Below are positions 1-64,000 of a DNA stretch of 64,000 bases, one piece after another. Numbering within the stretch: the stretch's first letter is position 1; each line of letters begins with the position of its first letter. A program made the position numbers and the translations under genes. Under the pieces are notes generated by a model. The model was not told where the DNA came from, ran no database searches, and was given only the letters and a program-made list of their open reading frames with translations. The stretch is from the IMG/VR virus record IMGVR_UViG_3300001528_000407, positions 23,339 to 87,338 of that record; one strand, written 5' to 3'. Origin of the DNA: a virus (taxonomy: Duplodnaviria > Caudoviricetes).

Positions 1-44
1 ACGTGTTGATGTTAGATAATATTTCTCCCATGATTCTGCAACCT

Positions 45-581
45 TTAGATGTTTATATTGCCGCTTCCTGATAGAATACGATATTGTCGAGAAGAGAGGT
101 CGGCGATAACCGTATTATACACCATTAATAAGTAAAGAATATCTTCAGAAAGTGAAAAGATGAAAACTTGCAACTTTGGGAGCTGGTAGTATCGCCAAGG
201 TTTCTTCGATATATAATTTTCATTCCACCATTTTTTATCATCCTTCTTGACAAAGAAAGGTAAAACGTTATGATATGGAAGAACCGATTTTGTCAAGACG
301 CAAGCATGATGAACGCCCACCGGTGTATCATCGAATTCTATCGCTGTAGGAAAACTTGCTCTGAATGGATTCTCTACGGAAGAAGGGGGAACGACTTTGT
401 TGTTATCCTCCTCTGATTTATAAAGTCCACGACTAATAGAAAACCAGGCGTTCTTTTTGCCATCGGAAATATCTTTCTTTCGGGCTATGTATATATCGCC
501 AAGTCCTGCAATATCACCTACAAAGTCTTCATACGAATCTAATTGTACTGGCATACTTTTTATTTTTGATTTAACAACCAT
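45..581 (-). CDS. hypothetical protein
   Basis: 178-aa ORF co-oriented with and overlapping the upstream gene; no recognised motif. Confidence 0.6.
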   Translation of the reverse strand: MVVKSKIKSMPVQLDSYEDFVGDIAGLGDIYIARKKDISDGKKNAWFSISRGLYKSEEDNNKVVPPSSVENPFRASFPTAIEFDDTPVGVHHACVLTKSVLPYHNVLPFFVKKDDKKWWNENYISKKPWRYYQLPKLQVFIFSLSEDILYLLMVYNTVIADLSSRQYRILSGSGNINI

Positions 582-1126
582 TCATTATAATACATATCAC
601 CATTTAAGGGAACGATGCAACTTGCATTCAGCACATTTTGCCAATCACCTTGCACGCTGCTAGGAAGCACCGTGGGCAGTTGGCTAATTTTGATAAGAGA
701 AAAATTTTCTTGCGAAATGTAAGATACATAATTCACCTTCGGTGTATAATGAGGGTAGAAACGGTAAAACGTCGCATTCTCCGTAGTCGCTGTAATAAAG
801 CCTAACACCTTGGGTTGTGCTCGATGGAATTTCCATGCAAAATACGCTGTTGGGTCAACGTAAGTTTCTAATGTAAAGTGTACACTTACCTCGAATCCCT
901 TACGATACCCCAGTGGTTCCACTAACGGAGAGGTACACCATTCTACCGGTATCTTTTCTATGCCATAAACTCCCGCCAAAACTTTTCCATATCGGCTATC
1001 CCTAAAAAGGTCTTCGATGGTTAATGGTTTTGCAGGAGGTTCCCAAGGCTTCCCATACACGAGGTAAAAACCCTTGATGTTCTCATCTATCTTACCAGGA
1101 ATAGTTTTAGTCTCTTGCTCTTTCAT
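560..1126 (-). CDS. hypothetical protein
   Basis: 188-aa ORF in the minus-strand operon. Confidence 0.65.
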   Translation of the reverse strand: MKEQETKTIPGKIDENIKGFYLVYGKPWEPPAKPLTIEDLFRDSRYGKVLAGVYGIEKIPVEWCTSPLVEPLGYRKGFEVSVHFTLETYVDPTAYFAWKFHRAQPKVLGFITATTENATFYRFYPHYTPKVNYVSYISQENFSLIKISQLPTVLPSSVQGDWQNVLNASCIVPLNGDMYYNEWLLNQK

Positions 1127-1198
1127 TGTCTTATTGTTTTCATTAAAACTCTGTAAATCCTTGTTGTCTATATCAACCTCGCAAAAACGATAATTTCA

Positions 1199-1330
1199 TC
1201 AATCAAAACTCTCCACAAGAAAAACATTTTCTTGCCAAGCGTTAATCGTTATCGTAGGACAAAGGCTTGTCTTTAGAAACAAACCTTTGTTCTGCCCTCT
1301 TGGGTATTGGAAGAAGAAATGTCTTTTTAT
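1199..1330 (-). CDS. C5-MTase TRD-like module Tb, lacking its own ATG (ATA at the coupled position)
   Basis: (I)KRHFFFQYPRGQNKGLFLKTSLCPTITINAWQENVFLVESFD*; PTIT motif and hydrophobic-E C-terminus as in the 41.7-44.8 kb modules; the junction reads CTATAAAAA where other modules have ATGA. Confidence 0.55.
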   Translation of the reverse strand: MKRHFFFQYPRGQNKGLFLKTSLCPTITINAWQENVFLVESFD

Positions 1331-1490
1331 AGTTCCACCAATATCTTTGGCTCTATTCCACCCCCCCACATGTATGGCAAGCGGGAGCGATGCCTTGGGG
1401 ACTGAATACCCTGCGGCAAGACTCAAAACGCTTGTCATAGGGAGGGGTGTCTATAGAGCCTAAGACGATGGTGTGGATATTCTTATTCAT
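1327..1490 (-). pseudogene. C5-MTase TRD-like mini-gene Ta, poly-G OFF allele
   Basis: ATG overlaps the stop of 1483-2376; G7 (C7 at 1361-1367) gives ...CHTCGGVE*; G8 gives MNKNIHTIVLGSIDTPPYDKRFESCRRVFSPQGIAPACHTCGGGGIEPKILVEL* (54 aa). Confidence 0.75.
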
Positions 1491-2376
1491 CATCGCCATG
1501 GTTCTCGTCGGGATTCTCGTCACGGTTCTCTTCCTGTGCTGACTGCTCGTCGTGATTTTCTTCCTCGTTCCAATCAAGCGTCTTCACCAGGAAGGAGATA
1601 CCCTTGCCAAACTCTTTTTCCTCGTAACCACGATGCAAGTACCATTTCAAGACCCATTCCTCTGCCTCTCGGATATTCCACTCCAGGGCTACCGTCTTGC
1701 AACCTTGCTCCTTGGCGTTGCGCTCGGCTACTTCCAGTAGTCTTGTGGCGATATGACGGTTGCGGTAGGCTCCATTCACCCAAAGGGCATAGATGAAGGC
1801 ATCGCACTTCTGCCAGAAATCATCCTTCTTGCGCTCGTCCTCAGTAGGAATATCAAGATGCACATTGCCCACTACCACACCATCGTGGATGGCATTGGCG
1901 AGGTATCGGGTGCATTTGAACCATTTCTGAATATTCGTGGTGATACTGAAAGAGAAGGACGTGATACGTACCTGAATGCCTTCGCCGTGGGTTTCATCGC
2001 CTTTATCATCGGCTGGCTTGTTGTCGCCATTACCGTTGCCTTTTTCGTCCTTGCCATTATCAGGGTTGCCATTGGCTGCTGCATCAGATGCAAGCATATC
2101 GTAATCCACACCGAGTTCCTTGGCTCTCATGCGAAGATCCTTTTCCCTTGCCCATCGCATCATGCAGGAGAATATCCAGATGGCTACGACAAAACTAACC
2201 ACCACATGACTCACTGCTTGCTTGCCTACGGTGAAGAAGAGCTGCGATAGCTCATCGGGGTGGCAGACATCGAACGTCCATTGCAGCAGGGCATTGAACG
2301 CTAACATCAGGATGAGGGTTACGAGTATGGGCATCGAATAGATGCCCAATCGCTTCAAAAATCTCTTTGCTTTCAT
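1483..2376 (-). CDS. membrane-anchored GNAT-family acetyltransferase
   Basis: Two N-terminal hydrophobic segments; C-terminal LWVNGAYRNRHIATRLL (acetyl-CoA binding motif A) and WYLHRGY (motif B). Confidence 0.7.
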   Translation of the reverse strand: MKAKRFLKRLGIYSMPILVTLILMLAFNALLQWTFDVCHPDELSQLFFTVGKQAVSHVVVSFVVAIWIFSCMMRWAREKDLRMRAKELGVDYDMLASDAAANGNPDNGKDEKGNGNGDNKPADDKGDETHGEGIQVRITSFSFSITTNIQKWFKCTRYLANAIHDGVVVGNVHLDIPTEDERKKDDFWQKCDAFIYALWVNGAYRNRHIATRLLEVAERNAKEQGCKTVALEWNIREAEEWVLKWYLHRGYEEKEFGKGISFLVKTLDWNEEENHDEQSAQEENRDENPDENHGDDE

Positions 2377-2416
2377 ACTTCTTTTCTTTCTTGTCTTTTA
2401 TGTTATTTATGCTTCA

Positions 2417-2638
2417 TTATTTTCTCATGATTACCTTGTCGCCTCTCGTTACCCGAAAGATAAGAGGGGCGAAGATGTAGCGATGGTTGCCACCAGCCTT
2501 TCTTGGGCATCCGTCCTTTCGGCATACTTTGCCATAGAATGCCCATTCTCCACAGATATGCTCCATCCTCTCTACGATGATGCTCTGCTGCTTGGTGGCG
2601 ACTATATCGCCTATCTGGATATTAGTTACGTCTATCAT
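2417..2638 (-). CDS. hypothetical protein
   Basis: 73-aa ORF, ATGA-coupled to the upstream gene. Confidence 0.6.
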   Translation of the reverse strand: MIDVTNIQIGDIVATKQQSIIVERMEHICGEWAFYGKVCRKDGCPRKAGGNHRYIFAPLIFRVTRGDKVIMRK

Positions 2639-3387
2639 TCTATTTTCTTCCCATCCACTGCATCATGCACCAGCTTCTCATTATCCAACAAATCCTTTGG
2701 CACATTCATTGCATCGAACACACCACATAGGCGAAGGAAATGTTGAAGCTCATGCACGGCGATGAATTGTGCCACGGCTGCGGCGTTATAGGTGTTATAG
2801 CTACCCCTGCCATCGGTCTGCTTCACAGGCTTCACTATCTGCACGATGATAGCCTTGCACTTGCTTTCGGTCTTGCTGGCTACCCAACTCAATCCTTCCT
2901 CCTGCAACTTATCCTCCAGGTCGTGATCCTGATAAGTCAACTCGAAGCCTACGGCGTAATAGGTGGCCTGCCATCTTCGAGCCTTAAACTCGTAGGCGAA
3001 AGCTACTTTCAAGTCGCTGTCCCTTGGTTTCATCGTCTCGCTATCCGACAACTTGCGGAATATCGCCGAGTTCTCGGCGAACCAATCTTCCGAGAAAGGA
3101 ATGATGGTGAGGTTGCTGATAGGCTGGGTACAGTAATTGGCAATAATCATTTCTTGCGTTATAGCCTTGCCCATCCATTTCATCTGACGATAGCGGGCAG
3201 TATATATCTCGGCATACTTCTTGGAATATTCCGAGACGATGCAAACCTCACGTTCCTTTGGTGTGCCGTCCTCTTCCGCCATATTGCCATATACGAAGTC
3301 GCCCACCGTCAATTCTCCAAGCTGAAAATCCTCATCCTCATCGTGTCGGATGAATCCTACATTATTACTATTGCTCTTCTTTGCCAT
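2635..3387 (-). CDS. hypothetical protein
   Basis: 250-aa ORF in the operon. Confidence 0.7.
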   Translation of the reverse strand: MAKKSNSNNVGFIRHDEDEDFQLGELTVGDFVYGNMAEEDGTPKEREVCIVSEYSKKYAEIYTARYRQMKWMGKAITQEMIIANYCTQPISNLTIIPFSEDWFAENSAIFRKLSDSETMKPRDSDLKVAFAYEFKARRWQATYYAVGFELTYQDHDLEDKLQEEGLSWVASKTESKCKAIIVQIVKPVKQTDGRGSYNTYNAAAVAQFIAVHELQHFLRLCGVFDAMNVPKDLLDNEKLVHDAVDGKKIE

Positions 3388-3604
3388 ATTGCTTACATTT
3401 ATCTATTATTCTCCTTGCGTTCTTGTCTATTCTCAATGCGTTGCCCTTAGTTACCAACGCTGCACTCAGCTGCGCGAACAGACCAGCAAGATTGTTGAGG
3501 TTCTCCATATCCTTCATATCGAGATACCCTTTGTCTCTTCTTGCCTTCACAGTCACCTGCCCCGATTCAAAATCACAGGTGATGGAAACAACTACCTTTG
3601 CCAT
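3368..3604 (-). CDS. hypothetical protein
   Basis: 78-aa ORF overlapping the next gene. Confidence 0.6.
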   Translation of the reverse strand: MAKVVVSITCDFESGQVTVKARRDKGYLDMKDMENLNNLAGLFAQLSAALVTKGNALRIDKNARRIIDKCKQYGKEEQ

Positions 3605-3618
3605 ATCCTTTTTAATAT

Positions 3619-4398
3619 TTATACTTTCTGCGCAATCTTTACGTTTGCGTCCGTATCATCTTGTAGCGAGAACTTTTCCTTGTCGCCATATTTCTTTTTC
3701 AGTCTCTCTAGGCTATTTTTCAAGACAGCCATTACCAAGTCTTCCGACATGTGCCCTGCATCAAGCTCCTCACCATACACGCAAAATGGGAGAACATCAT
3801 TAAGATAGAAATCCTTCATATCATCTCTATCCACATTTTCGTATGGCACGAAGTCGATGGATTCGATAGATGCTATCACATCGTTATCATCTGACTTGTA
3901 TCGGGAGATAACGAAACCGCCAGGGAACACCGTCAATACGAACTTTTCGACAAACACCATCTTGCTTAAAAATGCAGGTATCGCTGCCAACGCTTGCGCC
4001 ACCTCCTGCTCGGTAGGTTTCTTATATCCCCATATCGACGATACATAAGCACTCACAAAGTTAGGATGATAACGAGTATTGAAGTTGTAGAATCGCCAAC
4101 AACCGTTCTTCGTCTTCGTCAGCATATCCGTCTGCACGTCTCTGCCATCGGCATAATGATAAGCCACCGCATAGATGCAGCCCTCCTCGTTGCGAGTGAC
4201 AAACTCCACATCGGTCTCGTTCCGTTCCACCTCCCTCGGCTCTGCCATACGCTTGATGGCATTGTTGAATTTCAGGTAGGCGGTCGAATCGGTGTATTCA
4301 TCGCCATAGAAAGTGGGTGCCAAACCGATGAGGTCTTCACTCTGATTATTCTCTTTGATGAGACCCAACTTCTTAGGGTCGAGTATTCCAATATCCAT
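3619..4398 (-). CDS. hypothetical protein
   Basis: 259-aa ORF with a short spacer to its neighbours. Confidence 0.7.
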   Translation of the reverse strand: MDIGILDPKKLGLIKENNQSEDLIGLAPTFYGDEYTDSTAYLKFNNAIKRMAEPREVERNETDVEFVTRNEEGCIYAVAYHYADGRDVQTDMLTKTKNGCWRFYNFNTRYHPNFVSAYVSSIWGYKKPTEQEVAQALAAIPAFLSKMVFVEKFVLTVFPGGFVISRYKSDDNDVIASIESIDFVPYENVDRDDMKDFYLNDVLPFCVYGEELDAGHMSEDLVMAVLKNSLERLKKKYGDKEKFSLQDDTDANVKIAQKV

Positions 4399-4410
4399 AC
4401 TTTCGTCTCC

Positions 4411-5595
4411 TTATCTATTAGGATCTACCGTGATGTTGTATTTCGCCAAGACTGGCACAAGTCCGGTCATTACTCCCCTGCCAAGGAGAGGCACTGAGTC
4501 GAGCGCACTGCGAGGTATCACCTTCTTCTTAGGCAACTGCTCTTTGCTGGCTTCCTCATCGAGAAGCTTCTTGCAAGCTGCCAACTCCTTGTCGGCATCG
4601 TCTCGCTCGTCGAGGGCTTTCTTGTATTTGGCATTCAGTTCATCATATTGCTTCTGTGCCTCCCTCGCCTCGGCTCTCTGCTTGGCGATGAAGTCGGAAG
4701 CCTTCTGCGCCGTGGCTTGATAATCCTGTAGCTTCGCACTTAGCTCGTCGATTTGCGTTTGCAGGTTTGTAACTACCGTTTGGTGATCCGCCTGAGCGTC
4801 CGACATCTGTTGCATGTGCAGGATATTGAGGTTCTCGATTTCCTTCTGCTGGTCATTGATTTTCTTACGCAATACATCGCTGTCCGCCGCTGTGACGATA
4901 TAATTGCCCAAGCGGTTGATGTTCTGCGAGAGGATGGCAAAGAGACCCTCGGTCTCGCTCTCCAAGGACAGGGCATCATCGGCGGTGAGGATATAGCTAT
5001 CATCGTTCCACCAATCGGGGCGAGTGATATTCAGCTTGCCCGATGGCTGCTGTGCAGCTCGGTTGCTGGCTTGCATATCTGGGGTATTGGCTTGCGTATT
5101 GCTACCCGTACTACCTCCATTCGTTTGTACCTCTTGGTTCTTATCCTGGGCATTCTGCTCCTCGGCGTTATCCATATCCTTCACCACGTCGATAGCGGAA
5201 GGCATATCACCCAACTTATCGTAGTAGTTATCCTCACGGGCATCCAGGGCAAGTCTGCCCTCATAGACATCCCAAAGGTTGTTGTCGATGAGATAGTAGA
5301 TAGCCCCAAGCACGATGTGCGCTCCATATTGGTCGATATACTCGTTAATCGGCGCAACCCATCGCTTGCGCACCACCATATCCAGCCACTCCTTATATAC
5401 CTTGCCATTGAGCATGTTTTTATCCTCTTCCTTCTGATAACAGGAGGCGATACGAGGGATAACGTAGAGCGGTTCGGTCTTCTGCAAGAAGTTCTCGTAG
5501 TTGATGCCGAGAGCCATGCGCACCATGTTGCTCACGTTCTTAAATTGATATTTCTTCAGCAAGGAGCGAAGAACGTTTTGTTGCTTTGTATTCAT
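4411..5595 (-). CDS. coiled-coil protein
   Basis: 394 aa; heptad-rich C-terminal half (LRKKINDQQKEIENL...). Confidence 0.7.
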   Translation of the reverse strand: MNTKQQNVLRSLLKKYQFKNVSNMVRMALGINYENFLQKTEPLYVIPRIASCYQKEEDKNMLNGKVYKEWLDMVVRKRWVAPINEYIDQYGAHIVLGAIYYLIDNNLWDVYEGRLALDAREDNYYDKLGDMPSAIDVVKDMDNAEEQNAQDKNQEVQTNGGSTGSNTQANTPDMQASNRAAQQPSGKLNITRPDWWNDDSYILTADDALSLESETEGLFAILSQNINRLGNYIVTAADSDVLRKKINDQQKEIENLNILHMQQMSDAQADHQTVVTNLQTQIDELSAKLQDYQATAQKASDFIAKQRAEAREAQKQYDELNAKYKKALDERDDADKELAACKKLLDEEASKEQLPKKKVIPRSALDSVPLLGRGVMTGLVPVLAKYNITVDPNR

Positions 5596-5645
5596 AATTA
5601 ACCTTGTTTTGATTGACTGATTCGATTTCTTCTGATTATCGTAGC

Positions 5646-6626
5646 TTATTTCTTACTACGTTTTCTCTTGCTTGGTGATGCGGAAGTAACCCGTTCGCCT
5701 ACGGTGGCATACATACAGTCCACCATGTTTGCTTTCTTCAAGCAGATATAGGTGCCCACGATGATGTCACGGAAGGCGCGGCTCATCTTGCAGTTCTGAA
5801 ACAACACTTTAATGATATTCACCCTGCCCTGCTCGTCTTGCTCGCTATTCAGCACATTGGTGAGGCAGTGCATCGTCTCACCCTTGGCTGGCTGCTGAGT
5901 GTAAGGATTGCCCTCGATATGATAGAGAGCCAGGGTAGTAAGCTGCTGCGGATGGCGAAGCTGAAACTCATGCACCTTATCCTTGAGGAGCGACATCAAC
6001 TGCTCGAAGTCTTCATGCAAGTTCTTCAAGCCATCGACGAATGCCAAGAAATCGACTGCGGTCTGCTTGTCGGACAGAATGGCTTTCAGCTCCTCACGGC
6101 TCATCGTAAGGTCTGGCTCCTCTTGCAGGAGCAATTCTATGCGCTGCTCGATAGGGACGGTTTCATCTTGCAAGGCTTTCTCGAAAGATTGCTTTGCCTC
6201 TTCCAGTCGAGCCTCCATTTCTTTGAGCGACATAGAGCCATCGTTGCTTTCCTTGGGGATAGTGACGGCGGTCTTGCCATCAAACATTTCGTATCTCGCA
6301 CCCATCAGCCAAGACTGGAGGTTGATGTAATGATCCTTGTCGGCATGGGCGATATTCGCCTCGGTCCACTCCGAGTATTGTTCGTAGGTCATGTGGTGCA
6401 TCAGTATCAGCACCATTTCTTCGGGAGTAAGAAAATCCACTCCGTCGAAATCACAGGTGCCACCCACCACGCCACCTACCCAGTAAGGGCTGCGGCATCC
6501 CTCAAACAGTCGCTCGTTCACCTGCTCGGCGAGGTCGAGACAAGACTGCTGGAAGGCATTGATGGCTTCGAGAGCCTTATCCTTTTCGGGAGTCTCCTGC
6601 TTATTATCATTCTTATCTTGTGCCAT
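5646..6626 (-). CDS. hypothetical protein
   Basis: 326-aa ORF with a central coiled-coil. Confidence 0.7.
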   Translation of the reverse strand: MAQDKNDNKQETPEKDKALEAINAFQQSCLDLAEQVNERLFEGCRSPYWVGGVVGGTCDFDGVDFLTPEEMVLILMHHMTYEQYSEWTEANIAHADKDHYINLQSWLMGARYEMFDGKTAVTIPKESNDGSMSLKEMEARLEEAKQSFEKALQDETVPIEQRIELLLQEEPDLTMSREELKAILSDKQTAVDFLAFVDGLKNLHEDFEQLMSLLKDKVHEFQLRHPQQLTTLALYHIEGNPYTQQPAKGETMHCLTNVLNSEQDEQGRVNIIKVLFQNCKMSRAFRDIIVGTYICLKKANMVDCMYATVGERVTSASPSKRKRSKK

Positions 6627-6639
6627 AACTTATCGGATA

Positions 6640-7086
6640 TTATTCATTCTCGGCTTTTTGCGCCACCTTCGGCGCGCATACGTTACCATGCTCATACACC
6701 ACAGGAGCCTCGCCTGCCTTGATGCGCTCCTCGTTGTATCGGGCGAAGGCGACACCAATCTTGTCTTGGAAGGTTTCATTGATGGTACGTCGGTCTTGCT
6801 TCACCTGGGCGATGCCTTTCTTGAAGATATTATAGGCATTCGTTTTACGAGTACCCAAGCCAGCGTTGAATGTGCCAAGGTCGAAAGCCTGTTGCTTCTG
6901 GAATGCTTTCAACTCCTCTTTCTGTACCTTCATAAAGGCAATTTTATCTTCGGAGATACTATTGTGCTCACGCTGATAATTCGCTTTCAGGCTGTTCTCA
7001 CGGTCGTAAGTAGCCATCATCTTCTCATCTCGCTCCTTGCGAAGGGGAGCGAGAACGTCTTGTTGAAATTGTTCTACTGTTCTCAT
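6640..7086 (-). CDS. hypothetical coiled-coil protein
   Basis: 148-aa ORF. Confidence 0.65.
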   Translation of the reverse strand: MRTVEQFQQDVLAPLRKERDEKMMATYDRENSLKANYQREHNSISEDKIAFMKVQKEELKAFQKQQAFDLGTFNAGLGTRKTNAYNIFKKGIAQVKQDRRTINETFQDKIGVAFARYNEERIKAGEAPVVYEHGNVCAPKVAQKAENE

Positions 7087-7267
7087 TGTTACTAAAATCT
7101 ATAAATCCTTTTTTCTTATTTGTTTATGAATGTTGTTATTTATAGGGCATGGTATGGTTGCGCCATCGGTCGATAATCTGACGGAAGACCGACAAACTCC
7201 CATATCATTTACCTTTTTTAAGTGAAGAGTGAAGTATGAAGAGTGAAGAGTCCTCTCGCATTCCTTG

Positions 7268-7663
7268 TTACACGAAATCCAATGGTGGGTATCGACGCTG
7301 TAACTCTTTCTCTTTCGCCTCTTTCTCGGCTTGTTGCTCTGCCTTGACTTTCTCCGCTTCTTCCTTGAAGAGCTTCTTTAGGGCATCACGCTCCATCATA
7401 CTATTCTCTTTGAGAAGAGCGATAAACTTGTCTCTACCCAACTTCTTGTAGTAAGGAATGAACTCCTTATCCACCAAGTCAGCCGGCTCACCAACAGGAA
7501 TGCTGACCTGCGTAAGGTCTCGCCCTTGCTTATCCACGATGAGGAGCATTCGCTTTTTGCCACCCTCGCCTTGCACGGTGATACCACCGCTATACTTGGC
7601 TACGCTAAAATAGCTGCGAGTCCAAGCCTCCTTGGTGAGCAATATGGATCTAAACTCTGCCAT
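7268..7663 (-). CDS. hypothetical protein
   Basis: 131-aa ORF, first gene downstream of an AT-rich promoter region. Confidence 0.65.
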   Translation of the reverse strand: MAEFRSILLTKEAWTRSYFSVAKYSGGITVQGEGGKKRMLLIVDKQGRDLTQVSIPVGEPADLVDKEFIPYYKKLGRDKFIALLKENSMMERDALKKLFKEEAEKVKAEQQAEKEAKEKELQRRYPPLDFV

Positions 7664-7894
7664 AACCTATAATTTATTGTTTGTTATTTATTATCTATTA
7701 TTCGCTATGCGATTTCTTTATCGCCGCAATTCGATATATCTTGATACTGCATATATCGTTTATGCTTCATGCAGTATAAGCCTCCGATGCAAATAGCTCC
7801 GTGCAGACACACCCAGCAAGGCTTCGCATCGGGCTTCATCGAACAATGTTTTAAATCAACCGACATCTTTATAACTATATCTCAAATATATTTC

Positions 7895-7930
7895 GGTTGC
7901 AAATTTAGGAATTAAATCTTAAATTTGCAA
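7895..7930. promoter_or_regulatory. back-to-back Bacteroidota -7 promoter boxes (TAAATTTG on both strands)
   Basis: ttgcaaatttaggaattaaatcttaaatttgcaa; matches the TAnnTTTG consensus; the minus-strand copy points at the 7663-45 operon. Confidence 0.55.
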
Positions 7931-8015
7931 ATAAATTAGGAAATAAATAATATCAGGGGTATGATTTTAACGTTAATTTTACATTAAAACATACCTCTGA
8001 TATATTTCTAAGAAT

Positions 8016-8069
8016 AAAAAGCCTCGATACCTTGCCTTGCATTATAGAAGGCTCGATACCGAGGCTTTT
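8016..8069. terminator. intrinsic terminator downstream of the capsid/tail-tube unit
   Basis: aaaaagcctcg...cgaggctttt inverted repeat with A/T tails on both sides. Confidence 0.6.
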
Positions 8070-8122
8070 CAGAAATATGAGTTTAAATTGCCAATGGAAA
8101 TCCATTGTAGAGTGGGGAGCGA

Positions 8123-8300
8123 TTATTCATCGTCTTCATCAAGCGAAGAGGTCTCATCGTTAACGGATGCCACCTTCTTTGCGCTCGTCTTGCTTGTGCT
8201 TGACTTAGAAGACTGCGTGGACGCAGTGTTCTCGGCTGCGCTATCCGAAGACTTTGTAGAGGCGGAATTAACGTCGCTCTTATCAGTTCCGCCTGTTATT
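8123..8300 (-). other. Ser/Thr/acidic extension frame reachable by -1 frameshift or G5 to G6 slippage from the tail-tube gene
   Basis: GTG GGG GAA TAA at the stop; the -1 frame stays open as GGITGGTDKSDVNSASTKSS...LDEDDE*. Confidence 0.45.
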
Positions 8301-8874
8301 CCCCCACGCCGGTACCAGTACCGTTCAAGAGAGAATCCCAACCACCTTCAGGTGTTGCAATCTCGTAGCGACCATAAGTAGTAGGCTGGAGAGTTCCGGA
8401 CAATGTAACTGTTCGGTCATCCTCTGGCTTCTTGCCTGTGTCGCCCTTGATGTTACCTGAATCGTACTTGAAGTCGTGCTGCTTGTCATACACGATGATA
8501 GAGCTTGCACTATCCTCTACGATGTAACCGCACTTCAAGTTGTTGAGACCACGAGCCACGAAAGCAGTGTCTGCGTTTACGCTCTCAAGAACGTAATCCA
8601 AGGTCTGCTTGAAGCCCTTCTGATAACCAAGGTTCTCCCAAGTATGACCCTGGCCACCATCCTGGCACTCGAACTTATAGAGACCCTTACCCTTCTTGAA
8701 AGATGCAGTAGTAAGAGCTGCATACTTGTTAGTTCCCTCTGTTGGCTCCAAAGCCTTCATGAGGTCGCTCTTCAAGAAAACATATACGTTTACGCCAAGA
8801 CCACCGAAGTTTTCCAAGCAATCATTCTCGGAAAGCAAGTCTTTGATCTCTGGGCATGTCTTAGTATCTGCCAT
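8296..8874 (-). CDS. putative major tail (tube) or other virion structural protein
   Basis: 192 aa, acidic and Gly-rich, directly downstream of the major capsid gene; call rests on size and position. Confidence 0.5.
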   Translation of the reverse strand: MADTKTCPEIKDLLSENDCLENFGGLGVNVYVFLKSDLMKALEPTEGTNKYAALTTASFKKGKGLYKFECQDGGQGHTWENLGYQKGFKQTLDYVLESVNADTAFVARGLNNLKCGYIVEDSASSIIVYDKQHDFKYDSGNIKGDTGKKPEDDRTVTLSGTLQPTTYGRYEIATPEGGWDSLLNGTGTGVGE

Positions 8875-8997
8875 AATTGTATCTTTTTTAATGATTAATA
8901 GAAAAAAATGGCGGCGGAAGCCATATTCCGTCAGGTCAGGCTTGCTCGCCCGCCGCCAAAGGATTTATAGTGTGTTTTAGTAAGCCTAACCGTCAGG

Positions 8998-10287
8998 TTA
9001 CTCACCGTCAGCTTTGAAGAAAGCGGTATAGCCCATAGCCATGCCAGTGGCGATTACCTGAATCTTCTTCTCCTTGCTGCCGTTGCTCCAGTGAGAGAAC
9101 TTATCGGTAGAACCCTCTACAGCTTCGAGTGTGATAACCTCGTTTGCTGTGGTGTCAACTGGCTCGGTGTACTTCTTGTCGTTCACCTTTACGCTACCAT
9201 CAGTAATCTCGGTACCCTTGTCGTGAGCAAGAGTAACAACAAGGTTAGAGCTGGTGTAGTCGCCAGATACGAGATCTGTGCTCTGAAGGGAACCGTCTGT
9301 AACCGCAAGCGCCCAAGCGAATGGATTTTCGACTCCACAGCCTTGAATTGACTGGCACTGGAACTGGAGATCACGTGTATCGCTGTCAGAACCGAGACGA
9401 ACGTCAACGAATGACTGATTGCCCTCAGAATCAACTGCGAATACAAAGTTGCCAGGGACAGTAAAGATGATGCGGTCGCCAACACCCATACCATCAACAG
9501 GAGCGATAGTTACCTTTGGCAACTCGGGAATCTTGTAGTTACCATCAGCCACCACGTCGAGCTTGTGAGTACCGTATGACTGGAGAGCATACGCATCAGA
9601 GATAGCGATGGCAGTCTCAGTAGTCATGTAAGCGAAAATCTGCTGACGGCGAAGACGTGGGTCCAAAGACATATAAGCCTTGCGGAAAATCTTGTAAGCA
9701 GAGCTATCCTTCTCGTTAGCTGGAGCTGTGATAGCCTCGCAGTGAATCAAGTTGTGGTTAGCCTCGCTGATAAGGCCATCCTCAATGTCGTGATTGATAC
9801 AAGTAATCCAACCGTCCATCAAGCCCATAGCCTTCTCTTCCTCGGTAGCACCCTCATGGTCGTTGTCGATGTTACCCCACCAACAGTTGTTGTAGATGTC
9901 GTCTGCGTGAGTCTTGATAACAGCTTCTACGGCTACAGTAGAGAGTGGGTAAGCACCCTGTGCGTCAGTACCGTGAATTGTTTCGCAATAGCGGTCGATG
10001 TTATCGCTACCGTGGAACCAGGCGAGTTTAGCTGTAAGAACACGCTCCTTCAAGAAACCGATTGGAGAATCCATCTTAGGATTCAAATCCTTGCGGCGAG
10101 TGGTGCCACCCTTGCGAAGGAAGATGTTAGTGGTACGCTGGTACTGGATGCCGCTGATTACCTTGATGCCAAGACGCTGCATCTCCTCCGGAGCTGCATA
10201 CTGCGGACCCATAACCACGCTTTTGAATACCTGGTTGGCAACCTGCTGAAGAGCCTCGATGCCAATAAAGTCTTTTGGTGTATTCAT
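8998..10287 (-). CDS. major capsid protein with a C-terminal accessory beta domain
   Basis: 429 aa, downstream of the S49 protease/scaffold; C-terminal GSVKVN...FSHWSNG...YTAFF resembles the InlB-B/Bacteroidetes repeat domain. Confidence 0.75.
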   Translation of the reverse strand: MNTPKDFIGIEALQQVANQVFKSVVMGPQYAAPEEMQRLGIKVISGIQYQRTTNIFLRKGGTTRRKDLNPKMDSPIGFLKERVLTAKLAWFHGSDNIDRYCETIHGTDAQGAYPLSTVAVEAVIKTHADDIYNNCWWGNIDNDHEGATEEEKAMGLMDGWITCINHDIEDGLISEANHNLIHCEAITAPANEKDSSAYKIFRKAYMSLDPRLRRQQIFAYMTTETAIAISDAYALQSYGTHKLDVVADGNYKIPELPKVTIAPVDGMGVGDRIIFTVPGNFVFAVDSEGNQSFVDVRLGSDSDTRDLQFQCQSIQGCGVENPFAWALAVTDGSLQSTDLVSGDYTSSNLVVTLAHDKGTEITDGSVKVNDKKYTEPVDTTANEVITLEAVEGSTDKFSHWSNGSKEKKIQVIATGMAMGYTAFFKADGE

Positions 10288-10353
10288 AATTAATATAGTT
10301 TTAATTGTGGATAAAATGTTTTCTGTTAAATCGAAGTAAGAATAATGATGAGA

Positions 10354-12057
10354 TTAGAGGCCTGTTGACTTTCTGTAAGCCTCGATAGCCTTCTTTGAGC
10401 CGATAGGGTCGGCAGGATCCCAAGTAGGGTAGGCTGTATGAGCCTCTTCTACCTTTGCACCCTCGCCATTGTTCTCAGGAGCGGCACCAGCCTCTGGTTC
10501 GTTACCTGGATCTTCGTTGAGAGCTGCAATCTGTGCATTCTTGTCGGCGATAGTCTGCTCGGCGGTTGCGAGTGCATCTTTCGCACCCTTCAACTCCTCG
10601 TCAGCCTTGGCCTTGTCGGAAGTAAGATTCTTGATTTCCTCGTCCTTCTGGGCGATAGTCTCATCTTTCTTGGCGATAGCATCTTCATGCTCTGCCTTGA
10701 TGTTGGCGATTTCAGTAGCGTGAGCCTCGTTAGCATCGGTAAGAGCCTTCTCTGCGTTAGCCTTCGCCTCCTGTGCGGAAGCAAGCTGCTCATTGAGGGC
10801 ATCAAACTTAGCCTGCAAGTCATTCAAGCTCTGTTCTGCCTGGGTAGCCTTCTGCTGTGCATCAGCCACCTTTTGCTCGTTAGCTGCAAGAGATGCTTCG
10901 AGAGTATCAAGCAGGGGGGCATTCATGAATGCACCTTCCTCCTTAACCTCAATCTCATTCTCCTTCAAGCCACAAGCCTTGTTGATCTGTGGATAATTTG
11001 CCATATTGATTTGAGTTTTAGAATTGTTATCCTGTTTTGATGAAGAAGCCTGCGGGTCTTCCTTGCTTGGCTCTGGGTCGTTGGATGGCTCATTCTGTGG
11101 CTCATCCTCCGGCTCATCGGAAGAAGTCTCTCGCTTGATAGGCTCGGCCGTACCATTATACAGGTCGAAGCAACGCTGCACGCAAGAGAAGAAATCGCTC
11201 TGCTCATCTACCAAGATGCCTTTCACCTTCTCGGCACTGAATACCTTTCCATGCAGGTGTTCGTCTTTCGCATTAGGGCAAGCGGTTTTCACATCATTGC
11301 GGAACTCCACGCCCAACTCTGCAAGCTCGGCTACGAGTGCCTGGGTGTCGCCATCGTTGGCTACATCACGAAACTCTCTGTTCTTGTCGAAACTCTCGGG
11401 GTCGTAAAGCTCATGGTAAGTCTCATCGGTAAACTGGTTCTTGCTACCATCCGCCTGGGTGTAGAATGCTGCCATCACACCGATGCAACCGATTTCGTTC
11501 TTCGGGTGCATGTAGTAACGCTCATCGCAAAGAGAGGCGAGATACATACCAGCACTGGCACACATGCCATCAATAAAGGCAATGACAAACTGACCCTTGG
11601 AGTGAGCATAGTCGATGGCTTGCTGATAGTCGTTCTTAGCCCAAGCTGAACCACCAGGAGTGTTGATGATGAAAATGTGACCTCGGCACAACGGATGGTT
11701 AGCTGCACGAATCATCATGTCTCTGTGGTCGATACTGCCATAAGAGCAACCTCCGCCGTTTCGGGTGATAGGACCATCCACGGTGAGCACGCTCACGAAC
11801 GGGAAGTTCTGAAGGTCGTCATCTTCGAGCGCCCAGTTACCACGCACCTGCTTGCCATCCTCGGAAATCTGATATTCCTCTGGGTAGTACACACCACCCA
11901 TCGCATCGACGGCAGTAACGAAACCGCAAGACTTCTGAGGCTTCTCGAATGCAGCATGGGCATTCAAATTTTGCTCCAAAGCCTTTCTCATGCCATGCAC
12001 GAAGTCAGGGAGAATCATCCACTCCTTCTTAGTTATCAATTCGTATAAACCATTCAT
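10354..12057 (-). CDS. S49 (ClpP/SppA-like) prohead protease fused to a coiled-coil scaffold
   Basis: VDGPI, INTPGGS, GMCASAGMYLAS and IGCIGV motifs; C-terminal heptad region. Confidence 0.85.
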   Translation of the reverse strand: MNGLYELITKKEWMILPDFVHGMRKALEQNLNAHAAFEKPQKSCGFVTAVDAMGGVYYPEEYQISEDGKQVRGNWALEDDDLQNFPFVSVLTVDGPITRNGGGCSYGSIDHRDMMIRAANHPLCRGHIFIINTPGGSAWAKNDYQQAIDYAHSKGQFVIAFIDGMCASAGMYLASLCDERYYMHPKNEIGCIGVMAAFYTQADGSKNQFTDETYHELYDPESFDKNREFRDVANDGDTQALVAELAELGVEFRNDVKTACPNAKDEHLHGKVFSAEKVKGILVDEQSDFFSCVQRCFDLYNGTAEPIKRETSSDEPEDEPQNEPSNDPEPSKEDPQASSSKQDNNSKTQINMANYPQINKACGLKENEIEVKEEGAFMNAPLLDTLEASLAANEQKVADAQQKATQAEQSLNDLQAKFDALNEQLASAQEAKANAEKALTDANEAHATEIANIKAEHEDAIAKKDETIAQKDEEIKNLTSDKAKADEELKGAKDALATAEQTIADKNAQIAALNEDPGNEPEAGAAPENNGEGAKVEEAHTAYPTWDPADPIGSKKAIEAYRKSTGL

Positions 12058-12194
12058 AGAGGGTTTGTATTTTTTAAAGGTTATCGTATGTTTTGTTATC
12101 CCAAATTGTGTTATCCTAAAACAAATCTTTTTGCCTCGTTTAGAAAACTCTTATCGAAGACAATATGAAGAAATGTCTTATAAATCTTTCTGCT

Positions 12195-12238
12195 TGCAAA
12201 GGTAGAAAAAGAGGGTAGACGAGAGGGGACAAAAATAA
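12195..12238 (-). promoter_or_regulatory. putative late promoter (TTTGTCCC box plus -7 TACCTTTG) for the capsid operon
   Basis: -7 box at 12197-12204, TTTG at 12230-12233, 25-nt spacer identical to four other sites. Confidence 0.6.
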
Positions 12239-12258
12239 TCTAAAACAGGCGAATAAAC

Positions 12259-12289
12259 AAAAAAGCCGCCATCCTCACGGATAGCGGCT
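12259..12289 (-). terminator. intrinsic terminator
   Basis: agccgc-tatccgtgaggatg-gcggct hairpin followed by a T-run on the minus strand. Confidence 0.6.
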
Positions 12290-12433
12290 CTCCCAAATAA
12301 ATACAAAAACATTATCGCTCTAATATTATTTGCACCTAAAAACTTAATAAAAAATGGCACACGTCTCAATTACCAAAGACGCGTTAGAAGTACTTATATA
12401 TTCATTTCAACCTATTCTATCATATTCTTTCCA

Positions 12434-12931
12434 TCAATCCTGCTTGAACGTGATAGGAATCTTATCATTCATCGCCGTAATGGAGGCGGTGAGCGTATAA
12501 GTTTCCGTATTGCTCTGGTTGGTCGATGATGCCAATATTCTGAACGTATTGGACAGCGTATATAATAGGTAATAGGTACCATCTTGGTTTTTGAGCACAA
12601 TATAATGCTCCTGCTGCCCCATTTTAGATACAATTTCGTAGATATTTTCCTTGCCAATGGAAATGGTGGCATTTATCTCGAAGGTATAAGGCATACCATT
12701 GCCAGCTACAGACGATGTAACTTTCACCGTCATAGCTTCTGCCACAACATAGTTGTTATCACCTTCAGTGGTGGCAATATGCAGGTTGGCAGTACCCATC
12801 TCGCAATCATTCATCGAGAGGATAGGCTTCACGAAGGATGGGATGGGTAATACCGCACCTTTGGTTGGATAAAAGTAGGCATCCGTGATGCCATCAAGAA
12901 AATATTCTCGGCAATTATCGGGCTTTTTCAT
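12434..12931 (-). CDS. hypothetical protein (possibly virion-associated)
   Basis: 165-aa beta-rich ORF upstream of the head genes. Confidence 0.65.
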   Translation of the reverse strand: MKKPDNCREYFLDGITDAYFYPTKGAVLPIPSFVKPILSMNDCEMGTANLHIATTEGDNNYVVAEAMTVKVTSSVAGNGMPYTFEINATISIGKENIYEIVSKMGQQEHYIVLKNQDGTYYLLYTLSNTFRILASSTNQSNTETYTLTASITAMNDKIPITFKQD

Positions 12932-13005
12932 ACTGGGTAAAAACTTTTCTTTGTTATTTAATATTTTTTAATTATCACTTTAACAGTTATTAATTAAGTT
13001 ACGTA

Positions 13006-13737
13006 TCATAGCCAAACAATACCATCCACGCGATGTATGCTCTCCTTAGGGTCTTCGTACTGCATATCCATGCACGAATAGGAGGTATAGTCCAGGTGGT
13101 CGGTCTTCAACCATCTAAGGATGATGCGACGCAGATTGTCTTTCTCTTCCGTGGTTGGCTCTATACCATATCTCATAAGGTAACGCTCCAGCATGGCTGT
13201 TTGTGCCCTGGCGATAATCCTACCGTTACATACGCAAAAATCGAAGGTAGAGATGGCCCAATCTACCAAACTTCGCTTGAAGTCGTTGTTGAGCATCGTT
13301 AGCAATCGCCTTACGCCATGAACCTCCAGGGTATAGGTAGGAGTGACAGGGCGAACCATGTCTATCATTTCCACCTCGCTTGGCAAGTGGATGCAAAGAT
13401 AGTCTTCCTTGATGCTGCGGTCGTAGTCCAAGATACCATTCAGGTATTGTACCTCTGCAAAGGTAAGATAATCCGCCGTATTTCTCTTGACAATTACCTT
13501 GCCTCCCAATGGGTGTTTACCTTGCATCATGTTGGTCCACTGCCACTGGGAGAAGCAAGCGGGATTAACCTGCTGCGTACGACTGCTCGCATTGGTGAGC
13601 GAGTTCTTCATCACAAAGTATTCCGGCATGTAGGCATTGAATATCAATGGTTCTTCCCAAGCAAGCACTTGCTTAGGGTCTCGATGCCGAAAATACTGGC
13701 AACGACTGGTGGGTAATCGAAGAAAGATGTTTGGCAT
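13006..13737 (-). CDS. hypothetical protein
   Basis: 243-aa ORF. Confidence 0.7.
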   Translation of the reverse strand: MPNIFLRLPTSRCQYFRHRDPKQVLAWEEPLIFNAYMPEYFVMKNSLTNASSRTQQVNPACFSQWQWTNMMQGKHPLGGKVIVKRNTADYLTFAEVQYLNGILDYDRSIKEDYLCIHLPSEVEMIDMVRPVTPTYTLEVHGVRRLLTMLNNDFKRSLVDWAISTFDFCVCNGRIIARAQTAMLERYLMRYGIEPTTEEKDNLRRIILRWLKTDHLDYTSYSCMDMQYEDPKESIHRVDGIVWL

Positions 13738-13783
13738 TTATTTATAATTTATGATTTATAACTTATCATTTATATATAGTTTA

Positions 13784-14749
13784 TCATTTCTTTTCGTTCA
13801 TTTGATAATATAGCATGATGGCATCCGTTACCAGGAAGCAATAATTCAGTGGGTCTTTGCTTGCATCAATCTTTGCCTTGCCTGCTGCCATCAGCTTATC
13901 CAGCTTGTCCGTCTGGCTTGGCGAGAGATTATAGGCGAGAGCCACGGCATCAATGTAGGCACCGTTATTCTCGGTTCGCTTGATGAAGTTCATACCAAAA
14001 TGCTTGCCACTCTCGAAGAAGAGGTTGATAGCCTCCATCATCTGCTCGGCTGTATAGGTAGGGCGGCGAGGATGCAGCTTGCGATATTTCTCACTGTACG
14101 TCTTCAGTCGTTTCTCCATATACTCATTGATACTATCCGAATAATCAAAGTACAATTCCTGGTCTGCCTCGGTCTTCATACCCTTGTCTCGTGAGCACTG
14201 GAAGAAGCCTCTCAACTGCTGCATCATCGTAGCCACGCCGTCAAACTGGGTGAACTCGATGGCGTTGCCGAATACATTCTTCATGTCGGCTTTAATATCA
14301 GTCAAGAGACTCTCCAGCATATCAGAGAGGAAAGTAATCTTATCCAGGTTGGCAGACAGTCTATCCACCTGCTCGTTCATGCCTTCCTTGGAGTAATCTA
14401 CATAGTACTTCATCAAGTTGTCGAAGGAGAGGAGGTCGTAGGTGGTATCAGAACGAATGTTCGACTGCACGATAAGGGCATACATCAGGTCTGCCAACTT
14501 GCGGTCTCGCTGCTGGATGCCACGGATAGCAGCTTGTATCTCCGCCGAATTAGGGCGCATACGTCCTGCTGCCTTCACCAGGTTGTTGCGCTTATTGACG
14601 AGTTCCACAAAGTCAGGATCACCGAAGAGTAATTTCAGTGTCTCGGTGTATTTCTCCATCGGTGTGTCCTTGAAATTGAACACATAGATGGTAGGCTCCA
14701 TTTCTATTTTTGCGGCTTTCTTCGCCAAGTCTTTTTTATTCTTTGCCAT
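13784..14749 (-). CDS. hypothetical helical protein
   Basis: 321-aa ORF. Confidence 0.7.
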   Translation of the reverse strand: MAKNKKDLAKKAAKIEMEPTIYVFNFKDTPMEKYTETLKLLFGDPDFVELVNKRNNLVKAAGRMRPNSAEIQAAIRGIQQRDRKLADLMYALIVQSNIRSDTTYDLLSFDNLMKYYVDYSKEGMNEQVDRLSANLDKITFLSDMLESLLTDIKADMKNVFGNAIEFTQFDGVATMMQQLRGFFQCSRDKGMKTEADQELYFDYSDSINEYMEKRLKTYSEKYRKLHPRRPTYTAEQMMEAINLFFESGKHFGMNFIKRTENNGAYIDAVALAYNLSPSQTDKLDKLMAAGKAKIDASKDPLNYCFLVTDAIMLYYQMNEKK

Positions 14750-14827
14750 ATTGCTTGCTTACTTGTAGGGGAGATTTAAGTCTCCCTATTTTTTACACTA
14801 TAAATCCTCTATTTATCATAACAGCCA

Positions 14828-14989
14828 TTATTTCTTCAAACGGCTATGATGATTTTGATAACCTTTCAGCCAGGATACAGGTGCAGGGTTTGCACAGTGA
14901 AACGAGCAATTCACGCTATAGAGCATGGCGTGAAAAGCGTCTATTTCCTCGGCTGTGAATGGGCAATCTTTGTTAATTCGACGTGCCAT
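14828..14989 (-). CDS. small hypothetical protein
   Basis: MARRINKDCPF... 53 aa; ATG at 14989 immediately after the dUTPase stop. Confidence 0.45.
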   Translation of the reverse strand: MARRINKDCPFTAEEIDAFHAMLYSVNCSFHCANPAPVSWLKGYQNHHSRLKK

Positions 14990-14990
14990 A

Positions 14991-15446
14991 TTATGATTGC
15001 TCCTTATCCGACGATCCGTAGCCGTTGGCACCTCTTGCAGTCTTGCGAAGCTCATCCACCAACTCGAAATCCAGTGGCTCTGTGCGCTCCAGGCAAATCT
15101 GACAAACCTTGTCGCCCACCTTGTAGCGAGGCAAGGATGGCACTACGTGATAGAACACAGCCGACAACTCGCCTGTATAAATCTCGTCGATGGTACCTTG
15201 CGAATTGGAAAGCACCATGCCGGTCTTATACACCGATGAGCGGGCACGCAGGTTAATACCTCGGATATGCGCTCCATCACAATCATTGACTGGCTGCAAG
15301 GCGAAACCTAAGCCATACTTCCATACACCAGGATGAACCTCTTTTTCGCTCACTGCCACACAATCGTAGCAGAAATCTGCCTCATGCCCATCCGCCTTAA
15401 AAGGAATCAGAGCTTTATCATCTAATTTCTTGATTAAAAACTTCAT
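14991..15446 (-). CDS. dut: trimeric dUTPase
   Basis: ADFCYD, RARSSV, GTIDEIYTGEL, KVCQI and RGANGYGSS match dUTPase motifs 1-5. Confidence 0.9.
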   Translation of the reverse strand: MKFLIKKLDDKALIPFKADGHEADFCYDCVAVSEKEVHPGVWKYGLGFALQPVNDCDGAHIRGINLRARSSVYKTGMVLSNSQGTIDEIYTGELSAVFYHVVPSLPRYKVGDKVCQICLERTEPLDFELVDELRKTARGANGYGSSDKEQS

Positions 15447-15477
15447 TTTATTTGCGCTATTTTCAATTTATTGTAAT

Positions 15478-16392
15478 TTACTCCAATGTTTCCTTCTGAA
15501 ACTTGAAGTCTGGAATAAGCTGCTGCATTCTATTCAAGATGGTGTTGTGGATCAAGCAACCTATCATCTTGGCGTTCGGGTGAGCCTTGCCGGTACTCTC
15601 CAGGAAACGAAGGTTGATGATGTGTTGCCACTCCTTGATGTTGTAGGTATATGCCACCACGGTATAGGTATCAAGCGGAAGAATGCCTCTTGCATCCTGA
15701 GCCTTCAATCCGCTCTTCAGCAATCGTAGGTATATCCAACTACTCACCTTGCAGCCAATAGTAAAGAGGAATCTTTGCCACCAGGTACCATCGTGCAACC
15801 AATGGGGTTTGGCTATCTGCACACCACCTTTCTTCTCCATATTCACGTAGCGAGTACTCTGCTCGCTGATACAGTTGGGCGATGTGCGGTTCAACTCTCG
15901 TGAAGTTGAAATCTGGGTAGTTACCACCATCGTCATGCGAAGGAGATAATAAGCCTCCTGACAGTCGTACTTTTGAGCCATCGTAATAAAGTCCTCTTCC
16001 TCCACCTCATATCGCTCTACCAGCTTGTAGAGGCTGCCATGCTCGCACATAAACTGGAGGTTGGTACTGATCCATACCTTTCTATCCTTCACTGCATAGT
16101 CGATGTATGGCGATGCACAGAGGAATGCCCAAAGGTCACGAGGCACCTGCCCGCTATTCTTGATGAAGAAGTAGAGCGTGCCATGACGATACATCGAGCG
16201 ATGCCCACTATCCCAAAAGCGGTTGCAAAGTTTGACGGCTTGCTCCTCTCTGAACTTCTCTTTCTGCTCCTCGGACAAATCCTCGTCAGACTTCTTCGCC
16301 TTGCTCTTGTAACAGATTCTGCCCACCTTGGCTATCTGCTGGACGGCGGTCTTCTGCGGCCACCACTCCACACCAGGAATTATCATTTTCAT
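15478..16392 (-). CDS. thyX: flavin-dependent thymidylate synthase
   Basis: GHRSMYRH, SRELNR...SEQSTRYV and QDARGILPL motifs. Confidence 0.85.
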   Translation of the reverse strand: MKMIIPGVEWWPQKTAVQQIAKVGRICYKSKAKKSDEDLSEEQKEKFREEQAVKLCNRFWDSGHRSMYRHGTLYFFIKNSGQVPRDLWAFLCASPYIDYAVKDRKVWISTNLQFMCEHGSLYKLVERYEVEEEDFITMAQKYDCQEAYYLLRMTMVVTTQISTSRELNRTSPNCISEQSTRYVNMEKKGGVQIAKPHWLHDGTWWQRFLFTIGCKVSSWIYLRLLKSGLKAQDARGILPLDTYTVVAYTYNIKEWQHIINLRFLESTGKAHPNAKMIGCLIHNTILNRMQQLIPDFKFQKETLE

Positions 16393-16424
16393 TTTTCTTC
16401 TCTGTATATTGTTTAATATGTATA

Positions 16425-16931
16425 TTATTCAGTCTCTCTAAGCCTCTTGGCTACCAGCGCAACCAACTCACGCAAATCAACCATCGAGGAATTATTGAAT
16501 ATGATATATTCATAATCATTAATATCCAGATGGTAGCGGTCGTGATCACGTGCTTGTCGCTCCTTGCTGACACCTCTCTTTTCGAGCGTATCGGAATGAG
16601 CGGACACATAGATGTTCACAAGTTTAATATCAGGAAATCGCTCACACAGCTTCACCAAACCTTTCTCGTCTATCACGTAGATGGCGTTATCGGACAGCTG
16701 GCCTACCTCCGTCCAATATTCATAACCTCCATATTGTGTGTAAGCCAACATCTGATTTTTAGCCACCCTGCACTTATCCACGAAGTAATGTTGGATGCCA
16801 TCCGACTCACCCTTACGAATAGGGCGAGTAGTATAAGAGCATATCATATTATACCCCGTCATGGCAGATAGCATCATAGCCACCGTATCTTTGCCAGCCC
16901 CACTGGAGCCTGTAATTGTTATCAATCTCAT
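16425..16931 (-). CDS. gmk: guanylate kinase-like protein
   Basis: GSSGAGKDT P-loop; SYTTRPIRKGESDGIQHYFV; YGGYEY. Confidence 0.85.
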   Translation of the reverse strand: MRLITITGSSGAGKDTVAMMLSAMTGYNMICSYTTRPIRKGESDGIQHYFVDKCRVAKNQMLAYTQYGGYEYWTEVGQLSDNAIYVIDEKGLVKLCERFPDIKLVNIYVSAHSDTLEKRGVSKERQARDHDRYHLDINDYEYIIFNNSSMVDLRELVALVAKRLRETE

Positions 16932-16969
16932 ATTTTGTATATATTTTTTATTCAGTGTTTAATATAACT

Positions 16970-17049
16970 AACCGTGAAATAACAGTGAAATAACCGTGAA
17001 ATATCAGTGAAATATTCATAAGACTTTCGTAAGACTTTCATAAGACTTT
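16970..17049. repeat. two adjacent 11-bp tandem arrays
   Basis: aacMgtgaaat-like unit x4 (16970-17013), then cRtaagacttt x3 (17017-17049). Confidence 0.85.
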
Positions 17050-17170
17050 TATGTAAAGTCTTTTTCGCTTATCACGAGTACCTCTTTTCGATTGTCTTTC
17101 GTCAAACTTTATGACTTGTCATTTAGAAATTCAAATTCGGGTACTGAGTCAACGACGGATAATCGTACTA

Positions 17171-18268
17171 TTAATGCAGCTCCCTCCAAACTTGTTGCTT
17201 GATGGAATGATACTCTCCCTCACCGCAATTCTGCTTGAAAGCATGAATGAGGTAGGCATAGGTTACGGTATTGCTACTACCCAGCTGCCTCCACTTCTGT
17301 GAAGTCTGAGCCGAATTATACTTTCGGCTGCAAGCGGAAAGGTCATGGAAGAGACGCTCACCGTATGGGTGAGCCTTCAATGCCCAACCCGCCTTGGTCC
17401 ACTCATCATAACTTTCTGCGATATTAATGCCTCTGCCCGCAAGCGTCTTCACTATCAGTTCTATCAATCTATCTTGTGTGCGAGGGTCGTTCCAGAAAGA
17501 TCTGTATGCCTCTTCCGAGTTATAACTGGAGTTGTTACTCATCGCTTGCTGATAACGCTGTCTCGCTTGTCGCTCGTAGTTGATTCGCGCTTGCGGTACC
17601 ACCTGCGGCTCATCCATCAACAAGCCCCGATAAGGCTGCACATGATTATTAATGTAGATATGATCCTCGTCATCCCAGGATGCAAAGCGCACTCGCCCGA
17701 TGTTGCCACACTGTTTGTCGAGCACGATGCCAAGAGCCGCATAGTCTCGAAGCAAGGCTTTGAATTGCGCCTTATGCTTATCGGGATAAGCCAACTTTAC
17801 CAAGCCGAAATATCCGGTACCCGAGCAACTTCTCATCAACAAACCTATCTCTGGACGAAAACGAGCCACCATTTTGATATTCTCGAAGTTGGTAAGCTGC
17901 AAATTATCTTGCAGGTCGATGTCGATGGCGAGCCAGCCGGTATGCTGTTTCAGATGGGTCTCTCTTCGGGAAACCATCACTCGCTGCCCTGGGTGGGTAA
18001 GGCTCTCGTCCTCGTAGAGAGAGAAGAGACCGCTCAACGTAGCTCCAGGTAACATCTTCTTGGTGTCGATGTATTCGGGCATCTTCTTTGCCTTGCTGCC
18101 ATATTCCTGGCGCATCGCCCTCAACTTCTCAACATACGGCTTCCATCTATCCGTAAGACAGAACTCACGGATAGACATCTGCTGAATGCACTCACCCGTC
18201 TCTCTATCGACGAACCTTCCGTAGGCATCGGTGGCAGACTCGTATATGGAACAAATTTCTTCAAACAT
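17171..18268 (-). CDS. BT4734/VirE-N-like protein with a PriCT-2 primase C-terminal domain
   Basis: TLSGLF, AIDID, RSCSGTGYFG and RVRFASWD; C-terminal DEWTKAGWAL...SRKYNSAQTSQKW. Confidence 0.75.
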   Translation of the reverse strand: MFEEICSIYESATDAYGRFVDRETGECIQQMSIREFCLTDRWKPYVEKLRAMRQEYGSKAKKMPEYIDTKKMLPGATLSGLFSLYEDESLTHPGQRVMVSRRETHLKQHTGWLAIDIDLQDNLQLTNFENIKMVARFRPEIGLLMRSCSGTGYFGLVKLAYPDKHKAQFKALLRDYAALGIVLDKQCGNIGRVRFASWDDEDHIYINNHVQPYRGLLMDEPQVVPQARINYERQARQRYQQAMSNNSSYNSEEAYRSFWNDPRTQDRLIELIVKTLAGRGINIAESYDEWTKAGWALKAHPYGERLFHDLSACSRKYNSAQTSQKWRQLGSSNTVTYAYLIHAFKQNCGEGEYHSIKQQVWRELH

Positions 18269-18299
18269 AACTCGGATATATTTATTTCTCTATTCGGTT

Positions 18300-19020
18300 G
18301 CAAAATTAAAAAATAAATTTGAAATATGCAATATTTGGGATATTTATTTTATAGGTAAAACAAATTTTTAATGCTTTTTATATAGTCATGCACATATCTG
18401 GGCTATATTTTCACAACAAAAGTCCAAAAAATAAACTTTTCTTGGTCCAAAAGTCCAAAAACGAGACCAAATGTTTAAAAAAACTTTGAGGTATCAAAAA
18501 GTTTTCAGACCAAATGTTTAAAAATGTCCTCCATTGTTTATGCTCTGTCCCCCTATTGTCCATGAATTGATTATTTCTAATTTTGCTTTTTCTCGCTGAA
18601 AATTAGCGGATTATCTATCTATTGTTTAAAAATTTATGTTTTTTCTATAAATAGGAAGTGATGCGTGGTAAAAATAAATTTAGAAAGTGTATATGTTTTA
18701 GGGAAAATCTAATAAAATCAGCCGTTTTGTTGCTGTTTACCCATATCACTTAAACTACTCATTGTCAAATGATTACAACAAAGTTGTATATGCTACCTAC
18801 TTATAGTTTGAGGTTAGGGGATTTTGAATATAGGGAAAAGAAAAAATGTCGGGAAATTCTATAAGGGGTTTGCGAAAAACGCAATATTTTTGGACTTTTG
18901 TCCTCAAAATACCCCCAAAAGTCCAAAAATCAACAAGTTACCGTAGTTTGGTAGAAATAGTCAAAGAAATCGGTTTTTTGACAATCACAGAGAAAAGCCA
19001 ACAATACGGGGGTTCGGGGT
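18300..19020. repeat. AT-rich non-coding region with AAAAGTCCAAAAA direct and inverted repeats
   Basis: Copies near 18418, 18449 and 18917, an inverted copy near 18886; gaccaaatgtttaaaa x2. Confidence 0.7.
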
Positions 19021-19024
19021 AAAG

Positions 19025-19056
19025 AAAAACCGCCTCGTTATCACAACGAAGCGGTT
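19025..19056 (-). terminator. intrinsic terminator after the tape measure gene
   Basis: aaccgc(c/t)tcgtt-atcac-aacgaagcggtt hairpin plus T-run on the minus strand. Confidence 0.6.
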
Positions 19057-19160
19057 CAAAATAAAAATCAACAAAAATCTAACTAATATATAATAAAGAT
19101 GAAAACATTAAGTTCATCATAGCCCCGAATATCACCCATATCGGGCGATATTCGAGAGGC

Positions 19161-22100
19161 TTAACTCTTGCCCTTCATAAATTGATTAGCCTTATTCATG
19201 CTATCATAGAGATTGCCACGGCCGTACATATCAATCTTTGCGCTGATAGGCTGCGACAATCGCTCCAGGAGCGCATTAACCGCTTGCATGAGGGCTGCAT
19301 TGCTTGCGGTGCTTGCTGCTATCATGTCGCCCGTCGCTGACGCGCCAGGCGAAAGATTACCATTGCTTGCTTGCAAGCCTGCTGCAAGGGTATCGGCTAC
19401 GTTGCCATTGTCAAAAGCCCTTCTTGCTGCGTTTCTCCCTGAATAGTTACTGTCGTAGTTGACGAGTGCCTTCAGTAGCTGAGGGTTGTTCATCATCATG
19501 GCATGGGTTGTCTCACGACCAATCACGATTTCGGGACCTTTCTCTGCTACGAGGGATGGTTGCCCATTGATAGTGGTAGCGGTTGGGGTGGATAGCATCT
19601 GTACCCCACTCTGCTTAGGCGCATCGTCCTCTTTCGCCCAATACACCTCGCCATTGTCGGCTACGAAAGGTTTTAAGTCTTGCACGTTTCCGCTATCGTA
19701 GGTCAACATACCTGTCACCAGTTTGGTATTTGTGCTACTCGTAGAAGACTTCTTCTTGCCTCCACCGAGTGCCGAAGACAGTGCCCACTGCAATAAGCCC
19801 ATGAGGGTTGACATCACTACTGCGGCTGCAATAGGACCAGCGATAGGACCGAGGAACTCAAAACATTTCGCCATGGCACCTGCGATGGAGAATGTTACCT
19901 CACCTTGCGTGCGAGCTGCATCAGACTGAAGAGTCTCATCATTGTTCTTCTGTTTAGCTGCAAGGTTCATCGTTAAAGCCTTGTCGGTAGCTGTGACGAT
20001 GGCATTCTGAGCAAGCTCGGTACCCCTTGTTTGCTGGGTATTACCCTCGTCGGTAGTCTGAACGATGTCCTTCATTCCCTTATCGGTCTCCTTAGAGCGG
20101 TCCTTTGCGCCTTTCTTCACTTCCTTGGTAAGTTCCTGCTGGTGCTTCTTCTCCTTTTTGAGCTGCTTTTTTTGCTCCTTGTCGGTCTTATCGCCACCAT
20201 TGGTGTTATTACCCGCATTGGTGTTTGCGGTCGCTCCTGCGTCCGAATTTGAGCCATTTCCACCAACGGTGAACTCTTGGTTCATCAGGCCACCGATAAC
20301 GCTGCCACCGATGCCAGCCACAGCATCAGATAATGACAATCCATTACCAGTAGCTGCATCGGCGATGGCAGAGCCAGCCTCGCTACCCGCACCGGCAAGA
20401 GTTTTACCTACATTTCTCGCATTGGAGTTTGCAGGTTGTTTATCGGGTGCACCCTTGCCAGCAGGAGGTTCGATACCGAAAGCCTCACGGTTATAGTCAT
20501 CAATAGTACCATCAGGGTTACGCTTCTGCCATGCACGAGGCGGCTCTCCCTGTGAGAGTGGAGTGCCATTGGCATCTACGTATTCGTTACCTACCAAGCG
20601 TACCCACATCGGATTGTCGGCTGTACCCAGGTTACGCCAATCGGCATTGATATAAGTTTCTGCATTCGCTTTTGCATCTGCACGAGCCGCATCTATATCG
20701 GGCTGTGCCTTATTCTTGCCTTGCTTGGCACCTGCATCGTTGATGGCTTTCCACATCTGGGTATTGACATCGTTCAATGCCATCTTTCCCCAACTCTCCA
20801 ACATGGATTTGAGGGCATTCTTGATAGCTTCTTGTGCGCTCGATACATCATTGCGCATTTCAGCAAACGCTTGACCTACTGCTGCGCCGAAATCCTCAAT
20901 AGGCTGCACAAGTTCCTTCATCTGCGAAAGGCGAGATTTCATCGCCGTAGCAAGCTGGTTGGCATAATTCAGTTCTGCCTCCTGGCGAGACTTATCTGCT
21001 TCCAATAAGAGCTGTTTGTTACGAGAACTCTTTTCGATGAAGTAATAGTAATCCTCGGCCGCTTTCAGACGAGCCTTCATCAATTCTACCTCTGGATCAG
21101 CAGTCAAGTCGGCAAGACCGAGGTTAGAGAGGAGGTTGGTTCGCTTACCAAAGAGATTGCTTTCCTGCTGCATCTTGCGAAGTTTCTCTTGGTTGGCAAG
21201 ATTGCGCTTATTGGTATTCCACATCTGGTCGGCAATCTTTTTTTGTTGGTCGTAGGTCTTCTTTTGTGCCTCGGTGTATTCGTCGGAGTATTGAAGAAGC
21301 TTGTTGTAAAACACTCTCCAATCCTCAGCATTATTACCAAGCACACTCTGAATGCGCGAAGCCATACCATCGGGATCGTCACCGAAGAGCATCTGCATCA
21401 AAAGGCTTCTACCTGCGTTATCGGAAACATCTATCTGATATAACTTATTGATGTCTTGACGTGCAGTCTCATACATTTTGATAATGTTAGCCTTTCGCTT
21501 GTCGAAAGCTGCTTTATCGCTTGCCTCCACCGACGTAGGATTAGCGTAACCCATGGTGTTGAAATCATCGTACATATTCTGCTGCACGGCACCCATATAG
21601 TTGTTTTCCTGAGCAACTTTACGGCGAGCTTCCAGCTGCTGTGCCTCCAACTTGATACGATTCTGCTCGTTTTGTGTAGCCTTTGCAAATATCTCGGCGG
21701 TGATAGAACCCATAGAACGATTCAATCCCTTACCAAGCTGTTCCATCTTTGCACGTAGATCATCTACATTGTTGGCAGTGATACCATTCAAGAGATTTTT
21801 GGATAGATTAATACCTGTGGCATCGGTTTTCTCCACCAAATCATTATCCATCGTCTTCTTGAATTTCTCCCAAGTATTCTTCTGCCCAGCGATGGCAAGA
21901 CGTACTTGACTAAGTGCCTCCTCCATGCGTTTGCGTACAGGCTCCACAAACAAGTCCTGCTCAGTCTTATCCATGCCAAGAGAAACGGCATCGGATAGTT
22001 TGGCATTAACTTGTCGCTCATAGAAGTTGCGCACATCGTCCATGATGGCCTTTGCTTCGTCTTGCTTCTGCTTCAGCTCATCACGCATAGATTTCAGACG

Positions 22101-24629
22101 CTCACGCTCCTCTTGCTTCTGCGCACGGATGGCATCTTTGTCAGGCGCATCGTTTTCGAGCGTGCCAGGCTCATCCTCTACCCAAGGAGTGTAGCCATCA
22201 AGATTGACTACCTGATTGAAGTAATCATTGATTTCCTTGTCTTTTGCGGTTTCACGCTTTGTTGCATTCTGGTAGTGAATAAGTGAGGATAACAAACCCT
22301 TGTAACCAATAGGGTTCTCCTTTACCAACTTGCCGTTTTTATCAGTATAAGTATAGTTTCCGGTCTTCATATCAAAACGGAAACTATCTTGCTTTGCGTC
22401 TTTATTGTTCGCCTTAATAATCTGTTGCCATATCCAACCTGCGCCAGCACCTCTATTGAACATTTCCATAACGTTCTTTTGGGTGAAGCCACCAGCGAAT
22501 AGACCGAGACCATTAAGTTCTTTCTTAATGCGATTAGCCGCATTCAGACGATCCATCTGGTATTGAGGCATCACATTCTGCTTGGCTTCCTCACGAAGAC
22601 GATAATAGGTGGCACGCTGTATCTCCTGCGCTAACTCGGAATAATGCTTTTTTAAGTCGCTTACGTTTTTGATTTCGATGCCAAGCTTGGAGATATATTG
22701 ACGGAAATCACGATTAAAGCGAGCTATCTGAGTATTACGCTCTGCCTGTGATACATTAAGAGTTTCGAGTGTTACCTTGTAAGAATGAAGTTTTCTCGTA
22801 AGAGTATCTGTTTGTGATTGAGCCTCTTTTAACTTATCTTTCCAAGCATTCGCTTTTTGCCGCGCCTCTTCCTCTGCTTTTGCGGCTTCTTCTGTTGCTG
22901 TTACATAAGACCATATTGCACCAGCGACAGTCAAGGCTATACTTGCAATAGCACCAAAAATATTGGCCTTCATTGCAGTATTAAGAGCTGTTTGCGCAGT
23001 TACTGCTCCCCAAATGCCCTTTGCTAAACTACCAAAAAAAGTCAACAATGACCAAAGACCACGAGATACTGCAAAATTTACGATAGCAGGCAGCATCCCT
23101 ACAAATATCTTGGCAGATACTATCAGAGTTTGCAATGCAGCATTTAAAGTTCCCTTGAATAACGGACTTTGTGTCATCCATGAGGACATTTCATACCAAG
23201 CTTCTGCAAGCGATTTTACGTTATTGACTCCCTCTGGATTCACAAATGCCTTCTCCCAAAGGTTGTTTGCTCTATCCAAGATACCAGCTGCACTCTCCTG
23301 CTGCATCTTATACTCATTGGTTACAGCAGATGCCTCCTCGAAAGCCTCCTTAGACTCGTAGAGGTGGTCTTTCAACACATCTACGTTCTTCGACATCGTA
23401 ACCATGGCGGTAACGAGTCGCTGACCGTCGGAGCCAAGGTCTTTAAAGATGCTACCCAGGGCATTCATGTTACCTTTGTCTCGCATTTTTTCGAGCACAA
23501 GCACGATGGCATCCATGGCATTGCCAGCCGCATACATATTCTTGATGGTACCCTGCTGAATGCCCAAGTCTTTCTCTATCAAGTTGTGATTCTTCTGCAA
23601 GGCTACGATAAACTTAGACATAGCGGTAGCACTTACTTCCGGCATCAGAAAAAGAGAGTCGGATGCAGAACCAAGGGCGAGCAACTGGTCGGTAGTGATA
23701 CCTGCGGTACGAGACACACCGGTCAATCGCTTAGCAAACTCTACGATATTACCTGATGTAGCAGTAGATGTAGAAGACAACTTAAACATGGCTGAACCAG
23801 TAGCAAGCATGGCTTTTTCAATACCCATCTTTGGGATAAGTCCCATCGTCTCCACCATCTTAGATAGTGCAGGTAAAGCTTCTTCTCCCATTTCCTCACC
23901 AATAGCAACATTGATTTGGTCTGCGGCTGCTACGAATTGCTTCATACCATCCACGCCATACTTACCCATACCCAACTTGGCACCTTGATAGGCAAGTTGT
24001 GCCAAACCATCTACGGATGTACGAGTATCTATCTTAGCCAACTCGTTAGACAATTTATTCACATCTTGCATTGTAAGACCTGATACCTTACGAATATCAG
24101 TCAAAGAAGAAGAATAATCGAAATTTTTCTTGATGGCTGCGGTAACTGTATCTTTTATCTTGTTGAACACCGAGAATAAACCTACATACGCCGTGAGGTT
24201 CTTCATCGCCGTCTGCCATGCACCACCTTGCTTATGCACCGAACCAGTAAGCTTGTCTATCTGATTCTGTAAGGTCTTGACATCTTGCTGACGCTGTTTC
24301 AGTTTCGGGTCATTTTGGAAGGTTTTTCCCAGCTCACTCTTCGCTGCCACCAGCGCACGGCGCAATTCTTTGAGCGAGGTGTTGGAAAGGTTGTTGATGG
24401 CATTCTTTACTCGCTCGCTGTTCTTGATATTCTGCGCCACAGCGGAATTATAAGAAACCAGCTCTTTCTCCAGCTTCTTAAACTCTTTTTTGCCTTGGTC
24501 GGTAGTCACATCAAGAGCTTGCATCTTCTGCTTGATGCCGTCGATGCGCTGCTGAAGCTCATCCATCACCTTCTTGGCTACGGCGGCATTGGCAGTGATT
24601 ACTATCTGCGTTTTCTTTGCTGTTGCCAT
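19161..24629 (-). CDS. tail tape measure protein (TP901/PhageMin_Tail type)
   Basis: 1822 aa, helical; LTDIRKVSGL...LAQLAYQGAKLG minor-tail-protein region; hydrophobic middle segment; C-terminal SLVAEKGPEIVI. Confidence 0.9.
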   Translation of the reverse strand: MATAKKTQIVITANAAVAKKVMDELQQRIDGIKQKMQALDVTTDQGKKEFKKLEKELVSYNSAVAQNIKNSERVKNAINNLSNTSLKELRRALVAAKSELGKTFQNDPKLKQRQQDVKTLQNQIDKLTGSVHKQGGAWQTAMKNLTAYVGLFSVFNKIKDTVTAAIKKNFDYSSSLTDIRKVSGLTMQDVNKLSNELAKIDTRTSVDGLAQLAYQGAKLGMGKYGVDGMKQFVAAADQINVAIGEEMGEEALPALSKMVETMGLIPKMGIEKAMLATGSAMFKLSSTSTATSGNIVEFAKRLTGVSRTAGITTDQLLALGSASDSLFLMPEVSATAMSKFIVALQKNHNLIEKDLGIQQGTIKNMYAAGNAMDAIVLVLEKMRDKGNMNALGSIFKDLGSDGQRLVTAMVTMSKNVDVLKDHLYESKEAFEEASAVTNEYKMQQESAAGILDRANNLWEKAFVNPEGVNNVKSLAEAWYEMSSWMTQSPLFKGTLNAALQTLIVSAKIFVGMLPAIVNFAVSRGLWSLLTFFGSLAKGIWGAVTAQTALNTAMKANIFGAIASIALTVAGAIWSYVTATEEAAKAEEEARQKANAWKDKLKEAQSQTDTLTRKLHSYKVTLETLNVSQAERNTQIARFNRDFRQYISKLGIEIKNVSDLKKHYSELAQEIQRATYYRLREEAKQNVMPQYQMDRLNAANRIKKELNGLGLFAGGFTQKNVMEMFNRGAGAGWIWQQIIKANNKDAKQDSFRFDMKTGNYTYTDKNGKLVKENPIGYKGLLSSLIHYQNATKRETAKDKEINDYFNQVVNLDGYTPWVEDEPGTLENDAPDKDAIRAQKQEERERLKSMRDELKQKQDEAKAIMDDVRNFYERQVNAKLSDAVSLGMDKTEQDLFVEPVRKRMEEALSQVRLAIAGQKNTWEKFKKTMDNDLVEKTDATGINLSKNLLNGITANNVDDLRAKMEQLGKGLNRSMGSITAEIFAKATQNEQNRIKLEAQQLEARRKVAQENNYMGAVQQNMYDDFNTMGYANPTSVEASDKAAFDKRKANIIKMYETARQDINKLYQIDVSDNAGRSLLMQMLFGDDPDGMASRIQSVLGNNAEDWRVFYNKLLQYSDEYTEAQKKTYDQQKKIADQMWNTNKRNLANQEKLRKMQQESNLFGKRTNLLSNLGLADLTADPEVELMKARLKAAEDYYYFIEKSSRNKQLLLEADKSRQEAELNYANQLATAMKSRLSQMKELVQPIEDFGAAVGQAFAEMRNDVSSAQEAIKNALKSMLESWGKMALNDVNTQMWKAINDAGAKQGKNKAQPDIDAARADAKANAETYINADWRNLGTADNPMWVRLVGNEYVDANGTPLSQGEPPRAWQKRNPDGTIDDYNREAFGIEPPAGKGAPDKQPANSNARNVGKTLAGAGSEAGSAIADAATGNGLSLSDAVAGIGGSVIGGLMNQEFTVGGNGSNSDAGATANTNAGNNTNGGDKTDKEQKKQLKKEKKHQQELTKEVKKGAKDRSKETDKGMKDIVQTTDEGNTQQTRGTELAQNAIVTATDKALTMNLAAKQKNNDETLQSDAARTQGEVTFSIAGAMAKCFEFLGPIAGPIAAAVVMSTLMGLLQWALSSALGGGKKKSSTSSTNTKLVTGMLTYDSGNVQDLKPFVADNGEVYWAKEDDAPKQSGVQMLSTPTATTINGQPSLVAEKGPEIVIGRETTHAMMMNNPQLLKALVNYDSNYSGRNAARRAFDNGNVADTLAAGLQASNGNLSPGASATGDMIAASTASNAALMQAVNALLERLSQPISAKIDMYGRGNLYDSMNKANQFMKGKS

Positions 24630-24674
24630 ATTGCTTTTGATTTTTGTTTTATACGATATAAAAAGAAAAAGAAA

Positions 24675-25205
24675 TCAGAATAACTTGATAGGGCTTGCAT
24701 CCTCGAAGGTATTGATAAGTTTTACCTCGCCCTCGTAGCCATAGAAATCTACCAGGTAGTTGGCTATGCGCTGTTGCAGATGGCGAAGCTCCATCATGAT
24801 GGCAGGACGTTGCGAGCTACCTCGCTTTCTGTCCCACTTGGAGATATATCGGGTTTGGTATCGGGCTTTCTTGCCGTTCTGCACATCCTCGTACTTGGTA
24901 CCCTGGCCTACACCCATATCCACGAAGCGCATATAGTCGTTGAATTGGAAGGCCATCGTTACCTTACCATTCTCTCCTACTTCGATTATCTTACCCGCAA
25001 AGGATTTTACGCCCTCACCAGTAGAGTACCAAGCGTTACCCATCTCCTTGCGCTTTTGGTTGACTACGGCATAGCCTTTATATACCTCCTTCGGGAATAT
25101 GCACTGCGTCATGGTGTTTACTTCCAACTGATTGATGGTCTGCTGGAAGAAACGTCCTGCCACCCTACTGAAAGGAAACATCGGGTTCTTGATAGGTTTG
25201 CCCAT
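24675..25205 (-). CDS. putative neck/tail-completion protein
   Basis: 176 aa, immediately upstream of the tape measure gene; YMRFVDMGVG resembles HK97 gp10-like proteins. Confidence 0.45.
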   Translation of the reverse strand: MGKPIKNPMFPFSRVAGRFFQQTINQLEVNTMTQCIFPKEVYKGYAVVNQKRKEMGNAWYSTGEGVKSFAGKIIEVGENGKVTMAFQFNDYMRFVDMGVGQGTKYEDVQNGKKARYQTRYISKWDRKRGSSQRPAIMMELRHLQQRIANYLVDFYGYEGEVKLINTFEDASPIKLF

Positions 25206-25314
25206 AATGATATTCTTTTTTTAGTTTCTTTATGTGATTTCGTAAGCGAGACTTTTACGCCCTACCCTTCCATTGATGCAAAGGAAAAGATAGGGCGATT
25301 AAGCCAAGATACAA

Positions 25315-25965
25315 TTATTGATTTTCGTTTTCTTTATCTTTGGTGTCGGTAGATGAATTATCATCGCCACCATCATCATCGCCATCGTCAGGCTTCGGAA
25401 AGTTGTACTTTCCATTCTTGACGCAATCGAACTTATATAGTGGTTGCAGACTCTTCCAATCGACCCCTGCCACCAACCATTGTCCGGAATACAACTCGCC
25501 TATCAGCCCACAAGAGAAGGATGTAATGTCGATGGATTGTATTTCCGACATGATAACAGGATCATCGGCGAACGACCGGTCGGTTATCGGGCATTTGCCT
25601 TTGCGCTTCACCTCCACGAACCAAGATACGAGGTCTTTGCAATACTCCATCAGGTCGGTGGCAACTTGCTCTAATTTATTGCCATCGTATCTGCCAAGTG
25701 TCTGCGTGGTGTCCTTTATCTTGGTAAGGAACCAGACCTGGTGAGATACCTCCATCTTGCCAGCCGATTGAAACTCGCCTGTGCTCAATACGCTGTAGAG
25801 CATACACGGCGAATGCACTTGGTTGGCATTGCGCGTAAAGATATTCTCCAAGTCGATGTATCTTATACGGAAGAAGCTCTTATCTTCCAGTTTCTTGCTC
25901 AATGGATCGTGAGAAAGGGGCTTGTAGATTTGCGCCCAATGCTCCAAAACGTCTGATATTGTCAT
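25315..25965 (-). CDS. putative virion (tail terminator-like) protein
   Basis: 216 aa in the holin-to-tape-measure unit; call rests on position only. Confidence 0.35.
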   Translation of the reverse strand: MTISDVLEHWAQIYKPLSHDPLSKKLEDKSFFRIRYIDLENIFTRNANQVHSPCMLYSVLSTGEFQSAGKMEVSHQVWFLTKIKDTTQTLGRYDGNKLEQVATDLMEYCKDLVSWFVEVKRKGKCPITDRSFADDPVIMSEIQSIDITSFSCGLIGELYSGQWLVAGVDWKSLQPLYKFDCVKNGKYNFPKPDDGDDDGGDDNSSTDTKDKENENQ

Positions 25966-25996
25966 ATTTATTATCTATTATTTCGTGTTGGTAAAA

Positions 25997-26719
25997 TTAG
26001 TTGGTTTTGTCGGGTTCGGGGTCTGCATCACCCTCGAAGTCTTCTGCATCATTGGCTCCGGACGCTTTATCTGCATCATCTTCCGATTTATCTGCACCAT
26101 CATCTGTTTTTTCTGCATCATCTTCACTATTATTTGGTGCAGATTCATCCTCCCTTGGTGTAGATTCCGCTTTGTCCGATGTAGCCTTGCTATTCGATGA
26201 TGGCTTGCCATCTCCGTTGATTTCCTCTTCCTCCTTCATCAAGTCTTTCAGCTTGATGTTGAAATGTCGCTCGGTCTTGTCTGCCACTATCTTTTGCATC
26301 ACTCTTGCCCAGGCTGCGCCATTACAGGTACTTTCATTCTCCAGTATGCTCACGAATTGTACGGCGCAATAGATGGCGGCGAGATAGTTGGCGAGATGGA
26401 GCGGGCTTTGGAAGTCGAGGACTACGGTATCTATCATCGTAGCGAGAAAGATAGCGAGGATGAGCACGGTAAAGTCTTTCACCATCTTTGCCATCTTCTT
26501 CGATTTCAGCTTGCCGTCTATCTTGCATCGTGGGTCTCGCTTGATAGCCTCTCGGTAGCGGCTATAGATGCGACAGTTGCAGCGCCAGGCTGTATAGCAA
26601 TCGCAAATGAGGGCGAAGAAGCACACGGCGATATAGTTTAAGGATGGCTCAATCGAGCACCACACCAAGCCAATGAGTGCAGCGATGATCCTTGTAAGGT
26701 TGGGGATAATTGTTTGCAT
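25997..26719 (-). CDS. phage holin (holin_4-like) with an acidic tail
   Basis: Three hydrophobic segments; AIYCAVQFVSILEN motif. Confidence 0.75.
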   Translation of the reverse strand: MQTIIPNLTRIIAALIGLVWCSIEPSLNYIAVCFFALICDCYTAWRCNCRIYSRYREAIKRDPRCKIDGKLKSKKMAKMVKDFTVLILAIFLATMIDTVVLDFQSPLHLANYLAAIYCAVQFVSILENESTCNGAAWARVMQKIVADKTERHFNIKLKDLMKEEEEINGDGKPSSNSKATSDKAESTPREDESAPNNSEDDAEKTDDGADKSEDDADKASGANDAEDFEGDADPEPDKTN

Positions 26720-26770
26720 AGTTTCTTTAATGTTTAATTTCGTTGTTACTGTATGTTACCTTGAATACTT

Positions 26771-26812
26771 TGCAAAGATAGTGATTCTGTTATGAATGGT
26801 GGGGACAAAATG
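26771..26812 (-). promoter_or_regulatory. putative late promoter for the holin-tail unit
   Basis: -7 TATCTTTG at 26773-26780; TTTGTCCCCACC box with TTTG at 26806-26809; 25-nt spacer. Confidence 0.6.
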
Positions 26813-26852
26813 CGGCTCTGCATGAATAGCGGTTCGGGGTTCGGGGTGAAAG

Positions 26853-26891
26853 TTTGTCCCAACCGTTTATGGGGAATTTTATAATTTTGCA
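26853..26891 (+). promoter_or_regulatory. putative late promoter for the plus-strand packaging operon
   Basis: TTTGTCCCAACC at 26853; TAATTTTG at 26882-26889; 25-nt spacer. Confidence 0.6.
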
Positions 26892-26933
26892 GACAGTGAG
26901 AATAAACATTGTTGGACAAAATAATATAAATAA

Positions 26934-27787
26934 ATGGTAAGCGAACAATTACAGCGCAAGATAGACCGAGCTATTCACCTGCTGCAAAGCGTGGCTAAGG
27001 GATATGATGGCGAGATAGAGGTAGCCTATTCGGGTGGCAAGGATAGCGATGTTATCTTGCAGCTCGCTAAAGAAGCTGATATTCGATATAGGGCTATCTA
27101 CAAGAATACAACCATCGACCCGCCTGGCACAATAAAACATGTGCAGGATATGGGTGCCGAGATATTGCGACCTAAGCAGACGTTCTTTCAGCTTTTGGCG
27201 AAGAGAGGCTTTCCCTCCCGATTTAGTCGATTCTGTTGTGCTGAATTGAAAGAATACAAGGTATTGGATAAAGCTATTGTTGGTATTCGCCGATGCGAGA
27301 GCGATAAGCGAGCCGAACGTTACAAAGAGCCTACTCTTTGCCGATACTACGGTGCCAAGCGAGAGGAAAATCATGTGGAGCAAATCTTGCCTATCTTGGA
27401 TTGGAGCGATGATGATGTCTTGCAGTTTATCGAAGACCGTAAGATAACGCTTGCACCGATATACTACAATTCTGGGGGGGGGTAATCGACGTTACTCAAC
27501 GTTTGGGCTGTATGTGCTGCCCACTTGCCACAGAGCGCAAGCGTATTCTCTACTTCAAGAAATATCCCAAGATGGTGAAAGCCTATCTTCGGGCTGGCAT
27601 GAAATTCAGAGCCTCGCATCCTGATAGTTATTGTGTCGCCCATTACGATGATGTTTACGAATGGTTCACCCGTGATGTATTCTACCCAAGAAAGAAAGAT
27701 TGGGATAGAGTGAGCGGTGGGCTTTTCGAGAAGCCAGACTATAAGGCTTTCTTGGAAAAAGAATTTGGCATAGATTTGACGCTATGA
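26934..27787 (+). pseudogene. PAPS-reductase-family protein split by a G9 tract (probable phase-variable OFF allele)
   Basis: YSGGKDS, RFCCAELKE, GIRRCES and PILDW in frame 1; TCT GGG GGG GGG TAA at 27471-27485; G7 or G10 continues as VIDVTQRLGCMCCPLA. Confidence 0.85.
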
Positions 27788-27838
27788 CGAAACTTAGCAT
27801 ATAACATTTAATACTTAACATTAAACAAAAAAGCAGAA

Positions 27839-28669
27839 ATGAGCCAACTAACGCAGAATACCCTTGCACGCATCGACAAGTGGTTATCCAATGGGGTGTC
27901 GCTGGAAACGATGTTCCCCAAGCTGGAGCAACGCTACAGGATGCAGCTCTGCAAGGAGTTTTACACCCGATGGGTGCAAAACAAGGACATAGACCCTCGC
28001 ACCACTTGCCGCAACATCGCCCGACGTGACTACGAGATGTTCTTGCAACAGGCGGGACAGGGCAACCAGGAGGCACAGGCGATGGTGATGGCTCTGCACA
28101 TCGACATCGACGAGCAAGGCGACATCAAGCCTCGCTCCATTACCGAGCTTAACAACGATGTGGCTGTTTGCAACCACATCATCCGCTTCTTCACTACCGA
28201 CGAGAGTCCTCGCCACAAGCAGATGTATATCTCTTCGGCTGAATGGCTCATCCGTACCGGCAAGATGCAGAACAACGACCGCTCTGTCTCAAAGGGTATG
28301 GATGCCTTGGCGAATATCTATGGTAACTTCCAGGAGGAGAAGGATGCTACCGAGGAGATGCCGGATATGAGCCGCATTGCCATTACGCAAGATGTAAGCG
28401 TGGTGAAGAGAGACCGCGTGAACTATACCGACGAGTACAAGCGCAAGATGGCTCGCAAGTATGGTCTTACGCAAAAGGATATGCAGGAGATTGCCGAGGA
28501 AGAACAGCTCAACGCTACCGACCTGGGCAAGGTGCCAGACTATATGGAGTTTATGGAAGAGATGATGGAAGGCGATGACGATAAGAAGAAAAAAGAGATG
28601 CCGATGCCAGGCGATGCCGATTCTTCGGATAGCGACGATGAGAAGGAGGGAGGTGGCACCGATGAATAG
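27839..28669 (+). CDS. hypothetical protein, possible terminase small subunit
   Basis: 276 aa, helical with an acidic tail, same operon as TerL; no diagnostic motif recognised. Confidence 0.4.
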   Translation: MSQLTQNTLARIDKWLSNGVSLETMFPKLEQRYRMQLCKEFYTRWVQNKDIDPRTTCRNIARRDYEMFLQQAGQGNQEAQAMVMALHIDIDEQGDIKPRSITELNNDVAVCNHIIRFFTTDESPRHKQMYISSAEWLIRTGKMQNNDRSVSKGMDALANIYGNFQEEKDATEEMPDMSRIAITQDVSVVKRDRVNYTDEYKRKMARKYGLTQKDMQEIAEEEQLNATDLGKVPDYMEFMEEMMEGDDDKKKKEMPMPGDADSSDSDDEKEGGGTDE

Positions 28670-28934
28670 CAAGAAACATTTTGGTGGTGACTTCGACAAG
28701 CACGCTCGCCGTCATGCCAACAACCATCATCAGAACAAAATTCCTCCTTTCCGTCCCGATCCTGAGCATTGGACTCGAAAGGGTCCGCATGGGTGGAAGG
28801 CGAAGGTCGCCTACGAGACGGAAGACGATGCCTGTGAGTATCTGAACCAAAGTCCGAAACTCAAAGCCCTTGGGTATCGGGCATATCAATGCAAGGTTTG
28901 CCAGAAATGGCATATCGGGCATTTCGCCGAGTAG
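28662..28934 (+). CDS. small Zn-ribbon-like protein
   Basis: MNSKKHF... 90 aa; YQCKVCQKWHIGH; ATG overlaps the upstream stop. Confidence 0.6.
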   Translation: MNSKKHFGGDFDKHARRHANNHHQNKIPPFRPDPEHWTRKGPHGWKAKVAYETEDDACEYLNQSPKLKALGYRAYQCKVCQKWHIGHFAE

Positions 28935-29005
28935 CGATTTTCCTTGGTACGGATAAAACGGATAAAACGGAATTTTATAGAACATACATTAACATTTAAA
29001 GACAG

Positions 29006-29776
29006 ATGATAGAACTGAATAAGATATATAATGAGGATTGCTTGGAGGGTATGAAACGCATACCCGATGCAAGCGTGGATTGCATTATTTGCGATTTGCC
29101 TTACGAGGTACTAAATCGTAGTAACAAGCATGTGCAGTGGGATAAGGTTATTCCGATGCAACCGCTCTGGGAGCAATACCTACGTATCGCAAAGCCGAAT
29201 GCAGCTATCATTCTCTTCGGACAGGGCATGTTTACCGCACAACTCATGATGAGCCAGCCCGATATTTGGCGATACAATATCACTTGGGATAAAGACCGAA
29301 AGACTGGTTTTCTGAATGCAAAGCAGATGCCTTTGCGACAGACGGAAATCATTTCGGTGTTTTATCGTGAGCAACCAGTTTATCATCCGCAAATGCGAAA
29401 GTGTTCTAAGCATGAGCGCAATCATAGCAGAGGCAGACAGCAGGGAAAACAAACTAATAGATGTTACGGTTCCTTCGGCAAAGCTGAAGACTTGATTACT
29501 GATGAGAAATATCCATCAGACCTTATCACATTCCAAAGAAACGTACACGATAGTTGGCATCCTACGCAGAAGCCTCTTGACCTTATCCGCTATCTCGTTC
29601 GTACCTACACCGATGTGGGGGGGTGCATTCTTGACAACTGCATGGGCAGCGGCACTACCGCCATCGCTTGTATCAAAGAGAAGCGCAACTTTATGGGCTT
29701 CGAGTTGAACAAGGAATATTACGACAAGGCTTGTGAGCGCATCAAATTAGAAATGATGCAGCCCACACTATTCTAA
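29006..29776 (+). CDS. beta-class N4/N6 DNA methyltransferase with an in-frame G7 tract
   Basis: DLPY (motif IV), HPTQKP and DNCMGSGTT (motif I); G7 at 29617-29623 just before motif I. Confidence 0.9.
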   Translation: MIELNKIYNEDCLEGMKRIPDASVDCIICDLPYEVLNRSNKHVQWDKVIPMQPLWEQYLRIAKPNAAIILFGQGMFTAQLMMSQPDIWRYNITWDKDRKTGFLNAKQMPLRQTEIISVFYREQPVYHPQMRKCSKHERNHSRGRQQGKQTNRCYGSFGKAEDLITDEKYPSDLITFQRNVHDSWHPTQKPLDLIRYLVRTYTDVGGCILDNCMGSGTTAIACIKEKRNFMGFELNKEYYDKACERIKLEMMQPTLF

Positions 29777-29798
29777 GATTATAAAAAGTATTAAGATT

Positions 29799-30122
29799 AT
29801 GGCAAAGATTATTTATTTCGGGACGAATGGAAGTTCCGGTCATTCTCCTATAGGCATGGATGAAACGCTAACACCAGAAGAATACTCTATGTGGTGTGAA
29901 TGTGATAATGATGTTTGGATTGGTAACGTCATGAAAAATCCAGGCCGTCATCTTGTAAAACACCATGGAAAGGTTTACACCAACTACGGTGTACCTTTCT
30001 CTGTTGACGAAAAACGATGTATGGATCATACCGAATTATTTTGGGAAGGAATACATACAGAGGAAGAAATCGTTAATCTCATAAAAGGTGATAAATTTTT
30101 AAAACGACAATTCAATATGTAA
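29799..30122 (+). CDS. hypothetical protein
   Basis: 107-aa ORF. Confidence 0.65.
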   Translation: MAKIIYFGTNGSSGHSPIGMDETLTPEEYSMWCECDNDVWIGNVMKNPGRHLVKHHGKVYTNYGVPFSVDEKRCMDHTELFWEGIHTEEEIVNLIKGDKFLKRQFNM

Positions 30123-30183
30123 GAACTGTGATTGTAATTAAGAATAATAAAAACGGAAAAGTATTATTATTATTTATAGAAGT

Positions 30184-30729
30184 ATGAAAACAAAAAGTAT
30201 CATTTTGGCATCAGTACTCGCGATAGCAGTACTTTTTGCAGGTTCAGTAATTGGTTGTTATTTCCACTATAACAATCAGGAGATTTCCCTTCGTCAGCAA
30301 TCAGAAGCGCAGCGTGGCAAGATTGAAGGTGTTCACGACAAGATGTGGAAGGTGCTCCAACAGAAAGCGCAGGTTACTGACGAATACAAGTCCACCTTCG
30401 AGAGCATCTATCCTAAGCTCATTGAAGGTAGATATTCGCAAGGCGACGGCTCACTGATGAAGTGGATAAAGGAGAATAATCCTAACTTTGATGTGTCACT
30501 CTATAAGGACTTGATGCAAAGTATAGAGATTCAGCGTTCTGAATTTCAGACTTCACAAGAAAGAATGCTCGACATCATACGAGAACACGAAACGCTCATC
30601 AAGACCTATCCTGCGAAATGGTTTATTACCGATGTACGACCTATAGAGTACAAAGTAATATCTTCTTCCAAGACTAAGATGATTATGCAACTTGGAGAGG
30701 ATAACGATATTGACCTTTTCAAAAAATAA
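30184..30729 (+). CDS. LemA-like membrane-anchored protein
   Basis: N-terminal TM helix, helical body, C-terminal TYPAKWF resembling LemA. Confidence 0.5.
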   Translation: MKTKSIILASVLAIAVLFAGSVIGCYFHYNNQEISLRQQSEAQRGKIEGVHDKMWKVLQQKAQVTDEYKSTFESIYPKLIEGRYSQGDGSLMKWIKENNPNFDVSLYKDLMQSIEIQRSEFQTSQERMLDIIREHETLIKTYPAKWFITDVRPIEYKVISSSKTKMIMQLGEDNDIDLFKK

Positions 30730-30735
30730 GGATTT

Positions 30736-31920
30736 ATGGAGATTTTCATTTTTCTTATCCCATTTGTTGTGGCTGCTTTTTTGTTGATTTTCTTCAGAAA
30801 GCAGACCACCTGGTGGGAATATTTCGCGCTAATCATTCCGTCCATACTCGTCGGCATACTACTGGAGTTTGTTTTCAAGCAAGTTAATGCTGACGATACA
30901 GAATACCTCGGAAGTTATGTCACAAAGGTAAGACATTACGATTCTTGGAACGAATATATCCACCGTACATGCACTAAAACAGTAGGGAGCGGCAAGGATG
31001 AGCATACCGTTACCTATGATTGTTCTTATGTGGAAAACCATCCAGAGTACTGGACGTATTATAACGCAAGAGGCAAGGAAGAATATTTTATGAATAAAGA
31101 TGAGTTCGATATAGTCCGCAAGAAACTAAAGACTTCACCAGTATTCGTAGATATGAATCGAAATTATTACACGAAAGATGGGGATGCCCAAGATTGGTAT
31201 TGGGATAATTCTATAGAGAATGCCTACACGCTTACATCGGAACACCAATATAAGAATAAGGTGAAAGCATCGCGATCCATCTTTAAGTTTGAGGATATTA
31301 GCAAAGAAGAGGCAAAGAAACTCGGATTGTATGAATATCCCAATGTGATAATGTACGACCAACGCCCCATCATGGGATTGAAGTTTCCACAAGAACAGGA
31401 GAAAACTATCCGATGGTTAAATGGGTTTTATGGCGAGCAAAAGCAATTCCGTGTTTTTCTTCTATTCTTCAAGAATAAGCCAGAAGAAATTGTGGAAAAA
31501 CAACGCTCTTATTGGCAAGGAGGTAATAAAAACGAGCTTGTGGTTTGCATTGGCATTGACTCTAAATGCAAGGTAAAATGGTGCGAGGCCTTTTCTTGGT
31601 GCGATTCACCAGTTGTAGCTGTGAAAAGCAGAGATTGGTTTATAAACCATCCCCTCAACCTATGCAAGTTTGCCGAATATATAGAGCCTGTTATTAAAGC
31701 CGAATGGCACCGCAAAAGTTTTAGCGATTTCGATTATCTAACGATAGAACTTTCCGACGGGCAATATTACGCCATCATAGTCTTGTTGTTGATTTTCAAT
31801 ATATTTATGAGTGCATGGATAGTTAATAACGAATACACAAATGATAGCGATGAGAATCAAGACGGACAATCTCCAAGAAAAAGAAGAGTAAGTATAGAAA
31901 TACCACCCGCTTGGAGATAA
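30736..31920 (+). CDS. membrane protein, possible TPM-like domain
   Basis: Two N-terminal and one C-terminal TM segments; GGNKNELVVCIG. Confidence 0.55.
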   Translation: MEIFIFLIPFVVAAFLLIFFRKQTTWWEYFALIIPSILVGILLEFVFKQVNADDTEYLGSYVTKVRHYDSWNEYIHRTCTKTVGSGKDEHTVTYDCSYVENHPEYWTYYNARGKEEYFMNKDEFDIVRKKLKTSPVFVDMNRNYYTKDGDAQDWYWDNSIENAYTLTSEHQYKNKVKASRSIFKFEDISKEEAKKLGLYEYPNVIMYDQRPIMGLKFPQEQEKTIRWLNGFYGEQKQFRVFLLFFKNKPEEIVEKQRSYWQGGNKNELVVCIGIDSKCKVKWCEAFSWCDSPVVAVKSRDWFINHPLNLCKFAEYIEPVIKAEWHRKSFSDFDYLTIELSDGQYYAIIVLLLIFNIFMSAWIVNNEYTNDSDENQDGQSPRKRRVSIEIPPAWR

Positions 31921-31970
31921 AAAAGGATAACATTCAACACTCAACATTTCCAAAATACTAAAACTATACG

Positions 31971-33971
31971 ATGCAGCAACCACACTTAATATATCTCAAC
32001 AAGTTTCAGCAGCAGTCGCTCTATATGGCTGCCAAGGATGAGCGAGTTATCGCTGCCCGCCGTCTGGGTAAGACCGACGGCTTGGTGGCTCCCTACGTTT
32101 GGATGGCATCAAACTCGATGCCTGGCATGTTGGGAGCCTGGGTAGCGGTGTCTCGCCAACAGGGTTTCGGCAAGACCATCCCTGGTACCATGTCTGCCAT
32201 GGAGCGAATGTTTGGTTTCACACAGGGCATTCACTTCGGTTGGGGACGACCGCCGAAGCACGCCCGTGAAAGTATCTTCAAACCCAAGAGCTACGACAAT
32301 ATCATCTGGTTTGCCAACGGCGCACAATGGGTATTGATTTCGCTCTCGCAGACGGCTTCCGCCAACTCTTACACCTTCTCGGCGATGGTAGGCGACGAGG
32401 CGAGATTCTTCCCTTATAAGAAAGTGACCGATGAGTTGATGCCAGCCCTATCCGGACAGACGCACCCCTTGGGCAACATCGCCTTCACCGATTACAACCC
32501 TTGGTATAAGTCCACCCGATTCCTTAGCGATGCCTCGCTCACCTCGAAGGGCAGTTGGCTGGAGCGAGAGGAGGAGAAACTTGACCTCGTGATAGAGAAC
32601 GGTCGATTCAAGGGCAAGACCTACCGATGGGTGCAGGAGCAACTGGAGGAATATGCCAATAAGGTTATCTTCTATAACGACTTGCTCTATAATGCCAAGA
32701 AGACTGGGCACACGCCTCATGTGGTCTATCCAGAGGAGCGACAGGTGTTCCGTGCCGTGGCTCTGAAGATGATTAAGCATGAGGGACAATTCAAGATTCT
32801 GCCCAACCACAGCTCGCAGCTTACGAAGAATATGGTGGATATGGCTGTGAACTATAAGTTGGTCTCTGCCGAGGATGCCGAACTCATCTACGATTACGAG
32901 TATCTGCTTACGCCTGAACAGGATTTCGAGATGCAGATGTTTGATAAGGCAGATAAGTTTCAGGAGGGATATTTGAGGGAGTTGCGCTGTTCGGCTTTCG
33001 TGGTTCGTCGTGCCTCCACGCTCGACAACGTGGATATTCTTGGGGAGGACTATATCCGCACCATGAAGCGAGATTTGCCTGCCTATACTTTCATGGTTTC
33101 GATACTGAACGTGAAAATCAAGAAGTCGAACGATGGCTTTTATAGCAACTTGGATATAGAAAATGTTCATGGGTACATACCCGATTCGGTTGATCCGCTC
33201 TCGAATGCCAACTTCCGCACCGTGAAGGCTACGGGTGTTATCGACGGCAAGAAAATCACATCGGAGAGTTATCAGCCCGATTTGCAGGAGTTGGCAGAGC
33301 GGGATGATTGTCGCATGGATGCCGATTGTATCACCGAACTGCCTTTGTACCTGGCTTTCGATTATAATGCCAACATCAATACTTTGGTGGTGGGCCAAGT
33401 GTATCAGCGTGACGGTGTGGAGGCGGTGAACGTTATCAAGAGCTTCTACGTGAAGAACGAACAGATGTTGCGTGACTTGGTAAGCAATTTCTCCCGATAT
33501 TACGCACCTAAGCGTGCCATCAATCGTGATGTGGTTTACTTCTATGATACCACGGCGAAGCAGGGTGCCTCGTATGCCTTGACCGATGAGCGTTTCTATA
33601 TGGTCGTGATTAGGGAGTTGGAGCGCAACGGTTGGAACGTGACGGCGATAGATATGGGTGTGCCCGAGAAGCATGAGATAAAGCATCGTATCATCAACGA
33701 TGCCTTGGCTGGGATAGAATATCCTGCCATCCGTATCAATCAGGCGCAAAACCCCGACCTTATCATCGCCATGCAGCTTTGTGAGGTGAGTATCGGGTAT
33801 CAGGGTTTCCGTAAGGATAAATCACAAGAGAAGAAAGCAGAAACGGAGGATAACTTGCCGTTGCAGCAAAGAACTGACTTCACCGATGCCTTCGATAGCT
33901 TGTATCTGGGATGCAAGTTCTGGAGAGGGAATATCGGGTGGTTTGTGCTGCCGGATGGTAGGAATGTGTAA
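31971..33971 (+). CDS. terL: terminase large subunit
   Basis: Walker A AARRLGKT, Walker B MVGDEARF, nuclease LAFDYNAN...DFTDAFD. Confidence 0.9.
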   Translation: MQQPHLIYLNKFQQQSLYMAAKDERVIAARRLGKTDGLVAPYVWMASNSMPGMLGAWVAVSRQQGFGKTIPGTMSAMERMFGFTQGIHFGWGRPPKHARESIFKPKSYDNIIWFANGAQWVLISLSQTASANSYTFSAMVGDEARFFPYKKVTDELMPALSGQTHPLGNIAFTDYNPWYKSTRFLSDASLTSKGSWLEREEEKLDLVIENGRFKGKTYRWVQEQLEEYANKVIFYNDLLYNAKKTGHTPHVVYPEERQVFRAVALKMIKHEGQFKILPNHSSQLTKNMVDMAVNYKLVSAEDAELIYDYEYLLTPEQDFEMQMFDKADKFQEGYLRELRCSAFVVRRASTLDNVDILGEDYIRTMKRDLPAYTFMVSILNVKIKKSNDGFYSNLDIENVHGYIPDSVDPLSNANFRTVKATGVIDGKKITSESYQPDLQELAERDDCRMDADCITELPLYLAFDYNANINTLVVGQVYQRDGVEAVNVIKSFYVKNEQMLRDLVSNFSRYYAPKRAINRDVVYFYDTTAKQGASYALTDERFYMVVIRELERNGWNVTAIDMGVPEKHEIKHRIINDALAGIEYPAIRINQAQNPDLIIAMQLCEVSIGYQGFRKDKSQEKKAETEDNLPLQQRTDFTDAFDSLYLGCKFWRGNIGWFVLPDGRNV

Positions 33972-33998
33972 CTATTCTTTTTTTAATGTAAACAAAAT

Positions 33999-34597
33999 AT
34001 GAGTAAAGATTGGACGGGCGGTAGAGCCGCTGTATTCAAGACGCTTGGAGCGAGCAACCACAAAAATGGCGAGCGACAGCGTGAGGACTACTATGCCACG
34101 GAGCCTGCGGCTACCGAATGGCTATGCAAGATTGAGGATTTCGGGGGGGTAAAATCTTAGAGCCTTCCTGTGGAGAGGGACATATCAGCAAGGTTCTTTT
34201 GAAGCATGGGTATGATGTTACGAGCCGAGACTTGATAGACAGAGGATTTGGCGAGGGCGGTCAAGATTTCCTTGCCATTGATAACTTGTCATGGCAGGGG
34301 CATATCGTCACCAACCCTCCCTACAAGTATGCGCAAGAGTTTGTGGAGAAGGCATTGCAGATTATTCCGCCAGGATATAAGGTGGCTATGCTGCTAAAGC
34401 TGACGTTTCTTGAAGGAAAGGCTCGTAGGTATTTATTCAATACACAGCCACCTGTTAGGGTATGGGTGAGTTCTTCGAGACTGAAATGTGCGATGAATGG
34501 TGATTTCGATGCAACCGAGGGTAGCGCACAGGCTTATGCTTGGTTCGTATGGGAGAAAGGATATAAGGGAGACACCATCGTGAAATGGTTCAACTGA
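33999..34597 (+). pseudogene. small N6-adenine DNA methyltransferase frameshifted at a G7 tract (probable OFF allele)
   Basis: MSKDW...DYYATEP...DFGGVKS* with G7 at 34143-34149; G8 gives FGGGKILEPSCGEGHIS (motif I) joined to IVTNPPY (motif IV). Confidence 0.85.
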
Positions 34598-34630
34598 TAT
34601 TCTTTCCAATTTGGAATAAACTGGAAAGTA

Positions 34631-34697
34631 TTGAAAAGATTTGAATAATTTGAATAAATGGGTTGAATTTATTTGAATTTACTTGAATTTACTTGAG
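34631..34697. repeat. TTGAA units phased at about 10 bp
   Basis: ttgaa/ttgag at 34631, 34641, 34650, 34663, 34673, 34683 and 34693. Confidence 0.7.
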
Positions 34698-34822
34698 TAA
34701 GAGAGTTAATCCTTGGAAAATTCTCTGCAAAGAGCCGAGGGCGATAAACACTAAGGTTTCGGGGTTCGGGGAATTTCCTTTGCAAATAAAAGCAATCATT
34801 ACCTTTGACGCAAGAAAAAGAG

Positions 34823-34856
34823 CGAAGGGCAGACGTTATCGCAACGGCTGCCCTTC
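34823..34856. terminator. bidirectional terminator between convergent operons
   Basis: gaagggcag...ctgcccttc hairpin. Confidence 0.6.
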
Positions 34857-34954
34857 TTAGTTTTAACCTTATAAACTACTATAGAACTTTTGGAATTTGT
34901 TCTGATTATGAATAATGAAAAATAGAATTTTATCTTATCATTTATCTATTGCAT

Positions 34955-35268
34955 CTATAATTCCACAAACACGCATAGCTGCTGCCCATTGCTCGTAAGG
35001 GCATTGGCAAGCCTACCCCCCCGATTGTGCGGCTTCGCCTTATCGCCGAGGTGGGGTAAGCGAGGTCACACACACCAAGCACAGGGCAATCGGTGTAGCC
35101 TTGCTCCGTGGCTTGGCGTATGCGCAAGAAGGTATCGCCCGTCTCTACCTCGTTCACCAACTGGAGAAAAGGTCGGGAGGTGTCGTATATTCTATATAAT
35201 GTGCCATCGGGATAGAAGCCATATAGCTTGCCATCCTTCACGATGGTGCCTCGCTTGTAGTGTGACAT
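34955..35268 (-). pseudogene. C5-MTase TRD-like gene T11, poly-G OFF allele
   Basis: IRQATEQGY...CDLAYPTSAIRRSRTIGG; G7 (C7 at 35016-35022); G8 gives GGGRLANALTSNGQQLCVFVEL*. Confidence 0.7.
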
Positions 35269-35279
35269 ACTGCTTGTGC

Positions 35280-36236
35280 TTAATCTAACGGTTCGCTACA
35301 TTTCAACTCGTTCACCAACTCCATGTAGTCATCATACAGTTGTGGTGGTATCTGTTTATACAGTCGCTCATCGAAGAAACTCTTCTTTAGTATTACCTGG
35401 GTTTCCGGTGTCGCTCTCGATGCTGCCACTAAGTACTGAAGAAACTCTATCAGCTCATCGGGCTCATATCTATCCTTCTTGAAAGGCGACCGCAAGCCGA
35501 GGCGTATCTCGTCTGCCACACCCATGATGTCCATCAATACATCCTTGGCACGATAGAACTTAACGACAGGCTCCATCGAGACAAAAGTTTTATAGCCCAA
35601 AGCCTTTACTCGCTCCAGGGCATTGATGCGGTCGTTGGTGGATGGAGCGTTAGGCTCCAGCTCGTCCATGCCCGTGATGGTGAAGCCGAAGGTGATAAGG
35701 TTGCAGCGAAGTCGGAAGCACTGGCTGTAGATTTCACTCTTCTCGTCATCGAGCCAAGCGGTGTCCTTGGTGAGGACGGTTACGGGGACGTGGTAGTTGG
35801 TGACGAGATTCTCGATGCAGTTGATGGTGTAGAATACGGTGTCCTCTGCCATCGGATCACTCTTGAAGGAGAGGAATATGCCACCGTCCTGGATGATTCG
35901 CTCGCTGCCTATCTTTCGCACGTCCTTTTCGATGATTTCGCTCATCGCTAGGAGTGTGGATGCTGTCTTGATGCTGATGGGGATAAATTGGTACATCGGT
36001 ATGCCCTCACGCTTCATGTAGGCATTGAGCAACTTGTCTCGCAAGTTGGCGATAGGTGCCGCCAACTTTGGCTCATCGCCAAAGGCGTGGCTCAACACAC
36101 CTCGGCGATTATAGCAATAGGTGCATCCGTTGCTGCAACCATTGTATAGATTTATCGCCCACTTAGCGTATTCGCCCGCTGGTCCTTGGGGCTGATAGAT
36201 GAGCTTGCCCTTGATAGGCTTCTTGGTTTCTTCCAT
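35280..36236 (-). CDS. radical SAM protein
   Basis: NLYNGCSNGCTYCY (CxxxCxxC); DPMA, VLTK and TFVSMEP. Confidence 0.8.
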   Translation of the reverse strand: MEETKKPIKGKLIYQPQGPAGEYAKWAINLYNGCSNGCTYCYNRRGVLSHAFGDEPKLAAPIANLRDKLLNAYMKREGIPMYQFIPISIKTASTLLAMSEIIEKDVRKIGSERIIQDGGIFLSFKSDPMAEDTVFYTINCIENLVTNYHVPVTVLTKDTAWLDDEKSEIYSQCFRLRCNLITFGFTITGMDELEPNAPSTNDRINALERVKALGYKTFVSMEPVVKFYRAKDVLMDIMGVADEIRLGLRSPFKKDRYEPDELIEFLQYLVAASRATPETQVILKKSFFDERLYKQIPPQLYDDYMELVNELKCSEPLD

Positions 36237-36273
36237 AATATCTAAATGTTTTTTTGTTGTTATTCGATTGCTT

Positions 36274-36498
36274 CTAAACGATTCTCAAACTCGAAAACTC
36301 TTCTTTATTGAAAGACCAAGGATTTTCTATCAGCAGGTTCACCAGCATTCCGTCGGTAAGCGATACTTTCTTAACCTCAAACTCCTTGTCGGGATATACG
36401 GTTTCGATGAGATGTGCCTTATCGGGACATGGCGTGATGTGGTAGGGAATCTTCGAGCCTTTTAGGGAGACGATATAAATCGTATATTTCTTAATCAT
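36274..36498 (-). CDS. hypothetical protein
   Basis: 74-aa ORF in the operon. Confidence 0.5.
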   Translation of the reverse strand: MIKKYTIYIVSLKGSKIPYHITPCPDKAHLIETVYPDKEFEVKKVSLTDGMLVNLLIENPWSFNKEEFSSLRIV

Positions 36499-36516
36499 TT
36501 TCTCTTAGATTTATTC

Positions 36517-37251
36517 CTATTCCATCGGTCTCACATACTTCGCCTTGGCGAAGCGATAAGAGCGATAGTCGTGAGACACATGGAGAACGTTCTTGTTATC
36601 GGTGAACGTCTTGATGCAGCCCTTATCGTCTTCATCGAAACCGAGGATAAGATAATGCCCATCCTCGGTATAGCCAGCGAGACTGGCACCGATGTCCTCG
36701 CCCTTATACGAGACTCTTTCGTCCCGATGGAGGCGAAATATCTCCTGGTTGGAGTGGAACAGGCTCAACTCCTCTGCATCGGTGGGCTTGAACTTGATGG
36801 TAAAGAAATACTCGCAAAGCCATTCTTCGGGACACATACCTCGTTTCGGCTTGCTCACCACGATGTCCTCTATCTCTCGGATAATGACAGGCGCACCGTC
36901 TTCCGGATAGCCATTGCGGAAGGCGACGTGGGTGTATGGTACCAACACGTTCTGCCATCTGTGCTCCTTATGCTCGGCATTGAATTGGTCTGCGCTGCCA
37001 TCCTCGGCGATGGAACAGCCCATATAGCCAACGAGAAAATACGCTGCATTGATGGTATTGTTTTTTATCATCGAGAGCACTTCTGCCCGATGAGGAGCTT
37101 CGGGCTTGATGAGTCTCGAAGCCCAGTGTATCTTTATCGCCCGATACTCTTCAGTCTTCTCGCCGAAAAGAATCTTCTCGTACCATTCCTTAGTAAGGGA
37201 AAGGTTGAGGATGCGGACGGGATTGCCGTCTTTTGAAAATAAATCTTCCAT
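36517..37251 (-). CDS. ASCH-domain protein
   Basis: LNLSLTKEWYEKILFGEKTEEYR and FRNGY signature. Confidence 0.75.
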   Translation of the reverse strand: MEDLFSKDGNPVRILNLSLTKEWYEKILFGEKTEEYRAIKIHWASRLIKPEAPHRAEVLSMIKNNTINAAYFLVGYMGCSIAEDGSADQFNAEHKEHRWQNVLVPYTHVAFRNGYPEDGAPVIIREIEDIVVSKPKRGMCPEEWLCEYFFTIKFKPTDAEELSLFHSNQEIFRLHRDERVSYKGEDIGASLAGYTEDGHYLILGFDEDDKGCIKTFTDNKNVLHVSHDYRSYRFAKAKYVRPME

Positions 37252-37297
37252 TGGTAATGCTATAAATTCTAATCACTAAATTCTGATTTCGTCTTAC

Positions 37298-37972
37298 TCA
37301 TAGCTCATTAAAATCGTTCATAAATGAAGAATGCAATTCTCGCCACGTCTTCTGCATCTTGCCGTCCTTAAACTCATATCCAAGGCGACGGATGTAACTC
37401 TCGGTTGCTTCCACCAAAGCCTTGCTTGGCGTATAGAAAAGATAATCCTCGGCATGATAAAATCCCATATTGTAGTTGATGTAGTTACAGCACTTATCGG
37501 AAGCGATGCTCTGGTAATTGCGCACATCGGGGTCGGAGATATGCACCTTCGTGCCATTCTGCTCGATATATATGGCGAAGTGGATTCTTACGATGTCATC
37601 TTGCGGATAAACATCTTTGACGCAGATATACCCACGTTTCAGATTTTCGCTCTTATCTTGGCTCTTGATGAGATATGTCCTGCCCTCTTGCAGGTCGGAA
37701 AGATGCAAGGGTTCATCTTCGTTCGTCTCATCGGGATAATCGGCATACTTATCGGGGGTGTCGGAATCGTCGGCTGTCTTGATGCGATACTCGGTCGCCA
37801 TGAAATCAATGCCTTCCATTTCCAAGATGTCCCCGGATGGCAGGTCGTGCCAACTGCTATAGCGGTCGTCGTACAGAAGTTTTCTGTATTGCAGTTGCTT
37901 GCCATCGAGCAAGGCTTGCATCACCTGAATGGTGTCTGTAAGTTTCTGCTTAAAATCGTTTGTTAGTTCCAT
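37298..37972 (-). CDS. hypothetical protein
   Basis: 224-aa ORF. Confidence 0.7.
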   Translation of the reverse strand: MELTNDFKQKLTDTIQVMQALLDGKQLQYRKLLYDDRYSSWHDLPSGDILEMEGIDFMATEYRIKTADDSDTPDKYADYPDETNEDEPLHLSDLQEGRTYLIKSQDKSENLKRGYICVKDVYPQDDIVRIHFAIYIEQNGTKVHISDPDVRNYQSIASDKCCNYINYNMGFYHAEDYLFYTPSKALVEATESYIRRLGYEFKDGKMQKTWRELHSSFMNDFNEL

Positions 37973-38175
37973 AATTAGCTAAACACTATAAATCCTTTTT
38001 TATTATTAGTTCTATTTATTATCTCTTGCGCTTGCCACGCTTATTTCTCTAAAAAGGATAGGGAGCACGCCTCACGGCGAATCCCTATCAGTGAGAAAAT
38101 TGATTATTCTGTCTCAATAACCATTTAATTATTTAAATTTTATAAAGCACAGTCTAAACTACAAGCGGCTAAGGA

Positions 38176-38682
38176 TTATCCCTCGCCATCATCGCCACTG
38201 CTTGATGATGAGCCGCTGCCAGATGATGAGCCGCTGCCCTGCGAAGGCTTGGTGCCAGCGTTGCCGGAATCATCGGTGGACGGCTCGTCGCCCTCGTTAT
38301 CCTTGGTCCATGAAGTCTTGGCAGTCTGCACGGCTGCGTGAATCTCCTGGCTTGGATAGAAGGACACACCAATCTTGTGCTCTACGGAAGTTTGCTCCTC
38401 AGCGGTCTCGGTCCATGCACCCGAACAGGTGAAACCGATGTTGCCGATGCCTTTCAACTCCACAGTCTTGCCGCTTGCGAGGGCTTCCTTAATAGCGTCG
38501 AGGGCTAACTCGAAGCCCATGCGAAGCTCTGCCTTGTGCATGGTGGTGTTCTTACTTGCAGACTCTACGATACTGTCCATGTCTGCCTTACCGTTGGACT
38601 TGACGGTTGTGCGATAGCCCATCTTCTTGGTAGAAGGATTGATGGCTTTCGACTTAGATAATTTCAAAGTGAGTGTACTCAT
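38176..38682 (-). CDS. HU-like (Bacteroidetes histone-like) DNA-binding protein with a Gly/Ser tail
   Basis: TTMHKAEL...LASGKTVELKGIGNIGF; likely start MSTLTL at 38682. Confidence 0.8.
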   Translation of the reverse strand: MSTLTLKLSKSKAINPSTKKMGYRTTVKSNGKADMDSIVESASKNTTMHKAELRMGFELALDAIKEALASGKTVELKGIGNIGFTCSGAWTETAEEQTSVEHKIGVSFYPSQEIHAAVQTAKTSWTKDNEGDEPSTDDSGNAGTKPSQGSGSSSGSGSSSSSGDDGEG

Positions 38683-38852
38683 ATCTTCTGAAATTAAATT
38701 ATTAATACTGACATATACCCAGTTCGGAACTATACCTATCACTTTCGGAAACTATAGGTATTACTTTTCAAAACTATAGGTATAGTTTATAAAAGTGATA
38801 GATATAGTTTGCTTCAAGTAAAAACTATCTTCTTTCCTTTCGTATGCTCATT

Positions 38853-38895
38853 TGCAAAGGTACAAAAAGTATTTTTATCGGTGGTGACAAACTTT
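38853..38895 (-). promoter_or_regulatory. putative late-type promoter for the HU-like gene
   Basis: -7 TACCTTTG at 38855-38862; TTTGTCACCACC with TTTG at 38888-38891; 25-nt spacer. Confidence 0.55.
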
Positions 38896-38915
38896 TCTCG
38901 GCTGATGGTAGATAA

Positions 38916-39248
38916 CTACCAATGCACGTCCTTCTGATACTCGTCTCGCTCGAAACCTCGCTCCGGTCCTCGCCACTGGTACCACTGGTAGTCCGTGCGA
39001 TAATTATAGTCAGTCTTTTTGAGGCAGAACGATGTTATCACGCACAGCTTACCCAGTGCGATGTCGGGGTGAGCCTTGGCGAAGGCAAGGGCTTGCGGGA
39101 TGGCTGTCTTTGCATTGGGGAGGGAAAGGAGCTGCTTCATTCGCACCTTCGGGGAGTGCTTGAAGTAATCCTTGCCTCCACCTTCCGATGGTACGGTATA
39201 GTAGAGGTCGGCACGGTATCGCTTATAATCACTCGGTCTTGCTGCCAT
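38916..39248 (-). CDS. hypothetical protein
   Basis: 110-aa ORF. Confidence 0.65.
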   Translation of the reverse strand: MAARPSDYKRYRADLYYTVPSEGGGKDYFKHSPKVRMKQLLSLPNAKTAIPQALAFAKAHPDIALGKLCVITSFCLKKTDYNYRTDYQWYQWRGPERGFERDEYQKDVHW

Positions 39249-39948
39249 GATTGTCTAGTCTTTCTTTATTTCCTTGATAATCCAAGCAAAGGATAGTTCC
39301 CGATTTCGTTTTACGGCAGATAAAAGCATCACACGACCAACACTCTATAGAATCCGTCCTTACAACCTCATCCGTATCTAAATCTTTAATACCAAATGGG
39401 CACGGCTGATTTTTAGCAAGTTCTTTTGAATGAGGAGCGATGCCGCGATATGCAGCCATCAACTGCCTGTCTATATCTTCGTACGCTCTTCGATATGTCT
39501 CTTTTACTCGTTTTTGTTCAGCTAACTCATCTCGGAGACTGTTAATAGTCTTCTCTTGGCAATCATATCTCTTCCGGAAAGACTTATTTGTAAAAATACG
39601 AAAAGAGTTCTTGATTTTTATCTTGCCTGCAACCTCCTCTACCTCACAATTAGGACGTTGTAGATTAGACTGGAGAGTATCATGCAATTCAGATAGGTCG
39701 CAAACGATATAAGTATCTGCACATTTCTCTGTATCATGCAAACGAATCATCACAAGTCTCCCATCAAAATTATATTTCTTCTGTTTAGCCGGCTTCGAAT
39801 CGTTTTTAGGTGGAGCTGGGGAAACATGCTGAATACCAGAAGAGCGTATATTATTTTTCCATTTATCAAGTGTTGTGTAGTGATAAACAAGAACTGCAAT
39901 CAATGCGACTGCAACAACAACTGTAATAATAATTTTTATTTCACTCAT
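39229..39948 (-). CDS. hypothetical protein with an N-terminal TM anchor
   Basis: 239 aa; hydrophobic N-terminus; Cys cluster near the C-terminus. Confidence 0.65.
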   Translation of the reverse strand: MSEIKIIITVVVAVALIAVLVYHYTTLDKWKNNIRSSGIQHVSPAPPKNDSKPAKQKKYNFDGRLVMIRLHDTEKCADTYIVCDLSELHDTLQSNLQRPNCEVEEVAGKIKIKNSFRIFTNKSFRKRYDCQEKTINSLRDELAEQKRVKETYRRAYEDIDRQLMAAYRGIAPHSKELAKNQPCPFGIKDLDTDEVVRTDSIECWSCDAFICRKTKSGTILCLDYQGNKERLDNHGSKTE

Positions 39949-39969
39949 AATTCTATATTTTATAATTAC

Positions 39970-40575
39970 TCAGCCTTTGTCGCCATAGTTATCTAATTTA
40001 CTAATTTTAGTCAAGGGTGCATCACATTTTACCCAACCCTCGTGCCATCTACTGCCACAATAATGAGAACAATTATAACAAGCAACAGTCCCTATCGTAA
40101 CCTTTTCTTTCGTCAGACAAAAAGGACAAACGGTACCTCGTCGCATAAATGTTACCATGTTTATCGCATCAGATGATTCTATTTCTGAATGCTGTCTCTT
40201 TTTTGCGAGAGTATTATAATCATCAACTAAGTCATGGACACGACGCACAAGGCTCTCGTTCTCCATTCTAAGTTCTGCAACAAGATAACCTAAAGCCATA
40301 AGATGCTTATCATCTTTCTTGCCTCCAAGATAATCTAAATAGGTAATCTTACGATACATGAGCTCACGCTGCCTTTCGGTTGCAGGAACATAGTATCGAG
40401 GATCTTTTCTTAAAGCAATCAAAGATGTTACGTCAACTTGCACTGCTTCTAAGCTATCCGCTGGAGTACAAGCCGAAAAACTTAGCAAATCATCCTCTTT
40501 ATTTGAAACCTTAACTATTGCACCAGTCTCAGGATTATAGAGAATATCACCAACACTTATATCTTTTATATACAT
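39970..40575 (-). CDS. hypothetical protein with a C-terminal Cys cluster
   Basis: 201 aa; CPFC...CYNCSHYC. Confidence 0.65.
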   Translation of the reverse strand: MYIKDISVGDILYNPETGAIVKVSNKEDDLLSFSACTPADSLEAVQVDVTSLIALRKDPRYYVPATERQRELMYRKITYLDYLGGKKDDKHLMALGYLVAELRMENESLVRRVHDLVDDYNTLAKKRQHSEIESSDAINMVTFMRRGTVCPFCLTKEKVTIGTVACYNCSHYCGSRWHEGWVKCDAPLTKISKLDNYGDKG

Positions 40576-40622
40576 AGCTTTTTCAAATTTTTACATTATT
40601 ATTACCACTAAAACGAGGCATT

Positions 40623-40877
40623 TCACTCATCATTCTTTGTCTTTTTCCAGATGATAGTAAGAGTATCTCTTTGCTCCCACACCTCGTAACCCAGGTAAGC
40701 GAAATATCGACCTACCGCCTTTCGGACATCATTACTCTCGAAACTTACCTCTACTTGCGGCTGGAGGTTCTCGGCAGCCTCTCTGATACGTCTGCAAGTA
40801 TCGTGTATCAAAGCCTCGTGTTTGGTCTTGATACTCTCGAAGACGATTCTTCTTGCTTCTTCTGCTGTTGTTATCAT
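40623..40877 (-). CDS. hypothetical protein
   Basis: 84-aa ORF. Confidence 0.6.
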   Translation of the reverse strand: MITTAEEARRIVFESIKTKHEALIHDTCRRIREAAENLQPQVEVSFESNDVRKAVGRYFAYLGYEVWEQRDTLTIIWKKTKNDE

Positions 40878-41023
40878 AACGAATTGTTTTTGTTATTTTC
40901 CTTCTCACGTTCCTCCTCCTCGTCCTTCCCTATCTGCGTGAAGCCAACCAAGCCACAGGCGGCTGCAAGGATAAGGAAGAGAACGGCGAGGATGAGACAA
41001 ACTAAAAATATCGTTTTCATCAT
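40874..41023 (-). CDS. small membrane protein
   Basis: MMKTIFLVCLILAVLFLILAAACGLVGFTQIGKDEEEEREKENNKNNSL*; ATGA-coupled to the next gene; absent from the ORF track. Confidence 0.55.
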   Translation of the reverse strand: MMKTIFLVCLILAVLFLILAAACGLVGFTQIGKDEEEEREKENNKNNSL

Positions 41024-41030
41024 AGCTTTC

Positions 41031-41690
41031 TTACGCCTCCTTTCCTTGTTTATCGGAATCCGATGATGATGTCAGCACGCTCTTCACGTCCTCATACATC
41101 GCCATTTCCAGTTTCTCACCATCGTAATGACCTACGGCGAGCAACTGCCCGTTCTCCTGGGTAGCCTGGCTCTCGCTCTTGGCAGTGGCACGGATTACCA
41201 TGATGTCGAACTCCCTGATAAGCCCTTTCAGATTCTTCGGGTCGATGGCTTGCATATTGCTACGAGCTTGCAGACGGATGCGCTGAATATCGGTTGCGGT
41301 CAATACCTTGCCCAATTCCTTGTCGGCATCACGCACAGCCTGTGCCTCCACGTTGATGCGCTGTTGCTCGTAGGCATCCTGCAAGAGCTGATAGTTCTGC
41401 CACATGGCAGCGCAATCGAGGAAATGATGAAACTCCTTCTCCCCTCGCTTCAGTTCCACGAGGGCAAGCTGTTCCTCTATTAGGAGGTTTCGGTCTTTCA
41501 CCTGCCAATGGATGAGACCTGCCTTTTGCCAGTCATTGTAAATGGCGAAGACGGTGGAGAGGTCCCTTAACTCTTTCAGTAGCTTTCTGTTTTTGCCTCG
41601 CTTGCGAAGTCTCCAAGCAAGAAAAATGCAAAGTAAAACAACGGCGATTATCACCGCCATCATTTTCAATCTAAAATCCATTTCTGTCAT
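41031..41690 (-). CDS. hypothetical protein with an N-terminal TM anchor
   Basis: 219-aa ORF. Confidence 0.7.
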   Translation of the reverse strand: MTEMDFRLKMMAVIIAVVLLCIFLAWRLRKRGKNRKLLKELRDLSTVFAIYNDWQKAGLIHWQVKDRNLLIEEQLALVELKRGEKEFHHFLDCAAMWQNYQLLQDAYEQQRINVEAQAVRDADKELGKVLTATDIQRIRLQARSNMQAIDPKNLKGLIREFDIMVIRATAKSESQATQENGQLLAVGHYDGEKLEMAMYEDVKSVLTSSSDSDKQGKEA

Positions 41691-41716
41691 ATTATTATTG
41701 ATTTATATTTCATTAT

Positions 41717-41888
41717 TCACTCAAACTCGCAAATCACGTAGGGCGATGTAACGCCCATATCGTACTCATCTTTGTACGACCGCCCCCCCGAAAAATGAGG
41801 TTACGGCATTGGCGATTTGCTTTATCGGGCGGGAGGTTGCCTTGCCTGTCTTGTCACGGCTCCAGCCGATGTAATACTTCTTATTCAT
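41717..41888 (-). pseudogene. TRD-like mini-gene T10, OFF (G7; G6 or G9 is ON)
   Basis: ON: MNKKYYIGWSRDKTGKATSRPIKQIANAVTSFFGGRSYKDEYDMGVTSPYVICEFE*; C7 at 41783-41789. Confidence 0.75.
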
Positions 41889-42054
41889 AGGCCAACAGTA
41901 CTAAGTTGTCTTTACCTACGGACGTAAGGGTGTTACTTATACCCTCCCCATTTATCTCAAACCGCTGCTCCGAACGACCTTTCACCGAATGTTTACGGTC
42001 GGAAGGATTAAGAGGGTCTCGCCCTCTCGACGCAGCTATGAAAACTCCATACAT
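41881..42054 (-). CDS. TRD-like mini-gene T9, intact
   Basis: MYGVFIAASRGRDPLNPSDRKHSVKGRSEQRFEINGEGISNTLTSVGKDNLVLLAYE* (57 aa); interrupted GGGGAGGG. Confidence 0.8.
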   Translation of the reverse strand: MYGVFIAASRGRDPLNPSDRKHSVKGRSEQRFEINGEGISNTLTSVGKDNLVLLAYE

Positions 42055-42222
42055 AGTAAATTATCTTTCGTCACAGTAGAAATCGTGTTGCTCCACGGCT
42101 CACGGCTCATCCTGTGATATTTATCTTGATACTTGCACCCCCCCCGTATCTCCGTGAATGCGGCGAAAGGATTTCGCTTCTTCCGTCCGATAGTGGGTAA
42201 GGATGGCTCTCTGTTCACTCAT
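42036..42222 (-). pseudogene. TRD-like mini-gene T8, OFF (G8; G7 is ON)
   Basis: ON: MSEQRAILTHYRTEEAKSFRRIHGDTGGCKYQDKYHRMSREPWSNTISTVTKDNLLCMEFS*; C8 at 42138-42145. Confidence 0.8.
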
Positions 42223-42364
42223 AACTCAATAGTATCATTGTATGCTGACCGTGGTTGTCGTAGAGACCTCCCCAGCCATCGTATCGGGAAGAGAGTGCCG
42301 TGGAGTACCTCCCCCGAAAACTTATCGTGTCGCCTCGCTTCACAAAAGGTCTTACTTTATTCAT
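42215..42364 (-). CDS. TRD-like mini-gene T7, intact
   Basis: MNKVRPFVKRGDTISFRGRYSTALSSRYDGWGGLYDNHGQHTMILLSYE* (49 aa); interrupted GGGGGAGG. Confidence 0.7.
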   Translation of the reverse strand: MNKVRPFVKRGDTISFRGRYSTALSSRYDGWGGLYDNHGQHTMILLSYE

Positions 42365-42505
42365 ACGCTATCAATATTGCTATTGCCTTAATCAAAAAGT
42401 TGGTATCAGGCAAGATATTCGACACACCATCTTTATAATAATGGGATGAAATCGTACCACATACCCCCCTATATTTGGAGTATTGAGAAACCTCTTATCA
42501 ATCAT
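42357..42505 (-). pseudogene. TRD-like mini-gene T6, OFF (G6; G7 is ON)
   Basis: ON: MIDKRFLNTPNIGGVCGTISSHYYKDGVSNILPDTNFLIKAIAILIAYE*; C6 at 42464-42469. Confidence 0.75.
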
Positions 42506-42652
42506 ACTCTATCAATATCTTAGGCTTGTCTGTATCATGCCCTTTACCCCCCCAGATATACAGAGGGCGATACCTTTTGGCGATACTACCACCCCATTCT
42601 GCGATGGGGAATAGTAACCAAGAATAATCGGGCGATTTACTGTTTGTCTCAT
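42498..42652 (-). pseudogene. TRD-like mini-gene T5, OFF (G7; G8 is ON)
   Basis: ON: MRQTVNRPIILGYYSPSQNGVVVSPKGIALCISGGGKGHDTDKPKILIEYD*; C7 at 42547-42553. Confidence 0.8.
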
Positions 42653-42821
42653 AACTCAATCATCACATAGTGCATGTTGCGCTGGCTAATACCCGAAAGA
42701 ATGGTGCCACAGCACCCCCCCGAATTGCTACCTTATTATAGGCATCCAGCCACTCGCATTTATCACGAGGGCGATAACCTATGGCAAACATCTGCTCTAT
42801 GTTTTTGTTCTTTTTGTTCAT
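42649..42821 (-). pseudogene. TRD-like mini-gene T4, OFF (G7; G8 is ON)
   Basis: ON: MNKKNKNIEQMFAIGYRPRDKCEWLDAYNKVAIRGGCCGTILSGISQRNMHYVMIEL*; C7 at 42715-42721. Confidence 0.75.
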
Positions 42822-43007
42822 TCGTATTCATACATTACAACCGTCATTGGATAATGGGCGAGCGAGAGGATATTGGTAGGCCCGATATTCTCATATCTCG
42901 TGGTGATAGTCGCCGCACAATTATCGCTTGTTACATTTATCGGTCGTCGAGTACCCCCCCCTATAATTCAAGCAAGGTATGCCGACGTTTGTCAGTCTGA
43001 ATTTCAT
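42818..43007 (-). pseudogene. TRD-like mini-gene T3, OFF (G8; G7 is ON)
   Basis: ON: MKFRLTNVGIPCLNYRGGTRRPINVTSDNCAATITTRYENIGPTNILSLAHYPMTVVMYEYE*; C8 at 42954-42961; ATG overlaps the MTase TGA. Confidence 0.75.
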
Positions 43008-44407
43008 TTCTTATCAGAAGGTTTTCTATTCAGATTCTCCAAATACTTTTCCTCGAACCCTGGATATTCACTCGGCAAAGTACCGTCCTGCTTCCACGAT
43101 GAATAATCATAGGTAAACTTCCCGATAATCATTTTCTCGCAAATGAGCTTATCCAGTTCGGTAGGCTTCATCTTCCACCCATCAACCTCTTCCATCCAAT
43201 ACGTGAGCCAAGTCTTCAAGAACATGGCATCCTCATGCTTGGGTGGCAAATCGAAAGTTACGAACAATGCGCTGTCCTTGTCGTTCGCCTTGAGAAACTT
43301 TGCCACGGCATTGTCTTTGAGGAAGTACTTTTCATCCACCTCCTCTTCCAACACATCCTCCAACTTCCTTTCGAGCTTCACAGGCTTAGGAAACTGATAG
43401 TCGAAAGCCACGTCTTTTCTCATCGAGAGGCAGAAAACTCGATCTCGATTCTGAGGCACACCGTAGTCCTTGGCATTCAGTCGTGCCCATCGGTTCACGT
43501 AGCCAAGTTCTTCCAACCGTTTGAGCCACTTCTTGAAATCGGGCATAAACTTCTCGCTTACCAGTGCCGCCACATTCTCTTGCAGGAGATATTTAGGTTT
43601 CAATACCTCGATGGCATCGGCTACCTTCCAAAGCAAGGCACTTCGGGTGTCGCTACCCTCTTGCAACCCCATCTGCTTACCAGCCTGACTAATGTCCTGG
43701 CAAGGTGATGAGTAAGTGAAAAGGTCAACCTCTCTGCCTTGCAAACTCTCCTTCACCTTCTGCCAGTCTATCTTGGTAATATCGCCGAGTGCTCGGTGAG
43801 CGAACTGAGGGAAGACGAGGTTGTGCATTTGGCAAGCATATTTGTCGATGTCGCTCCAGCCATAGCAGGTGTATTTGAAATCGGGGTGTTCCTCTCGTAA
43901 GGCATCGGCTGCCATCAACTGACTGTCATAGCCGCTGAAGGTAGTGATAATGACTTTCTCCTCGGGTACCACCTTATCCTCATCGCTGATAACGATATTC
44001 TCATCATGCGGATTCTTCTCCACTGGCATCGACGGCAATACGTCTTCGGGGAAGAAATCATCGAAGAGCGAGGCTTGTGCCTTTGGCTGCACAGGTGCAG
44101 GGTACCAAATCTGCTCATATATCTTCTTCAACACATCTACCACGATACTGTTGCCGGCTTGCTTGTATTGTTGGCTGGCGGATATGAGCATATCATCGTC
44201 CTTGCCTTTCAGCTTGCCGAATATCTTGCTGAACATTTCCTTGCCAAATGCGCTCGATATGCGAGTCTTGGCGAGGGAGATTGTACTTTGCATCAAGAGG
44301 ATGATTCCGTCTCTGACACCCATCAGGCGAAAACACTCCTTGGGTGTGAGCTTGCGGATGGCATAGCTCTTAATGCTCTGGTCTTTGAAATTTATCTTCG
44401 TTATCAT
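43004..44407 (-). CDS. circularly permuted DNA (cytosine-5)-methyltransferase core lacking a TRD
   Basis: N-terminal IRKLTPKECFRLMG (IX) and YKQAGNSIVVDVL (X), then TFSGYDS (I), SSPCQDIS (IV), LQENV (VI) and YGVPQNRDRVF (VIII). Confidence 0.9.
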   Translation of the reverse strand: MITKINFKDQSIKSYAIRKLTPKECFRLMGVRDGIILLMQSTISLAKTRISSAFGKEMFSKIFGKLKGKDDDMLISASQQYKQAGNSIVVDVLKKIYEQIWYPAPVQPKAQASLFDDFFPEDVLPSMPVEKNPHDENIVISDEDKVVPEEKVIITTFSGYDSQLMAADALREEHPDFKYTCYGWSDIDKYACQMHNLVFPQFAHRALGDITKIDWQKVKESLQGREVDLFTYSSPCQDISQAGKQMGLQEGSDTRSALLWKVADAIEVLKPKYLLQENVAALVSEKFMPDFKKWLKRLEELGYVNRWARLNAKDYGVPQNRDRVFCLSMRKDVAFDYQFPKPVKLERKLEDVLEEEVDEKYFLKDNAVAKFLKANDKDSALFVTFDLPPKHEDAMFLKTWLTYWMEEVDGWKMKPTELDKLICEKMIIGKFTYDYSSWKQDGTLPSEYPGFEEKYLENLNRKPSDKK

Positions 44408-44443
44408 TGTCTGTTGTTGTTTTACTTACGTTTTATCAATACC

Positions 44444-44597
44444 CTATTCATACATGAGAAGTACACCCGCATCCAATACGTTAGCTTTAACGCACCTTCC
44501 TAAATTCCACAATGGCCCATTATTAAACATGGCTGACGATTGCGTCATTACCCCCCCCGATTTTCGGGACATGATAATCTATCTTAATCTTACTCAT
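44444..44597 (-). pseudogene. TRD-like mini-gene T2, OFF (G8; G7 is ON)
   Basis: ON: MSKIKIDYHVPKIGGVMTQSSAMFNNGPLWNLGRCVKANVLDAGVLLMYE*; C8 at 44551-44558. Confidence 0.7.
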
Positions 44598-44772
44598 ACA
44601 CGATTGCTATTACTGGTGTCTGCCCACCGCCCAACCCCATTGCCGAGGTAAGCGTGAAGCAAATATCCCTCAAAGAGCAAAAGGTGTTTAACCCATGTGC
44701 TTGCATATTGCCGAACACGGAAGTAGTCTCTATTTTTTTTACTATGATGGCTATCGCCTCTGCTCTAATCAT
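44590..44772 (-). CDS. TRD-like mini-gene T1, intact
   Basis: MIRAEAIAIIVKKIETTSVFGNMQAHGLNTFCSLRDICFTLTSAMGLGGGQTPVIAIVYE* (60 aa); Gly run encoded by mixed codons. Confidence 0.8.
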   Translation of the reverse strand: MIRAEAIAIIVKKIETTSVFGNMQAHGLNTFCSLRDICFTLTSAMGLGGGQTPVIAIVYE

Positions 44773-44799
44773 TGATATACCTTTTTTATTAATATATAG

Positions 44800-44892
44800 T
44801 GCAGGGAGAGGGAATCGAACCCCCGACCATCGGCTACCCGAATCTACATCGCCATTCTGCCGACACTCTAACCAGCTGAGTAGTACCCCTGC
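44800..44892 (-). tRNA. tRNA-like element with a 24-nt anticodon loop (intron-containing or pseudo-tRNA; isotype undetermined)
   Basis: Acceptor GCAGGGG/TCCCTGC-A; D arm ACTC-AGCTGGTTA-GAGT; anticodon stem TCGGC/GCCGA; T arm GGGGG-TTCGATT-CCCTC; no encoded CCA. Confidence 0.65.
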
Positions 44893-45232
44893 GATTCTAA
44901 AAACCTCCTCTATCCTCACGAACCAAGGAGGAAAATCTTTTTATATGAAATCCATTAGATGATATTCTTTCCATACCTGAAAAGAAAGCACTAAAAACAA
45001 TAGGAAACCTCTATCCATCCCGAACCAAGGAATCCCAGATAATATGAAAAAATCGTATTATCGCTTTTCGTTCTTTATATGAAACAATTTCTTTCAAATC
45101 GTTCGCCTTTCTCTAAAGGCCGCATTAGAAACATTTACTTAATATTTTAACCTTTTAAATTAAAATGAACTTTTTAGAGTTTTAAAAACAGAAGCGTATC
45201 ACTACGCAATTATCATGATCTATCCAAAAGAA

Positions 45233-45544
45233 TCAATGGGTAATAAATCGGGTGCCATCCACCTCCAGCACCAATATATCATTTACCACCCTTATCTGCT
45301 TGCTCTTCACAAACTGCACCATGCGCTGATGTCGCAATACATCCACCTTTAGGCAGACGCATTCGCCTTCATCCACATGCCCAGTCTTGGTGAGAAACTT
45401 GATGTAGAAAGGCTTTCTCTCTACCTGTCTCGCCGATTGTGGGTGGACGTACCCCGTAACGAGCTGCCCGCTACGAGGGTCTATCCACTGCCACTTCTCG
45501 GTGAACTGTCTAAGATTGGTATAACTTTGAGTATATCTTGTCAT
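45233..45544 (-). CDS. hypothetical protein
   Basis: 103 aa, ATGA-coupled. Confidence 0.7.
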   Translation of the reverse strand: MTRYTQSYTNLRQFTEKWQWIDPRSGQLVTGYVHPQSARQVERKPFYIKFLTKTGHVDEGECVCLKVDVLRHQRMVQFVKSKQIRVVNDILVLEVDGTRFITH

Positions 45545-46239
45545 GATTGCCCGAAATTATGATGGTCGCCGTGTCCGTAAGTCTCTTCCTTATCGTCGGC
45601 ATAAGGCGGAAAGTCAGCCTTCAAGAAGCGAGAGAGCAACTTATCCTCCACCTTACGCTTATCCTTGATAGCCTGCTGTCGCTGATGCAGTACATCGGGA
45701 AAGCAGACGTTCTTCACAGGGTTGCCCCAAGTCAGAGCGTTCAACCAGTTGGCAGTATCGGGCAGGAACTGGAGCGAATAAGCGGAAGTCTTGCCACTCA
45801 TCTTCTCCAACATCGGGCCGTTCAATATCAACGCCTTGTCCTTCTTGTAAAGCACCATGTGCGAAGAAAGCTGGCTCACGTCCTGGCTGCGGGCATAGAG
45901 TATCTTGCTCTTGTATGCCGCAAGATGAATATCTATCAGCTCGCTTGCATTCTTGCTGGTGGTAAGCACGAGGTGGGTAATCCATTCTCGCTCAAAGCAG
46001 AGCTGCAAGAACACCACCGTCTCTGGAAGTATCGCAGGCATGGAGAGCACCATCACCAGGTAACTCTCCTTGTGGTTGGGTGCATCGTCCATCAAGTAAC
46101 CTATCGCCCGAAAGAACTTCTCCATCGTCACATCGCCATGAGTGTAGAAGGTGAGCGTTCTTCGGGGTGCCTCGCCCACTGCCTTGGGTAGTTTCCTATC
46201 CACGCAGCAGGGAGGGATAAACAACAACGTATCGTCCAT
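45541..46239 (-). CDS. hypothetical protein
   Basis: 232-aa ORF. Confidence 0.7.
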   Translation of the reverse strand: MDDTLLFIPPCCVDRKLPKAVGEAPRRTLTFYTHGDVTMEKFFRAIGYLMDDAPNHKESYLVMVLSMPAILPETVVFLQLCFEREWITHLVLTTSKNASELIDIHLAAYKSKILYARSQDVSQLSSHMVLYKKDKALILNGPMLEKMSGKTSAYSLQFLPDTANWLNALTWGNPVKNVCFPDVLHQRQQAIKDKRKVEDKLLSRFLKADFPPYADDKEETYGHGDHHNFGQS

Positions 46240-46300
46240 ATTCTTATACTATATAATCTTCAATCGGTTTGATGATATGAAAATCTTCTCTCCTGACAAT

Positions 46301-47494
46301 TCAGTCGTTGAGCAACATTGGCATCACGAGGGTAGTAACCTTGCTGGAAGGATTGTCCTCGGTAATGGTGATGGCACGGCTCTTGTCAACCAAGCTCAAA
46401 CGAACGCTATCCGAAGGAATGGCAGTAACACTATCCATCAAGGTTGCCCAACTGAAACCGATGGTGAAACCGTCCGGACACTCGCTGTCATTAATCAGCA
46501 CCTGGTCTTCGCCCGAAATGGCATAGTCGATGTCTTCGGCGTGGAAATCGAGGAACATTCCGTCCTTCTTCATCGAAATCAGCTTGGAGCTCTCGCTACT
46601 GAAGAGGGAGATACGCTTGATGATGCTCATCAACTCTCGCTTGTCGCAAGTAACGAAGTAAGGCATACTTTTCGGGATAACCGAATTGTAGTTAGGGTAC
46701 TTGCCATTCACCAATGTAGTGATAAACTCGATGTCGCCCGAAGCGAAGCGTACCGCTCTGCCGTCGCACTGGATATTGATGTCCTCGCAATCGTCGAACA
46801 CGGAAAGGGTCTTCAAGCAAGAGGAATGGGTCAGAATCTTTCTTGATTCTCCCTGGCGATAGAAATCGCTGCCTCCCTGCTCCGGCTTGTTGGAATATAC
46901 TCGCTTGTAGAGTTTATGACTGTCGCTTGCCACAAACACTGCCTCCGAGAAATCTTCGGTCACGTCGATACAGAGGGTGTTCATTACTGGGCGCAAAGGG
47001 TCGTTGGCAACAAACTTACCTGCATCATTCAATACGGCCTTGAATACCGACATCGGGAAGACTACCTCCGTAGGGTTTTCGTCAATCTTCTTGGCGAGAG
47101 GAAACTCATCTGCCTTGTCGTAGCCCAAGGAAACCTTACCCGTCTTAACCTTGTCGGCATCGCCTGTGCAATACTCGATGTTGAAAGACTGGGTGGTCTC
47201 GCTAATGTCGAACGTCACCACGCAATCGCCTGGCAGGGTACCGATGAAAGAAGTCAGCATGGCTACCGGCAAAACGATGTCCTTGGTAAACTTGCCCTCC
47301 ACCACGTTGAAAGGGGCAGGGATGGTAAGCTGAGAGTCGGTGTTGGCAGAGATAAAGAAGAATTTCCCATCGTCTTTGCGCTGGGTCAGCAATACGTTGC
47401 TAAGGATAGCCATACTCGCCTTGCCGTCGATACACTTGCTTGCCTTATGAAGAGCCAGCTTGAGGGCGGCTGCTGATGTTGCTTGTATTTTCAT
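46301..47494 (-). CDS. dnaN: DNA polymerase III beta sliding clamp
   Basis: ILSNVLL, RPVMNTLC, FVASDSHKL, GKYPNYNSVIP, IGFSWATLMD and LVMPM. Confidence 0.9.
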   Translation of the reverse strand: MKIQATSAAALKLALHKASKCIDGKASMAILSNVLLTQRKDDGKFFFISANTDSQLTIPAPFNVVEGKFTKDIVLPVAMLTSFIGTLPGDCVVTFDISETTQSFNIEYCTGDADKVKTGKVSLGYDKADEFPLAKKIDENPTEVVFPMSVFKAVLNDAGKFVANDPLRPVMNTLCIDVTEDFSEAVFVASDSHKLYKRVYSNKPEQGGSDFYRQGESRKILTHSSCLKTLSVFDDCEDINIQCDGRAVRFASGDIEFITTLVNGKYPNYNSVIPKSMPYFVTCDKRELMSIIKRISLFSSESSKLISMKKDGMFLDFHAEDIDYAISGEDQVLINDSECPDGFTIGFSWATLMDSVTAIPSDSVRLSLVDKSRAITITEDNPSSKVTTLVMPMLLND

Positions 47495-47554
47495 TTTGTC
47501 TTATCGTTTTTGAAGTTTATCTGAATAATGAAGAGTAGTAAAATGGCGGGCTGC

Positions 47555-48160
47555 TTAGAATGGCAAATCGCTGTTTGGATCGTCATAGCCCGCCATCTGG
47601 GTTGGGTCGTAACCTTCGGCTGGTGGAGTCCAAGAAGTAGCAGAGGCAGTACCGTAGCTTGGCTGCTGGTACGACTGCTGACTTGTGTTTGACTTAGGCT
47701 GATAAAGTTGCGCCAATCGTCTATTCATACGGTTACGGATAGCCTTGAAAAGGTGAGTGTTCTCATCCTGTGGGTCTTGGTTCACGATGTCAGGGTCTTT
47801 CTCCTTGTTGGCCTCCTTTACTTGCTCCACCAACTTAGGGAAATTCTTGGCTACCGCCTTGATGTACTCGGTGGAATAGGAAATTACCAATTCGTGAGTA
47901 GGGACATCCTTGTTGGTATCGCCACGCTCCGCATTGTTACGACGAATCGTATTCTTGTAATTGTCACTGAAAGGCCAAATGTTGATTCTCAACTTAGCCA
48001 CCTGCTTGGTAGGGTCGTTCGGATTTGGCTCTACTCTGATTTCATTCACATCGAGAGGGATGCAAACATAAGGACGCTGTGGATTTTTCTCGTCCGGTCC
48101 TACGCAAATCTTGGCTCCGCTCAGAGCCAAAAGATTAATATTTCCATTATAACTTGCCAT
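47555..48160 (-). CDS. putative single-stranded DNA-binding protein
   Basis: Beta-rich N-terminus, Q/S-rich linker, acidic C-terminal DDPNSDLPF tail; located between the clamp and primase genes. Confidence 0.55.
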   Translation of the reverse strand: MASYNGNINLLALSGAKICVGPDEKNPQRPYVCIPLDVNEIRVEPNPNDPTKQVAKLRINIWPFSDNYKNTIRRNNAERGDTNKDVPTHELVISYSTEYIKAVAKNFPKLVEQVKEANKEKDPDIVNQDPQDENTHLFKAIRNRMNRRLAQLYQPKSNTSQQSYQQPSYGTASATSWTPPAEGYDPTQMAGYDDPNSDLPF

Positions 48161-48218
48161 AACTATAACTATTTTTATTTGTTTTATTTTTTATCTTACT
48201 CGTTTTCGTCTTGATACA

Positions 48219-51200
48219 TCAGAACGGCAAATCACTCTTATCTATCTGCGATACCATTTCGGCACCCGTACCAGGAGCGTTGCCATTTCCGCTGTTTATC
48301 CTCCTGCCTTGCTTACGAAGTTTGTTGTTCTGCCAGCGTTCCTCCTCTTCAGGAGTAAGCGTAACGATGTCACCGTTCTCATCACGATATGGCAGAGGGT
48401 CCGGTCGCTCGGCATATTCATGGGCGATACGTTTCAACTCCTCGTAGCTGCCAGGAACCTCGTCCTTGCCCGAACGATAGAAGAAGAACACATGTTTCGA
48501 GGTTTTCATATAACGAATATACTTCGGCTCGATGGTGTTGTCGTTCTCCCACTCCCTGCCAACGAAATATTCTTGCGTTACCCAGGCTTTCAACTTGAAG
48601 CACCTGCGCTGCTTGTCACCCGCATTCTCGAAGAGGTGAGGAGGGTTGCAGATGATGCCCACATTCTCGCAGTAATCATAGATCTTCTTCTTGAACGTGG
48701 CACGGCTATACTCCTTGCTCTTGCCCTCGCTGGCATCTGCCCAATCTCGCATGAACTCATTGAACATATCATCCGTGCAGATAGGAACGGAAAATACCTC
48801 GTTGCGTGAGAAGAACCACTCGAAGTATCTCACGATGCTCTCCGTAAGTTTCTGTACCATCTGACGACGGCGAACGTTCTGCTGAGGAGCGATGGCAAAC
48901 GTATGGTACCGCATGATGAATTGCACTGCCAAGGCACATATATATATGGTCTTGTTTCTGTCTGCCGGACTCAAATCCTCGGGCTCTGGCTTGAAGCCTT
49001 TCATCACGTCGCTCGGTGAGCGAGGTGGCTTGCGCTTCTGCTGGTTGTCTCTCGCAAATCTATCCGAGAAACTAACCAATGGAAATCTACCTACCGTACT
49101 GTCATCATCATCGCTCAATGGCGAGTTGCTGGTGATAACGTGCATCGGCGACTCCTTTCTATCCAGAGTAACAGGGTCGCCAAACTTTCGCTCCACATCG
49201 GTGCCCGAAGTAACGAAGTTGTAAAAGTACTTCAGTGGAAAGCTCTTCGGCTTATCCTCCCAATGTATCACCCGATACTTGCCAGGGTCTTGGATGATAG
49301 GCGTAAGCGAAAACTTAGCATCGTTGATGGTGAGAAATTTCTTCATGTTCACGTTCAATACGTTCACAGCCGAACCTACCACCAGCTTTATCATCACAGA
49401 CTTGCCTGAGCCACCGCTTGCCTCCTTTTCGTTCTCGATAGTATCTTCGAGGAGATAAGGACAAATAGGCTGCATCCCTTCCCAGGAGCGACAGCAAAGG
49501 CGACCGATGCAGCTTATCATGTTCACAAAGTGAGAGTTGATAACTGCCATCTGGTCTTCCGTGAGTTCCTGCTTGCTTCTTAACGCTTCTTCCTCTACCT
49601 GCCAAAGCACGTTTGAGCAACCACGTATCACTCGCAAGATACCCCACATATCCCTTTCTCGGTTTTCCTTCCAATGCACGCTCCAGTGATGCAGTTGCGC
49701 CCACTCTTGCAGCTCTGCCCTCATCTGCTTAATCTCGCCATAAGAATAGACCGGCGAACCATCCTCGTTGCGCATAGCGTCTTTGTCGTCGATGGCTTGC
49801 AAGCGTTGCTTGTAGGCTTCGCTCTCGGTGATAACGAAAGGTGCATCGGGGAACCGCTGCATCGTGAAATCATATTCTTTTCTTGCCGAAGCAGGGATAA
49901 AGAAGTTGATTCTATCATAGTTCACGGCTGATATAGTATCAGGCGTGATTTTCAATGCCACATTGTTGAAATAGAACCATTCCGTGTTATCATTGTAACC
50001 TTCGGAAAAATCTATTGTTAGTGGATGCAAACTACCCGCCGAAGACATCGTAAAAGTCTTATCCACGAGGTTGGCACTATCCTCCATCAACTTTCGTTCC
50101 TGGTCTGAATATCTCAAGCCCAACTCCTTGATGTATTTCAAGAGGAGATTCTTCACCTCCTGAATGATGGATTTCTCGTCGATATAATGCACGAAGCATT
50201 TTTCGAGATAGATGAATTTGCCCACCTTATCGGTGGAATTGGGGTCCACCATACGATAATATCCGTTGCAGGTCATATAGAGCCAAACTTTCGTAGGCGA
50301 TACCTTGCATACAGGTGGCTTGGGCTTTCCGCTACGTGGGTCGCGTGGATATTCCAGGTTGAACGGATTGACATCGGTTGCCGTCCTCAATATCGAATAG
50401 AGAGGCATACGAATGTCGTGGTCGTACATGAAATTGTCGGTCTCCGTCATACGGTAGGTTATCATGTAGTCTCTCACCGAACGAGGCGAACAACCATACA
50501 GCCACTGCCAACGCTGGCTAAACTTCCATTTAAAACCATCGGGCAACATGGCATAACACAGCGTATTATATTTCACGCAGATGGCTCCACAATCCCTTTG
50601 ACTCGCAATATCATTAGGGTAAAGCATGATAACCCTCTCGGCAAATCGCTTCATCTTCTGATACTGCACGGCGTTGAAGTCCAGTTTTTCCTGCCTCCAC
50701 TGTCCGTGGTCGATATACCAAAAGTTTCTCCTACCGATGGAGAAAGCCACATGATACCAACAATATTTCTGGAAATGATTATCCGAAAACTTATCACTCC
50801 TCAAGGAACGCATGGCATAATATACGCTCAGTGCATCTTCGGGCGTGCGACAGAACACGATATTTTGCGCCTTGATGTCGCCTGCGTCGATGTTCTTCTG
50901 CTCGGAATGGAATGTGCCTTTCGGCTCTCCGTCCTTGGTCTCGTTCTCCACCCATATTTCTTCCTGCTCGGTGTATTGCTCGTAAGGGTCGAATTGTTCG
51001 ATGGCAGATTTTACCGCCGTCGATTTCTCGCTACGATGATCCATGGCATAGGTGAAAACCTTGTCGCCCATGAGCCACTTACTCACTTTCCTCACCGTAT
51101 GCTCTTCGTTGGTGCTGAAGACAATCGGATCTTGCTGCATCGCAGGACGGAAGAAGCAACCGCATGAGCCTTGTGGGGCTATCACGTCGGTGGCAAAGCA

Positions 51201-51914
51201 TACAAACAGTGGATTCCAGGGTGTGCCATAAATCACCTCGCTCACCAACTGCCCTTGTCGCATTACGTTAGGTAGAGTAACCTTATCCACCGCATAGATG
51301 CGGAAATCGTTGTTGAGCATGGGTGTATCGAAATCCTTGCCAAACCCGAAGTGTGGTAAGCCCTGCTGAAGAGTGACCTCGCACCCCAAGGCTGCAAGCT
51401 CTTGGGGATTGAAGTCAGTCTTAGGCAAAAATGAGAAAGTCTCTATCGTTTGTGGGGCAATCGTTCGATAATCCATCTTGGCGAAGAGCATAGGCCACTT
51501 GGCTCTTACCTCTTCCTTGTCGCCATACACTCGCACCACAAGGTCGTGGCAAAGGCGAAGCAAACTCGCTCCGTGCATCGGCAAGTTGCGCATGGCAGCA
51601 TAAAGTTCCAGGGCTCCATACCCAGACTTACCCGTCTGCGTACACATCCACCGGATAGCACCGTGCGATGCTGCCTTTTCTTGATCCGTCACGCCTACAC
51701 CATTGTATAATCCTCCTCGCTGGTTCTTGTAGATGATGAAATGAGGAGTCTGTTTAGTGTGGGCATCATCCGATGCACCATCATCAGCCACCTTCTTCTG
51801 ACAGAAAGGACAGAAGCAGGCTATCTGATTCTCTATGTGTTGCTCCTCGGCTGGCTTCACAAGGAAAGTCAAGTCGATGTTGGCGAGCTGGTTGATAATC
51901 GGATGATATAACAT
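48219..51914 (-). CDS. DNA primase-helicase
   Basis: N-terminal CFCPFC Zn finger, TOPRIM-like PEDAL...YPND, SF3-like Walker A SGGSGKS and IHWED; ends in DLPF. Confidence 0.75.
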   Translation of the reverse strand: MLYHPIINQLANIDLTFLVKPAEEQHIENQIACFCPFCQKKVADDGASDDAHTKQTPHFIIYKNQRGGLYNGVGVTDQEKAASHGAIRWMCTQTGKSGYGALELYAAMRNLPMHGASLLRLCHDLVVRVYGDKEEVRAKWPMLFAKMDYRTIAPQTIETFSFLPKTDFNPQELAALGCEVTLQQGLPHFGFGKDFDTPMLNNDFRIYAVDKVTLPNVMRQGQLVSEVIYGTPWNPLFVCFATDVIAPQGSCGCFFRPAMQQDPIVFSTNEEHTVRKVSKWLMGDKVFTYAMDHRSEKSTAVKSAIEQFDPYEQYTEQEEIWVENETKDGEPKGTFHSEQKNIDAGDIKAQNIVFCRTPEDALSVYYAMRSLRSDKFSDNHFQKYCWYHVAFSIGRRNFWYIDHGQWRQEKLDFNAVQYQKMKRFAERVIMLYPNDIASQRDCGAICVKYNTLCYAMLPDGFKWKFSQRWQWLYGCSPRSVRDYMITYRMTETDNFMYDHDIRMPLYSILRTATDVNPFNLEYPRDPRSGKPKPPVCKVSPTKVWLYMTCNGYYRMVDPNSTDKVGKFIYLEKCFVHYIDEKSIIQEVKNLLLKYIKELGLRYSDQERKLMEDSANLVDKTFTMSSAGSLHPLTIDFSEGYNDNTEWFYFNNVALKITPDTISAVNYDRINFFIPASARKEYDFTMQRFPDAPFVITESEAYKQRLQAIDDKDAMRNEDGSPVYSYGEIKQMRAELQEWAQLHHWSVHWKENRERDMWGILRVIRGCSNVLWQVEEEALRSKQELTEDQMAVINSHFVNMISCIGRLCCRSWEGMQPICPYLLEDTIENEKEASGGSGKSVMIKLVVGSAVNVLNVNMKKFLTINDAKFSLTPIIQDPGKYRVIHWEDKPKSFPLKYFYNFVTSGTDVERKFGDPVTLDRKESPMHVITSNSPLSDDDDSTVGRFPLVSFSDRFARDNQQKRKPPRSPSDVMKGFKPEPEDLSPADRNKTIYICALAVQFIMRYHTFAIAPQQNVRRRQMVQKLTESIVRYFEWFFSRNEVFSVPICTDDMFNEFMRDWADASEGKSKEYSRATFKKKIYDYCENVGIICNPPHLFENAGDKQRRCFKLKAWVTQEYFVGREWENDNTIEPKYIRYMKTSKHVFFFYRSGKDEVPGSYEELKRIAHEYAERPDPLPYRDENGDIVTLTPEEEERWQNNKLRKQGRRINSGNGNAPGTGAEMVSQIDKSDLPF

Positions 51915-51942
51915 GAGTTTATTCTATATATATTAATCAATC

Positions 51943-52221
51943 GACGAAAGATAGACCCACCGAGATAGGCGAGGCCAAACTTCAAGTGTTCTCCACCAAG
52001 CCATTTCGCAGTGTTACAAGCCCTTCGCTCTGTGCTCCCGAAGCCCACAAATTCGGGGGGGGTACTGGGTGTGGTCGGAGCTTTAAATCTGTAAAGACTC
52101 AGCTCCCCTCCCCGATTGCGTCCATTAAAGCACAGTGCTTTGATGGGCACAGCTTGATGTCGTTAGGAACGAATGCAGAGGCGTTTCCGCTACTCTTCGC
52201 CTTTCGGGGGTCTATATCGTC
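51943..52221 (-). ncRNA. candidate structured non-coding RNA (about 280 nt)
   Basis: Long closing stem GACGA.TAGACCC...GGGTCTA.TCGTC, GCG-GAAA-CGC and C-TTCG-G loops, several internal hairpins; intergenic upstream of the primase gene. Confidence 0.5.
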
Positions 52222-52626
52222 AATATCGTAATGTTCTACTTTCTAAGTTCTCTCTCCGCAACCTTTCGGATTTTCCTAATAGTTGGAAGAAGAAAGAAGA
52301 CCTTTGGCGACGCTGCCAAATTTCAAGAGACTGACCGCTACCTTTTGATACCGCAGCATTCCTACGCTCTTCATCAGCCGAAGCTGACTTATTTCCTCGC
52401 CTTTGGAGAAAGGGTAGAAAAGAAAGTTCCCAGGCTTTTTATCAGACGATTGCCCGTATCGTTTTGTAGCGGCGGTTACACGTTCTTGCGAGGTGTTGCC
52501 ATTCCCCGCCATCGCCGCAGGTCTTCTTGTTTGTCTAAAAATAAAAGTTCAAGTGTGCATATCGCATACCTATCGTATATCTAATCTCGCTAGATTATTC
52601 TAACTTTAGAGAGATTGTGAAGGCAA

Positions 52627-53037
52627 CTACAGATTGAGAAAGGTTTCCAACCGATAGTGTCTCACCTTGCAGTTACAGATACTCGTCATACGATGCACGA
52701 GCATCTTCGTAAACTCTTTGAGCGATATGAATTGCTCATCGAGCCCGATAATCTGCACGGCCACCCGCCAATAGCATTTGCCGTTCTTTCGCCGGCAACT
52801 ATGCTCCTGCACAATTCTGATATTGCTCATTCTGCCTGCCATCATCTTATAGAGATATTCACAAGCATCCTTGAGCAACGCAAAAGGTGCATGGAAGAGT
52901 AAGGTGGGTATCTCATCGTACAAACCTCTCACCGTCTCGGTATAGGCGATACGGTGGAGGTAAGGATGTGGTGTTGGCTTCGTTCTCCTTGTGCGCCTAG
53001 GCACGTAGGGGAGAGAAAGATAACCCTCAAACGGCAT
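52627..53037 (-). CDS. hypothetical protein
   Basis: 136-aa ORF overlapping the exonuclease stop. Confidence 0.65.
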   Translation of the reverse strand: MPFEGYLSLPYVPRRTRRTKPTPHPYLHRIAYTETVRGLYDEIPTLLFHAPFALLKDACEYLYKMMAGRMSNIRIVQEHSCRRKNGKCYWRVAVQIIGLDEQFISLKEFTKMLVHRMTSICNCKVRHYRLETFLNL

Positions 53038-53758
53038 GATTTGCCTCCATCTTTTTCTTCAATTTATCGTATTCGTCCAACGCATCAAAGATGTCACTAT
53101 ATATCTGCATCATCTTCCAGGTTGAATAGATGCTTCTTCTGCAATCAAACAATGGATCATGGGCGGAGCCTGCTTCGTCACCGGCGATGTCCTTATAATC
53201 TGTAACAAGACTATAGGCTTTCTCTACTGTGAACGAATCGCCAAGATGCGTTTTTTTCCATACCATTCTTGCCAACTCAAGGAATACCGAGCGATGGTCT
53301 CTGAATTGTGTATGCTTAATCTCAAGCTTGATGCCCATCTTATAACAGATGTATCGCAATATAGCCACATCGAAGTCGGTACCCTGCGACCAAAGGCAGA
53401 TGTCATCGTCGCCCAAAGTTTTCTTGATATTGGCTATCCATTCAAAGAAATCAACTATCACGATGTCGATGGCCTGACAGGGAACGCCCTCGCAGTCATC
53501 TTCAAGCAATGCCTCTTTAGCTTGGTCGCTCTGCTGTGCCCACCAATTTGCAGTACTCTGGTCGAAAGAAAAGCCATTCAAGAACATGCTTCTTAAATCA
53601 ACATGAGCCGAAAACTCTGGATTCTTCAGCACCCCATTGCCTTCTTTAAAGAATGGCGATTCCTTGTCGTATCGCTTCCACGCCACCGCCCCGATGCTCA
53701 TGACCGCTGCGGTGGGCGCAAGCGAACAGGTTTCTAAATCAATAGTTACGTCAATCAT
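53027..53758 (-). CDS. DEDDh 3'-5' exonuclease (Rv2179c-like)
   Basis: TIDLET, WSQGTDFDVAIL, FRDHRS and HDPLFDC. Confidence 0.85.
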   Translation of the reverse strand: MIDVTIDLETCSLAPTAAVMSIGAVAWKRYDKESPFFKEGNGVLKNPEFSAHVDLRSMFLNGFSFDQSTANWWAQQSDQAKEALLEDDCEGVPCQAIDIVIVDFFEWIANIKKTLGDDDICLWSQGTDFDVAILRYICYKMGIKLEIKHTQFRDHRSVFLELARMVWKKTHLGDSFTVEKAYSLVTDYKDIAGDEAGSAHDPLFDCRRSIYSTWKMMQIYSDIFDALDEYDKLKKKMEANHAV

Positions 53759-53802
53759 TGTAGTTATGAATGTGTTTAATTTTTCAACTCAATAAATCAG
53801 TC

Positions 53803-54309
53803 TTACTTCTTAGCCTCTTTCCATCTTAAATATTCCTCCAGGGTAACTCTGATACCTTTCAGCTCCCACGGTTTCCAATCGCCAATGTTGAATCGCTTAA
53901 TGACGGTTCGGGTACACATGCCTCTTTCAAGCATATAAACCTGGAACTTAGAACAAAGGCAGCTCTTAGCCTTTCGTAAGCATCCGTAGAACACTCCAGG
54001 CTCCGGACTTTTAGCCAAGGTGTAAAGATACCCCTTGTCGCCATGCTCCTTGCCTGCATCGTCCTCCTCGAAGCCAAGCAATACCTCGGATACATCTTTC
54101 ATATCCAAGAACTGTTCCTTGCACTTTTCAATGCCGTCAATTTCCCAAGGAGAGAAACCCTTTTGGAAGAAACGAAGGTAAAAAGTCGAATTTGTGAAGC
54201 CCAAAGATGATAAAAACTCACCTAAGAGCTTCTTTTCCTCAGCCGAGATGTCTTTCACGTCGAGCGGAGTACTAGGTTTGCAAATTTTTTCGATTAATTC
54301 CTTTGTCAT
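53803..54309 (-). CDS. putative Cro-like/early regulator
   Basis: First gene of the leftward early operon, divergent from the CI-like gene; internal repeat FSPWEIDGI / WKPWELKGI. Confidence 0.45.
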   Translation of the reverse strand: MTKELIEKICKPSTPLDVKDISAEEKKLLGEFLSSLGFTNSTFYLRFFQKGFSPWEIDGIEKCKEQFLDMKDVSEVLLGFEEDDAGKEHGDKGYLYTLAKSPEPGVFYGCLRKAKSCLCSKFQVYMLERGMCTRTVIKRFNIGDWKPWELKGIRVTLEEYLRWKEAKK

Positions 54310-54459
54310 TTCAACTTATTTTATTAAATTTGCTGCAAAATTAAAAAATAAAATTCATATAAACAATATCTTGGGTATATTTATTTTTAATATTTGCACT
54401 ATTTAACACATTTGGGGTATATTTTAAAGGAGTTAAGAAATATTTTAAATATTATAGTT

Positions 54460-55170
54460 ATGAAGCAATATCAATACAATTACTCTTATCTGGGCAAGTG
54501 GATGGAAGCCAATCCCCACATAACCAATCGTGAAATCATGCAAGCCTTCGGGTCTGTGAATAACAATAATAGTCTTGCTCTCTACGAACAGCGCAAAACT
54601 CCAATGCCTATCATTAACCTGCTACGCTTCTGCAATACCTTCGACGTACCTATCTCGGCTTTTATCGTAGATACCAACAAGGAAGATAGCGGCAATGATG
54701 CGAAGATTGAATTATGTATCAACGACCAGATGGAACCCGACGGCGGTTACATATCCGTAGGCGAAAGAAGACCTCATGGTTCTCGTGCGCTTCGTAACCC
54801 ACTCGAAGTAGAACATATTAAATCTATAGTACCAGGCCTGGTGAAACAACCTAAGCCTGCTAATAACGATGGCAATATCATCCGCCAAAACCATAACGAG
54901 GGAAGCAATATCCAGCAGAACATCAACAAGGCGCAAGCCGTAGTAGGTAACATCGCAGAAGCCAGCAATGGGGACAATGATAATGCCATCACCACTCGCC
55001 TACTCGACATCATCGCCGAGCAACAAAAGCAGATTACCAGTCTCTCGCAACAAGTAGGCGAACTTGCAGGGCAGGTAGTAAAGATGAGTACCGAACGCAT
55101 GAGCATGAATAGCGATAGTAGTATGAATGCGTGCATGGTGGCAGAGGATAGCCCACGCCATCGCCAATAA
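54460..55170 (+). CDS. putative CI-like XRE repressor
   Basis: N-terminal HTH-like region (LLRFCNTFDVPISAF); lone plus-strand gene; likely start MKQYQY at 54460. Confidence 0.65.
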   Translation: MKQYQYNYSYLGKWMEANPHITNREIMQAFGSVNNNNSLALYEQRKTPMPIINLLRFCNTFDVPISAFIVDTNKEDSGNDAKIELCINDQMEPDGGYISVGERRPHGSRALRNPLEVEHIKSIVPGLVKQPKPANNDGNIIRQNHNEGSNIQQNINKAQAVVGNIAEASNGDNDNAITTRLLDIIAEQQKQITSLSQQVGELAGQVVKMSTERMSMNSDSSMNACMVAEDSPRHRQ

Positions 55171-55212
55171 CCGCCAACAATGTATTTATCATTTATAATT
55201 TATAAACAAAAC

Positions 55213-55250
55213 ATGCAGCCATCTATCCCTCTCGGACGGATGGCTGCATC
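55213..55250. terminator. terminator between convergent genes
   Basis: atgcagccatc...gatggctgcat hairpin. Confidence 0.6.
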
Positions 55251-55449
55251 ACCTATAAACAATGAGGGCTTCGCTAAACCCTAAAATAAAAACAATAATT
55301 AATAATTAACAATCAAAATTTAGTACTACTAAACTAAGAACCATCTAAAAAATGTAACTAAAAACCTTAACCTAATAACCAGTATATATATAATATGAAG
55401 AAAAATCTCCTTTATAATTTTGTCGCAGCTTGCACGATGAACGCACAAG

Positions 55450-56019
55450 TTACTTCTGTTCATTCAATGCAGCCAGTCTTCTGCGGCAAAACTCCTTCTC
55501 ACTTATCACCTGGCAATCTTTTGCCAAGCTGTCGTAAGGCACATCTACGTACCAATAATCGTGATGCAGGAATACTATCGGTGTTTCCTTGCCAAAGGTA
55601 AATGGTACCGGAACATCTTTCTTTACCTCCTTGGGCTTGAACTGCAAGATGCCTATCAGCTCTGCCTCGCTTACGAGAGGAAGAGCCTCCATTTCCTTTT
55701 CGAGCTCGCTACCCTTTTCTGGAACGAAGAAATATCTCTCCTCCTCATCTTTCAGATACTCCATGCCTTCCTTGCCAGGCATCTCAATGCGCTGCCAGCC
55801 TGCCTTGGTGAGTACCGACTTATCGAATACTACCATCACACAACCGCCAGCCATGCCGTCGGGCGATTCATAATAAGATACGGCTCCCTGTTTCTCCACC
55901 CATTTTCGGGCTTGCTCGCCCACCTGGTTGCAACGACCCATAAAATCCTTCAACTTCTCGCCTACCCCGCTCTTGGCGGCAATCTTAAAAAAATAATGTG
56001 GTTTCTTTATTCTTCCCAT
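55450..56019 (-). CDS. hypothetical protein
   Basis: 189-aa ORF. Confidence 0.7.
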   Translation of the reverse strand: MGRIKKPHYFFKIAAKSGVGEKLKDFMGRCNQVGEQARKWVEKQGAVSYYESPDGMAGGCVMVVFDKSVLTKAGWQRIEMPGKEGMEYLKDEEERYFFVPEKGSELEKEMEALPLVSEAELIGILQFKPKEVKKDVPVPFTFGKETPIVFLHHDYWYVDVPYDSLAKDCQVISEKEFCRRRLAALNEQK

Positions 56020-56069
56020 AAATCCTTATTTATTAATTGATTGAAAATTCATTATATATTTTCGTTTTT

Positions 56070-56441
56070 CTACTTCGGCCTGCAATAGATAACCGGCTCA
56101 CCGCACTCATCCGTCCTCATCTTGAATCCCTTATATTCCAGCTCCTGAATATAGAGGGATAGAGGGTCACCCAACGGGCATACCACAGCTTTGAAGTACT
56201 GCCGAAGCTGATAATCGGTAAAGGTATCGCAAGCCTCGCTCCAATGGTCTTGCGGCTCATACTGATTACAGAATGCAGCTATCTTGGAAGGTATCACAAA
56301 ATCCTCCAGGGTAGTCTGCACCTGCTCAGTGTTCTCCACCTCATCGATGTTATTTTGTTTCTTCTTATTGCCCATATATTTTTTCTGAAGTTCAATTCTT
56401 TCGAGTTTATCTTCGTCTAAATCAATCGAGATACTTGCCAT
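56070..56441 (-). CDS. hypothetical protein
   Basis: 123 aa (the start may be the internal MGNKKK). Confidence 0.6.
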   Translation of the reverse strand: MASISIDLDEDKLERIELQKKYMGNKKKQNNIDEVENTEQVQTTLEDFVIPSKIAAFCNQYEPQDHWSEACDTFTDYQLRQYFKAVVCPLGDPLSLYIQELEYKGFKMRTDECGEPVIYCRPK

Positions 56442-56466
56442 AGACTTTTCGATTTATACCAACGAT

Positions 56467-57192
56467 TTATTCTTGCGTTTTATCTTTATGAGGATGATTC
56501 TCCCGATATTTCTTAACAAGGAAAAACGCGACAAACATCACTAATCCAAAGATGAAAGCTTTACCCTGCTGCTTGGTTCGCTCCCACCACGTCGAAGCCT
56601 TGGCGGTGGCATTATCACCTTCCTGCTTATCGTTCTCCTGATAGAGGCTATCTTTCGCATTCCAATGGGTGCCCACATCTTTTTTATTCGATAGGGCCAA
56701 GCTGTCAATACTTTGCCTCATTTGTTCGATTTCGTGCTGTTGGCTATCCAATCGGACATCGTAGCTTTTCTGTTCCTCCTTGCCTTTCTTGCGCTGGATG
56801 GTCCTATCCGTGGTCTTCGTCTTGTTGCCCTGGGCATCCATCGACTCCGTGATACGCTCATGTATCAACTCCTCTAGGCTATCCCTTGACAGCATAGACG
56901 AAGATACCTGCCCAAACGTTTGTGTATCTCGCTGCACGCGATCCGATGCAGCCACCTTAACAAGAGTGCTGTCTTTGATGACGGAAGCCACGCTATCCTT
57001 CACCTCGCTTTTGCTCGCCTCATTGATAAGATGAGCAGAACTACTGCAAGATGATAGCAAGCCTACCCAGCCCAGGCATACCAGCACCACGATAAGAAGC
57101 CAAGCCAGCCCATGCCAAAGCCCGTACTTCTGGTTGAAGCGATTTCCATTATCGCCACCACCCGATGTCTCTTTTCGATTTTGATTATTCAT
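56467..57192 (-). CDS. putative unimolecular spanin (lipoprotein with a C-terminal TM helix)
   Basis: Lipobox LLSSC after a hydrophobic signal; C-terminal AFIFGLVMFVAFFLV followed by KKYR. Confidence 0.55.
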   Translation of the reverse strand: MNNQNRKETSGGGDNGNRFNQKYGLWHGLAWLLIVVLVCLGWVGLLSSCSSSAHLINEASKSEVKDSVASVIKDSTLVKVAASDRVQRDTQTFGQVSSSMLSRDSLEELIHERITESMDAQGNKTKTTDRTIQRKKGKEEQKSYDVRLDSQQHEIEQMRQSIDSLALSNKKDVGTHWNAKDSLYQENDKQEGDNATAKASTWWERTKQQGKAFIFGLVMFVAFFLVKKYRENHPHKDKTQE

Positions 57193-57222
57193 ATCTTTAC
57201 ATTTTTATCTTTAAAATCACGA

Positions 57223-57265
57223 TGCAAAGATACAGCTTTTATTTTTCATGGTTGGGACAAAAGTA
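57223..57265 (-). promoter_or_regulatory. putative late promoter for the spanin unit
   Basis: -7 TATCTTTG at 57225-57232; TTTGTCCCAACC with TTTG at 57258-57261; 25-nt spacer. Confidence 0.6.
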
Positions 57266-57289
57266 GATTTGCCCTAAAGTGTTTTCCTA

Positions 57290-57485
57290 CAAAAGTACGA
57301 AAGTACCAACGTACATAAGTACACAAAATACCAAAATAGAAAAAAACCACCAGCCTTCCCCGAAGCGAGGAAAACCAGTGATTTTTCAGATAAGCCTATA
57401 ACAAGGGAGATTTCCACCTTTCCATTTTTGCATAAAAGTACTTTTCTACTTTCGTACATTTCTACATATCCACATTTCTACGAAG
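57290..57485. repeat. 8-bp-phased AAAGTAC-like arrays (candidate partition site)
   Basis: aaagtacgaaagtaccaacgtacataagtac, and an inverted array near 57435-57485. Confidence 0.65.
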
Positions 57486-57505
57486 GTTCATTTGTACCTC
57501 TCTAC

Positions 57506-58804
57506 TTATCCACGATAGAATACTGGAGCGAATGACCCGACACACCCGAAATACTCTTGTGCCAGTCTCTCCAAGCCCGATGATTTCAAAGCCTCGAAAT
57601 CATTATCACTGCCTTTCACACAAAAGCGGTTATTCTTCATGCCAACAAAGGATAGGCGAGAAACCAGTGATTTTTGATTTTTGTCTATAACGAGCGACAA
57701 GAACGACTTCCACTGCTGAATGCCTTCTCCCTTTTCGGTGACGATTTTTTGCTCCGGTGTCTGACACACATGAGCAAATATATCACCCTCTACGAGATTT
57801 CTGTTCTTGCTGCCAGATACAGATCTTTGTTTATATCGCTCATTCAATGCACAAGCGACATCGGAATTTTTATCTTTGGAAAGATGATTTTCTCCTACAA
57901 TGGTTCTTCTTACGTGGAATCGAATAAAATCAGGATTACCCTTCCGCTTGCCCGAATTATAGATAAAATCCTCGTCGGTCAATTTTTCAAACACAATATC
58001 TGTTTGCGATAGTTTTTCCATTCTCAACAAATCCTTTTGCACAACATCAAGAACTTGCTTTCTGAATTGGGAAAACTTAGGATATTTGTTCATCACAGGC
58101 TCGCCAAATTCATCCTTCAGTATCTCCAAGCTATCGCCTTCGAGCTCCACCAATCCCAAATAAGACTTCAACTCCAGGAATGGAACAGATATATCTAAAC
58201 TTCGGTTCAAGCCAATCTGACGCAAAAGATAGATATATACACGTGGTGTATTTACATTCTTCGCAAACTTAGCTATCATGGATAAATGATGTATGTAGCC
58301 CTGTCCCATATCGAAGACCTTTTTTGATAGCTTAGGGTCTATATCCAGAACGATGTACCCCAGCATACGAGGGACTTTCTTACCATCCTTTGTTGTATAT
58401 CCGTTCTTCGATACCGGAATGTGCATCTTGCTAAAGATATGAGCTATATCCTCGCTGCCATCCTGTAAGGTCGTTCTTACCGACATATCGAGGATGGCTG
58501 TCTTCAACTCCTTCCTAAGTTTCTGATAGCTCATCTGCTCGCTTGTTGCGAAATCACGAATATCCACCTTGATAGGAGGCACATTCATCACGGCATGATC
58601 CACACCCTGCTCAAAGAGAAAATCAGAGCGTGCATCACCCAGTTGTCTTTTCTCAAGGAAATAATCATCTACAAACTTTTGCAGATGCCTGCTCGTTGTT
58701 ATCAACACGTTCTGCTGAAACAATGTATATTGCTTATCCAGTTTTGTTAAGGAGAAAGGCGTGTTAATCCAAGCCAAACCCTTGTTTATATTATCTTCGC
58801 TCAT
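57506..58804 (-). CDS. repA: plasmid replication initiator (Rep_3/RepA family)
   Basis: WINTPFSL, RVYIYLL, ELKSYLGL and YPKFSQFRKQVLDVVQKDL; likely start MSEDNIN at 58804, downstream of the iterons. Confidence 0.8.
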   Translation of the reverse strand: MSEDNINKGLAWINTPFSLTKLDKQYTLFQQNVLITTSRHLQKFVDDYFLEKRQLGDARSDFLFEQGVDHAVMNVPPIKVDIRDFATSEQMSYQKLRKELKTAILDMSVRTTLQDGSEDIAHIFSKMHIPVSKNGYTTKDGKKVPRMLGYIVLDIDPKLSKKVFDMGQGYIHHLSMIAKFAKNVNTPRVYIYLLRQIGLNRSLDISVPFLELKSYLGLVELEGDSLEILKDEFGEPVMNKYPKFSQFRKQVLDVVQKDLLRMEKLSQTDIVFEKLTDEDFIYNSGKRKGNPDFIRFHVRRTIVGENHLSKDKNSDVACALNERYKQRSVSGSKNRNLVEGDIFAHVCQTPEQKIVTEKGEGIQQWKSFLSLVIDKNQKSLVSRLSFVGMKNNRFCVKGSDNDFEALKSSGLERLAQEYFGCVGSFAPVFYRG

Positions 58805-58810
58805 ACCAAA

Positions 58811-58938
58811 TCTGACTTTTCGTTTACCTACATCTGACTTTTCGTTTACCAAAATCTGACCTTTCGTTTACCAAAATCTGACTTTTCATTTACCTACATC
58901 TGACCTTTCGTTTACCAAAATCTGACCTTTCGTTTACC
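58811..58938. repeat. six 22-bp iterons, with an inverted copy at 59037-59057
   Basis: tctgacYtttcRtttacc(aaaa/taca) at 58811, 58833, 58855, 58877, 58899 and 58921; AT-rich stretch between the array and the inverted copy. Confidence 0.9.
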
Positions 58939-59058
58939 TATACCTTTGTAAGTATCTGAAAATCAACGATAAAGATTTTTCCTAATATATAATATATATC
59001 TAATATTATAATTTTTTATTTTAGAGGCTTCTATTTGGTAAACGAAAAGTCAGATTTA

Positions 59059-59123
59059 GTACCAAAAACTATAACCCTTGGTACCAAGAATTATGCCCTT
59101 CGGTACCAAGAACTATACCTCTT
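59059..59123. repeat. three roughly 22-bp GGTACCAAGAACTATA repeats
   Basis: gtaccaaaaactata, ggtaccaagaattatg, ggtaccaagaactata. Confidence 0.7.
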
Positions 59124-59487
59124 GCTCGTTCTGGAACCTGTCGATAAACTCCATCACTCCTTGCGCTGCCAAGTCTTGCAAGCTCTTGCCGATGCAAGCC
59201 TTGATCTGCACCAACTTGAAGTAGTAATCTATCGGAAGAGCGATTTTAACGCCCTTCTCGGCTTTCAAAGGCTTCAAGCCTACACGAGTACCATTAAGAG
59301 CCTTTGGTTGCTCAGAGGGCGAAGATATGCCCGAATTATCGGGCATATCATGGGTCGGTGCGGCCGCCTCGATACGTGCCTCTCGCTCTGCCTCGTTCGC
59401 CTCATAAATATCCTCCACATCCTGCATAGCTGGGGAGTTCTTCAGTCCTTCAAATTTCTTCATACTATTCTTAGCTTGTCTTGCCAT
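59113..59487 (-). CDS. ribbon-helix-helix partition protein (ParG-like partner of ParA)
   Basis: Flexible N-terminus and C-terminal GVKIALPIDYYFKLVQIKACIGKSLQDLAAQGVMEFI; directly after parA. Confidence 0.6.
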   Translation of the reverse strand: MARQAKNSMKKFEGLKNSPAMQDVEDIYEANEAEREARIEAAAPTHDMPDNSGISSPSEQPKALNGTRVGLKPLKAEKGVKIALPIDYYFKLVQIKACIGKSLQDLAAQGVMEFIDRFQNEQEV

Positions 59488-59552
59488 AATGCGATAATTC
59501 CTTAGTTTTTCATTTCTTCTATAACGATGTTTCCCTATCAAGAGAATATGCC

Positions 59553-60425
59553 TTATTTAGGCATGCTCTCCAAAATCTCCTTAGTGAAAGACTCGTAGTC
59601 GCTTCCCACTCGGCTATATGGCGCATAAGAGAAAATATCCTCACCTATCGCCTGGGCTTCCACCATCTTGGTGTCTCGTCGGGTGTAAGCGTCGAACACG
59701 TAATCGCCAAACTTTTCCGTGAGATAGCTCTTAAACTGTTTGGTGGCTTTCGTCTGGTCGTTGCTCATCACCATCAACAAGCCTCTCACCTCTATCTGGT
59801 CGTTAAGATCATCATGGGTATCTTGCACTGCACCCAAAATCTCGGCAATACCTTTCGTTGCCAACATTTCCAATTGGATAGGTATCACCACGCTCGACGA
59901 TGCAGCCAGGGCATTATGTGTAAGCAAGGATAGGGCAGGAGGGCAATCCATCAACACATAGTCGAAAGCCTCGAACACATCGGTCGTACCCTCCTTGCTC
60001 AACTCGTCGCCCTGTACCTCCAACAACGGCTTACATAGCAACTTCTGAAGAGCCTTGCGAGGCACGGGCATTTGATTCAAGAAAGGCTCGATGCTAACCA
60101 ACTTCTTAGAAGCTGGAGCAAGATAAATGCCTTCTCTCACCTGATAGACCGGTATCTGCGACTTCTGGACGAGTGCATCAAACATCGTTGGCTTGCCAGG
60201 GTTCTTAACCTCGTTCCAACCAAAGAGGAACGACAAACTGCCCTGTGGGTCTAAGTCGATGAGCAATACGCGAGGCAAGCGAGCCTTGCCATCCTCACCC
60301 TTACCAAAGTAGCCCTTACCATAGCGACGTAAGCCAGTTGCCAAACTCTGAACCGACGTTGTTTTACCTACTCCGCCTTTGTGGTTGACAAAGGCAAGAA
60401 TCTCTTTTAATCTCATTTCTGCCAT
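59553..60425 (-). CDS. parA: ParA/Soj family partition ATPase
   Basis: NHKGGVGKTT, LLIDLDPQGS, DYVLMDCPP and RRDTKMVEA. Confidence 0.95.
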   Translation of the reverse strand: MAEMRLKEILAFVNHKGGVGKTTSVQSLATGLRRYGKGYFGKGEDGKARLPRVLLIDLDPQGSLSFLFGWNEVKNPGKPTMFDALVQKSQIPVYQVREGIYLAPASKKLVSIEPFLNQMPVPRKALQKLLCKPLLEVQGDELSKEGTTDVFEAFDYVLMDCPPALSLLTHNALAASSSVVIPIQLEMLATKGIAEILGAVQDTHDDLNDQIEVRGLLMVMSNDQTKATKQFKSYLTEKFGDYVFDAYTRRDTKMVEAQAIGEDIFSYAPYSRVGSDYESFTKEILESMPK

Positions 60426-60491
60426 AACCTATAAATCTTTTTTGTTGTTAATTAATAATTTGTACTAATATCCTTTAGAAGAAATGTAGGA

Positions 60492-60765
60492 TAGTACGAA
60501 AGTACTAACGTATTAATCAACGATTACGCAAAAGTACTAAAGTACTAATCCTCTTTTCTTCTTCGGTGCAAAAGTACTAAAATACTTTGGTACTACCAAA
60601 TTAATTTGCATTTTTTAAAAATAAAACCTTATTTATTATTTAATTCTATAATAAGGTATAAAAACAACAAAAGCACGTTAGTGCTATCGTACCAAAGTAC
60701 GAAAGTACTAAAGTGCAAATGTATCAACGTGCAAATGTACCAATGTACAGATGTACATAAGTAGA
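60492..60765. repeat. 8-bp-phased AAAGTAC/AATGTAC arrays flanking the parA promoter
   Basis: aaagtactaaagtact (60531) and aaagtacgaaagtactaaagtgcaaatgtatc... (60695-60765); -7 box TACTTTTG near 60568-60575 on the minus strand. Confidence 0.7.
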
Positions 60766-60768
60766 TTA

Positions 60769-61818
60769 TCAGAAGCTCACATCATCGCTCGTATCGTCGC
60801 TCCAGGTATCATCTATCGAAAAGGAGAGGGCATTAGCCTGATTATAATACGAGCCTGTAATCGTGGTGATATGGTTGCGCTGCAAGCGCACATTAGGCAC
60901 CGTAATGGTAGTATATAGCTTATTGCCATCCTCGCTGCCCGTGCTGCCCTTGCGATACATGGAGATAGAAATATCCGTGGTGTAGCCATCTTTGGGCGTG
61001 AGGAAGAAATAAGCAAGGCTCTTGTCCTTCATACCGGCATTCGCCGACACATCGGAGGTTCGCTGATGTTTCAAAGCATCCATAACATCGAAAGTCTGCC
61101 AACTCCACTGTGTGTACTCATTCATCGAGAGCTGGATGGTGCTGCAATCGTCGGGATAGGTACCCGTGTTCTTCAGCATCAGCTTTGCCACCAGTCGCTC
61201 CAGGTGGATATTGATGCTCTGCTTATCGCCAGCCTTGATGGTTACATCTTGCACAGCCCCGAACGTGTCCGAAGTCTTCGTGCTCGTCCAGATGAGCGGT
61301 TTCGTGGCATCCTCCTTGCCCTGGGCAATCGAAAAAGCAGTGTTATCTGCAAGGCCCCATAACGAGCCGCTTGCATCCAATAGGATAGGGGAGACGCTTC
61401 TTGTCGCCACCACCTTCAAGGTGTGCGTACCGTAGTTGAGAGCCAAATTTGGCTCCGCGAAGTCCTCTGCCTCGCTCGTTTGGTGCAACACCTGGAGTAG
61501 CTTGCCAGTCGTCTTGTCGTAGTCGAGGATATAGAGATCCGTAAGCGGCTTATCGTTTGCCACAAGCGATGCACGAGTAAGCCCTCGTGTCTTCGCCGAT
61601 GCAGACGATGTATCCTCCCCACGTGCATCCAACTGCTCGTAAGATACCGATGGAGTGGAGAAGAAAGATAGCTTCACCCAAACTTTTCCATCGCTCTGCT
61701 CCTGCTGGGTACCAGCATCCACTAACTCGCTCACTGCGTCCTTACTGCAACTTGCAAAAAACATCATACCTGCTGCCATCAATGCAGCCGCCACCGAATA
61801 AAAAAGATTCTTCTTCAT
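60769..61818 (-). CDS. FimB/Mfa2-family fimbrial lipoprotein
   Basis: Lipobox FFASC, INIHLERLVAKL and VRLQRNHITTITG. Confidence 0.75.
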   Translation of the reverse strand: MKKNLFYSVAAALMAAGMMFFASCSKDAVSELVDAGTQQEQSDGKVWVKLSFFSTPSVSYEQLDARGEDTSSASAKTRGLTRASLVANDKPLTDLYILDYDKTTGKLLQVLHQTSEAEDFAEPNLALNYGTHTLKVVATRSVSPILLDASGSLWGLADNTAFSIAQGKEDATKPLIWTSTKTSDTFGAVQDVTIKAGDKQSINIHLERLVAKLMLKNTGTYPDDCSTIQLSMNEYTQWSWQTFDVMDALKHQRTSDVSANAGMKDKSLAYFFLTPKDGYTTDISISMYRKGSTGSEDGNKLYTTITVPNVRLQRNHITTITGSYYNQANALSFSIDDTWSDDTSDDVSF

Positions 61819-61951
61819 TTTAGTTTTCGATTTAAATTGTCGTTGTTATTAGTTATTATTATCTTGTATAAGATAAGTCTTCGCTCGAAGAATATTCTAC
61901 GATAGATAACTCTTCGCTCAGAGATTTATTATATATTTTCCGAAGAAATTT

Positions 61952-63829
61952 CTAATTAGGTGGCAAAGATAGCTCATGCACTACATTCGGCGAATAAGCC
62001 GATTTCTTGCGATATGCTGCCATATCTTCCATCAAAGGTACAACTACCACACCTGCCCGAATATAAGCCCTTACAGGCTCACCCATACCCCGACATAATG
62101 GTATATGTTCCCGATGATCCTTAGCACAAGTACCTATATCTAATATAATAGATGATACAACCTTTGATGCAGGAAATATTGCAGTCTGACAGCCTCTATC
62201 TGCGAACGTATTAATCTGAACGATTTCAGCTTTCGACTCAGATTCAGCAGGAACGAACGTCTCGACGGTAGCGATAGGCTCAGCAGGAGTCTCAACTTCG
62301 ACAGTTACGACAGGTTCAGCAGGAGAGAACGTTTCGCTTTCCTCGTTCGTTTCTCTTCGCTTCAACACGCCCTTGAATGCTTTCTCCAGCTTCACGCCCA
62401 TGTAAGTGAAGAATGCACAGCCACGATAGCTTTCAGCCTTGTTGCGCTTATTGGCAGGCATGAACTTCTTGCAGAATCCAGACAGCGTATAAGTCACACC
62501 CATATATTCCACCTTGTTGTCTTCCGTAGTCGTAACCTTGCAGTTCAAAGGAGCAAAGGTAATAATCGTACCAGGCTTAATGCTGATAGCCTCGAAAGTA
62601 AACTTCCTGCCATCGTTCGACTTCTTAGCCTTCGCCTCCTGCTTCTTGCAAGATGCAGCTTTCTTTATAGTCTCACTTTTAGGTGCAGGGATATGTTTAG
62701 AAGGTGCAACCTCCTTCACTTCCGATTTTTCAGTGATTTCAGATGCGGTCTGTAATAGACTCTTCTCAAACTTCACTCCGTCCAGATAGGCAACTCCATT
62801 CTCAATATCGCCAACAAAAGCATCCGCAAACTTAAAGCCACAGAAGAGATAGACGTTTCCGTCCTTGCCCTGCACTGGCTTCGGTGAGCCAGGATCTTGG
62901 GTTAAATAGATGGTCTCAACGTAAGATGCTGCCATCATCATATCACGGGCAAAACAGATATTAAAGCTATGAGCAAACTTACCCACATGGAAGGTAGCCT
63001 CACTCTCTCCCATCTTTACCGTGATCATATCCTCGCATCGCTTACCTGATAGATATACTTTATCATCGTCAGCAGGATTCATCTTGATGAACTTTTGAAT
63101 ATCGCTCCAGCTCTCTCCGATATGGATGCAAAGGTCGTCGGACACCTTACTATAGCAAGCTGCGTAGTTAGGATAAGGTATGGTATAAGGCACATAAGAA
63201 ATAAGGTCCTCGCATACCGTCTGCGTAGCCTGGTCGTGGTTATCCAACTTCGTAGCTTCCACCTCGTAGCTACGTCCGTTCTTCATCTTGGCACACATCT
63301 TCTTCCAGATTCTCGCATTGATAAGCATATCCTTGGTATCTCCAGCCTTACCCAGGATATTGATAGGCATGGTGAGCATCTTCTTGCCATCGCAAGCCAC
63401 CAGGCGATTTCTCTCAGCGTCTATAAAGATATGATACAATGAGCTAAGAGCATTTTTTACATCTACGAATTTACATAGCTCCGCCATCGCCTTGTTAGCC
63501 TGGAACACGACCTTACCCAGTTCCTTACGGTCTTCCTCCTCGTAGGTGAACAATCGGGCATTCTTGCCCACACCTGCCAAACTCTCGAAGTTGGCGATAA
63601 ACTGGAATATCCCTCCCAGCTTAAACGTGCATCGAAAGGTATCAACCTCTACCCTGCAAGGCTCGTCCACGTCGATGTCGTCTCCCCACAAGATAGTATC
63701 ATGTAAATTTTTCAGTATCTCGCTTGCACGAAAAGAACCGCATTCGGTCCGCACCATCTTCTGCCAAACTCGCTCGGCTATCTCATAGAGCTTCGCCAGG
63801 ATAGCCAAATTCAATTCCTTATTAGTCAT
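61952..63829 (-). CDS. multidomain protein with a beta-clamp-like middle region and a RAMA/DUF4357-like C-terminal domain
   Basis: HIFIDAERNRLVACDGKKML and YPNY resemble clamp motifs; VEYMGVTYTLSGFC...YRGCAFFTYMG. Confidence 0.45.
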   Translation of the reverse strand: MTNKELNLAILAKLYEIAERVWQKMVRTECGSFRASEILKNLHDTILWGDDIDVDEPCRVEVDTFRCTFKLGGIFQFIANFESLAGVGKNARLFTYEEEDRKELGKVVFQANKAMAELCKFVDVKNALSSLYHIFIDAERNRLVACDGKKMLTMPINILGKAGDTKDMLINARIWKKMCAKMKNGRSYEVEATKLDNHDQATQTVCEDLISYVPYTIPYPNYAACYSKVSDDLCIHIGESWSDIQKFIKMNPADDDKVYLSGKRCEDMITVKMGESEATFHVGKFAHSFNICFARDMMMAASYVETIYLTQDPGSPKPVQGKDGNVYLFCGFKFADAFVGDIENGVAYLDGVKFEKSLLQTASEITEKSEVKEVAPSKHIPAPKSETIKKAASCKKQEAKAKKSNDGRKFTFEAISIKPGTIITFAPLNCKVTTTEDNKVEYMGVTYTLSGFCKKFMPANKRNKAESYRGCAFFTYMGVKLEKAFKGVLKRRETNEESETFSPAEPVVTVEVETPAEPIATVETFVPAESESKAEIVQINTFADRGCQTAIFPASKVVSSIILDIGTCAKDHREHIPLCRGMGEPVRAYIRAGVVVVPLMEDMAAYRKKSAYSPNVVHELSLPPN

Positions 63830-63898
63830 AATCTATAACAATCAAATAATCTATAACAAAAAACTTCAAACTTTCTGAATCTTCCTATAACGAGGGAT

Positions 63899-64000
63899 AA
63901 GGCTGAACCTTATCCCTTGAATGCTCCTGCCAGCAGTGGAAGGAAGAACACCGCCACACCGATACAGGAGAATGCCAGCACTGCCACACCTACCACGGCA
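63899..64000 (-). CDS. 3' end of a small hydrophobic protein (truncated by the window edge)
   Basis: ...AVVGVAVLAFSCIGVAVFFLPLLAGAFKG*. Confidence 0.4.

Follow-up and report, generated by a model that had tools for sequence, protein, structure and literature searches.

In the textbook view, DNA cytosine-5 (C5) methyltransferases consist of a single chain with an inherent DNA specificity. The multispecific C5-methyltransferases of the Bacillus phages SPR, phi3T, rho11s and H2, described by the Trautner laboratory, reportedly elaborate on this plan with short modular target-recognition domains (TRDs), each of which is said to confer one specificity. Departures from the single-chain arrangement are also described: M.AquI and M.EcoHK31I are two-subunit C5-methyltransferases, and M.AquI is split within the variable region (summarized in PMC3404938). 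Variable methylation specificity is known from phasevarions, where repeats are present in Type I hsdS (PMC7383803) or Type III mod (PMC10123105) genes. A literature search turned up no account of C5 TRDs encoded as separate genes, nor of phage TRDs switched by a poly-G tract.

Here we describe a pair of mini-genes, which we call Ta and Tb, in a 64,000-nucleotide stretch (the window) of an 87,338-bp phage record. We regard it as probable that Ta and Tb are free-standing specificity subunits of a single permuted, TRD-less C5-methyltransferase core encoded elsewhere in the genome, and that Ta is gated by a hypermutable poly-G run.

Organization of the GNAT-Ta-Tb region

Ta and Tb follow a gene coding for a predicted membrane-anchored acetyltransferase, and all three are transcribed from the minus strand (Table 1). 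The acetyltransferase ORF has hydrophobic segments at its N-terminal side together with the GNAT domain, and its stop codon (1485-1483) lies among the candidate ATG start codons of Ta at 1499, 1493 and 1490, such that the start of Ta overlaps the end of the GNAT gene, as had been noted in a preliminary description of this DNA. Homologues of the GNAT gene also precede Ta in five related loci (L081, L082, L089, L091 and L092); a pattern scan of viral contigs returned no relatives of the GNAT protein.

Table 1. Coordinates of the Ta and Tb mini-genes, the presumed methylase partner and associated features in the window.
Feature	Position	Strand	Description
Tb, second stand-alone TRD module	1199..1330	minus	43 codons (1330-1202), QYPRG...PTITI..., stop TGA 1201-1199
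79-codon ORF	1199..1438	minus	ATG 1438-1436; open at G7 through the run into Tb
Ta C-terminal strand, G8 frame	1327..1360	minus	...PKILVEL, TAA 1329-1327; out of frame in the window
Ta as assembled, stand-alone TRD mini-gene	1353..1493	minus	cut short at G7; ends CGGVE, TAG 1355-1353
G7 homopolymer, the putative switch	1361..1367	minus	G7 on the coding strand, C7 on the plus strand
Membrane-anchored GNAT acetyltransferase gene	1483..2376	minus	297 aa; Pfam PF00583 Acetyltransf_1, 2.1e-10
G-run-bearing TRD mini-genes	around the methylase and 34955-35268
TRD-less C5-methyltransferase core, presumed partner	43004..44407	minus	PF00145 3.5e-53; circularly permuted, motifs IX-X then I-VIII

The reading of Ta depends on the length of the G run that it contains. 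As assembled, with G7, the gene is truncated shortly after the run; addition of one G (G8) gives a complete peptide, and removal of one G (G6) or addition of two (G9) gives a frame that begins CGGWNRAK... and continues into Tb. Tb has ATA (1330-1328) as its first codon, overlapping the G8-frame Ta stop as ATAA, where relatives have ATGA. All of these readings agree with those of the preliminary description, which had also equated G7 with the absence of a TRD; this last point is too simple, as it missed the 79-codon ORF that reaches Tb when the run is G7. The 79-codon ORF is specific to the window, and the relatives have Phe codons and no ATG at the corresponding place.

There is no Rfam match in window positions 1-4000, and scans of positions 500-2700 found neither a sigma-70 promoter, the consensus for which may not fit the host, nor a terminator separating any of GNAT, Ta, Tb and the gene that follows. 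The GenBank phage collection contains no DNA match to positions 1-6000. Ta and Tb each occur once in the genome, which led to rejection of the possibility that they had been duplicated from modules in the array beside the methylase.

Relationship of Ta and Tb to target-recognition domains

The preliminary description had taken Ta and Tb to be TRD homologues, and sequence comparison bears this out. The read-through of Ta and Tb is colinear (E = 4e-13) with residues 302-368 of a C5-methyltransferase in a second viral record, a segment located between motifs VIII and IX, and tblastn matches bearing on the same homology range from E = 4e-11 to 1e-5. This enzyme (L100; 487 aa, PF00145 3.8e-67) has the canonical motif order and four tandem TRDs, of which the second is Ta-like and the third Tb-like, the same order as in the window; its gene is at L100:1598-3061 (IMGVR_UViG_3300009826_000045). 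In two further PF00145 proteins (L101 and L102), a Ta-like TRD and the motif IX that follows it belong to one polypeptide. On these alignments Ta and Tb are true homologues of C5-methyltransferase TRDs, and the four-TRD enzyme of L100 is likely to be a picture of the fused ancestor of the mini-gene system. Pfam searches with the Ta and Tb peptides alone gave no match at E values up to 10, the peptides being short and the region the variable one of these enzymes, and a PDB profile search with Ta relatives gave chance-level matches only and no C5 methylase.

Both modules are common as separate genes. Public data contain 204 stand-alone Ta-like proteins (29-104 aa), which are unnamed or annotated as hypothetical, with the exception of one of the 120 listed, to which JGI gives the name DNA cytosine-5 methyltransferase. 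Tb-like loci number 48, and their ATG is mostly part of an ATGA overlap. Ta and Tb modules are found in an array beside the core in L083, and the same is seen in many phages. The window Tb retains all of the residues that are invariant in Tb.

The methylase core and the remote position of Ta and Tb

The presumed partner is the only PF00145 gene in the genome, and it ends without the recognition segment that is normally found between motifs VIII and IX. It has 246 relatives in IMG/VR, and 73 of the 77 that were inspected have an unbroken, TRD-less core of 432-467 aa whose N-terminus matches that of the window core; in the other four (L029, L040, L042 and L059) the ORF stops early, at 47, 101, 101 and 280 aa respectively. 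Its best protein matches in the GenBank phage collection have less than 60% identity.

Ta and Tb are about 41.6 kb from this gene, in agreement with the earlier remark that the pair lies far from the methylase, and this remote placement is maintained in the two closest near-complete relatives (G001 and G002). The cores of these are 85-86% identical to that of the window, and the GNAT-Ta-Tb block is also present, with distances from core to Ta of 42 kb (G001) and 39 kb (G002). Ta is intact with G8 in both, and Tb is a 43-aa ORF whose ATG overlaps the Ta stop as ATGA. The distance of the remote pair from the core makes an explanation in cis or by read-through impossible.

Other relatives present a different picture. 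The clade of L089, L091 and L092 retains GNAT-Ta in records with no PF00145 match, and two of these records, G006 and G007, are 85-86% complete. G007 is syntenic with the genome of the window from 6.8 to 84.9 kb, and the entire segment with the third TRD locus, the array and the core is missing from the syntenic place; no other TRD-like module was found in G007, the relative examined for this. Poly-G runs are nonetheless kept in the PAPS-reductase and NPPY-methylase homologues of G006 and G007 (L152-L158 for G007), and the tracts of G007 are G7. In both genomes the GNAT-Ta block is positioned about 2-3 kb below a homologue of window gene 45233..45544. Retention of Ta in these records weighs against the proposed role of Ta as a subunit of the core. 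For the L089/L091/L092 clade, the core may be in unsampled sequence, or Ta may be a recent relic, or it may have another partner.

Predicted association of Ta with the core

A complex was predicted from the window core with its family alignment and a Ta family alignment, in which the reference row was Ta of L089, whose C-terminus is the same as that of the window G8 reading. The predicted complex scored 0.88 in three runs compared to 0.01 for the best of three controls; at the mark adopted for this score, 58 of 80 solved complexes pass, as do 2 of 110 mismatched pairs. The three runs have at least 80% contact agreement, and the pLDDT of the partner is at least 74. The closest predicted contacts are between Ta residues 50-57, which form the terminal strand, and core residues 13-20, a strand just before motif IX, and Ta residues 31-42 are predicted to contact core residues 318-322 (motif VIII) and 345-350. 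This is the pattern expected from the covalent order in L100. The prediction supports docking of G8 Ta at the position that a TRD in the same chain would occupy, although the docking score may reflect likeness to solved single-chain C5 methylases, because the pair is in effect a split gene. The suggestion of action in trans is, for Ta, favored by the modeling.

Length variation of the G run

Long G/C runs are conspicuous in the 87-kb genome as a whole. There are 1068, 143, 13 and 2 runs at lengths three to six and 8, 4 and 1 at lengths seven to nine; the runs of seven or longer, of which about 0.1 would be expected, are therefore in roughly 100-fold excess. GGG is the rarest glycine codon (8% of Gly codons). 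The G's are on the coding strand in at least 12 of the 13 long runs, and the runs are almost all in DNA-modification genes.

The run in Ta has a different length in different genomes. Among seven orthologous runs there are three of G8 (L087, L088 and L089), three of G7 (the window, L091 and L094) and one of G6 (L092), and the orthologues with G8 have intact ORFs of 57-59 aa. L089 (G8) and L091 (G7) differ in run length despite 100% identity across the upstream 600 bp, and L092, with G6, is 99.3% identical upstream. Ta protein variants in public records fit a G10 form that is OFF and interrupted tract forms that are locked ON. Across 80 core loci, comparison of sites with identical 30-bp flanks shows variable length at 19 of 39 G/C-run sites as opposed to 7 of 103 A/T-run sites. 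The role of the G run as a length-variable on/off switch of Ta, which had been put forward from the window alone, is well accommodated by these alleles.

In spite of this variation the G8 frame is constrained. There are 20 synonymous and four non-synonymous changes between the G8-frame Ta of the window and that of L089 (dN/dS about 0.03), and over the ten codons that follow the tract the two proteins are identical and the DNA changes synonymous, this segment being out of frame in four of the seven genomes. Judged by sequence comparison, the Ta tract is the signature of a contingency gene with transient OFF states.

Several other runs in this genome are of note. A G9 run at 27474-27482 (plus strand) is at the end of a gene with a PAPS-reductase domain (26934..27485; Pfam 3.4e-13), and the frame encoding a Cys-rich RLGC..CP tail requires G10 or G7; this gene, a DNA-modification gene that is not a methylase, also appears to be gated. 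A G7 run at 34143-34149 (plus strand) breaks an adenine-methylase-like gene with an NPPY motif, the C-terminal part of which is ORF 34199..34597 and has no Pfam match on its own. The G7 run at 29617-29623 (plus strand) is in frame within an N6_N4_Mtase gene (29006..29776; 8.5e-29). A G8 run at 52055-52062 (plus strand) is in no recognizable coding frame but lies between a minus-strand gene of 1231 aa and a plus-strand ORF of 117 aa, and may be a spacer-length switch of a promoter. Finally, there is a C7 run on the minus strand 8,930 bases before the window start and about 50 kb from the core (G000:C1:14408-14414; L151:409-415). One additional G extends the reading to an end (...PALRATDYK...ILHEYA) similar to the first TRD of L100 (E = 0.005, from one comparison), and it is possible that this is a fourth TRD mini-gene locus.

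It is quite unlikely that the G7 of Ta is a homopolymer miscall in a genome that really has G8, an intact Ta and no switch. The record is an assembled metagenome contig and three relatives do show G8, but the thirteen G/C runs of seven to nine are concentrated in DNA-modification genes and call for different corrections, +1 in most and -1 in some, with two already in frame. Moreover, A/T runs of at least seven were not seen to break genes (seven of 17 are inside intact long ORFs and ten are outside long open frames), which makes a general homopolymer error unlikely, and across assemblies made independently the variation in length is specific to G/C runs.

We also think it improbable that full-length Ta is produced from G7 by -1 ribosomal frameshifting or polymerase stuttering, which would make the OFF allele leaky or constitutive. 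The run begins on a codon boundary and requires a -1 shift, which is also true of several other genes that are broken in this genome, and G runs can support slippage. However, the frameshifted layout is not conserved as it would be for a programmed frameshift, three of the seven orthologues being in frame at G8; other runs in the genome need the opposite shift; and RNA folding downstream of the run is unremarkable (z = -1.35). Together these three features make conserved recoding unlikely, and leaky slippage at the RNA level is possible.

A broken Ta and a Tb without a start codon could alternatively be what is left of a multispecific methylase that was once fused, now decaying and without a function. 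The core-less relatives keep Ta with drifting run lengths, and L092 has a Pro-to-Ser change in a conserved loop, both of which fit with Ta being a relic in that clade. As an account of the locus in the window this is nevertheless very unlikely, given that Ta and Tb are both under purifying selection, that no invariant residue of Tb has been lost, that the overlapped starts and stops are conserved and that there are hundreds of intact stand-alone homologues.

Expression of Tb

A further proposal in the preliminary description was that one tract selects among three outcomes, with no TRD made at G7, Ta at G8 and a Ta'-Tb fusion at G6 or G9, Tb having become run-dependent after loss of its start. 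The frames are indeed as described, and Ta-like and Tb-like TRDs are naturally fused in L100. The window also has three changes of its own that would fit the proposal: the Tb start is ATA in place of ATG, a TAA in the bridge has become AAA (through CCT to CCA, which is synonymous in Ta), and there is a new ATG at 1438. The Tb coding sequence remains constrained, with dN/dS of 0.13-0.21 relative to G001 and G002. We nonetheless consider the proposal unlikely, and give only an outside chance to a lineage-specific version in which these three point changes have created a three-position selector, with Ta made at G8, the Ta'-Tb fusion at G6 or G9, and Tb at G7 from the 79-codon ORF.

Comparison with the relatives weighs against a selector in several ways. 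The check that had been suggested, whether homologues of Tb retain ATG, gives a clear answer, as all 48 do, and ATA is unique to the window. In the six closest Ta orthologues, which are those with an uninterrupted run, a TAA blocks the bridge: in G001 and G002 the G9/G6 frame ends after four codons (CCT AAG, where the window has CCA AAG), and in four orthologues that lack Tb it ends at the same TAA after WNRA. The bridge is only 11 codons long, so that finding it open is near a coin-flip. The CTA TAA ending that gives ATAA is also present in L094, which lacks Tb, and it may have arrived with a recombined Ta allele, destroying the Tb ATG in the process. In addition, the fusion would replace the terminal strand of Ta, which is predicted to dock on the core and to make the closest contacts with it, with out-of-frame residues.

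The arrangement is also not a recurrent one. Related loci have 226 distinct G runs; at only about four of them does a second long frame lead on into the following module, which in at least the two clearest cases visibly keeps its own Met. At L040:5394 and L001:5448 the second frame at the G run enters a following TRD module that has its own Met, and read-through fusions are thus occasionally possible in the family.

A model for free-standing specificity subunits

Starting from the homology, gene anatomy, run-length polymorphism and purifying selection observed here, we infer that the core binds Ta, that methylation is altered as an outcome, and that switching takes place within a phage population. 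In the model that we favor, each small protein would bind the core non-covalently, with the last beta-strand of the TRD protein placed against the N-terminal strand of the core before motif IX and the recognition loop adjoining motif VIII. Binding would rebuild the small domain of the enzyme and add one methylation specificity. Ta would be ON at G8 and OFF at G7 (as in this assembly), at G6 and probably at G10, and slippage at the run during replication would yield a phage population that is mixed for the Ta specificity.

Tb would normally be made from its own ATG, coupled to the Ta stop as ATGA, and has no run of its own. In this genome, with ATA in place of ATG, it is probably silent or weakly made, and its reading at G6 or G9, or from the ATG at 1438 at G7, would be an accidental by-product of overlapping frames, not a designed third state. 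Because the Tb coding sequence is still constrained, the loss of its start could be recent, or Tb could still be made, whether as the G6/G9 fusion, from the 79-codon ORF at G7 or by weak initiation at ATA.

New here are the conserved TRD locus about 40 kb from the core, the natural ON and OFF alleles of one tract, the selection on the ON frame and the negative outcome for a three-state selector. In this system the specificity part of a C5 methyltransferase would be a free protein of 43-57 aa, whose gene is distant from that of the enzyme and can be switched on its own by a G run. If the predicted binding and switching are correct, many methylation patterns could be written with one small core, and phage populations could be hedged against the diversity of restriction systems in gut bacteria, methylation-dependent ones included. 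Should a three-position selector operate after all, the length of one slippery tract would decide which of two DNA motifs is protected in the phage. Conservation of the remote pair across three genomes makes for a clean and small test case composed of the core and one 57-aa peptide, and the system could offer plug-in retargeting of a cytosine methylase.

Comparison with known systems

The closest parallel is with the multispecific enzymes of the Bacillus phages, in which, as here, several short modular TRDs serve one catalytic core; the L100 methylase is an enzyme of this type. In the Bacillus phage enzymes the TRDs are part of one polypeptide, between motifs VIII and IX, whereas here each TRD is a gene of its own coding for 43-57 aa, and the pair is 40 kb away. 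M.BssHII is said to keep its own TRD, which the core described here lacks. The two are alike in circular permutation, motifs IX-X preceding motifs I-VIII in M.BssHII (mentioned in PMC5944983) as they do in the product of 43004-44407.

M.AquI and M.EcoHK31I share with the present system the assembly of a C5 methylase from separate polypeptides (PMC3404938). Their small subunit contains motifs IX-X or IX alone and has one fixed partner; in the system described here the small subunit is a TRD only, there are many alternatives to it, and some are gated by G runs. Type I HsdS (PMC3874165) is likewise a separate DNA-recognition subunit that acts in trans on a methylase core, as we propose for Ta, but the fold and stoichiometry are unrelated and HsdS is much larger, at about 400 aa with two TRDs. 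As in phasevarions, a homopolymer or repeat within a coding region shifts the frame of a methylation-specificity gene, and its length varies between near-identical genomes. Phasevarions are bacterial, involve Type I and Type III systems and regulate host genes, whereas the gated gene here is a phage C5 TRD mini-gene that presumably functions in escape from restriction.

Follow-up and report, generated by a model that had tools for sequence, protein, structure and literature searches.

A permuted, TRD-less cytosine methyltransferase core and an array of putative TRD mini-genes with poly-G runs in an uncultivated tailed phage

Multispecific, split and phase-variable systems

Temperate Bacillus phages encode the multispecific C5-cytosine methyltransferases (C5-MTases) M.SPRI, M.Phi3TI, M.Rho11sI and M.H2I (Trautner et al. 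1996, EMBO J 15:1434, via PMC12707154). These enzymes use one catalytic framework with several TRDs of ~40-50 aa, each conferring one specificity, for phage anti-restriction, and their TRDs stand in tandem within one polypeptide between motifs VIII and IX. The locus described here appears to follow the same design, with modules of the same size and the same T-L type core, except that they are separate genes. Unlike in the Bacillus phage enzymes, the core is permuted and TRD-less, the modules lie on both sides of it and at remote positions, and most of them carry a hypermutable G-run. Measured against the SPR type, several TRD modules of ~40-60 aa are present but tandem TRDs inside the enzyme polypeptide are not.

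M.AquI and M.EcoHK31I are two-polypeptide enzymes, and split or permuted forms of M.SssI, M.MpeI and M.HhaI have been engineered (PMC3404938, PMC5944983, PMC3439449, PMC2836561). Fragments of such C5-MTases can assemble in trans and circular permutants can be active, which makes a core completed by a TRD piece biochemically plausible. All of these systems, however, consist of two fixed fragments with one specificity, and in none of them do alternative small TRD subunits from a library compete for one core. Type I HsdS, an exchangeable specificity subunit on a constant catalytic subunit, offers an analogy of logic only, as these are unrelated proteins involved in adenine N6 methylation, with TRDs of another fold and size and no homology to the array. 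Poly-G switching is itself known from phages, in the hypermutable tracts of Campylobacter Fletchervirus receptor-binding genes (Sorensen 2021, Cell Rep 35:109214) and in other contingency loci (bioRxiv 10.1101/2025.10.21.683753, where a poly-G run in a BPP-1 methylase gene is also mentioned). In these loci, as in the phasevarions of bacterial Type I/III methyltransferases and as proposed here, homopolymer slippage leads to reversible frameshifts by which some members of a population switch a methylation specificity or another phage function. There, one run controls one whole enzyme or receptor-binding protein, whereas here the putative switches are spread over many separate specificity modules that serve one phage C5-MTase, so that their states would combine. 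Our literature search found no paper on such a core with an array of TRD mini-genes.

The permuted core and its array of mini-genes

The minus strand of the uncultivated tailed phage encodes a 467-aa C5-MTase with two mini-ORFs upstream of it and eight downstream, all ten of them 49-62 aa long. This layout had been proposed by a sequence-only reading; all ten mini-ORFs were found again where it had placed them, their restored lengths agree, and the motifs it had quoted are present in the restored units. The units, whose TRD function is predicted, are listed below.

44590-44772, minus strand: T1, TRD mini-gene, intact, 60 aa, CFTLT core, without a G-run
44444-44597, minus strand: T2, TRD mini-gene, OFF; G8 at 44551-44558, needs one G fewer; stops as sequenced at 44523 (24 aa), G7 gives 50 aa with an MYE end
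43004-44407, minus strand: core C5-MTase, 467 aa, PF00145, permuted and TRD-less
42818-43007, minus strand: T3, TRD mini-gene, OFF; G8 at 42954-42961, needs one G fewer; G7 gives 62 aa (AATIT core)
42649-42821, minus strand: T4, TRD mini-gene, OFF; G7 at 42715-42721, needs one more G; G8 gives 57 aa (LDAYNK...CGTIL)
42498-42652, minus strand: T5, TRD mini-gene, OFF; G7 at 42547-42553, needs one more G; G8 gives 51 aa
42357-42505, minus strand: T6, TRD mini-gene, OFF; G6 at 42464-42469, needs one more G; G7 gives 49 aa (CGTIS core)
42215-42364, minus strand: T7, TRD-like mini-gene, intact, 49 aa, YSTALS core
42036-42222, minus strand: T8, TRD mini-gene, OFF; G8 at 42138-42145, needs one G fewer; G7 gives 61 aa (SNTIS core)
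41881-42054, minus strand: T9, TRD mini-gene, intact, 57 aa, SNTLTSVGKDNLV
41717-41888, minus strand: T10, TRD mini-gene, OFF; G7 at 41783-41789, needs one G fewer; G6 gives 56 aa (ANAVT core)

All modules of the array point the same way, and every one starts at an ATG and ends at a stop of its own, in a reading frame unlike its neighbour's. The overlap of each start codon with the preceding stop, claimed for every unit after T1, held at typical module junctions (tATGAnTAA) and where the T3 start meets the core stop (ATGA), but not between T2 and the core, where 36 nt lie between the stop of T2 and the start of the core; T9 starts 17 nt ahead of the T8 stop. Across 80 related loci, the next ATG is found precisely 5 nt ahead of the stop codon's first base in 371 of 796 array ORFs (47%), compared to 50 of 1544 control small ORFs (3%), and the module ends are conserved (...IEY[ED], tATGA). 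The overlapping start and stop codons suggest termination-reinitiation coupling. The mini-ORFs had also been called short or frameshifted; seven of them are frameshifted, and only T1, T7 and T9 can be read through in the given sequence. That random damage does not account for the frameshifts had gone unsaid. Each of the seven is exactly one G off at its G-run, the correction being -1 for four (T2, T3, T8, T10) and +1 for three (T4, T5, T6).

The core matches the PF00145 profile with an E value of 3.5e-53 (181.6 bits, cut-off 22). Its motifs run in the order IX-X, linker, I-VIII without any TRD stretch, instead of the canonical I-VIII, TRD, IX-X. Motif IX occupies residues 18-30 (RKLTPKECFRLMG) and motif X residues 83-90 (QAGNSIVV); after the linker come motif I at 155-163, which is atypical (TTFSGYDS at 155-162, with G-Y-D-S), motif IV at 233-240 (SPCQD, its PCQ containing the catalytic Cys236), motif VI (ENV at 277-279, QENV at 276-279) and motif VIII (QNRDRVF at 319-325), followed by a C-terminal extension (340-467). 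Cys236, E277-N278-V279, R321, R323 and G85-N86-S87 do not vary across 18 homologues. When the core was compared to a canonical 403-aa MTase, core residues 186-374 aligned with its residues 32-224 and core residues 2-100 with its residues 339-401; between these two blocks, its residues 301-349 align with T9 at 63% identity. The gap in the canonical alignment thus coincides with the T9 position, indicating that the core lacks exactly the TRD stretch. Judged by motifs and alignments, the core is a C5-cytosine methyltransferase that lost its target-recognition stretch, methyl transfer itself being inferred.

The claimed homology of the peptides to C5-MTase variable regions was borne out most clearly by T9, whose profile, at a threshold of E<=1e-3, retrieved 475 longer proteins, almost all of them PF00145 members (best E 1.3e-22), and falls between motifs VIII and IX. 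T1, T6 and T8, together with three modules found elsewhere in the genome (Ta, Tb and Tc, see below), match PF00145-bearing proteins with E values of 1e-5 to 3e-14 in a small database; by blastp against it, T1 aligned with residues 470-510 of a 725-aa PF00145 protein (E 1e-5). T3 and T10 gave weak matches only (E 0.002-0.003), and profile and blastp searches placed none of T2, T4, T5 and T7 inside a full-length MTase. The T7 family is conserved but has only 15 longer homologues, mostly double modules of 90-180 aa, one of them with PF00145. In the PDB, the sole matches of the family-8 profile were the TRD loops of M.MpeI (301-329) and M.HhaI (239-257), at E ~0.7. T5 may resemble the M.HhaI TRD, a likeness that the PDB profile search did not reproduce. 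On these alignments, the mini-ORFs are TRD homologues, weakly so for T3 and T10 and without demonstration for T2, T4, T5 and T7.

Two further loci carry modules at a distance from the core.

1199-1499, minus strand: Ta and Tb, a remote pair 40 kb away from the core, with G7 at 1361-1367
34955-35268, minus strand: Tc, a remote module 8 kb away from the core, with G7 at 35016-35022

In the first, G8 would complete Ta (ending ...PKILVEL) while G6 or G9 would read on into Tb (QYPRG...CPTITIN...), which lacks its own ATG. The best blastp matches of both lie at the very beginning of proteins of the collection retrieved with the T9 profile (Ta, E 3e-14, to their residues 1-53; Tb, E 1.7e-13, to their residues 2-39). 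Tc would reach 104 aa at G8, ending ...ANALTS...VFVEL, and matches a PF00145 protein (blastp E 3.6e-11). Lying 8-40 kb away, these modules cannot be joined to the core in cis.

A complex of the core with a peptide had been put forward as a check, and T9 docks on the core in structure prediction with ipSAE values of 0.77, 0.77 and 0.75, versus 0.00 for the best of 3 controls. At least 82% of the contacts agree across runs, with a modest partner pLDDT of 53-54, and T9 residues 50-57 pair with core residues 13-20. The mark set for the tool is reached by 58 of 80 solved complexes and by 2 of 110 mismatched pairs, and is only rough here since our own alignments were supplied. The model supports binding of T9 to the core without demonstrating it, and there are no binding data; because the two chains are pieces of a fold that has been solved in monomeric enzymes, the score may only reflect likeness to them.

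Poly-G runs, related loci and competing explanations

All seven frameshifts of the array sit at G6-G8 runs within a Gly-Gly codon stretch, as do those of the Ta and Tc loci. The 64-kb window (the whole stretch of DNA that was analysed) contains 12 G/C runs of at least 7 bases, 6 of which fall within the 3 kb of the array, each of them reading G on the coding strand. We observed that run length is polymorphic between relatives: 24 of 47 groups with near-identical flanks differ, one of them showing G6, G7, G8 and G10, and length varies in 10 of 11 clusters of long array runs versus none of 16 C5 clusters. The T2 family has G6-G9 in relatives, T4 is in frame with G5 or G8 and out of frame with G6, G7, G9 or G10, the T5 homologue is intact with G8 in one relative (L024) and frameshifted with G7 in another (L001), and that of T8 is out of frame in both (G8 and G6, respectively). 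Runs of G5 are in frame in 111 of 124 cases (90%), those of G7 or longer in 37 of 116 (32%). Two marks of a contingency locus are thus met, a coding homopolymer that decides the frame and polymorphism between near-identical genomes, faster than point substitution. Since the frameshifts all lie at hypervariable poly-G, they are not random damage, and most modules are OFF in this genome; for all seven G-run modules to be so has a chance of ~6% under random phase, which counts against the switching model. From these comparisons, it is probable that a population of the phage can change its set of methylated DNA sites and in this way escape host restriction, although switching within a population is inferred.

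We detected 246 related phage loci, at least 80 of which keep a TRD-less core with modules; core integrity was assessed in 77. The split layout is kept in 73 of the 77, with an intact, TRD-less core of 432-467 aa, and none of these 73 cores has a fused TRD; the core is broken in the other 4. The number of modules per relative has a median of 9 and a range of ~2-15; the modules belong to ~19 ORF clusters, and their order varies. Gain, loss and swap of modules between relatives, which the sequence-only reading had named as a comparison to make, were observed. Tails of the modules have dN/dS values of 0.05-0.23 when in frame and 0.03-0.39 when presently out of frame, and by this measure the modules are under purifying selection. 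Relatives with the region as one continuous ORF would have pointed to a decayed gene, and this is the case only for distant ones, at 42-44% identity: Dulem virus 40 (PP511379.1) and a 545-aa MAG prophage enzyme (L091), both known by annotation only. They belong to the same lineage and have the same TRD families as the array but, unlike it, carry the TRDs fused in tandem in one chain, in canonical order in L091 and, in Dulem virus 40, with motifs I-VIII in a separate upstream gene. In the beta protein of that virus, a family-8-like module (64-92) and a T9-like one (94-136) stand back to back, followed by motifs IX-X and the same QLSLFDD tail that makes up the internal linker of the core (motifs IX-X plus tail, 44% identity to core residues 15-118, E 1e-15); Ta resembles its residues 56-91 (E 0.007) and Tb its residues 164-196 (E 9e-5). 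On this comparison, the fused relatives look like the ancestral state rather than the intact form of a decayed gene.

Could the modules be real trans-acting TRD subunits that are all constitutively ON, the frameshifts being homopolymer miscalls in metagenome assemblies? Every frameshift falls exactly at a G-run, run lengths are known from assemblies without reads, and A7/A8 runs in the flanks also vary between near-identical loci in 4 of 14 groups. The G7 within the core ORF is nevertheless invariant in 19 of 19 loci, a control that does not fully exclude miscalls since selection could hold it constant. The window's large ORFs (1822 and 1231 aa) are unbroken, run lengths span G5-G13, beyond one base either way, corrections are needed in both directions, and the pattern recurs across different studies, in IMG/VR contigs as well as in MAG contigs whose names point to SPAdes (the same mix, with G7-G13 runs), so that we hold miscalls to be quite improbable. 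RNA polymerase slippage on homopolymer runs is established in other systems, and the G-runs could act mainly on RNA or at the ribosome, through slippage during transcription or through programmed frameshifting, their length tuning the amount of product while some full-length protein is always made. The selection on out-of-frame tails fits this, and the low in-frame share of long runs would be tolerable if every length yields product; but the length polymorphism is directly seen in DNA, there is no evidence for G7-G8 slippage in this phage or its host, and the lineages with short G5 runs, mostly in frame, show that frame matters. We regard this explanation as unlikely, though with some chance of being right, and it is compatible with DNA-level switching rather than exclusive of it.

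The fused tandem-TRD relatives, the frameshifts in 7 of 10 modules and the broken core in a few relatives could also be taken as signs of decay from a continuous multi-TRD gene of the Dulem virus 40 type, leaving pseudogene fragments beside a core that is inactive or otherwise guided. This is very hard to reconcile with a split layout, an ATG per module and stereotyped overlaps kept in at least 80 loci, with dN/dS far below 1 even in out-of-frame tails, with module turnover and modules at remote loci, and with invariant catalytic motifs in the core. Still less credible are silent cassettes copied by recombination into a core-fused expression site in the manner of pilin genes or hsdS shufflons: the conserved module ends could in principle serve as recombination sites, but none of the 73 intact cores has a fused TRD, the modules are co-oriented with a start codon each, and no recombinase was noticed beside the array, without a dedicated search for recombinase genes or inverted repeats.

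A proposed switchable methyltransferase

We consider it probable, with room for doubt, that the locus encodes a multispecific anti-restriction C5-MTase in which one core is served by a library of free-standing, switchable TRD subunits, with binding, activity and switching inferred. That the TRDs are separate, exchangeable subunits of one core was the central claim of the sequence-only reading, and all computational tests run support it, while trans-binding and peptide-dependent specificity of methylation remain inferences. Each mini-gene would supply one separately translated module of ~50 aa, consisting of a T-L type recognition loop and a final beta-strand, and a core molecule would take up one module at a time to complete its small domain. 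The last strand of the module would pair with core residues 13-20, just ahead of motif IX, and the module would pack on motifs VIII and X and on the C-terminal extension of the core. An infected cell would then contain mixed holoenzymes of differing specificities. Slipped-strand mispairing would alter G-run length and turn each specificity ON or OFF independently, with only T1, T7 and T9 predicted to be ON in this genome. The likely selective benefit, also inferred, would be bet-hedging between classical restriction, against which methylation protects, and the methylation-dependent kind, which it provokes.

More tentatively, and at somewhat less than even confidence, a core served in trans by ~50-aa subunits that each have their own poly-G switch could give up to 2^n different methylomes per population, n being the ~9 switchable modules of this genome. 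If this is true, the phage would possess a stochastic, combinatorial form of anti-restriction that hedges between methylation-sensitive and methylation-dependent host nucleases, and the core with its modules would offer programmable cytosine methylation a plug-in scaffold from nature.

Organization of the catalytic core and its mini-ORFs

The core ORF (43004-44407, minus strand) encodes a 467-aa protein matching PF00145 (C5-cytosine DNA methylase, E 3.5e-53), and three-frame translation reveals ten short units (T1 to T10), of which two lie upstream of the core and eight lie downstream. T1, T7 and T9 are open as sequenced. The other seven are each broken at a run of 6-8 G: one G fewer restores T2, T3, T8 and T10, and one G more restores T4, T5 and T6. 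Each restored unit joins a head to a tail with a conserved ...Y-E/D or ...E-L before the stop. The sequence-only reading had described tandem ORFs of 49-62 aa with recurrent motifs, all but the first starting within the preceding stop, and this observation as a whole was confirmed. Lengths, motifs and layout proved correct on three-frame translation with computed coordinates, and the start/stop overlaps hold in general but not at the T2/core junction, where a 36-nt gap is found; the layout was also adjusted at T9, which starts 17 nt ahead of the T8 stop. A scan for sigma-70 promoters and terminators inside the array gave nothing exceeding shuffled expectation. Directly upstream of T1 lies a 93-nt tRNA-like element (44800-44892, minus strand), which scores 41.5 bits against Rfam tRNA (gathering score 29; model positions 1-71) and in which ARAGORN, also when introns were permitted, found no tRNA. 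Either a tRNA that has an insertion or an extended variable arm, or a degenerate tRNA copy, could account for it.

To place the core with respect to canonical enzymes, it was compared with P0038, a 403-aa PF00145 protein of our protein collection. Core residues 186-374 align to P0038 32-224 (motifs I/II to VIII plus the segment that adjoins them downstream), while core residues 2-100 align to P0038 339-401 (motifs IX and X). T9 aligns with 63% identity to P0038 301-349, exactly the stretch absent from the core. Across 18 aligned homologues there is no change in the catalytic Cys of PCQ, in ENV, in the arginines of motif VIII or in GNS of motif X. We thus describe, with very little doubt, an array of target-recognition domain (TRD) genes around a permuted core devoid of its own TRD. 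Deep Blue, Bcp1 and related Bacillus phages were set aside as relatives of this architecture, their permuted-core look being due to two adjacent canonical methyltransferase genes.

Three further modules are found outside the array:

1199-1499: Ta/Tb pair, with a G7 run, 40 kb from the core
34955-35268: Tc, with a G7 run, 8 kb from the core

In the Ta/Tb pair, G8 would complete Ta, and G6 or G9 would read into Tb, which is without its own ATG. At such distances from the core, Ta/Tb and Tc could act only in trans.

The claim that the mini-ORFs are TRD homologues stood for part of the set. Searched against 5.8 billion proteins, the profile of the T9 family (A3) retrieved 475 longer ones at E<=1e-3 (best E 1.3e-22), nearly all of them with PF00145, and the evidence from sequence that T9 is a TRD is strong. 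It is good for T1, T6, T8, Ta, Tb and Tc, which gave blastp E values of 1e-5 to 3e-14 against a small local set made of the A3-retrieved proteins and Dulem virus 40. In this same set T10 and T3 had weak matches, and T2, T4, T5 and T7 had none; the assignment of these remaining modules rests on context and shared motif pattern. Structure databases added little. The family-8 profile (A2) matched only the TRD loops of M.MpeI and M.HhaI in the PDB, at a non-significant E of ~0.7; PDB profile searches with A1 and A3 returned no methyltransferase, and single-peptide phmmer searches of the PDB, with T5-like peptides and with T9, were uninformative. A presumed likeness of T5 to HhaI found no support in the PDB searches and is not claimed.

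The search for longer homologues of the T7 family returned only 15, mostly double mini-modules of 90-180 aa, and did not show T7 inside canonical enzymes. In some metagenomic proteins, P0108 (121 aa) and others among the T7-family matches of 90-180 aa, a T9-like and a T7-like mini-module are fused, indicating that neighbouring modules are sometimes read as one chain. This single-chain reading parallels the expected G6/G9 state of Ta-Tb.

Related loci, fused enzymes and the phage

A scan of IMG/VR viral contigs detected 246 related loci, 80 of which were fetched for analysis. Comparison with related phages, which the sequence-only reading had proposed as a check, bore out the split arrangement: an intact TRD-less core of 432-467 aa is kept in 73 of 77 relatives, and the family order of the modules varies between loci. 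The core is stopped early in the other four (L029, L040, L042 and L059, at codons 47, 101, 101 and 280, respectively); if such breaks lay at homopolymer runs, the core too would be switchable in some lineages. Among the small ORFs round the cores, 19 clusters scored as TRD-like, nearly all ending in ...IEY[ED], ...YE or ...VEL. By approximate counts, a locus carries a median of 9 modules (range 2-15), with about 2-3 upstream and 7 downstream of the core. In 371 of 796 array ORFs vs 50 of 1544 control ORFs, the next ATG precedes the first base of the stop by exactly 5 nt (tATGAnTAA), and this overlap accounts for the conserved terminal Tyr-Glu/Asp of the modules. Among in-frame units, pairwise dN/dS of the module tails lies at 0.05-0.23, and among those that are out of frame at present it lies at 0.03-0.39; values of ~1 for head segments in some clusters were disregarded because unrelated heads of equal length had been compared. 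Judged by these sequence comparisons, the modules are maintained coding sequences and not debris. Beyond the 246 loci, further family members occur in MAG contigs whose sample labels are human gut, rumen and sheep colon.

Fused relatives provide clues to the origin of the array. In Dulem virus 40 (PP511379.1, lemur faeces) two consecutive genes are involved: the first (258 aa) holds motifs I-VIII, and the second (373 aa) encodes five or six tandem TRD-like segments, with motifs IX-X and a QLSLFDD tail behind them. On the 373-aa protein, T9 maps to residues 94-136 (E 7e-11) and the family-8 profile to residues 64-92 (hhalign E 6.9e-6), and core residues 15-118 match residues 286-373, tail included (E 1e-15). 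A 545-aa enzyme from a MAG prophage shows the canonical fused order with a similar tail. We infer a history in which a fused multispecific enzyme would first have been divided into an alpha gene and a beta gene; the part of a beta gene that carries IX-X would then have been joined to an alpha gene, and the TRDs cut into separate genes either side of the core.

The virus itself, an 87-kb IMG/VR record, is a tailed phage whose products include a tape-measure protein of 1822 aa, a head maturation protease and a processivity factor for DNA polymerase, of the sliding-clamp type. A crAss-like status is not shown by these features. Blastn of the region against 50,697 phage records gave no match. The description of the virus as a Prevotella phage could not be established: the MAG contigs with close core relatives (L084-L090) come from bins labelled Prevotella (twice), Oscillibacter, Oscillospiraceae, Clostridium sp. 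CAG:302 and Anaerobutyricum, and since these labels conflict, they are probably phage contigs binned by chance.

Poly-G runs and frame state

Six of the 12 G/C runs of at least 7 bases in the window fall in the 3-kb array, all with G on the coding strand. To follow these runs across relatives, we grouped them by their 45-nt flanks, allowing at most 4 differing bases on each side. Run length differs in 24 of 47 flank-matched groups; one group contains G6 (1 locus), G7 (6), G8 (11) and G10 (1), only G7 and G10 being in frame. Length varies in 10 of 11 clusters of long array runs vs 0 of 16 C5 clusters, and, as a control, a G7 within the core ORF is G7 in 19/19 loci having that run. While 111 of 124 G5 runs are in frame, this is true for only 37 of 116 runs of at least G7 (32%), near the one-third expected by chance. 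For T5, a natural in-frame allele with G8 is present in L024.

Broken units of this kind could reflect gene decay or base miscalls. MAG contigs with SPAdes-type names contain the same mix of run lengths, up to G13. The variation in run length, together with the low dN/dS of the out-of-frame tails, is more readily explained by reversible slippage than by decay or miscalls, as far as sequences can tell. The position of the run, before or after the T-L loop, differs by TRD family, so the runs had independent origins. Genuine phase variation at the DNA level seems to us quite probable; switching within a population is inferred, without read-level data. Poly-G switches as the cause of the frameshifts are an addition to the sequence-only reading, the switching itself being inferred.

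G-runs are also present in other genes. PAPS-reductase-type genes are often tied to DNA modification in phages. Here a gene with such a domain (26934-27784, plus strand; PF01507, E 3.4e-13) has its frame interrupted at a G9 run (27474-27482), past which another frame continues through ...RLGCMCCPLA... to 27784; this run is a candidate for a further poly-G switch. The gene at 33987-34594 (plus strand) is a probable adenine methyltransferase with ILEPSCGEG and NPPY motifs, for which a Pfam search gave no match at E<=0.01. Its N-terminal head lies in another frame, with the junction at a G7 run (34143-34149), and it is OFF as sequenced. An N6_N4_Mtase gene (29006-29773, plus strand; PF01555, E 8.5e-29) has an in-frame G7 run (29617-29623), so that several DNA-modification genes beyond the TRD array contain G-runs. 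A G8 run at 52055-52062, upstream of a 1231-aa gene (48219-51914, minus strand), has no obvious coding context in any frame.

Possible action of the modules in trans

The interpretation of the mini-ORFs as separate TRD subunits for one core is supported in silico, binding and activity being inferred. The complex modelling that had been suggested was run for the core and T9, folded together with alignments A4 (core) and A3 (T9); since these were self-supplied, the calibration counts are only rough. Three runs gave ipSAE values of 0.77, 0.77 and 0.75, and the best of 3 controls 0.00; the mark for this score is reached by 58 of 80 solved complexes and 2 of 110 mismatched pairs. Contacts agreed between runs by at least 82%, with a partner pLDDT of 53-54. 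In the model, the T9 segment 50-57 is paired with residues 13-20 of the core, immediately ahead of motif IX. The T-L loop of T9 lies within its residues 37-48, which are turned towards three parts of the core: motif X (78-86), motif VIII (313-322) and the C-terminal extension (345-398). The predicted T9 position is the TRD site of monomeric enzymes. A resemblance to structures already solved, and not binding between these particular chains, may therefore explain the score. In the absence of binding or activity data, we lean, with reservation, towards the modules acting in trans on the core.

Multispecific C5-methyltransferases are known from Bacillus phages, as cited through PMC12707154, as are natural and engineered split or permuted enzymes (PMC3404938, PMC5944983, PMC3439449, PMC2836561), poly-G tracts in Campylobacter phages (Sorensen 2021, Cell Rep 35:109214) and contingency loci of phages, among them a poly-G run in a BPP-1 methylase gene (bioRxiv 10.1101/2025.10.21.683753). 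Multispecific, split and phase-variable methyltransferases are thus each known, and their combination is the unusual part; our literature search found no description of arrays of free-standing TRD genes. Type II and SPR-type multispecific enzymes have a fused TRD and the HsdS of Type I is a large separate specificity subunit, whereas here a minimal, separate peptide of ~50 aa would complete the small domain. If the modules work in trans, this would be a third way of building DNA-methyltransferase specificity. To our knowledge, TRD sharing of one catalytic core in multispecific enzymes has not been settled by a solved structure, and the separable parts would make it testable. A constant core with small, exchangeable TRD peptides could also be developed into a toolkit for targeted 5mC writing. 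If true, phage contingency-locus biology would reach beyond receptor-binding genes into the phage epigenome, each specificity having an independent switch. As the family is abundant, both in IMG/VR and in MAG contigs, it may shape phage host range in gut, rumen and colon communities.

Follow-up and report, generated by a model that had tools for sequence, protein, structure and literature searches.

Poly-G tracts as probable contingency switches in a phage array of putative target-recognition mini-genes beside a permuted C5-cytosine methyltransferase

In the bacterial phasevarions of Haemophilus, Neisseria and Helicobacter and, with poly-G tracts, of Campylobacter, SSR contingency loci are located in the methyltransferase genes of restriction-modification systems. 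Phase-variable methyltransferases represent a bacterial paradigm, and contingency loci of phages are only recently starting to be described. From the Trautner laboratory, multispecific C5-methyltransferases were reportedly described for the Bacillus phages SPR, phi3T and rho11s, in which several target-recognition domains (TRDs) per catalytic core direct one phage enzyme against several restriction systems. Among the phage contingency loci are a poly-A SSR in the T2 DNA glucosylation gene agt and poly-G tracts in the receptor-binding proteins of Fletchervirus (bioRxiv 10.1101/2025.10.21.683753), and the same preprint cites Sorensen et al. 2021 as well as a poly-G tract in a methylase gene of Bordetella phage BPP-1. 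Moreover, the type H enzymes M.BssHII, M.Alw26I and M.Esp3I are natural circularly permuted C5-methyltransferases and M.AquI is naturally split; in such enzymes the fragments resulting from a split at one given point complement each other (PMC5944983). A literature search yielded no account of arrays of TRD mini-genes or of phage TRDs gated by poly-G.

Here, an array of about ten mini-genes (modules M1 to M10) located around the methyltransferase gene of an 87-kb gut phage was analysed within a window of 64,000 nucleotides, which is the whole stretch of viral DNA under study. The G6-G8 runs of this array quite probably act as contingency switches that work by slipped-strand mispairing, each controlling one detachable specificity subunit of the core methyltransferase. 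As in bacterial phasevarions, a coding homopolymer is involved in which a change of one base would toggle DNA methylation, and its length varies between otherwise identical genomes. Unlike in bacterial phasevarions, the locus is phage-borne, the switches sit in small detachable specificity subunits instead of the catalytic mod gene, one catalytic core is served by many of them, each independent, and they are more likely to help the phage escape host restriction than to regulate genes. The label phasevarion was not applied; an anti-restriction role is likelier for a phage than the control of a regulon. The array has putatively reversible frameshifts at phage-encoded homopolymers in common with the T2 agt and Fletchervirus loci. 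In T2 agt the switched gene acts on the phage DNA itself and balances one host defence against another, and by analogy the array may do likewise. Those loci each consist of a single gene that contains one tract or two, whereas here an array of seven tracts would gate the alternative specificities of one enzyme in a combinatorial manner, for which no experimental data exist in this phage. The TRDs of SPR, phi3T and rho11s are said to be fused in tandem and constitutive, whereas here the modules are separate ORFs, each with its own start and stop codons, so that the single-polypeptide arrangement of the SPR type does not apply, and each putative TRD has its own mutational switch. In type H enzymes the TRD remains fused at the N-terminus and M.AquI consists of two fixed subunits, whereas here only the TRD would stand apart, in many versions that can be switched.

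The core C5-cytosine methyltransferase of 467 aa (43004..44407, minus strand; PF00145, E=3.5e-53) contains no TRD and is circularly permuted, with motifs IX-X ahead of motifs I-VIII. Core residues 15-55 align with residues 333-373 of M.MpeI and core residues 213-362 with its residues 112-274, and according to this alignment about 58 aa, the TRD, are absent from the core, which is the size of one mini-gene. A complex model of the core and M9 reached a score of 0.78 compared to 0.10 for the best of three controls; this mark was reached by 58/80 solved complexes and by 2/110 mismatched pairs, and these counts are only approximate due to the use of own alignments. The contact agreement between runs was at least 79% with a partner pLDDT of at least 51, and core residues 13-20 were paired with M9 residues 50-57 in the modelled contact. 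The model resembles the intramolecular contacts in solved single-chain C5-methyltransferases, and the pass may reflect this likeness, not binding. Docking of a TRD as a separate polypeptide onto the core is supported by the model only, and biochemical data are not available. A contig encoding exactly this methyltransferase was not found in the contig search, megablast of the array region against GenBank phages gave no match, and a protein search returned only distant methyltransferases with <60% identity.

In order to be regarded as a contingency locus, a homopolymer should lie in a coding region and toggle between full-length and truncated product by one base more or less, it should mutate far faster than its surroundings, its OFF alleles should be otherwise intact with the locus under selection, and a single clonal population should contain mixed tract lengths and switch at a measurable rate. 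C-runs on the plus strand start at positions 41783 (7), 42138 (8), 42464 (6), 42547 (7), 42715 (7), 42954 (8) and 44551 (8), with the length given in brackets, and correspond to G6-G8 on the coding minus strand of seven modules. By three-frame translation and a frame-junction script all seven were identified as junctions between an ATG-started upstream frame and the downstream frame with the module C-terminus; the upstream ATG overlaps or adjoins the preceding stop, and the downstream frame reaches the common terminus of the array. These seven runs show the first of the four properties. An earlier sequence-only reading had reported the same runs, all out of frame with three in need of +1 and four of -1, and both statements were reproduced, with +1 G required for M4, M5 and M6 and -1 G for M2, M3, M8 and M10. 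The shared terminus of a hydrophobic residue and E that it had proposed was found only in part: M2, M3, M6 and M10 finish in E, but the restored M4, M5 and M8 end in ..IEL, ..EYD and ..EFS. Since the script takes the longest downstream frame, a few tracts are mis-assigned, e.g. the M3-like tract of the closest clade.

All ten modules are encoded on the minus strand. M2 (44444..44597; G8 at 44551-44558), M3 (42818..43007; G8 at 42954-42961), the ATG of which overlaps the methyltransferase stop, M6 (42357..42505; G6 at 42464-42469) and M8 (42036..42222; G8 at 42138-42145) are broken by their tracts and would be in frame at G7. M4 (42649..42821; G7 at 42715-42721) and M5 (42498..42652; G7 at 42547-42553) would be in frame at G8, which in M5 reads Gly-Gly-Gly, and M10 (41717..41888; G7 at 41783-41789) at G6. 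M1 (44590..44772, 60 aa), M7 (42215..42364, 49 aa) and M9 (41881..42054, 57 aa) are intact and have interrupted G-rich segments, as had been noted before, with GGGGGAGG in M7 and GGGGAGGG in M9. The segment of M1 is locked in frame, the module shows the pattern T-L...GGG...hydrophobic-YE, and relatives have orthologues that are in frame as well. By an analytic first-order Markov estimate, about 16 G/C runs of at least 6 nt are expected per 87-kb genome and about 0.5 per 2.9 kb, compared to seven on a single strand in the array; genome-wide, 13 runs of at least 7 nt were observed and 3.5 expected. The Gly codon GGG is the rarest in large ORFs (8%), with GGGGGG accounting for 1/74 Gly-Gly dicodons, and the pure tracts are therefore no by-product of codon usage.

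The G tracts elsewhere in the window fall in DNA-modification genes, and with the array the genome total is at least 11 tracts. Out of frame and in need of +1 are the first gene of a remote TRD-like mini-gene pair (1199..1493, minus strand; G7, C-run 1361-1367), a third TRD-like locus (34942..35268, minus strand; G7, C-run 35016-35022), in which the correction gives access to a frame that contains ..ANALTS.. as a motif and terminates in ..VEL, a separate SAM-methyltransferase-like gene (34000..34597, plus strand; G7 at 34143-34149), in which it joins the frame with the EPSCGEGH motif, and a PAPS-reductase-domain gene (26934..27784, plus strand; G9 at 27474-27482) with PF01507 (E=3.4e-13) on the upstream piece and a ..GCMCCP.. 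motif in the downstream frame. The downstream piece of the SAM-methyltransferase-like gene gave no Pfam match, and its family was assigned by motif only. In the N6/N4 DNA methylase gene (29006..29776, plus strand; PF01555, E=8.5e-29) a G7 tract (29617-29623) is in frame. Altogether 11/12 scored G tracts in modification-related genes are out of frame (7/7 in the array and 4/5 elsewhere), which is only marginally compatible with an expectation of one third ON (~5%). No tRNA was found in the window by ARAGORN and one by Rfam, and the large neighbouring genes have almost no PHROGs annotation.

The sequence-only reading had proposed to compare tract lengths across isolates or time points as a check, and a comparison across relatives revealed variable tracts: between near-identical independent pairs the length differed in 12/29 G tracts and in 0/56 A/T tracts, with 255 substitutions in 79,980 nt (0.3%). 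Two of the genomes (L040 and L042) differ by two indels, both within G tracts, and by no substitution, while for L024 and L083 the only two gaps are in G tracts, besides 14 mismatches. When tracts with identical 25-nt flanks were compared, 19/38 G tracts and 7/99 A/T tracts were polymorphic in length (p=8e-8), and this was replicated with metagenome contigs (20/31 G tracts vs 2/35 A/T tracts). When relatives are nearly identical, no other character changes nearly as quickly as tract length, and the second property of a contingency locus, a repeat that mutates far faster than its surroundings, is thus fulfilled. Among orthologues, tract lengths range from 6 to 10 and each of the three frame states is represented, with a given tract ON in one genome and OFF in another. 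The tracts vary independently: within the closest clade, which is ~99% identical internally, four ON/OFF combinations occur among five genomes, in line with the proposed independent toggling of specificities; the 2^7 states calculated for the array stand as an upper bound only. The M2-like module of this clade has G7 (ON) in L081, L082 and L083 and G6 (OFF) in L024, the M5 orthologues have G8 (ON) in L024, L081 and L083 and G7 (OFF) in L001 and L082, and the orthologous M3 tract has G6 or G10. M8 orthologues have G8 or G6 and are all OFF, i.e. in 6/6 genomes including the window and its five closest relatives. Additionally, M7 orthologues of some relatives (L064, L062) are split at the position of the interrupted tract of M7, and M9 orthologues with a pure tract have G8 in L006 (in frame) and G9 in L068 (split).

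Of the 135 unique mini-gene-like G tracts drawn from 80 related viral contigs, 44 keep the reading frame, while restoring it would take +1 in 53 and -1 in 38; by comparison, positions picked at random from these regions are in frame in 72% of cases. The suggestion that modules are OFF by default agrees with the 44/135 tracts that are ON, but this fraction merely matches the two-thirds OFF expected under neutrality, and a one-third ON fraction across relatives would also be expected from neutral drift of tract length. The tracts could be hypermutable without being adaptive, if Gly-Gly-Gly codons happen to be slippery and dispensable modules drift with no benefit from bet-hedging, and in many relatives the tract is indeed swapped for interrupted codons. 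In the M5 family, for which the state was scored by a length-between-anchors test, synonymously interrupted tracts are ON in 57 and OFF in 4 cases (57/61 in frame), and pure tracts are ON in 8 and OFF in 11 cases (8/19 in frame). Modules with synonymously interrupted Gly-Gly(-Gly) codons are nearly always fixed ON, which agrees with the earlier proposal that some modules are locked in this state. Against mere drift stand the repeated use of the rarest Gly codon in pure tracts, the recurrence of tracts in numerous diverged modules as well as in further modification genes of this genome, the strong coding-strand bias of the runs near the core gene (224 G runs vs 20 C runs, with a length peak at 7-8) and the purifying selection that persists on the modules, so that a purely non-adaptive origin is considered unlikely.

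The selection on OFF modules also bears on the possibility that these are dead remnants in which the G runs were the first breakpoints, for which it can be said that 7/7 tract-bearing modules of the window are OFF, as is M8 in all genomes compared. Apart from the tract, the OFF modules are free of lesions, and the canonical terminus is retained just as often in OFF (64/91) as in ON modules (32/44; p=0.84). Moreover, the frame downstream of the tract in M8, although untranslated, differs at 9 synonymous but only 4 non-synonymous positions (pN/pS ~0.09), and the corresponding frame of M5 is also under purifying selection (pN/pS ~0.1); the codon comparison was limited to these two modules, the M3 and M2 orthologues being indel-bearing or too diverged. 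The third property, intact OFF alleles at a locus under selection, is thus present. As sister genomes have the same tract ON and pure G tracts are retained despite the disfavoured GGG codon, decay is regarded as very improbable.

Judged from tract lengths and frames, constitutive recoding is just as doubtful. In this case the full-length product would come from the ribosome shifting frame, or from slippage during transcription, at the G run and the DNA state would be no switch; tRNA-Gly can re-pair in either shifted frame on a G run, and low-level leakage cannot be excluded by sequence. Programmed frameshift sites are fixed in length and direction, but the orthologous tracts, with their lengths of 6-10, need +1, 0 or -1 and do not qualify as such sites; besides, one third of the tracts is in frame anyway and the majority of family members are interrupted, non-slippery in-frame versions. 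Homopolymer errors of sequencing or assembly, with all real tracts in frame, can hardly be maintained, even though the technology behind the assembly of the window is unknown, some platforms tend to misread long stretches of G and 11/12 of the scored tracts are out of frame: corrections are needed in both directions, the frame is kept at every A/T run of at least 7 nt within large ORFs and at the G/C runs of a protease-like gene and of the N6/N4 methylase gene, the two-thirds out-of-frame pattern is repeated in contigs of relatives with SPAdes-style names (hence short-read assemblies), and a tract internal to the core methyltransferase of a subclade is invariably G7 and leaves the frame intact at 22/22 loci, so that such runs are not randomly mis-sized by assemblers. 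As readings of the array, error at homopolymers in general, decay into pseudogenes and a programmed frameshift were all rejected; by the available proxies, neither assembly error nor fixed decay with added lesions, the two outcomes named beforehand as refuting, was encountered.

The contingency-switch reading is retained, and the phase-variation interpretation given in the sequence-only reading is supported by the comparison of genomes. At this level it was demonstrated that the tracts break frames, that their length evolves fastest, that their states are independent and that OFF alleles are intact and selected. Mixtures of lengths and reversibility within one phage population, which concern the fourth property, were not demonstrated, as only genomes were compared with each other. 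A distinct methylation motif per module is inferred, with no methylation data for any module, and it is likewise an inference that the modules alter the methylome and that progeny are pre-adapted to new restriction systems. According to the proposed mechanism, slipped-strand mispairing during phage DNA replication would add or remove one G in a hypermutable tract and thereby switch a mini-gene of 50-65 aa from a full-length to a truncated product or back. Each full-length product would be a TRD, the piece absent from the adjoining permuted core, and its C-terminal hydrophobic-[YF]-[ED] strand may dock on the N-terminal strand of the core just ahead of motif IX. In every case the tract is located 15-44 codons upstream of the docking strand; an OFF product would therefore fail to dock, and a clean null is expected. 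Because each module has its own tract, a phage population would contain many combinations of active specificities. Switching may hedge against two opposed kinds of host defence, namely restriction systems, which cut unmethylated DNA, and modification-dependent systems, which cut DNA that is methylated, and with many TRDs competing for a single core, keeping few of them ON could be favoured.

On a broader scale, there is a somewhat better than even chance that a widespread lineage of human-gut phages uses programmable epigenetic bet-hedging, in which a TRD-less core, a poly-G-gated library of mini-proteins and further G-gated modification genes (PAPS-reductase-like, other methyltransferases) would lead to bursts with mixed modification patterns that meet both methylation-sensitive and methylation-dependent nucleases. 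The architecture is new in that the specificity subunits of a split enzyme would be switched separately, and not the enzyme itself, so that one genotype would give rise to combinatorial methylation patterns. If true, natural plug-in specificity modules for C5-methyltransferases would be available as a toolkit, and frameshifted mini-ORFs beside phage methylases should be annotated with caution as functional states, not as junk. The way in which abundant gut phages withstand the very diverse restriction systems of gut bacteria, which are themselves phase-variable, would also be accounted for.

The window corresponds to positions 23339-87338 of one contig of 87,338 bp, and the contigs related to it originate from human gut metagenomes. 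On the minus strand, the array region (44772-41717) comprises ten short ORFs (M1-M10), which encode 49-65 aa each if read through, and one 467-aa gene (43004-44407), the product of which was identified as a C5-cytosine DNA methyltransferase (PF00145, E=3.5e-53) and is here called the core. Alignment to M.MpeI revealed a circularly permuted motif order, in which core residues 15-55 correspond to M.MpeI residues 333-373 (motif IX region) and core residues 213-362 to M.MpeI 112-274. In this alignment the core lacks a counterpart to the target-recognition domain (TRD), some 58 residues that lie between motifs VIII and IX, and the gap is about the size of one mini-gene. Residues 16-341 of the permuted core match two adjacent annotated methyltransferase genes of Bastille-like Bacillus phages in GenBank (BCP01, Deep Blue, PK16 and others); judged by sequence, cultured phages may also have split or permuted C5-methyltransferases. 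Directly upstream of M1, a tRNA was detected by Rfam at 44800-44892 on the minus strand (41.5 bits, gathering score 29) and was not called by ARAGORN; its 93-nt length may reflect an insertion or intron.

The sequence-only reading had proposed that seven modules are switched by poly-G runs, and the seven C runs were recovered at 41783, 42138, 42464, 42547, 42715, 42954 and 44551 with lengths of 7, 8, 6, 7, 7, 8 and 8 bases. In each of M2, M3, M4, M5, M6, M8 and M10 a frame junction lies at the run; the upstream frame begins at an ATG that overlaps the preceding stop codon or lies directly next to it, and the downstream frame continues to the shared terminus. As had been claimed, the addition of one G restores M4, M5 and M6, the removal of one G restores M2, M3, M8 and M10, and interrupted G-rich segments occupy the equivalent place in the intact modules M1, M7 and M9. 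The claimed hydrophobic-E terminus holds for most restored modules but not for three, in which L, D or S follows the E. The position of the array G runs at frame junctions is thus confirmed. Seven such runs in 2.9 kb on a single strand compare with about 0.5 expected; in the large ORFs of this genome GGG is the rarest glycine codon (8%), and GGGGGG accounts for 1/74 Gly-Gly dicodons.

The mini-proteins carry TRD signatures, e.g. RGR...Q.E...SNTLTS..KDN in M9, and terminate with a hydrophobic strand plus [YF]-[ED]. Binding of M9 to the core is supported by a controlled complex model, without a biochemical test: the predicted complex scored 0.78 versus 0.10 for the best control, at least 79% of contacts were shared between runs, the partner pLDDT was at least 51, and M9 residues 50-57 were paired with core residues 13-20. 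The mark applied is reached by 58/80 solved complexes and 2/110 mismatched pairs, counts that are only rough because own alignments were used. Since the modeled contact is an internal contact of the single-chain enzyme, this result may stem from resemblance to solved structures. In every case the docking strand is encoded 15-44 codons downstream of the tract, and an OFF (out-of-frame, truncated) peptide should therefore fail to bind the core. In the M9 family alignment, the residues at the tract position (36-38) are the most variable (GEG, GGG, VGG, VLG, AGG, WGS and others), a pattern that, on the alignment alone, would be expected from a G run repeatedly interrupted and re-created.

For comparison across genomes, viral contigs yielded 246 methyltransferase relatives and metagenome contigs 367, and 160 loci were fetched. 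On the coding strand near the methyltransferase gene, 224 G runs of at least 6 bases were counted versus 20 C runs, with lengths peaking at 7-8. The 135 unique mini-gene-like tracts divide into 44 that are in frame, 53 that require +1 and 38 that require -1; the in-frame share of random positions in the same regions is 72%. Tract lengths proved to differ between near-identical genomes, a comparison that had been suggested as a check, and the differences are almost confined to G tracts: one pair (L040/L042) has no substitution over 9,335 bp and two indels, each in a G tract, and another (L024/L083) has 14 mismatches and two gaps, again each in a G tract. Across independent near-identical pairs, with 255 substitutions per 79,980 nt, length differences occurred in 12/29 G tracts and 0/56 A/T tracts. 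With identical 25-nt flanks, 19/38 G tracts were length-polymorphic versus 7/99 A/T tracts (p=8e-8), a result repeated in the metagenome set (20/31 versus 2/35). The closest clade, five genomes about 99% identical to each other with a methyltransferase 86% identical to that of the window, displays four different ON/OFF combinations. Of its five M5 orthologues, two have G7 (OFF) and three G8 (ON); its M2-like module has G6 (OFF) or G7 (ON), and its M8 orthologue G8 or G6, flanking the in-frame length G7.

Interrupted tracts served as a natural control. Members of the M5 family encode the same Gly-Gly-Gly in two ways, as a pure G run or with synonymous codons that interrupt the run, e.g. GGGGGAGG or GGAGGTGG. 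Interrupted runs are in frame in 57/61 unique sequences, the four exceptions mostly still having G6, versus 8/19 for pure runs, which supports the idea of modules locked ON. M7 and M9 are locked in the window, but some relatives have a pure tract at this site, in some cases with a frameshift.

Slippage of ribosomes or of transcription at the G run remains possible at a low level, but is not considered the main route, as neither tract length nor direction is conserved. That OFF modules are decaying pseudogenes is very unlikely: the canonical [YF][ED] terminus is kept alike in OFF (64/91) and ON (32/44) modules (p=0.84), and the M8 downstream frame, although OFF in the window and all five closest relatives, differs between window and relatives by 9 synonymous and 4 non-synonymous changes (pS 0.52, pN 0.049), with a similar ratio in M5. 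The low pN in the untranslated M8 frame implies that it is expressed often enough for selection. An assembly or sequencing artefact can be practically dismissed, since A/T runs of at least 7 inside large ORFs of the same genome are all in frame, as are G/C runs in its protease-like and N6/N4 methylase genes, array corrections run in both directions, short-read assemblies of relatives (contigs with SPAdes-style names) show the same pattern, and a G7 inside the core gene of one subclade (L025, L032, L034, L037, L039 and 17 other loci, near position 4588 or 4088) keeps this length and stays in frame in 22/22 loci, so that assemblers do not randomly mis-size such runs.

Apart from one intergenic run, the remaining G tracts of the window also lie in DNA-modification genes. 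Two additional TRD-like mini-genes, both remote from the methyltransferase and on the minus strand, are at 1199-1493 (G7 at 1361) and 34942-35268 (G7 at 35016); in each, +1 gives access to a frame that has a TRD-like motif and ends in ..VEL. On the plus strand, a small SAM-methyltransferase-like gene (34000-34597) loses its frame some 50 codons in, at a G7 (34143-34149), +1 joining it to a frame with the SAM-binding-like motif EPSCGEGH, and a PAPS-reductase-domain gene (PF01507, 26934-27784), which may be another switched DNA-modification gene, has a G9 at 27474-27482, +1 giving a frame with a ..GCMCCP.. motif. The N6/N4 methylase has an in-frame G7. The intergenic G8 at 52055-52062 (plus strand) sits between two divergent genes at 48219-51914 (minus) and 52231-52584 (plus) with no clear ORF across it, and may be a promoter-spacing tract or functionless.

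Multispecific Bacillus-phage enzymes share with the array the logic of one core for several TRDs but carry them in fused form, whereas those of the array are separate mini-genes. The array tracts would work in the same way as contingency loci of bacterial restriction-modification methyltransferases. Permuted and split C5-methyltransferases are already known (PMC5944983), as are phage contingency loci, namely SSRs of T2 and T4, poly-G of Fletchervirus and a noted poly-G in the BPP-1 methylase gene (10.1101/2025.10.21.683753). Detachable TRD subunits each with its own switch are combined in none of the compared systems, and a literature search found no paper on such subunits with individual poly-G switches.

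Tract length would be changed by slipped-strand mispairing in replication, for which data on within-population length heterogeneity and switching rate are lacking. Each module is inferred, without methylation data, to confer its own methylation motif, and an 'all ON' state would presumably be inefficient, as many TRDs would compete for one core. Although no fitness data exist, switching may hedge between nucleases cutting unmethylated DNA and nucleases cutting methylated DNA, a nuclease hedge for which the poly-A contingency locus in T2 agt sets a precedent (10.1101/2025.10.21.683753).
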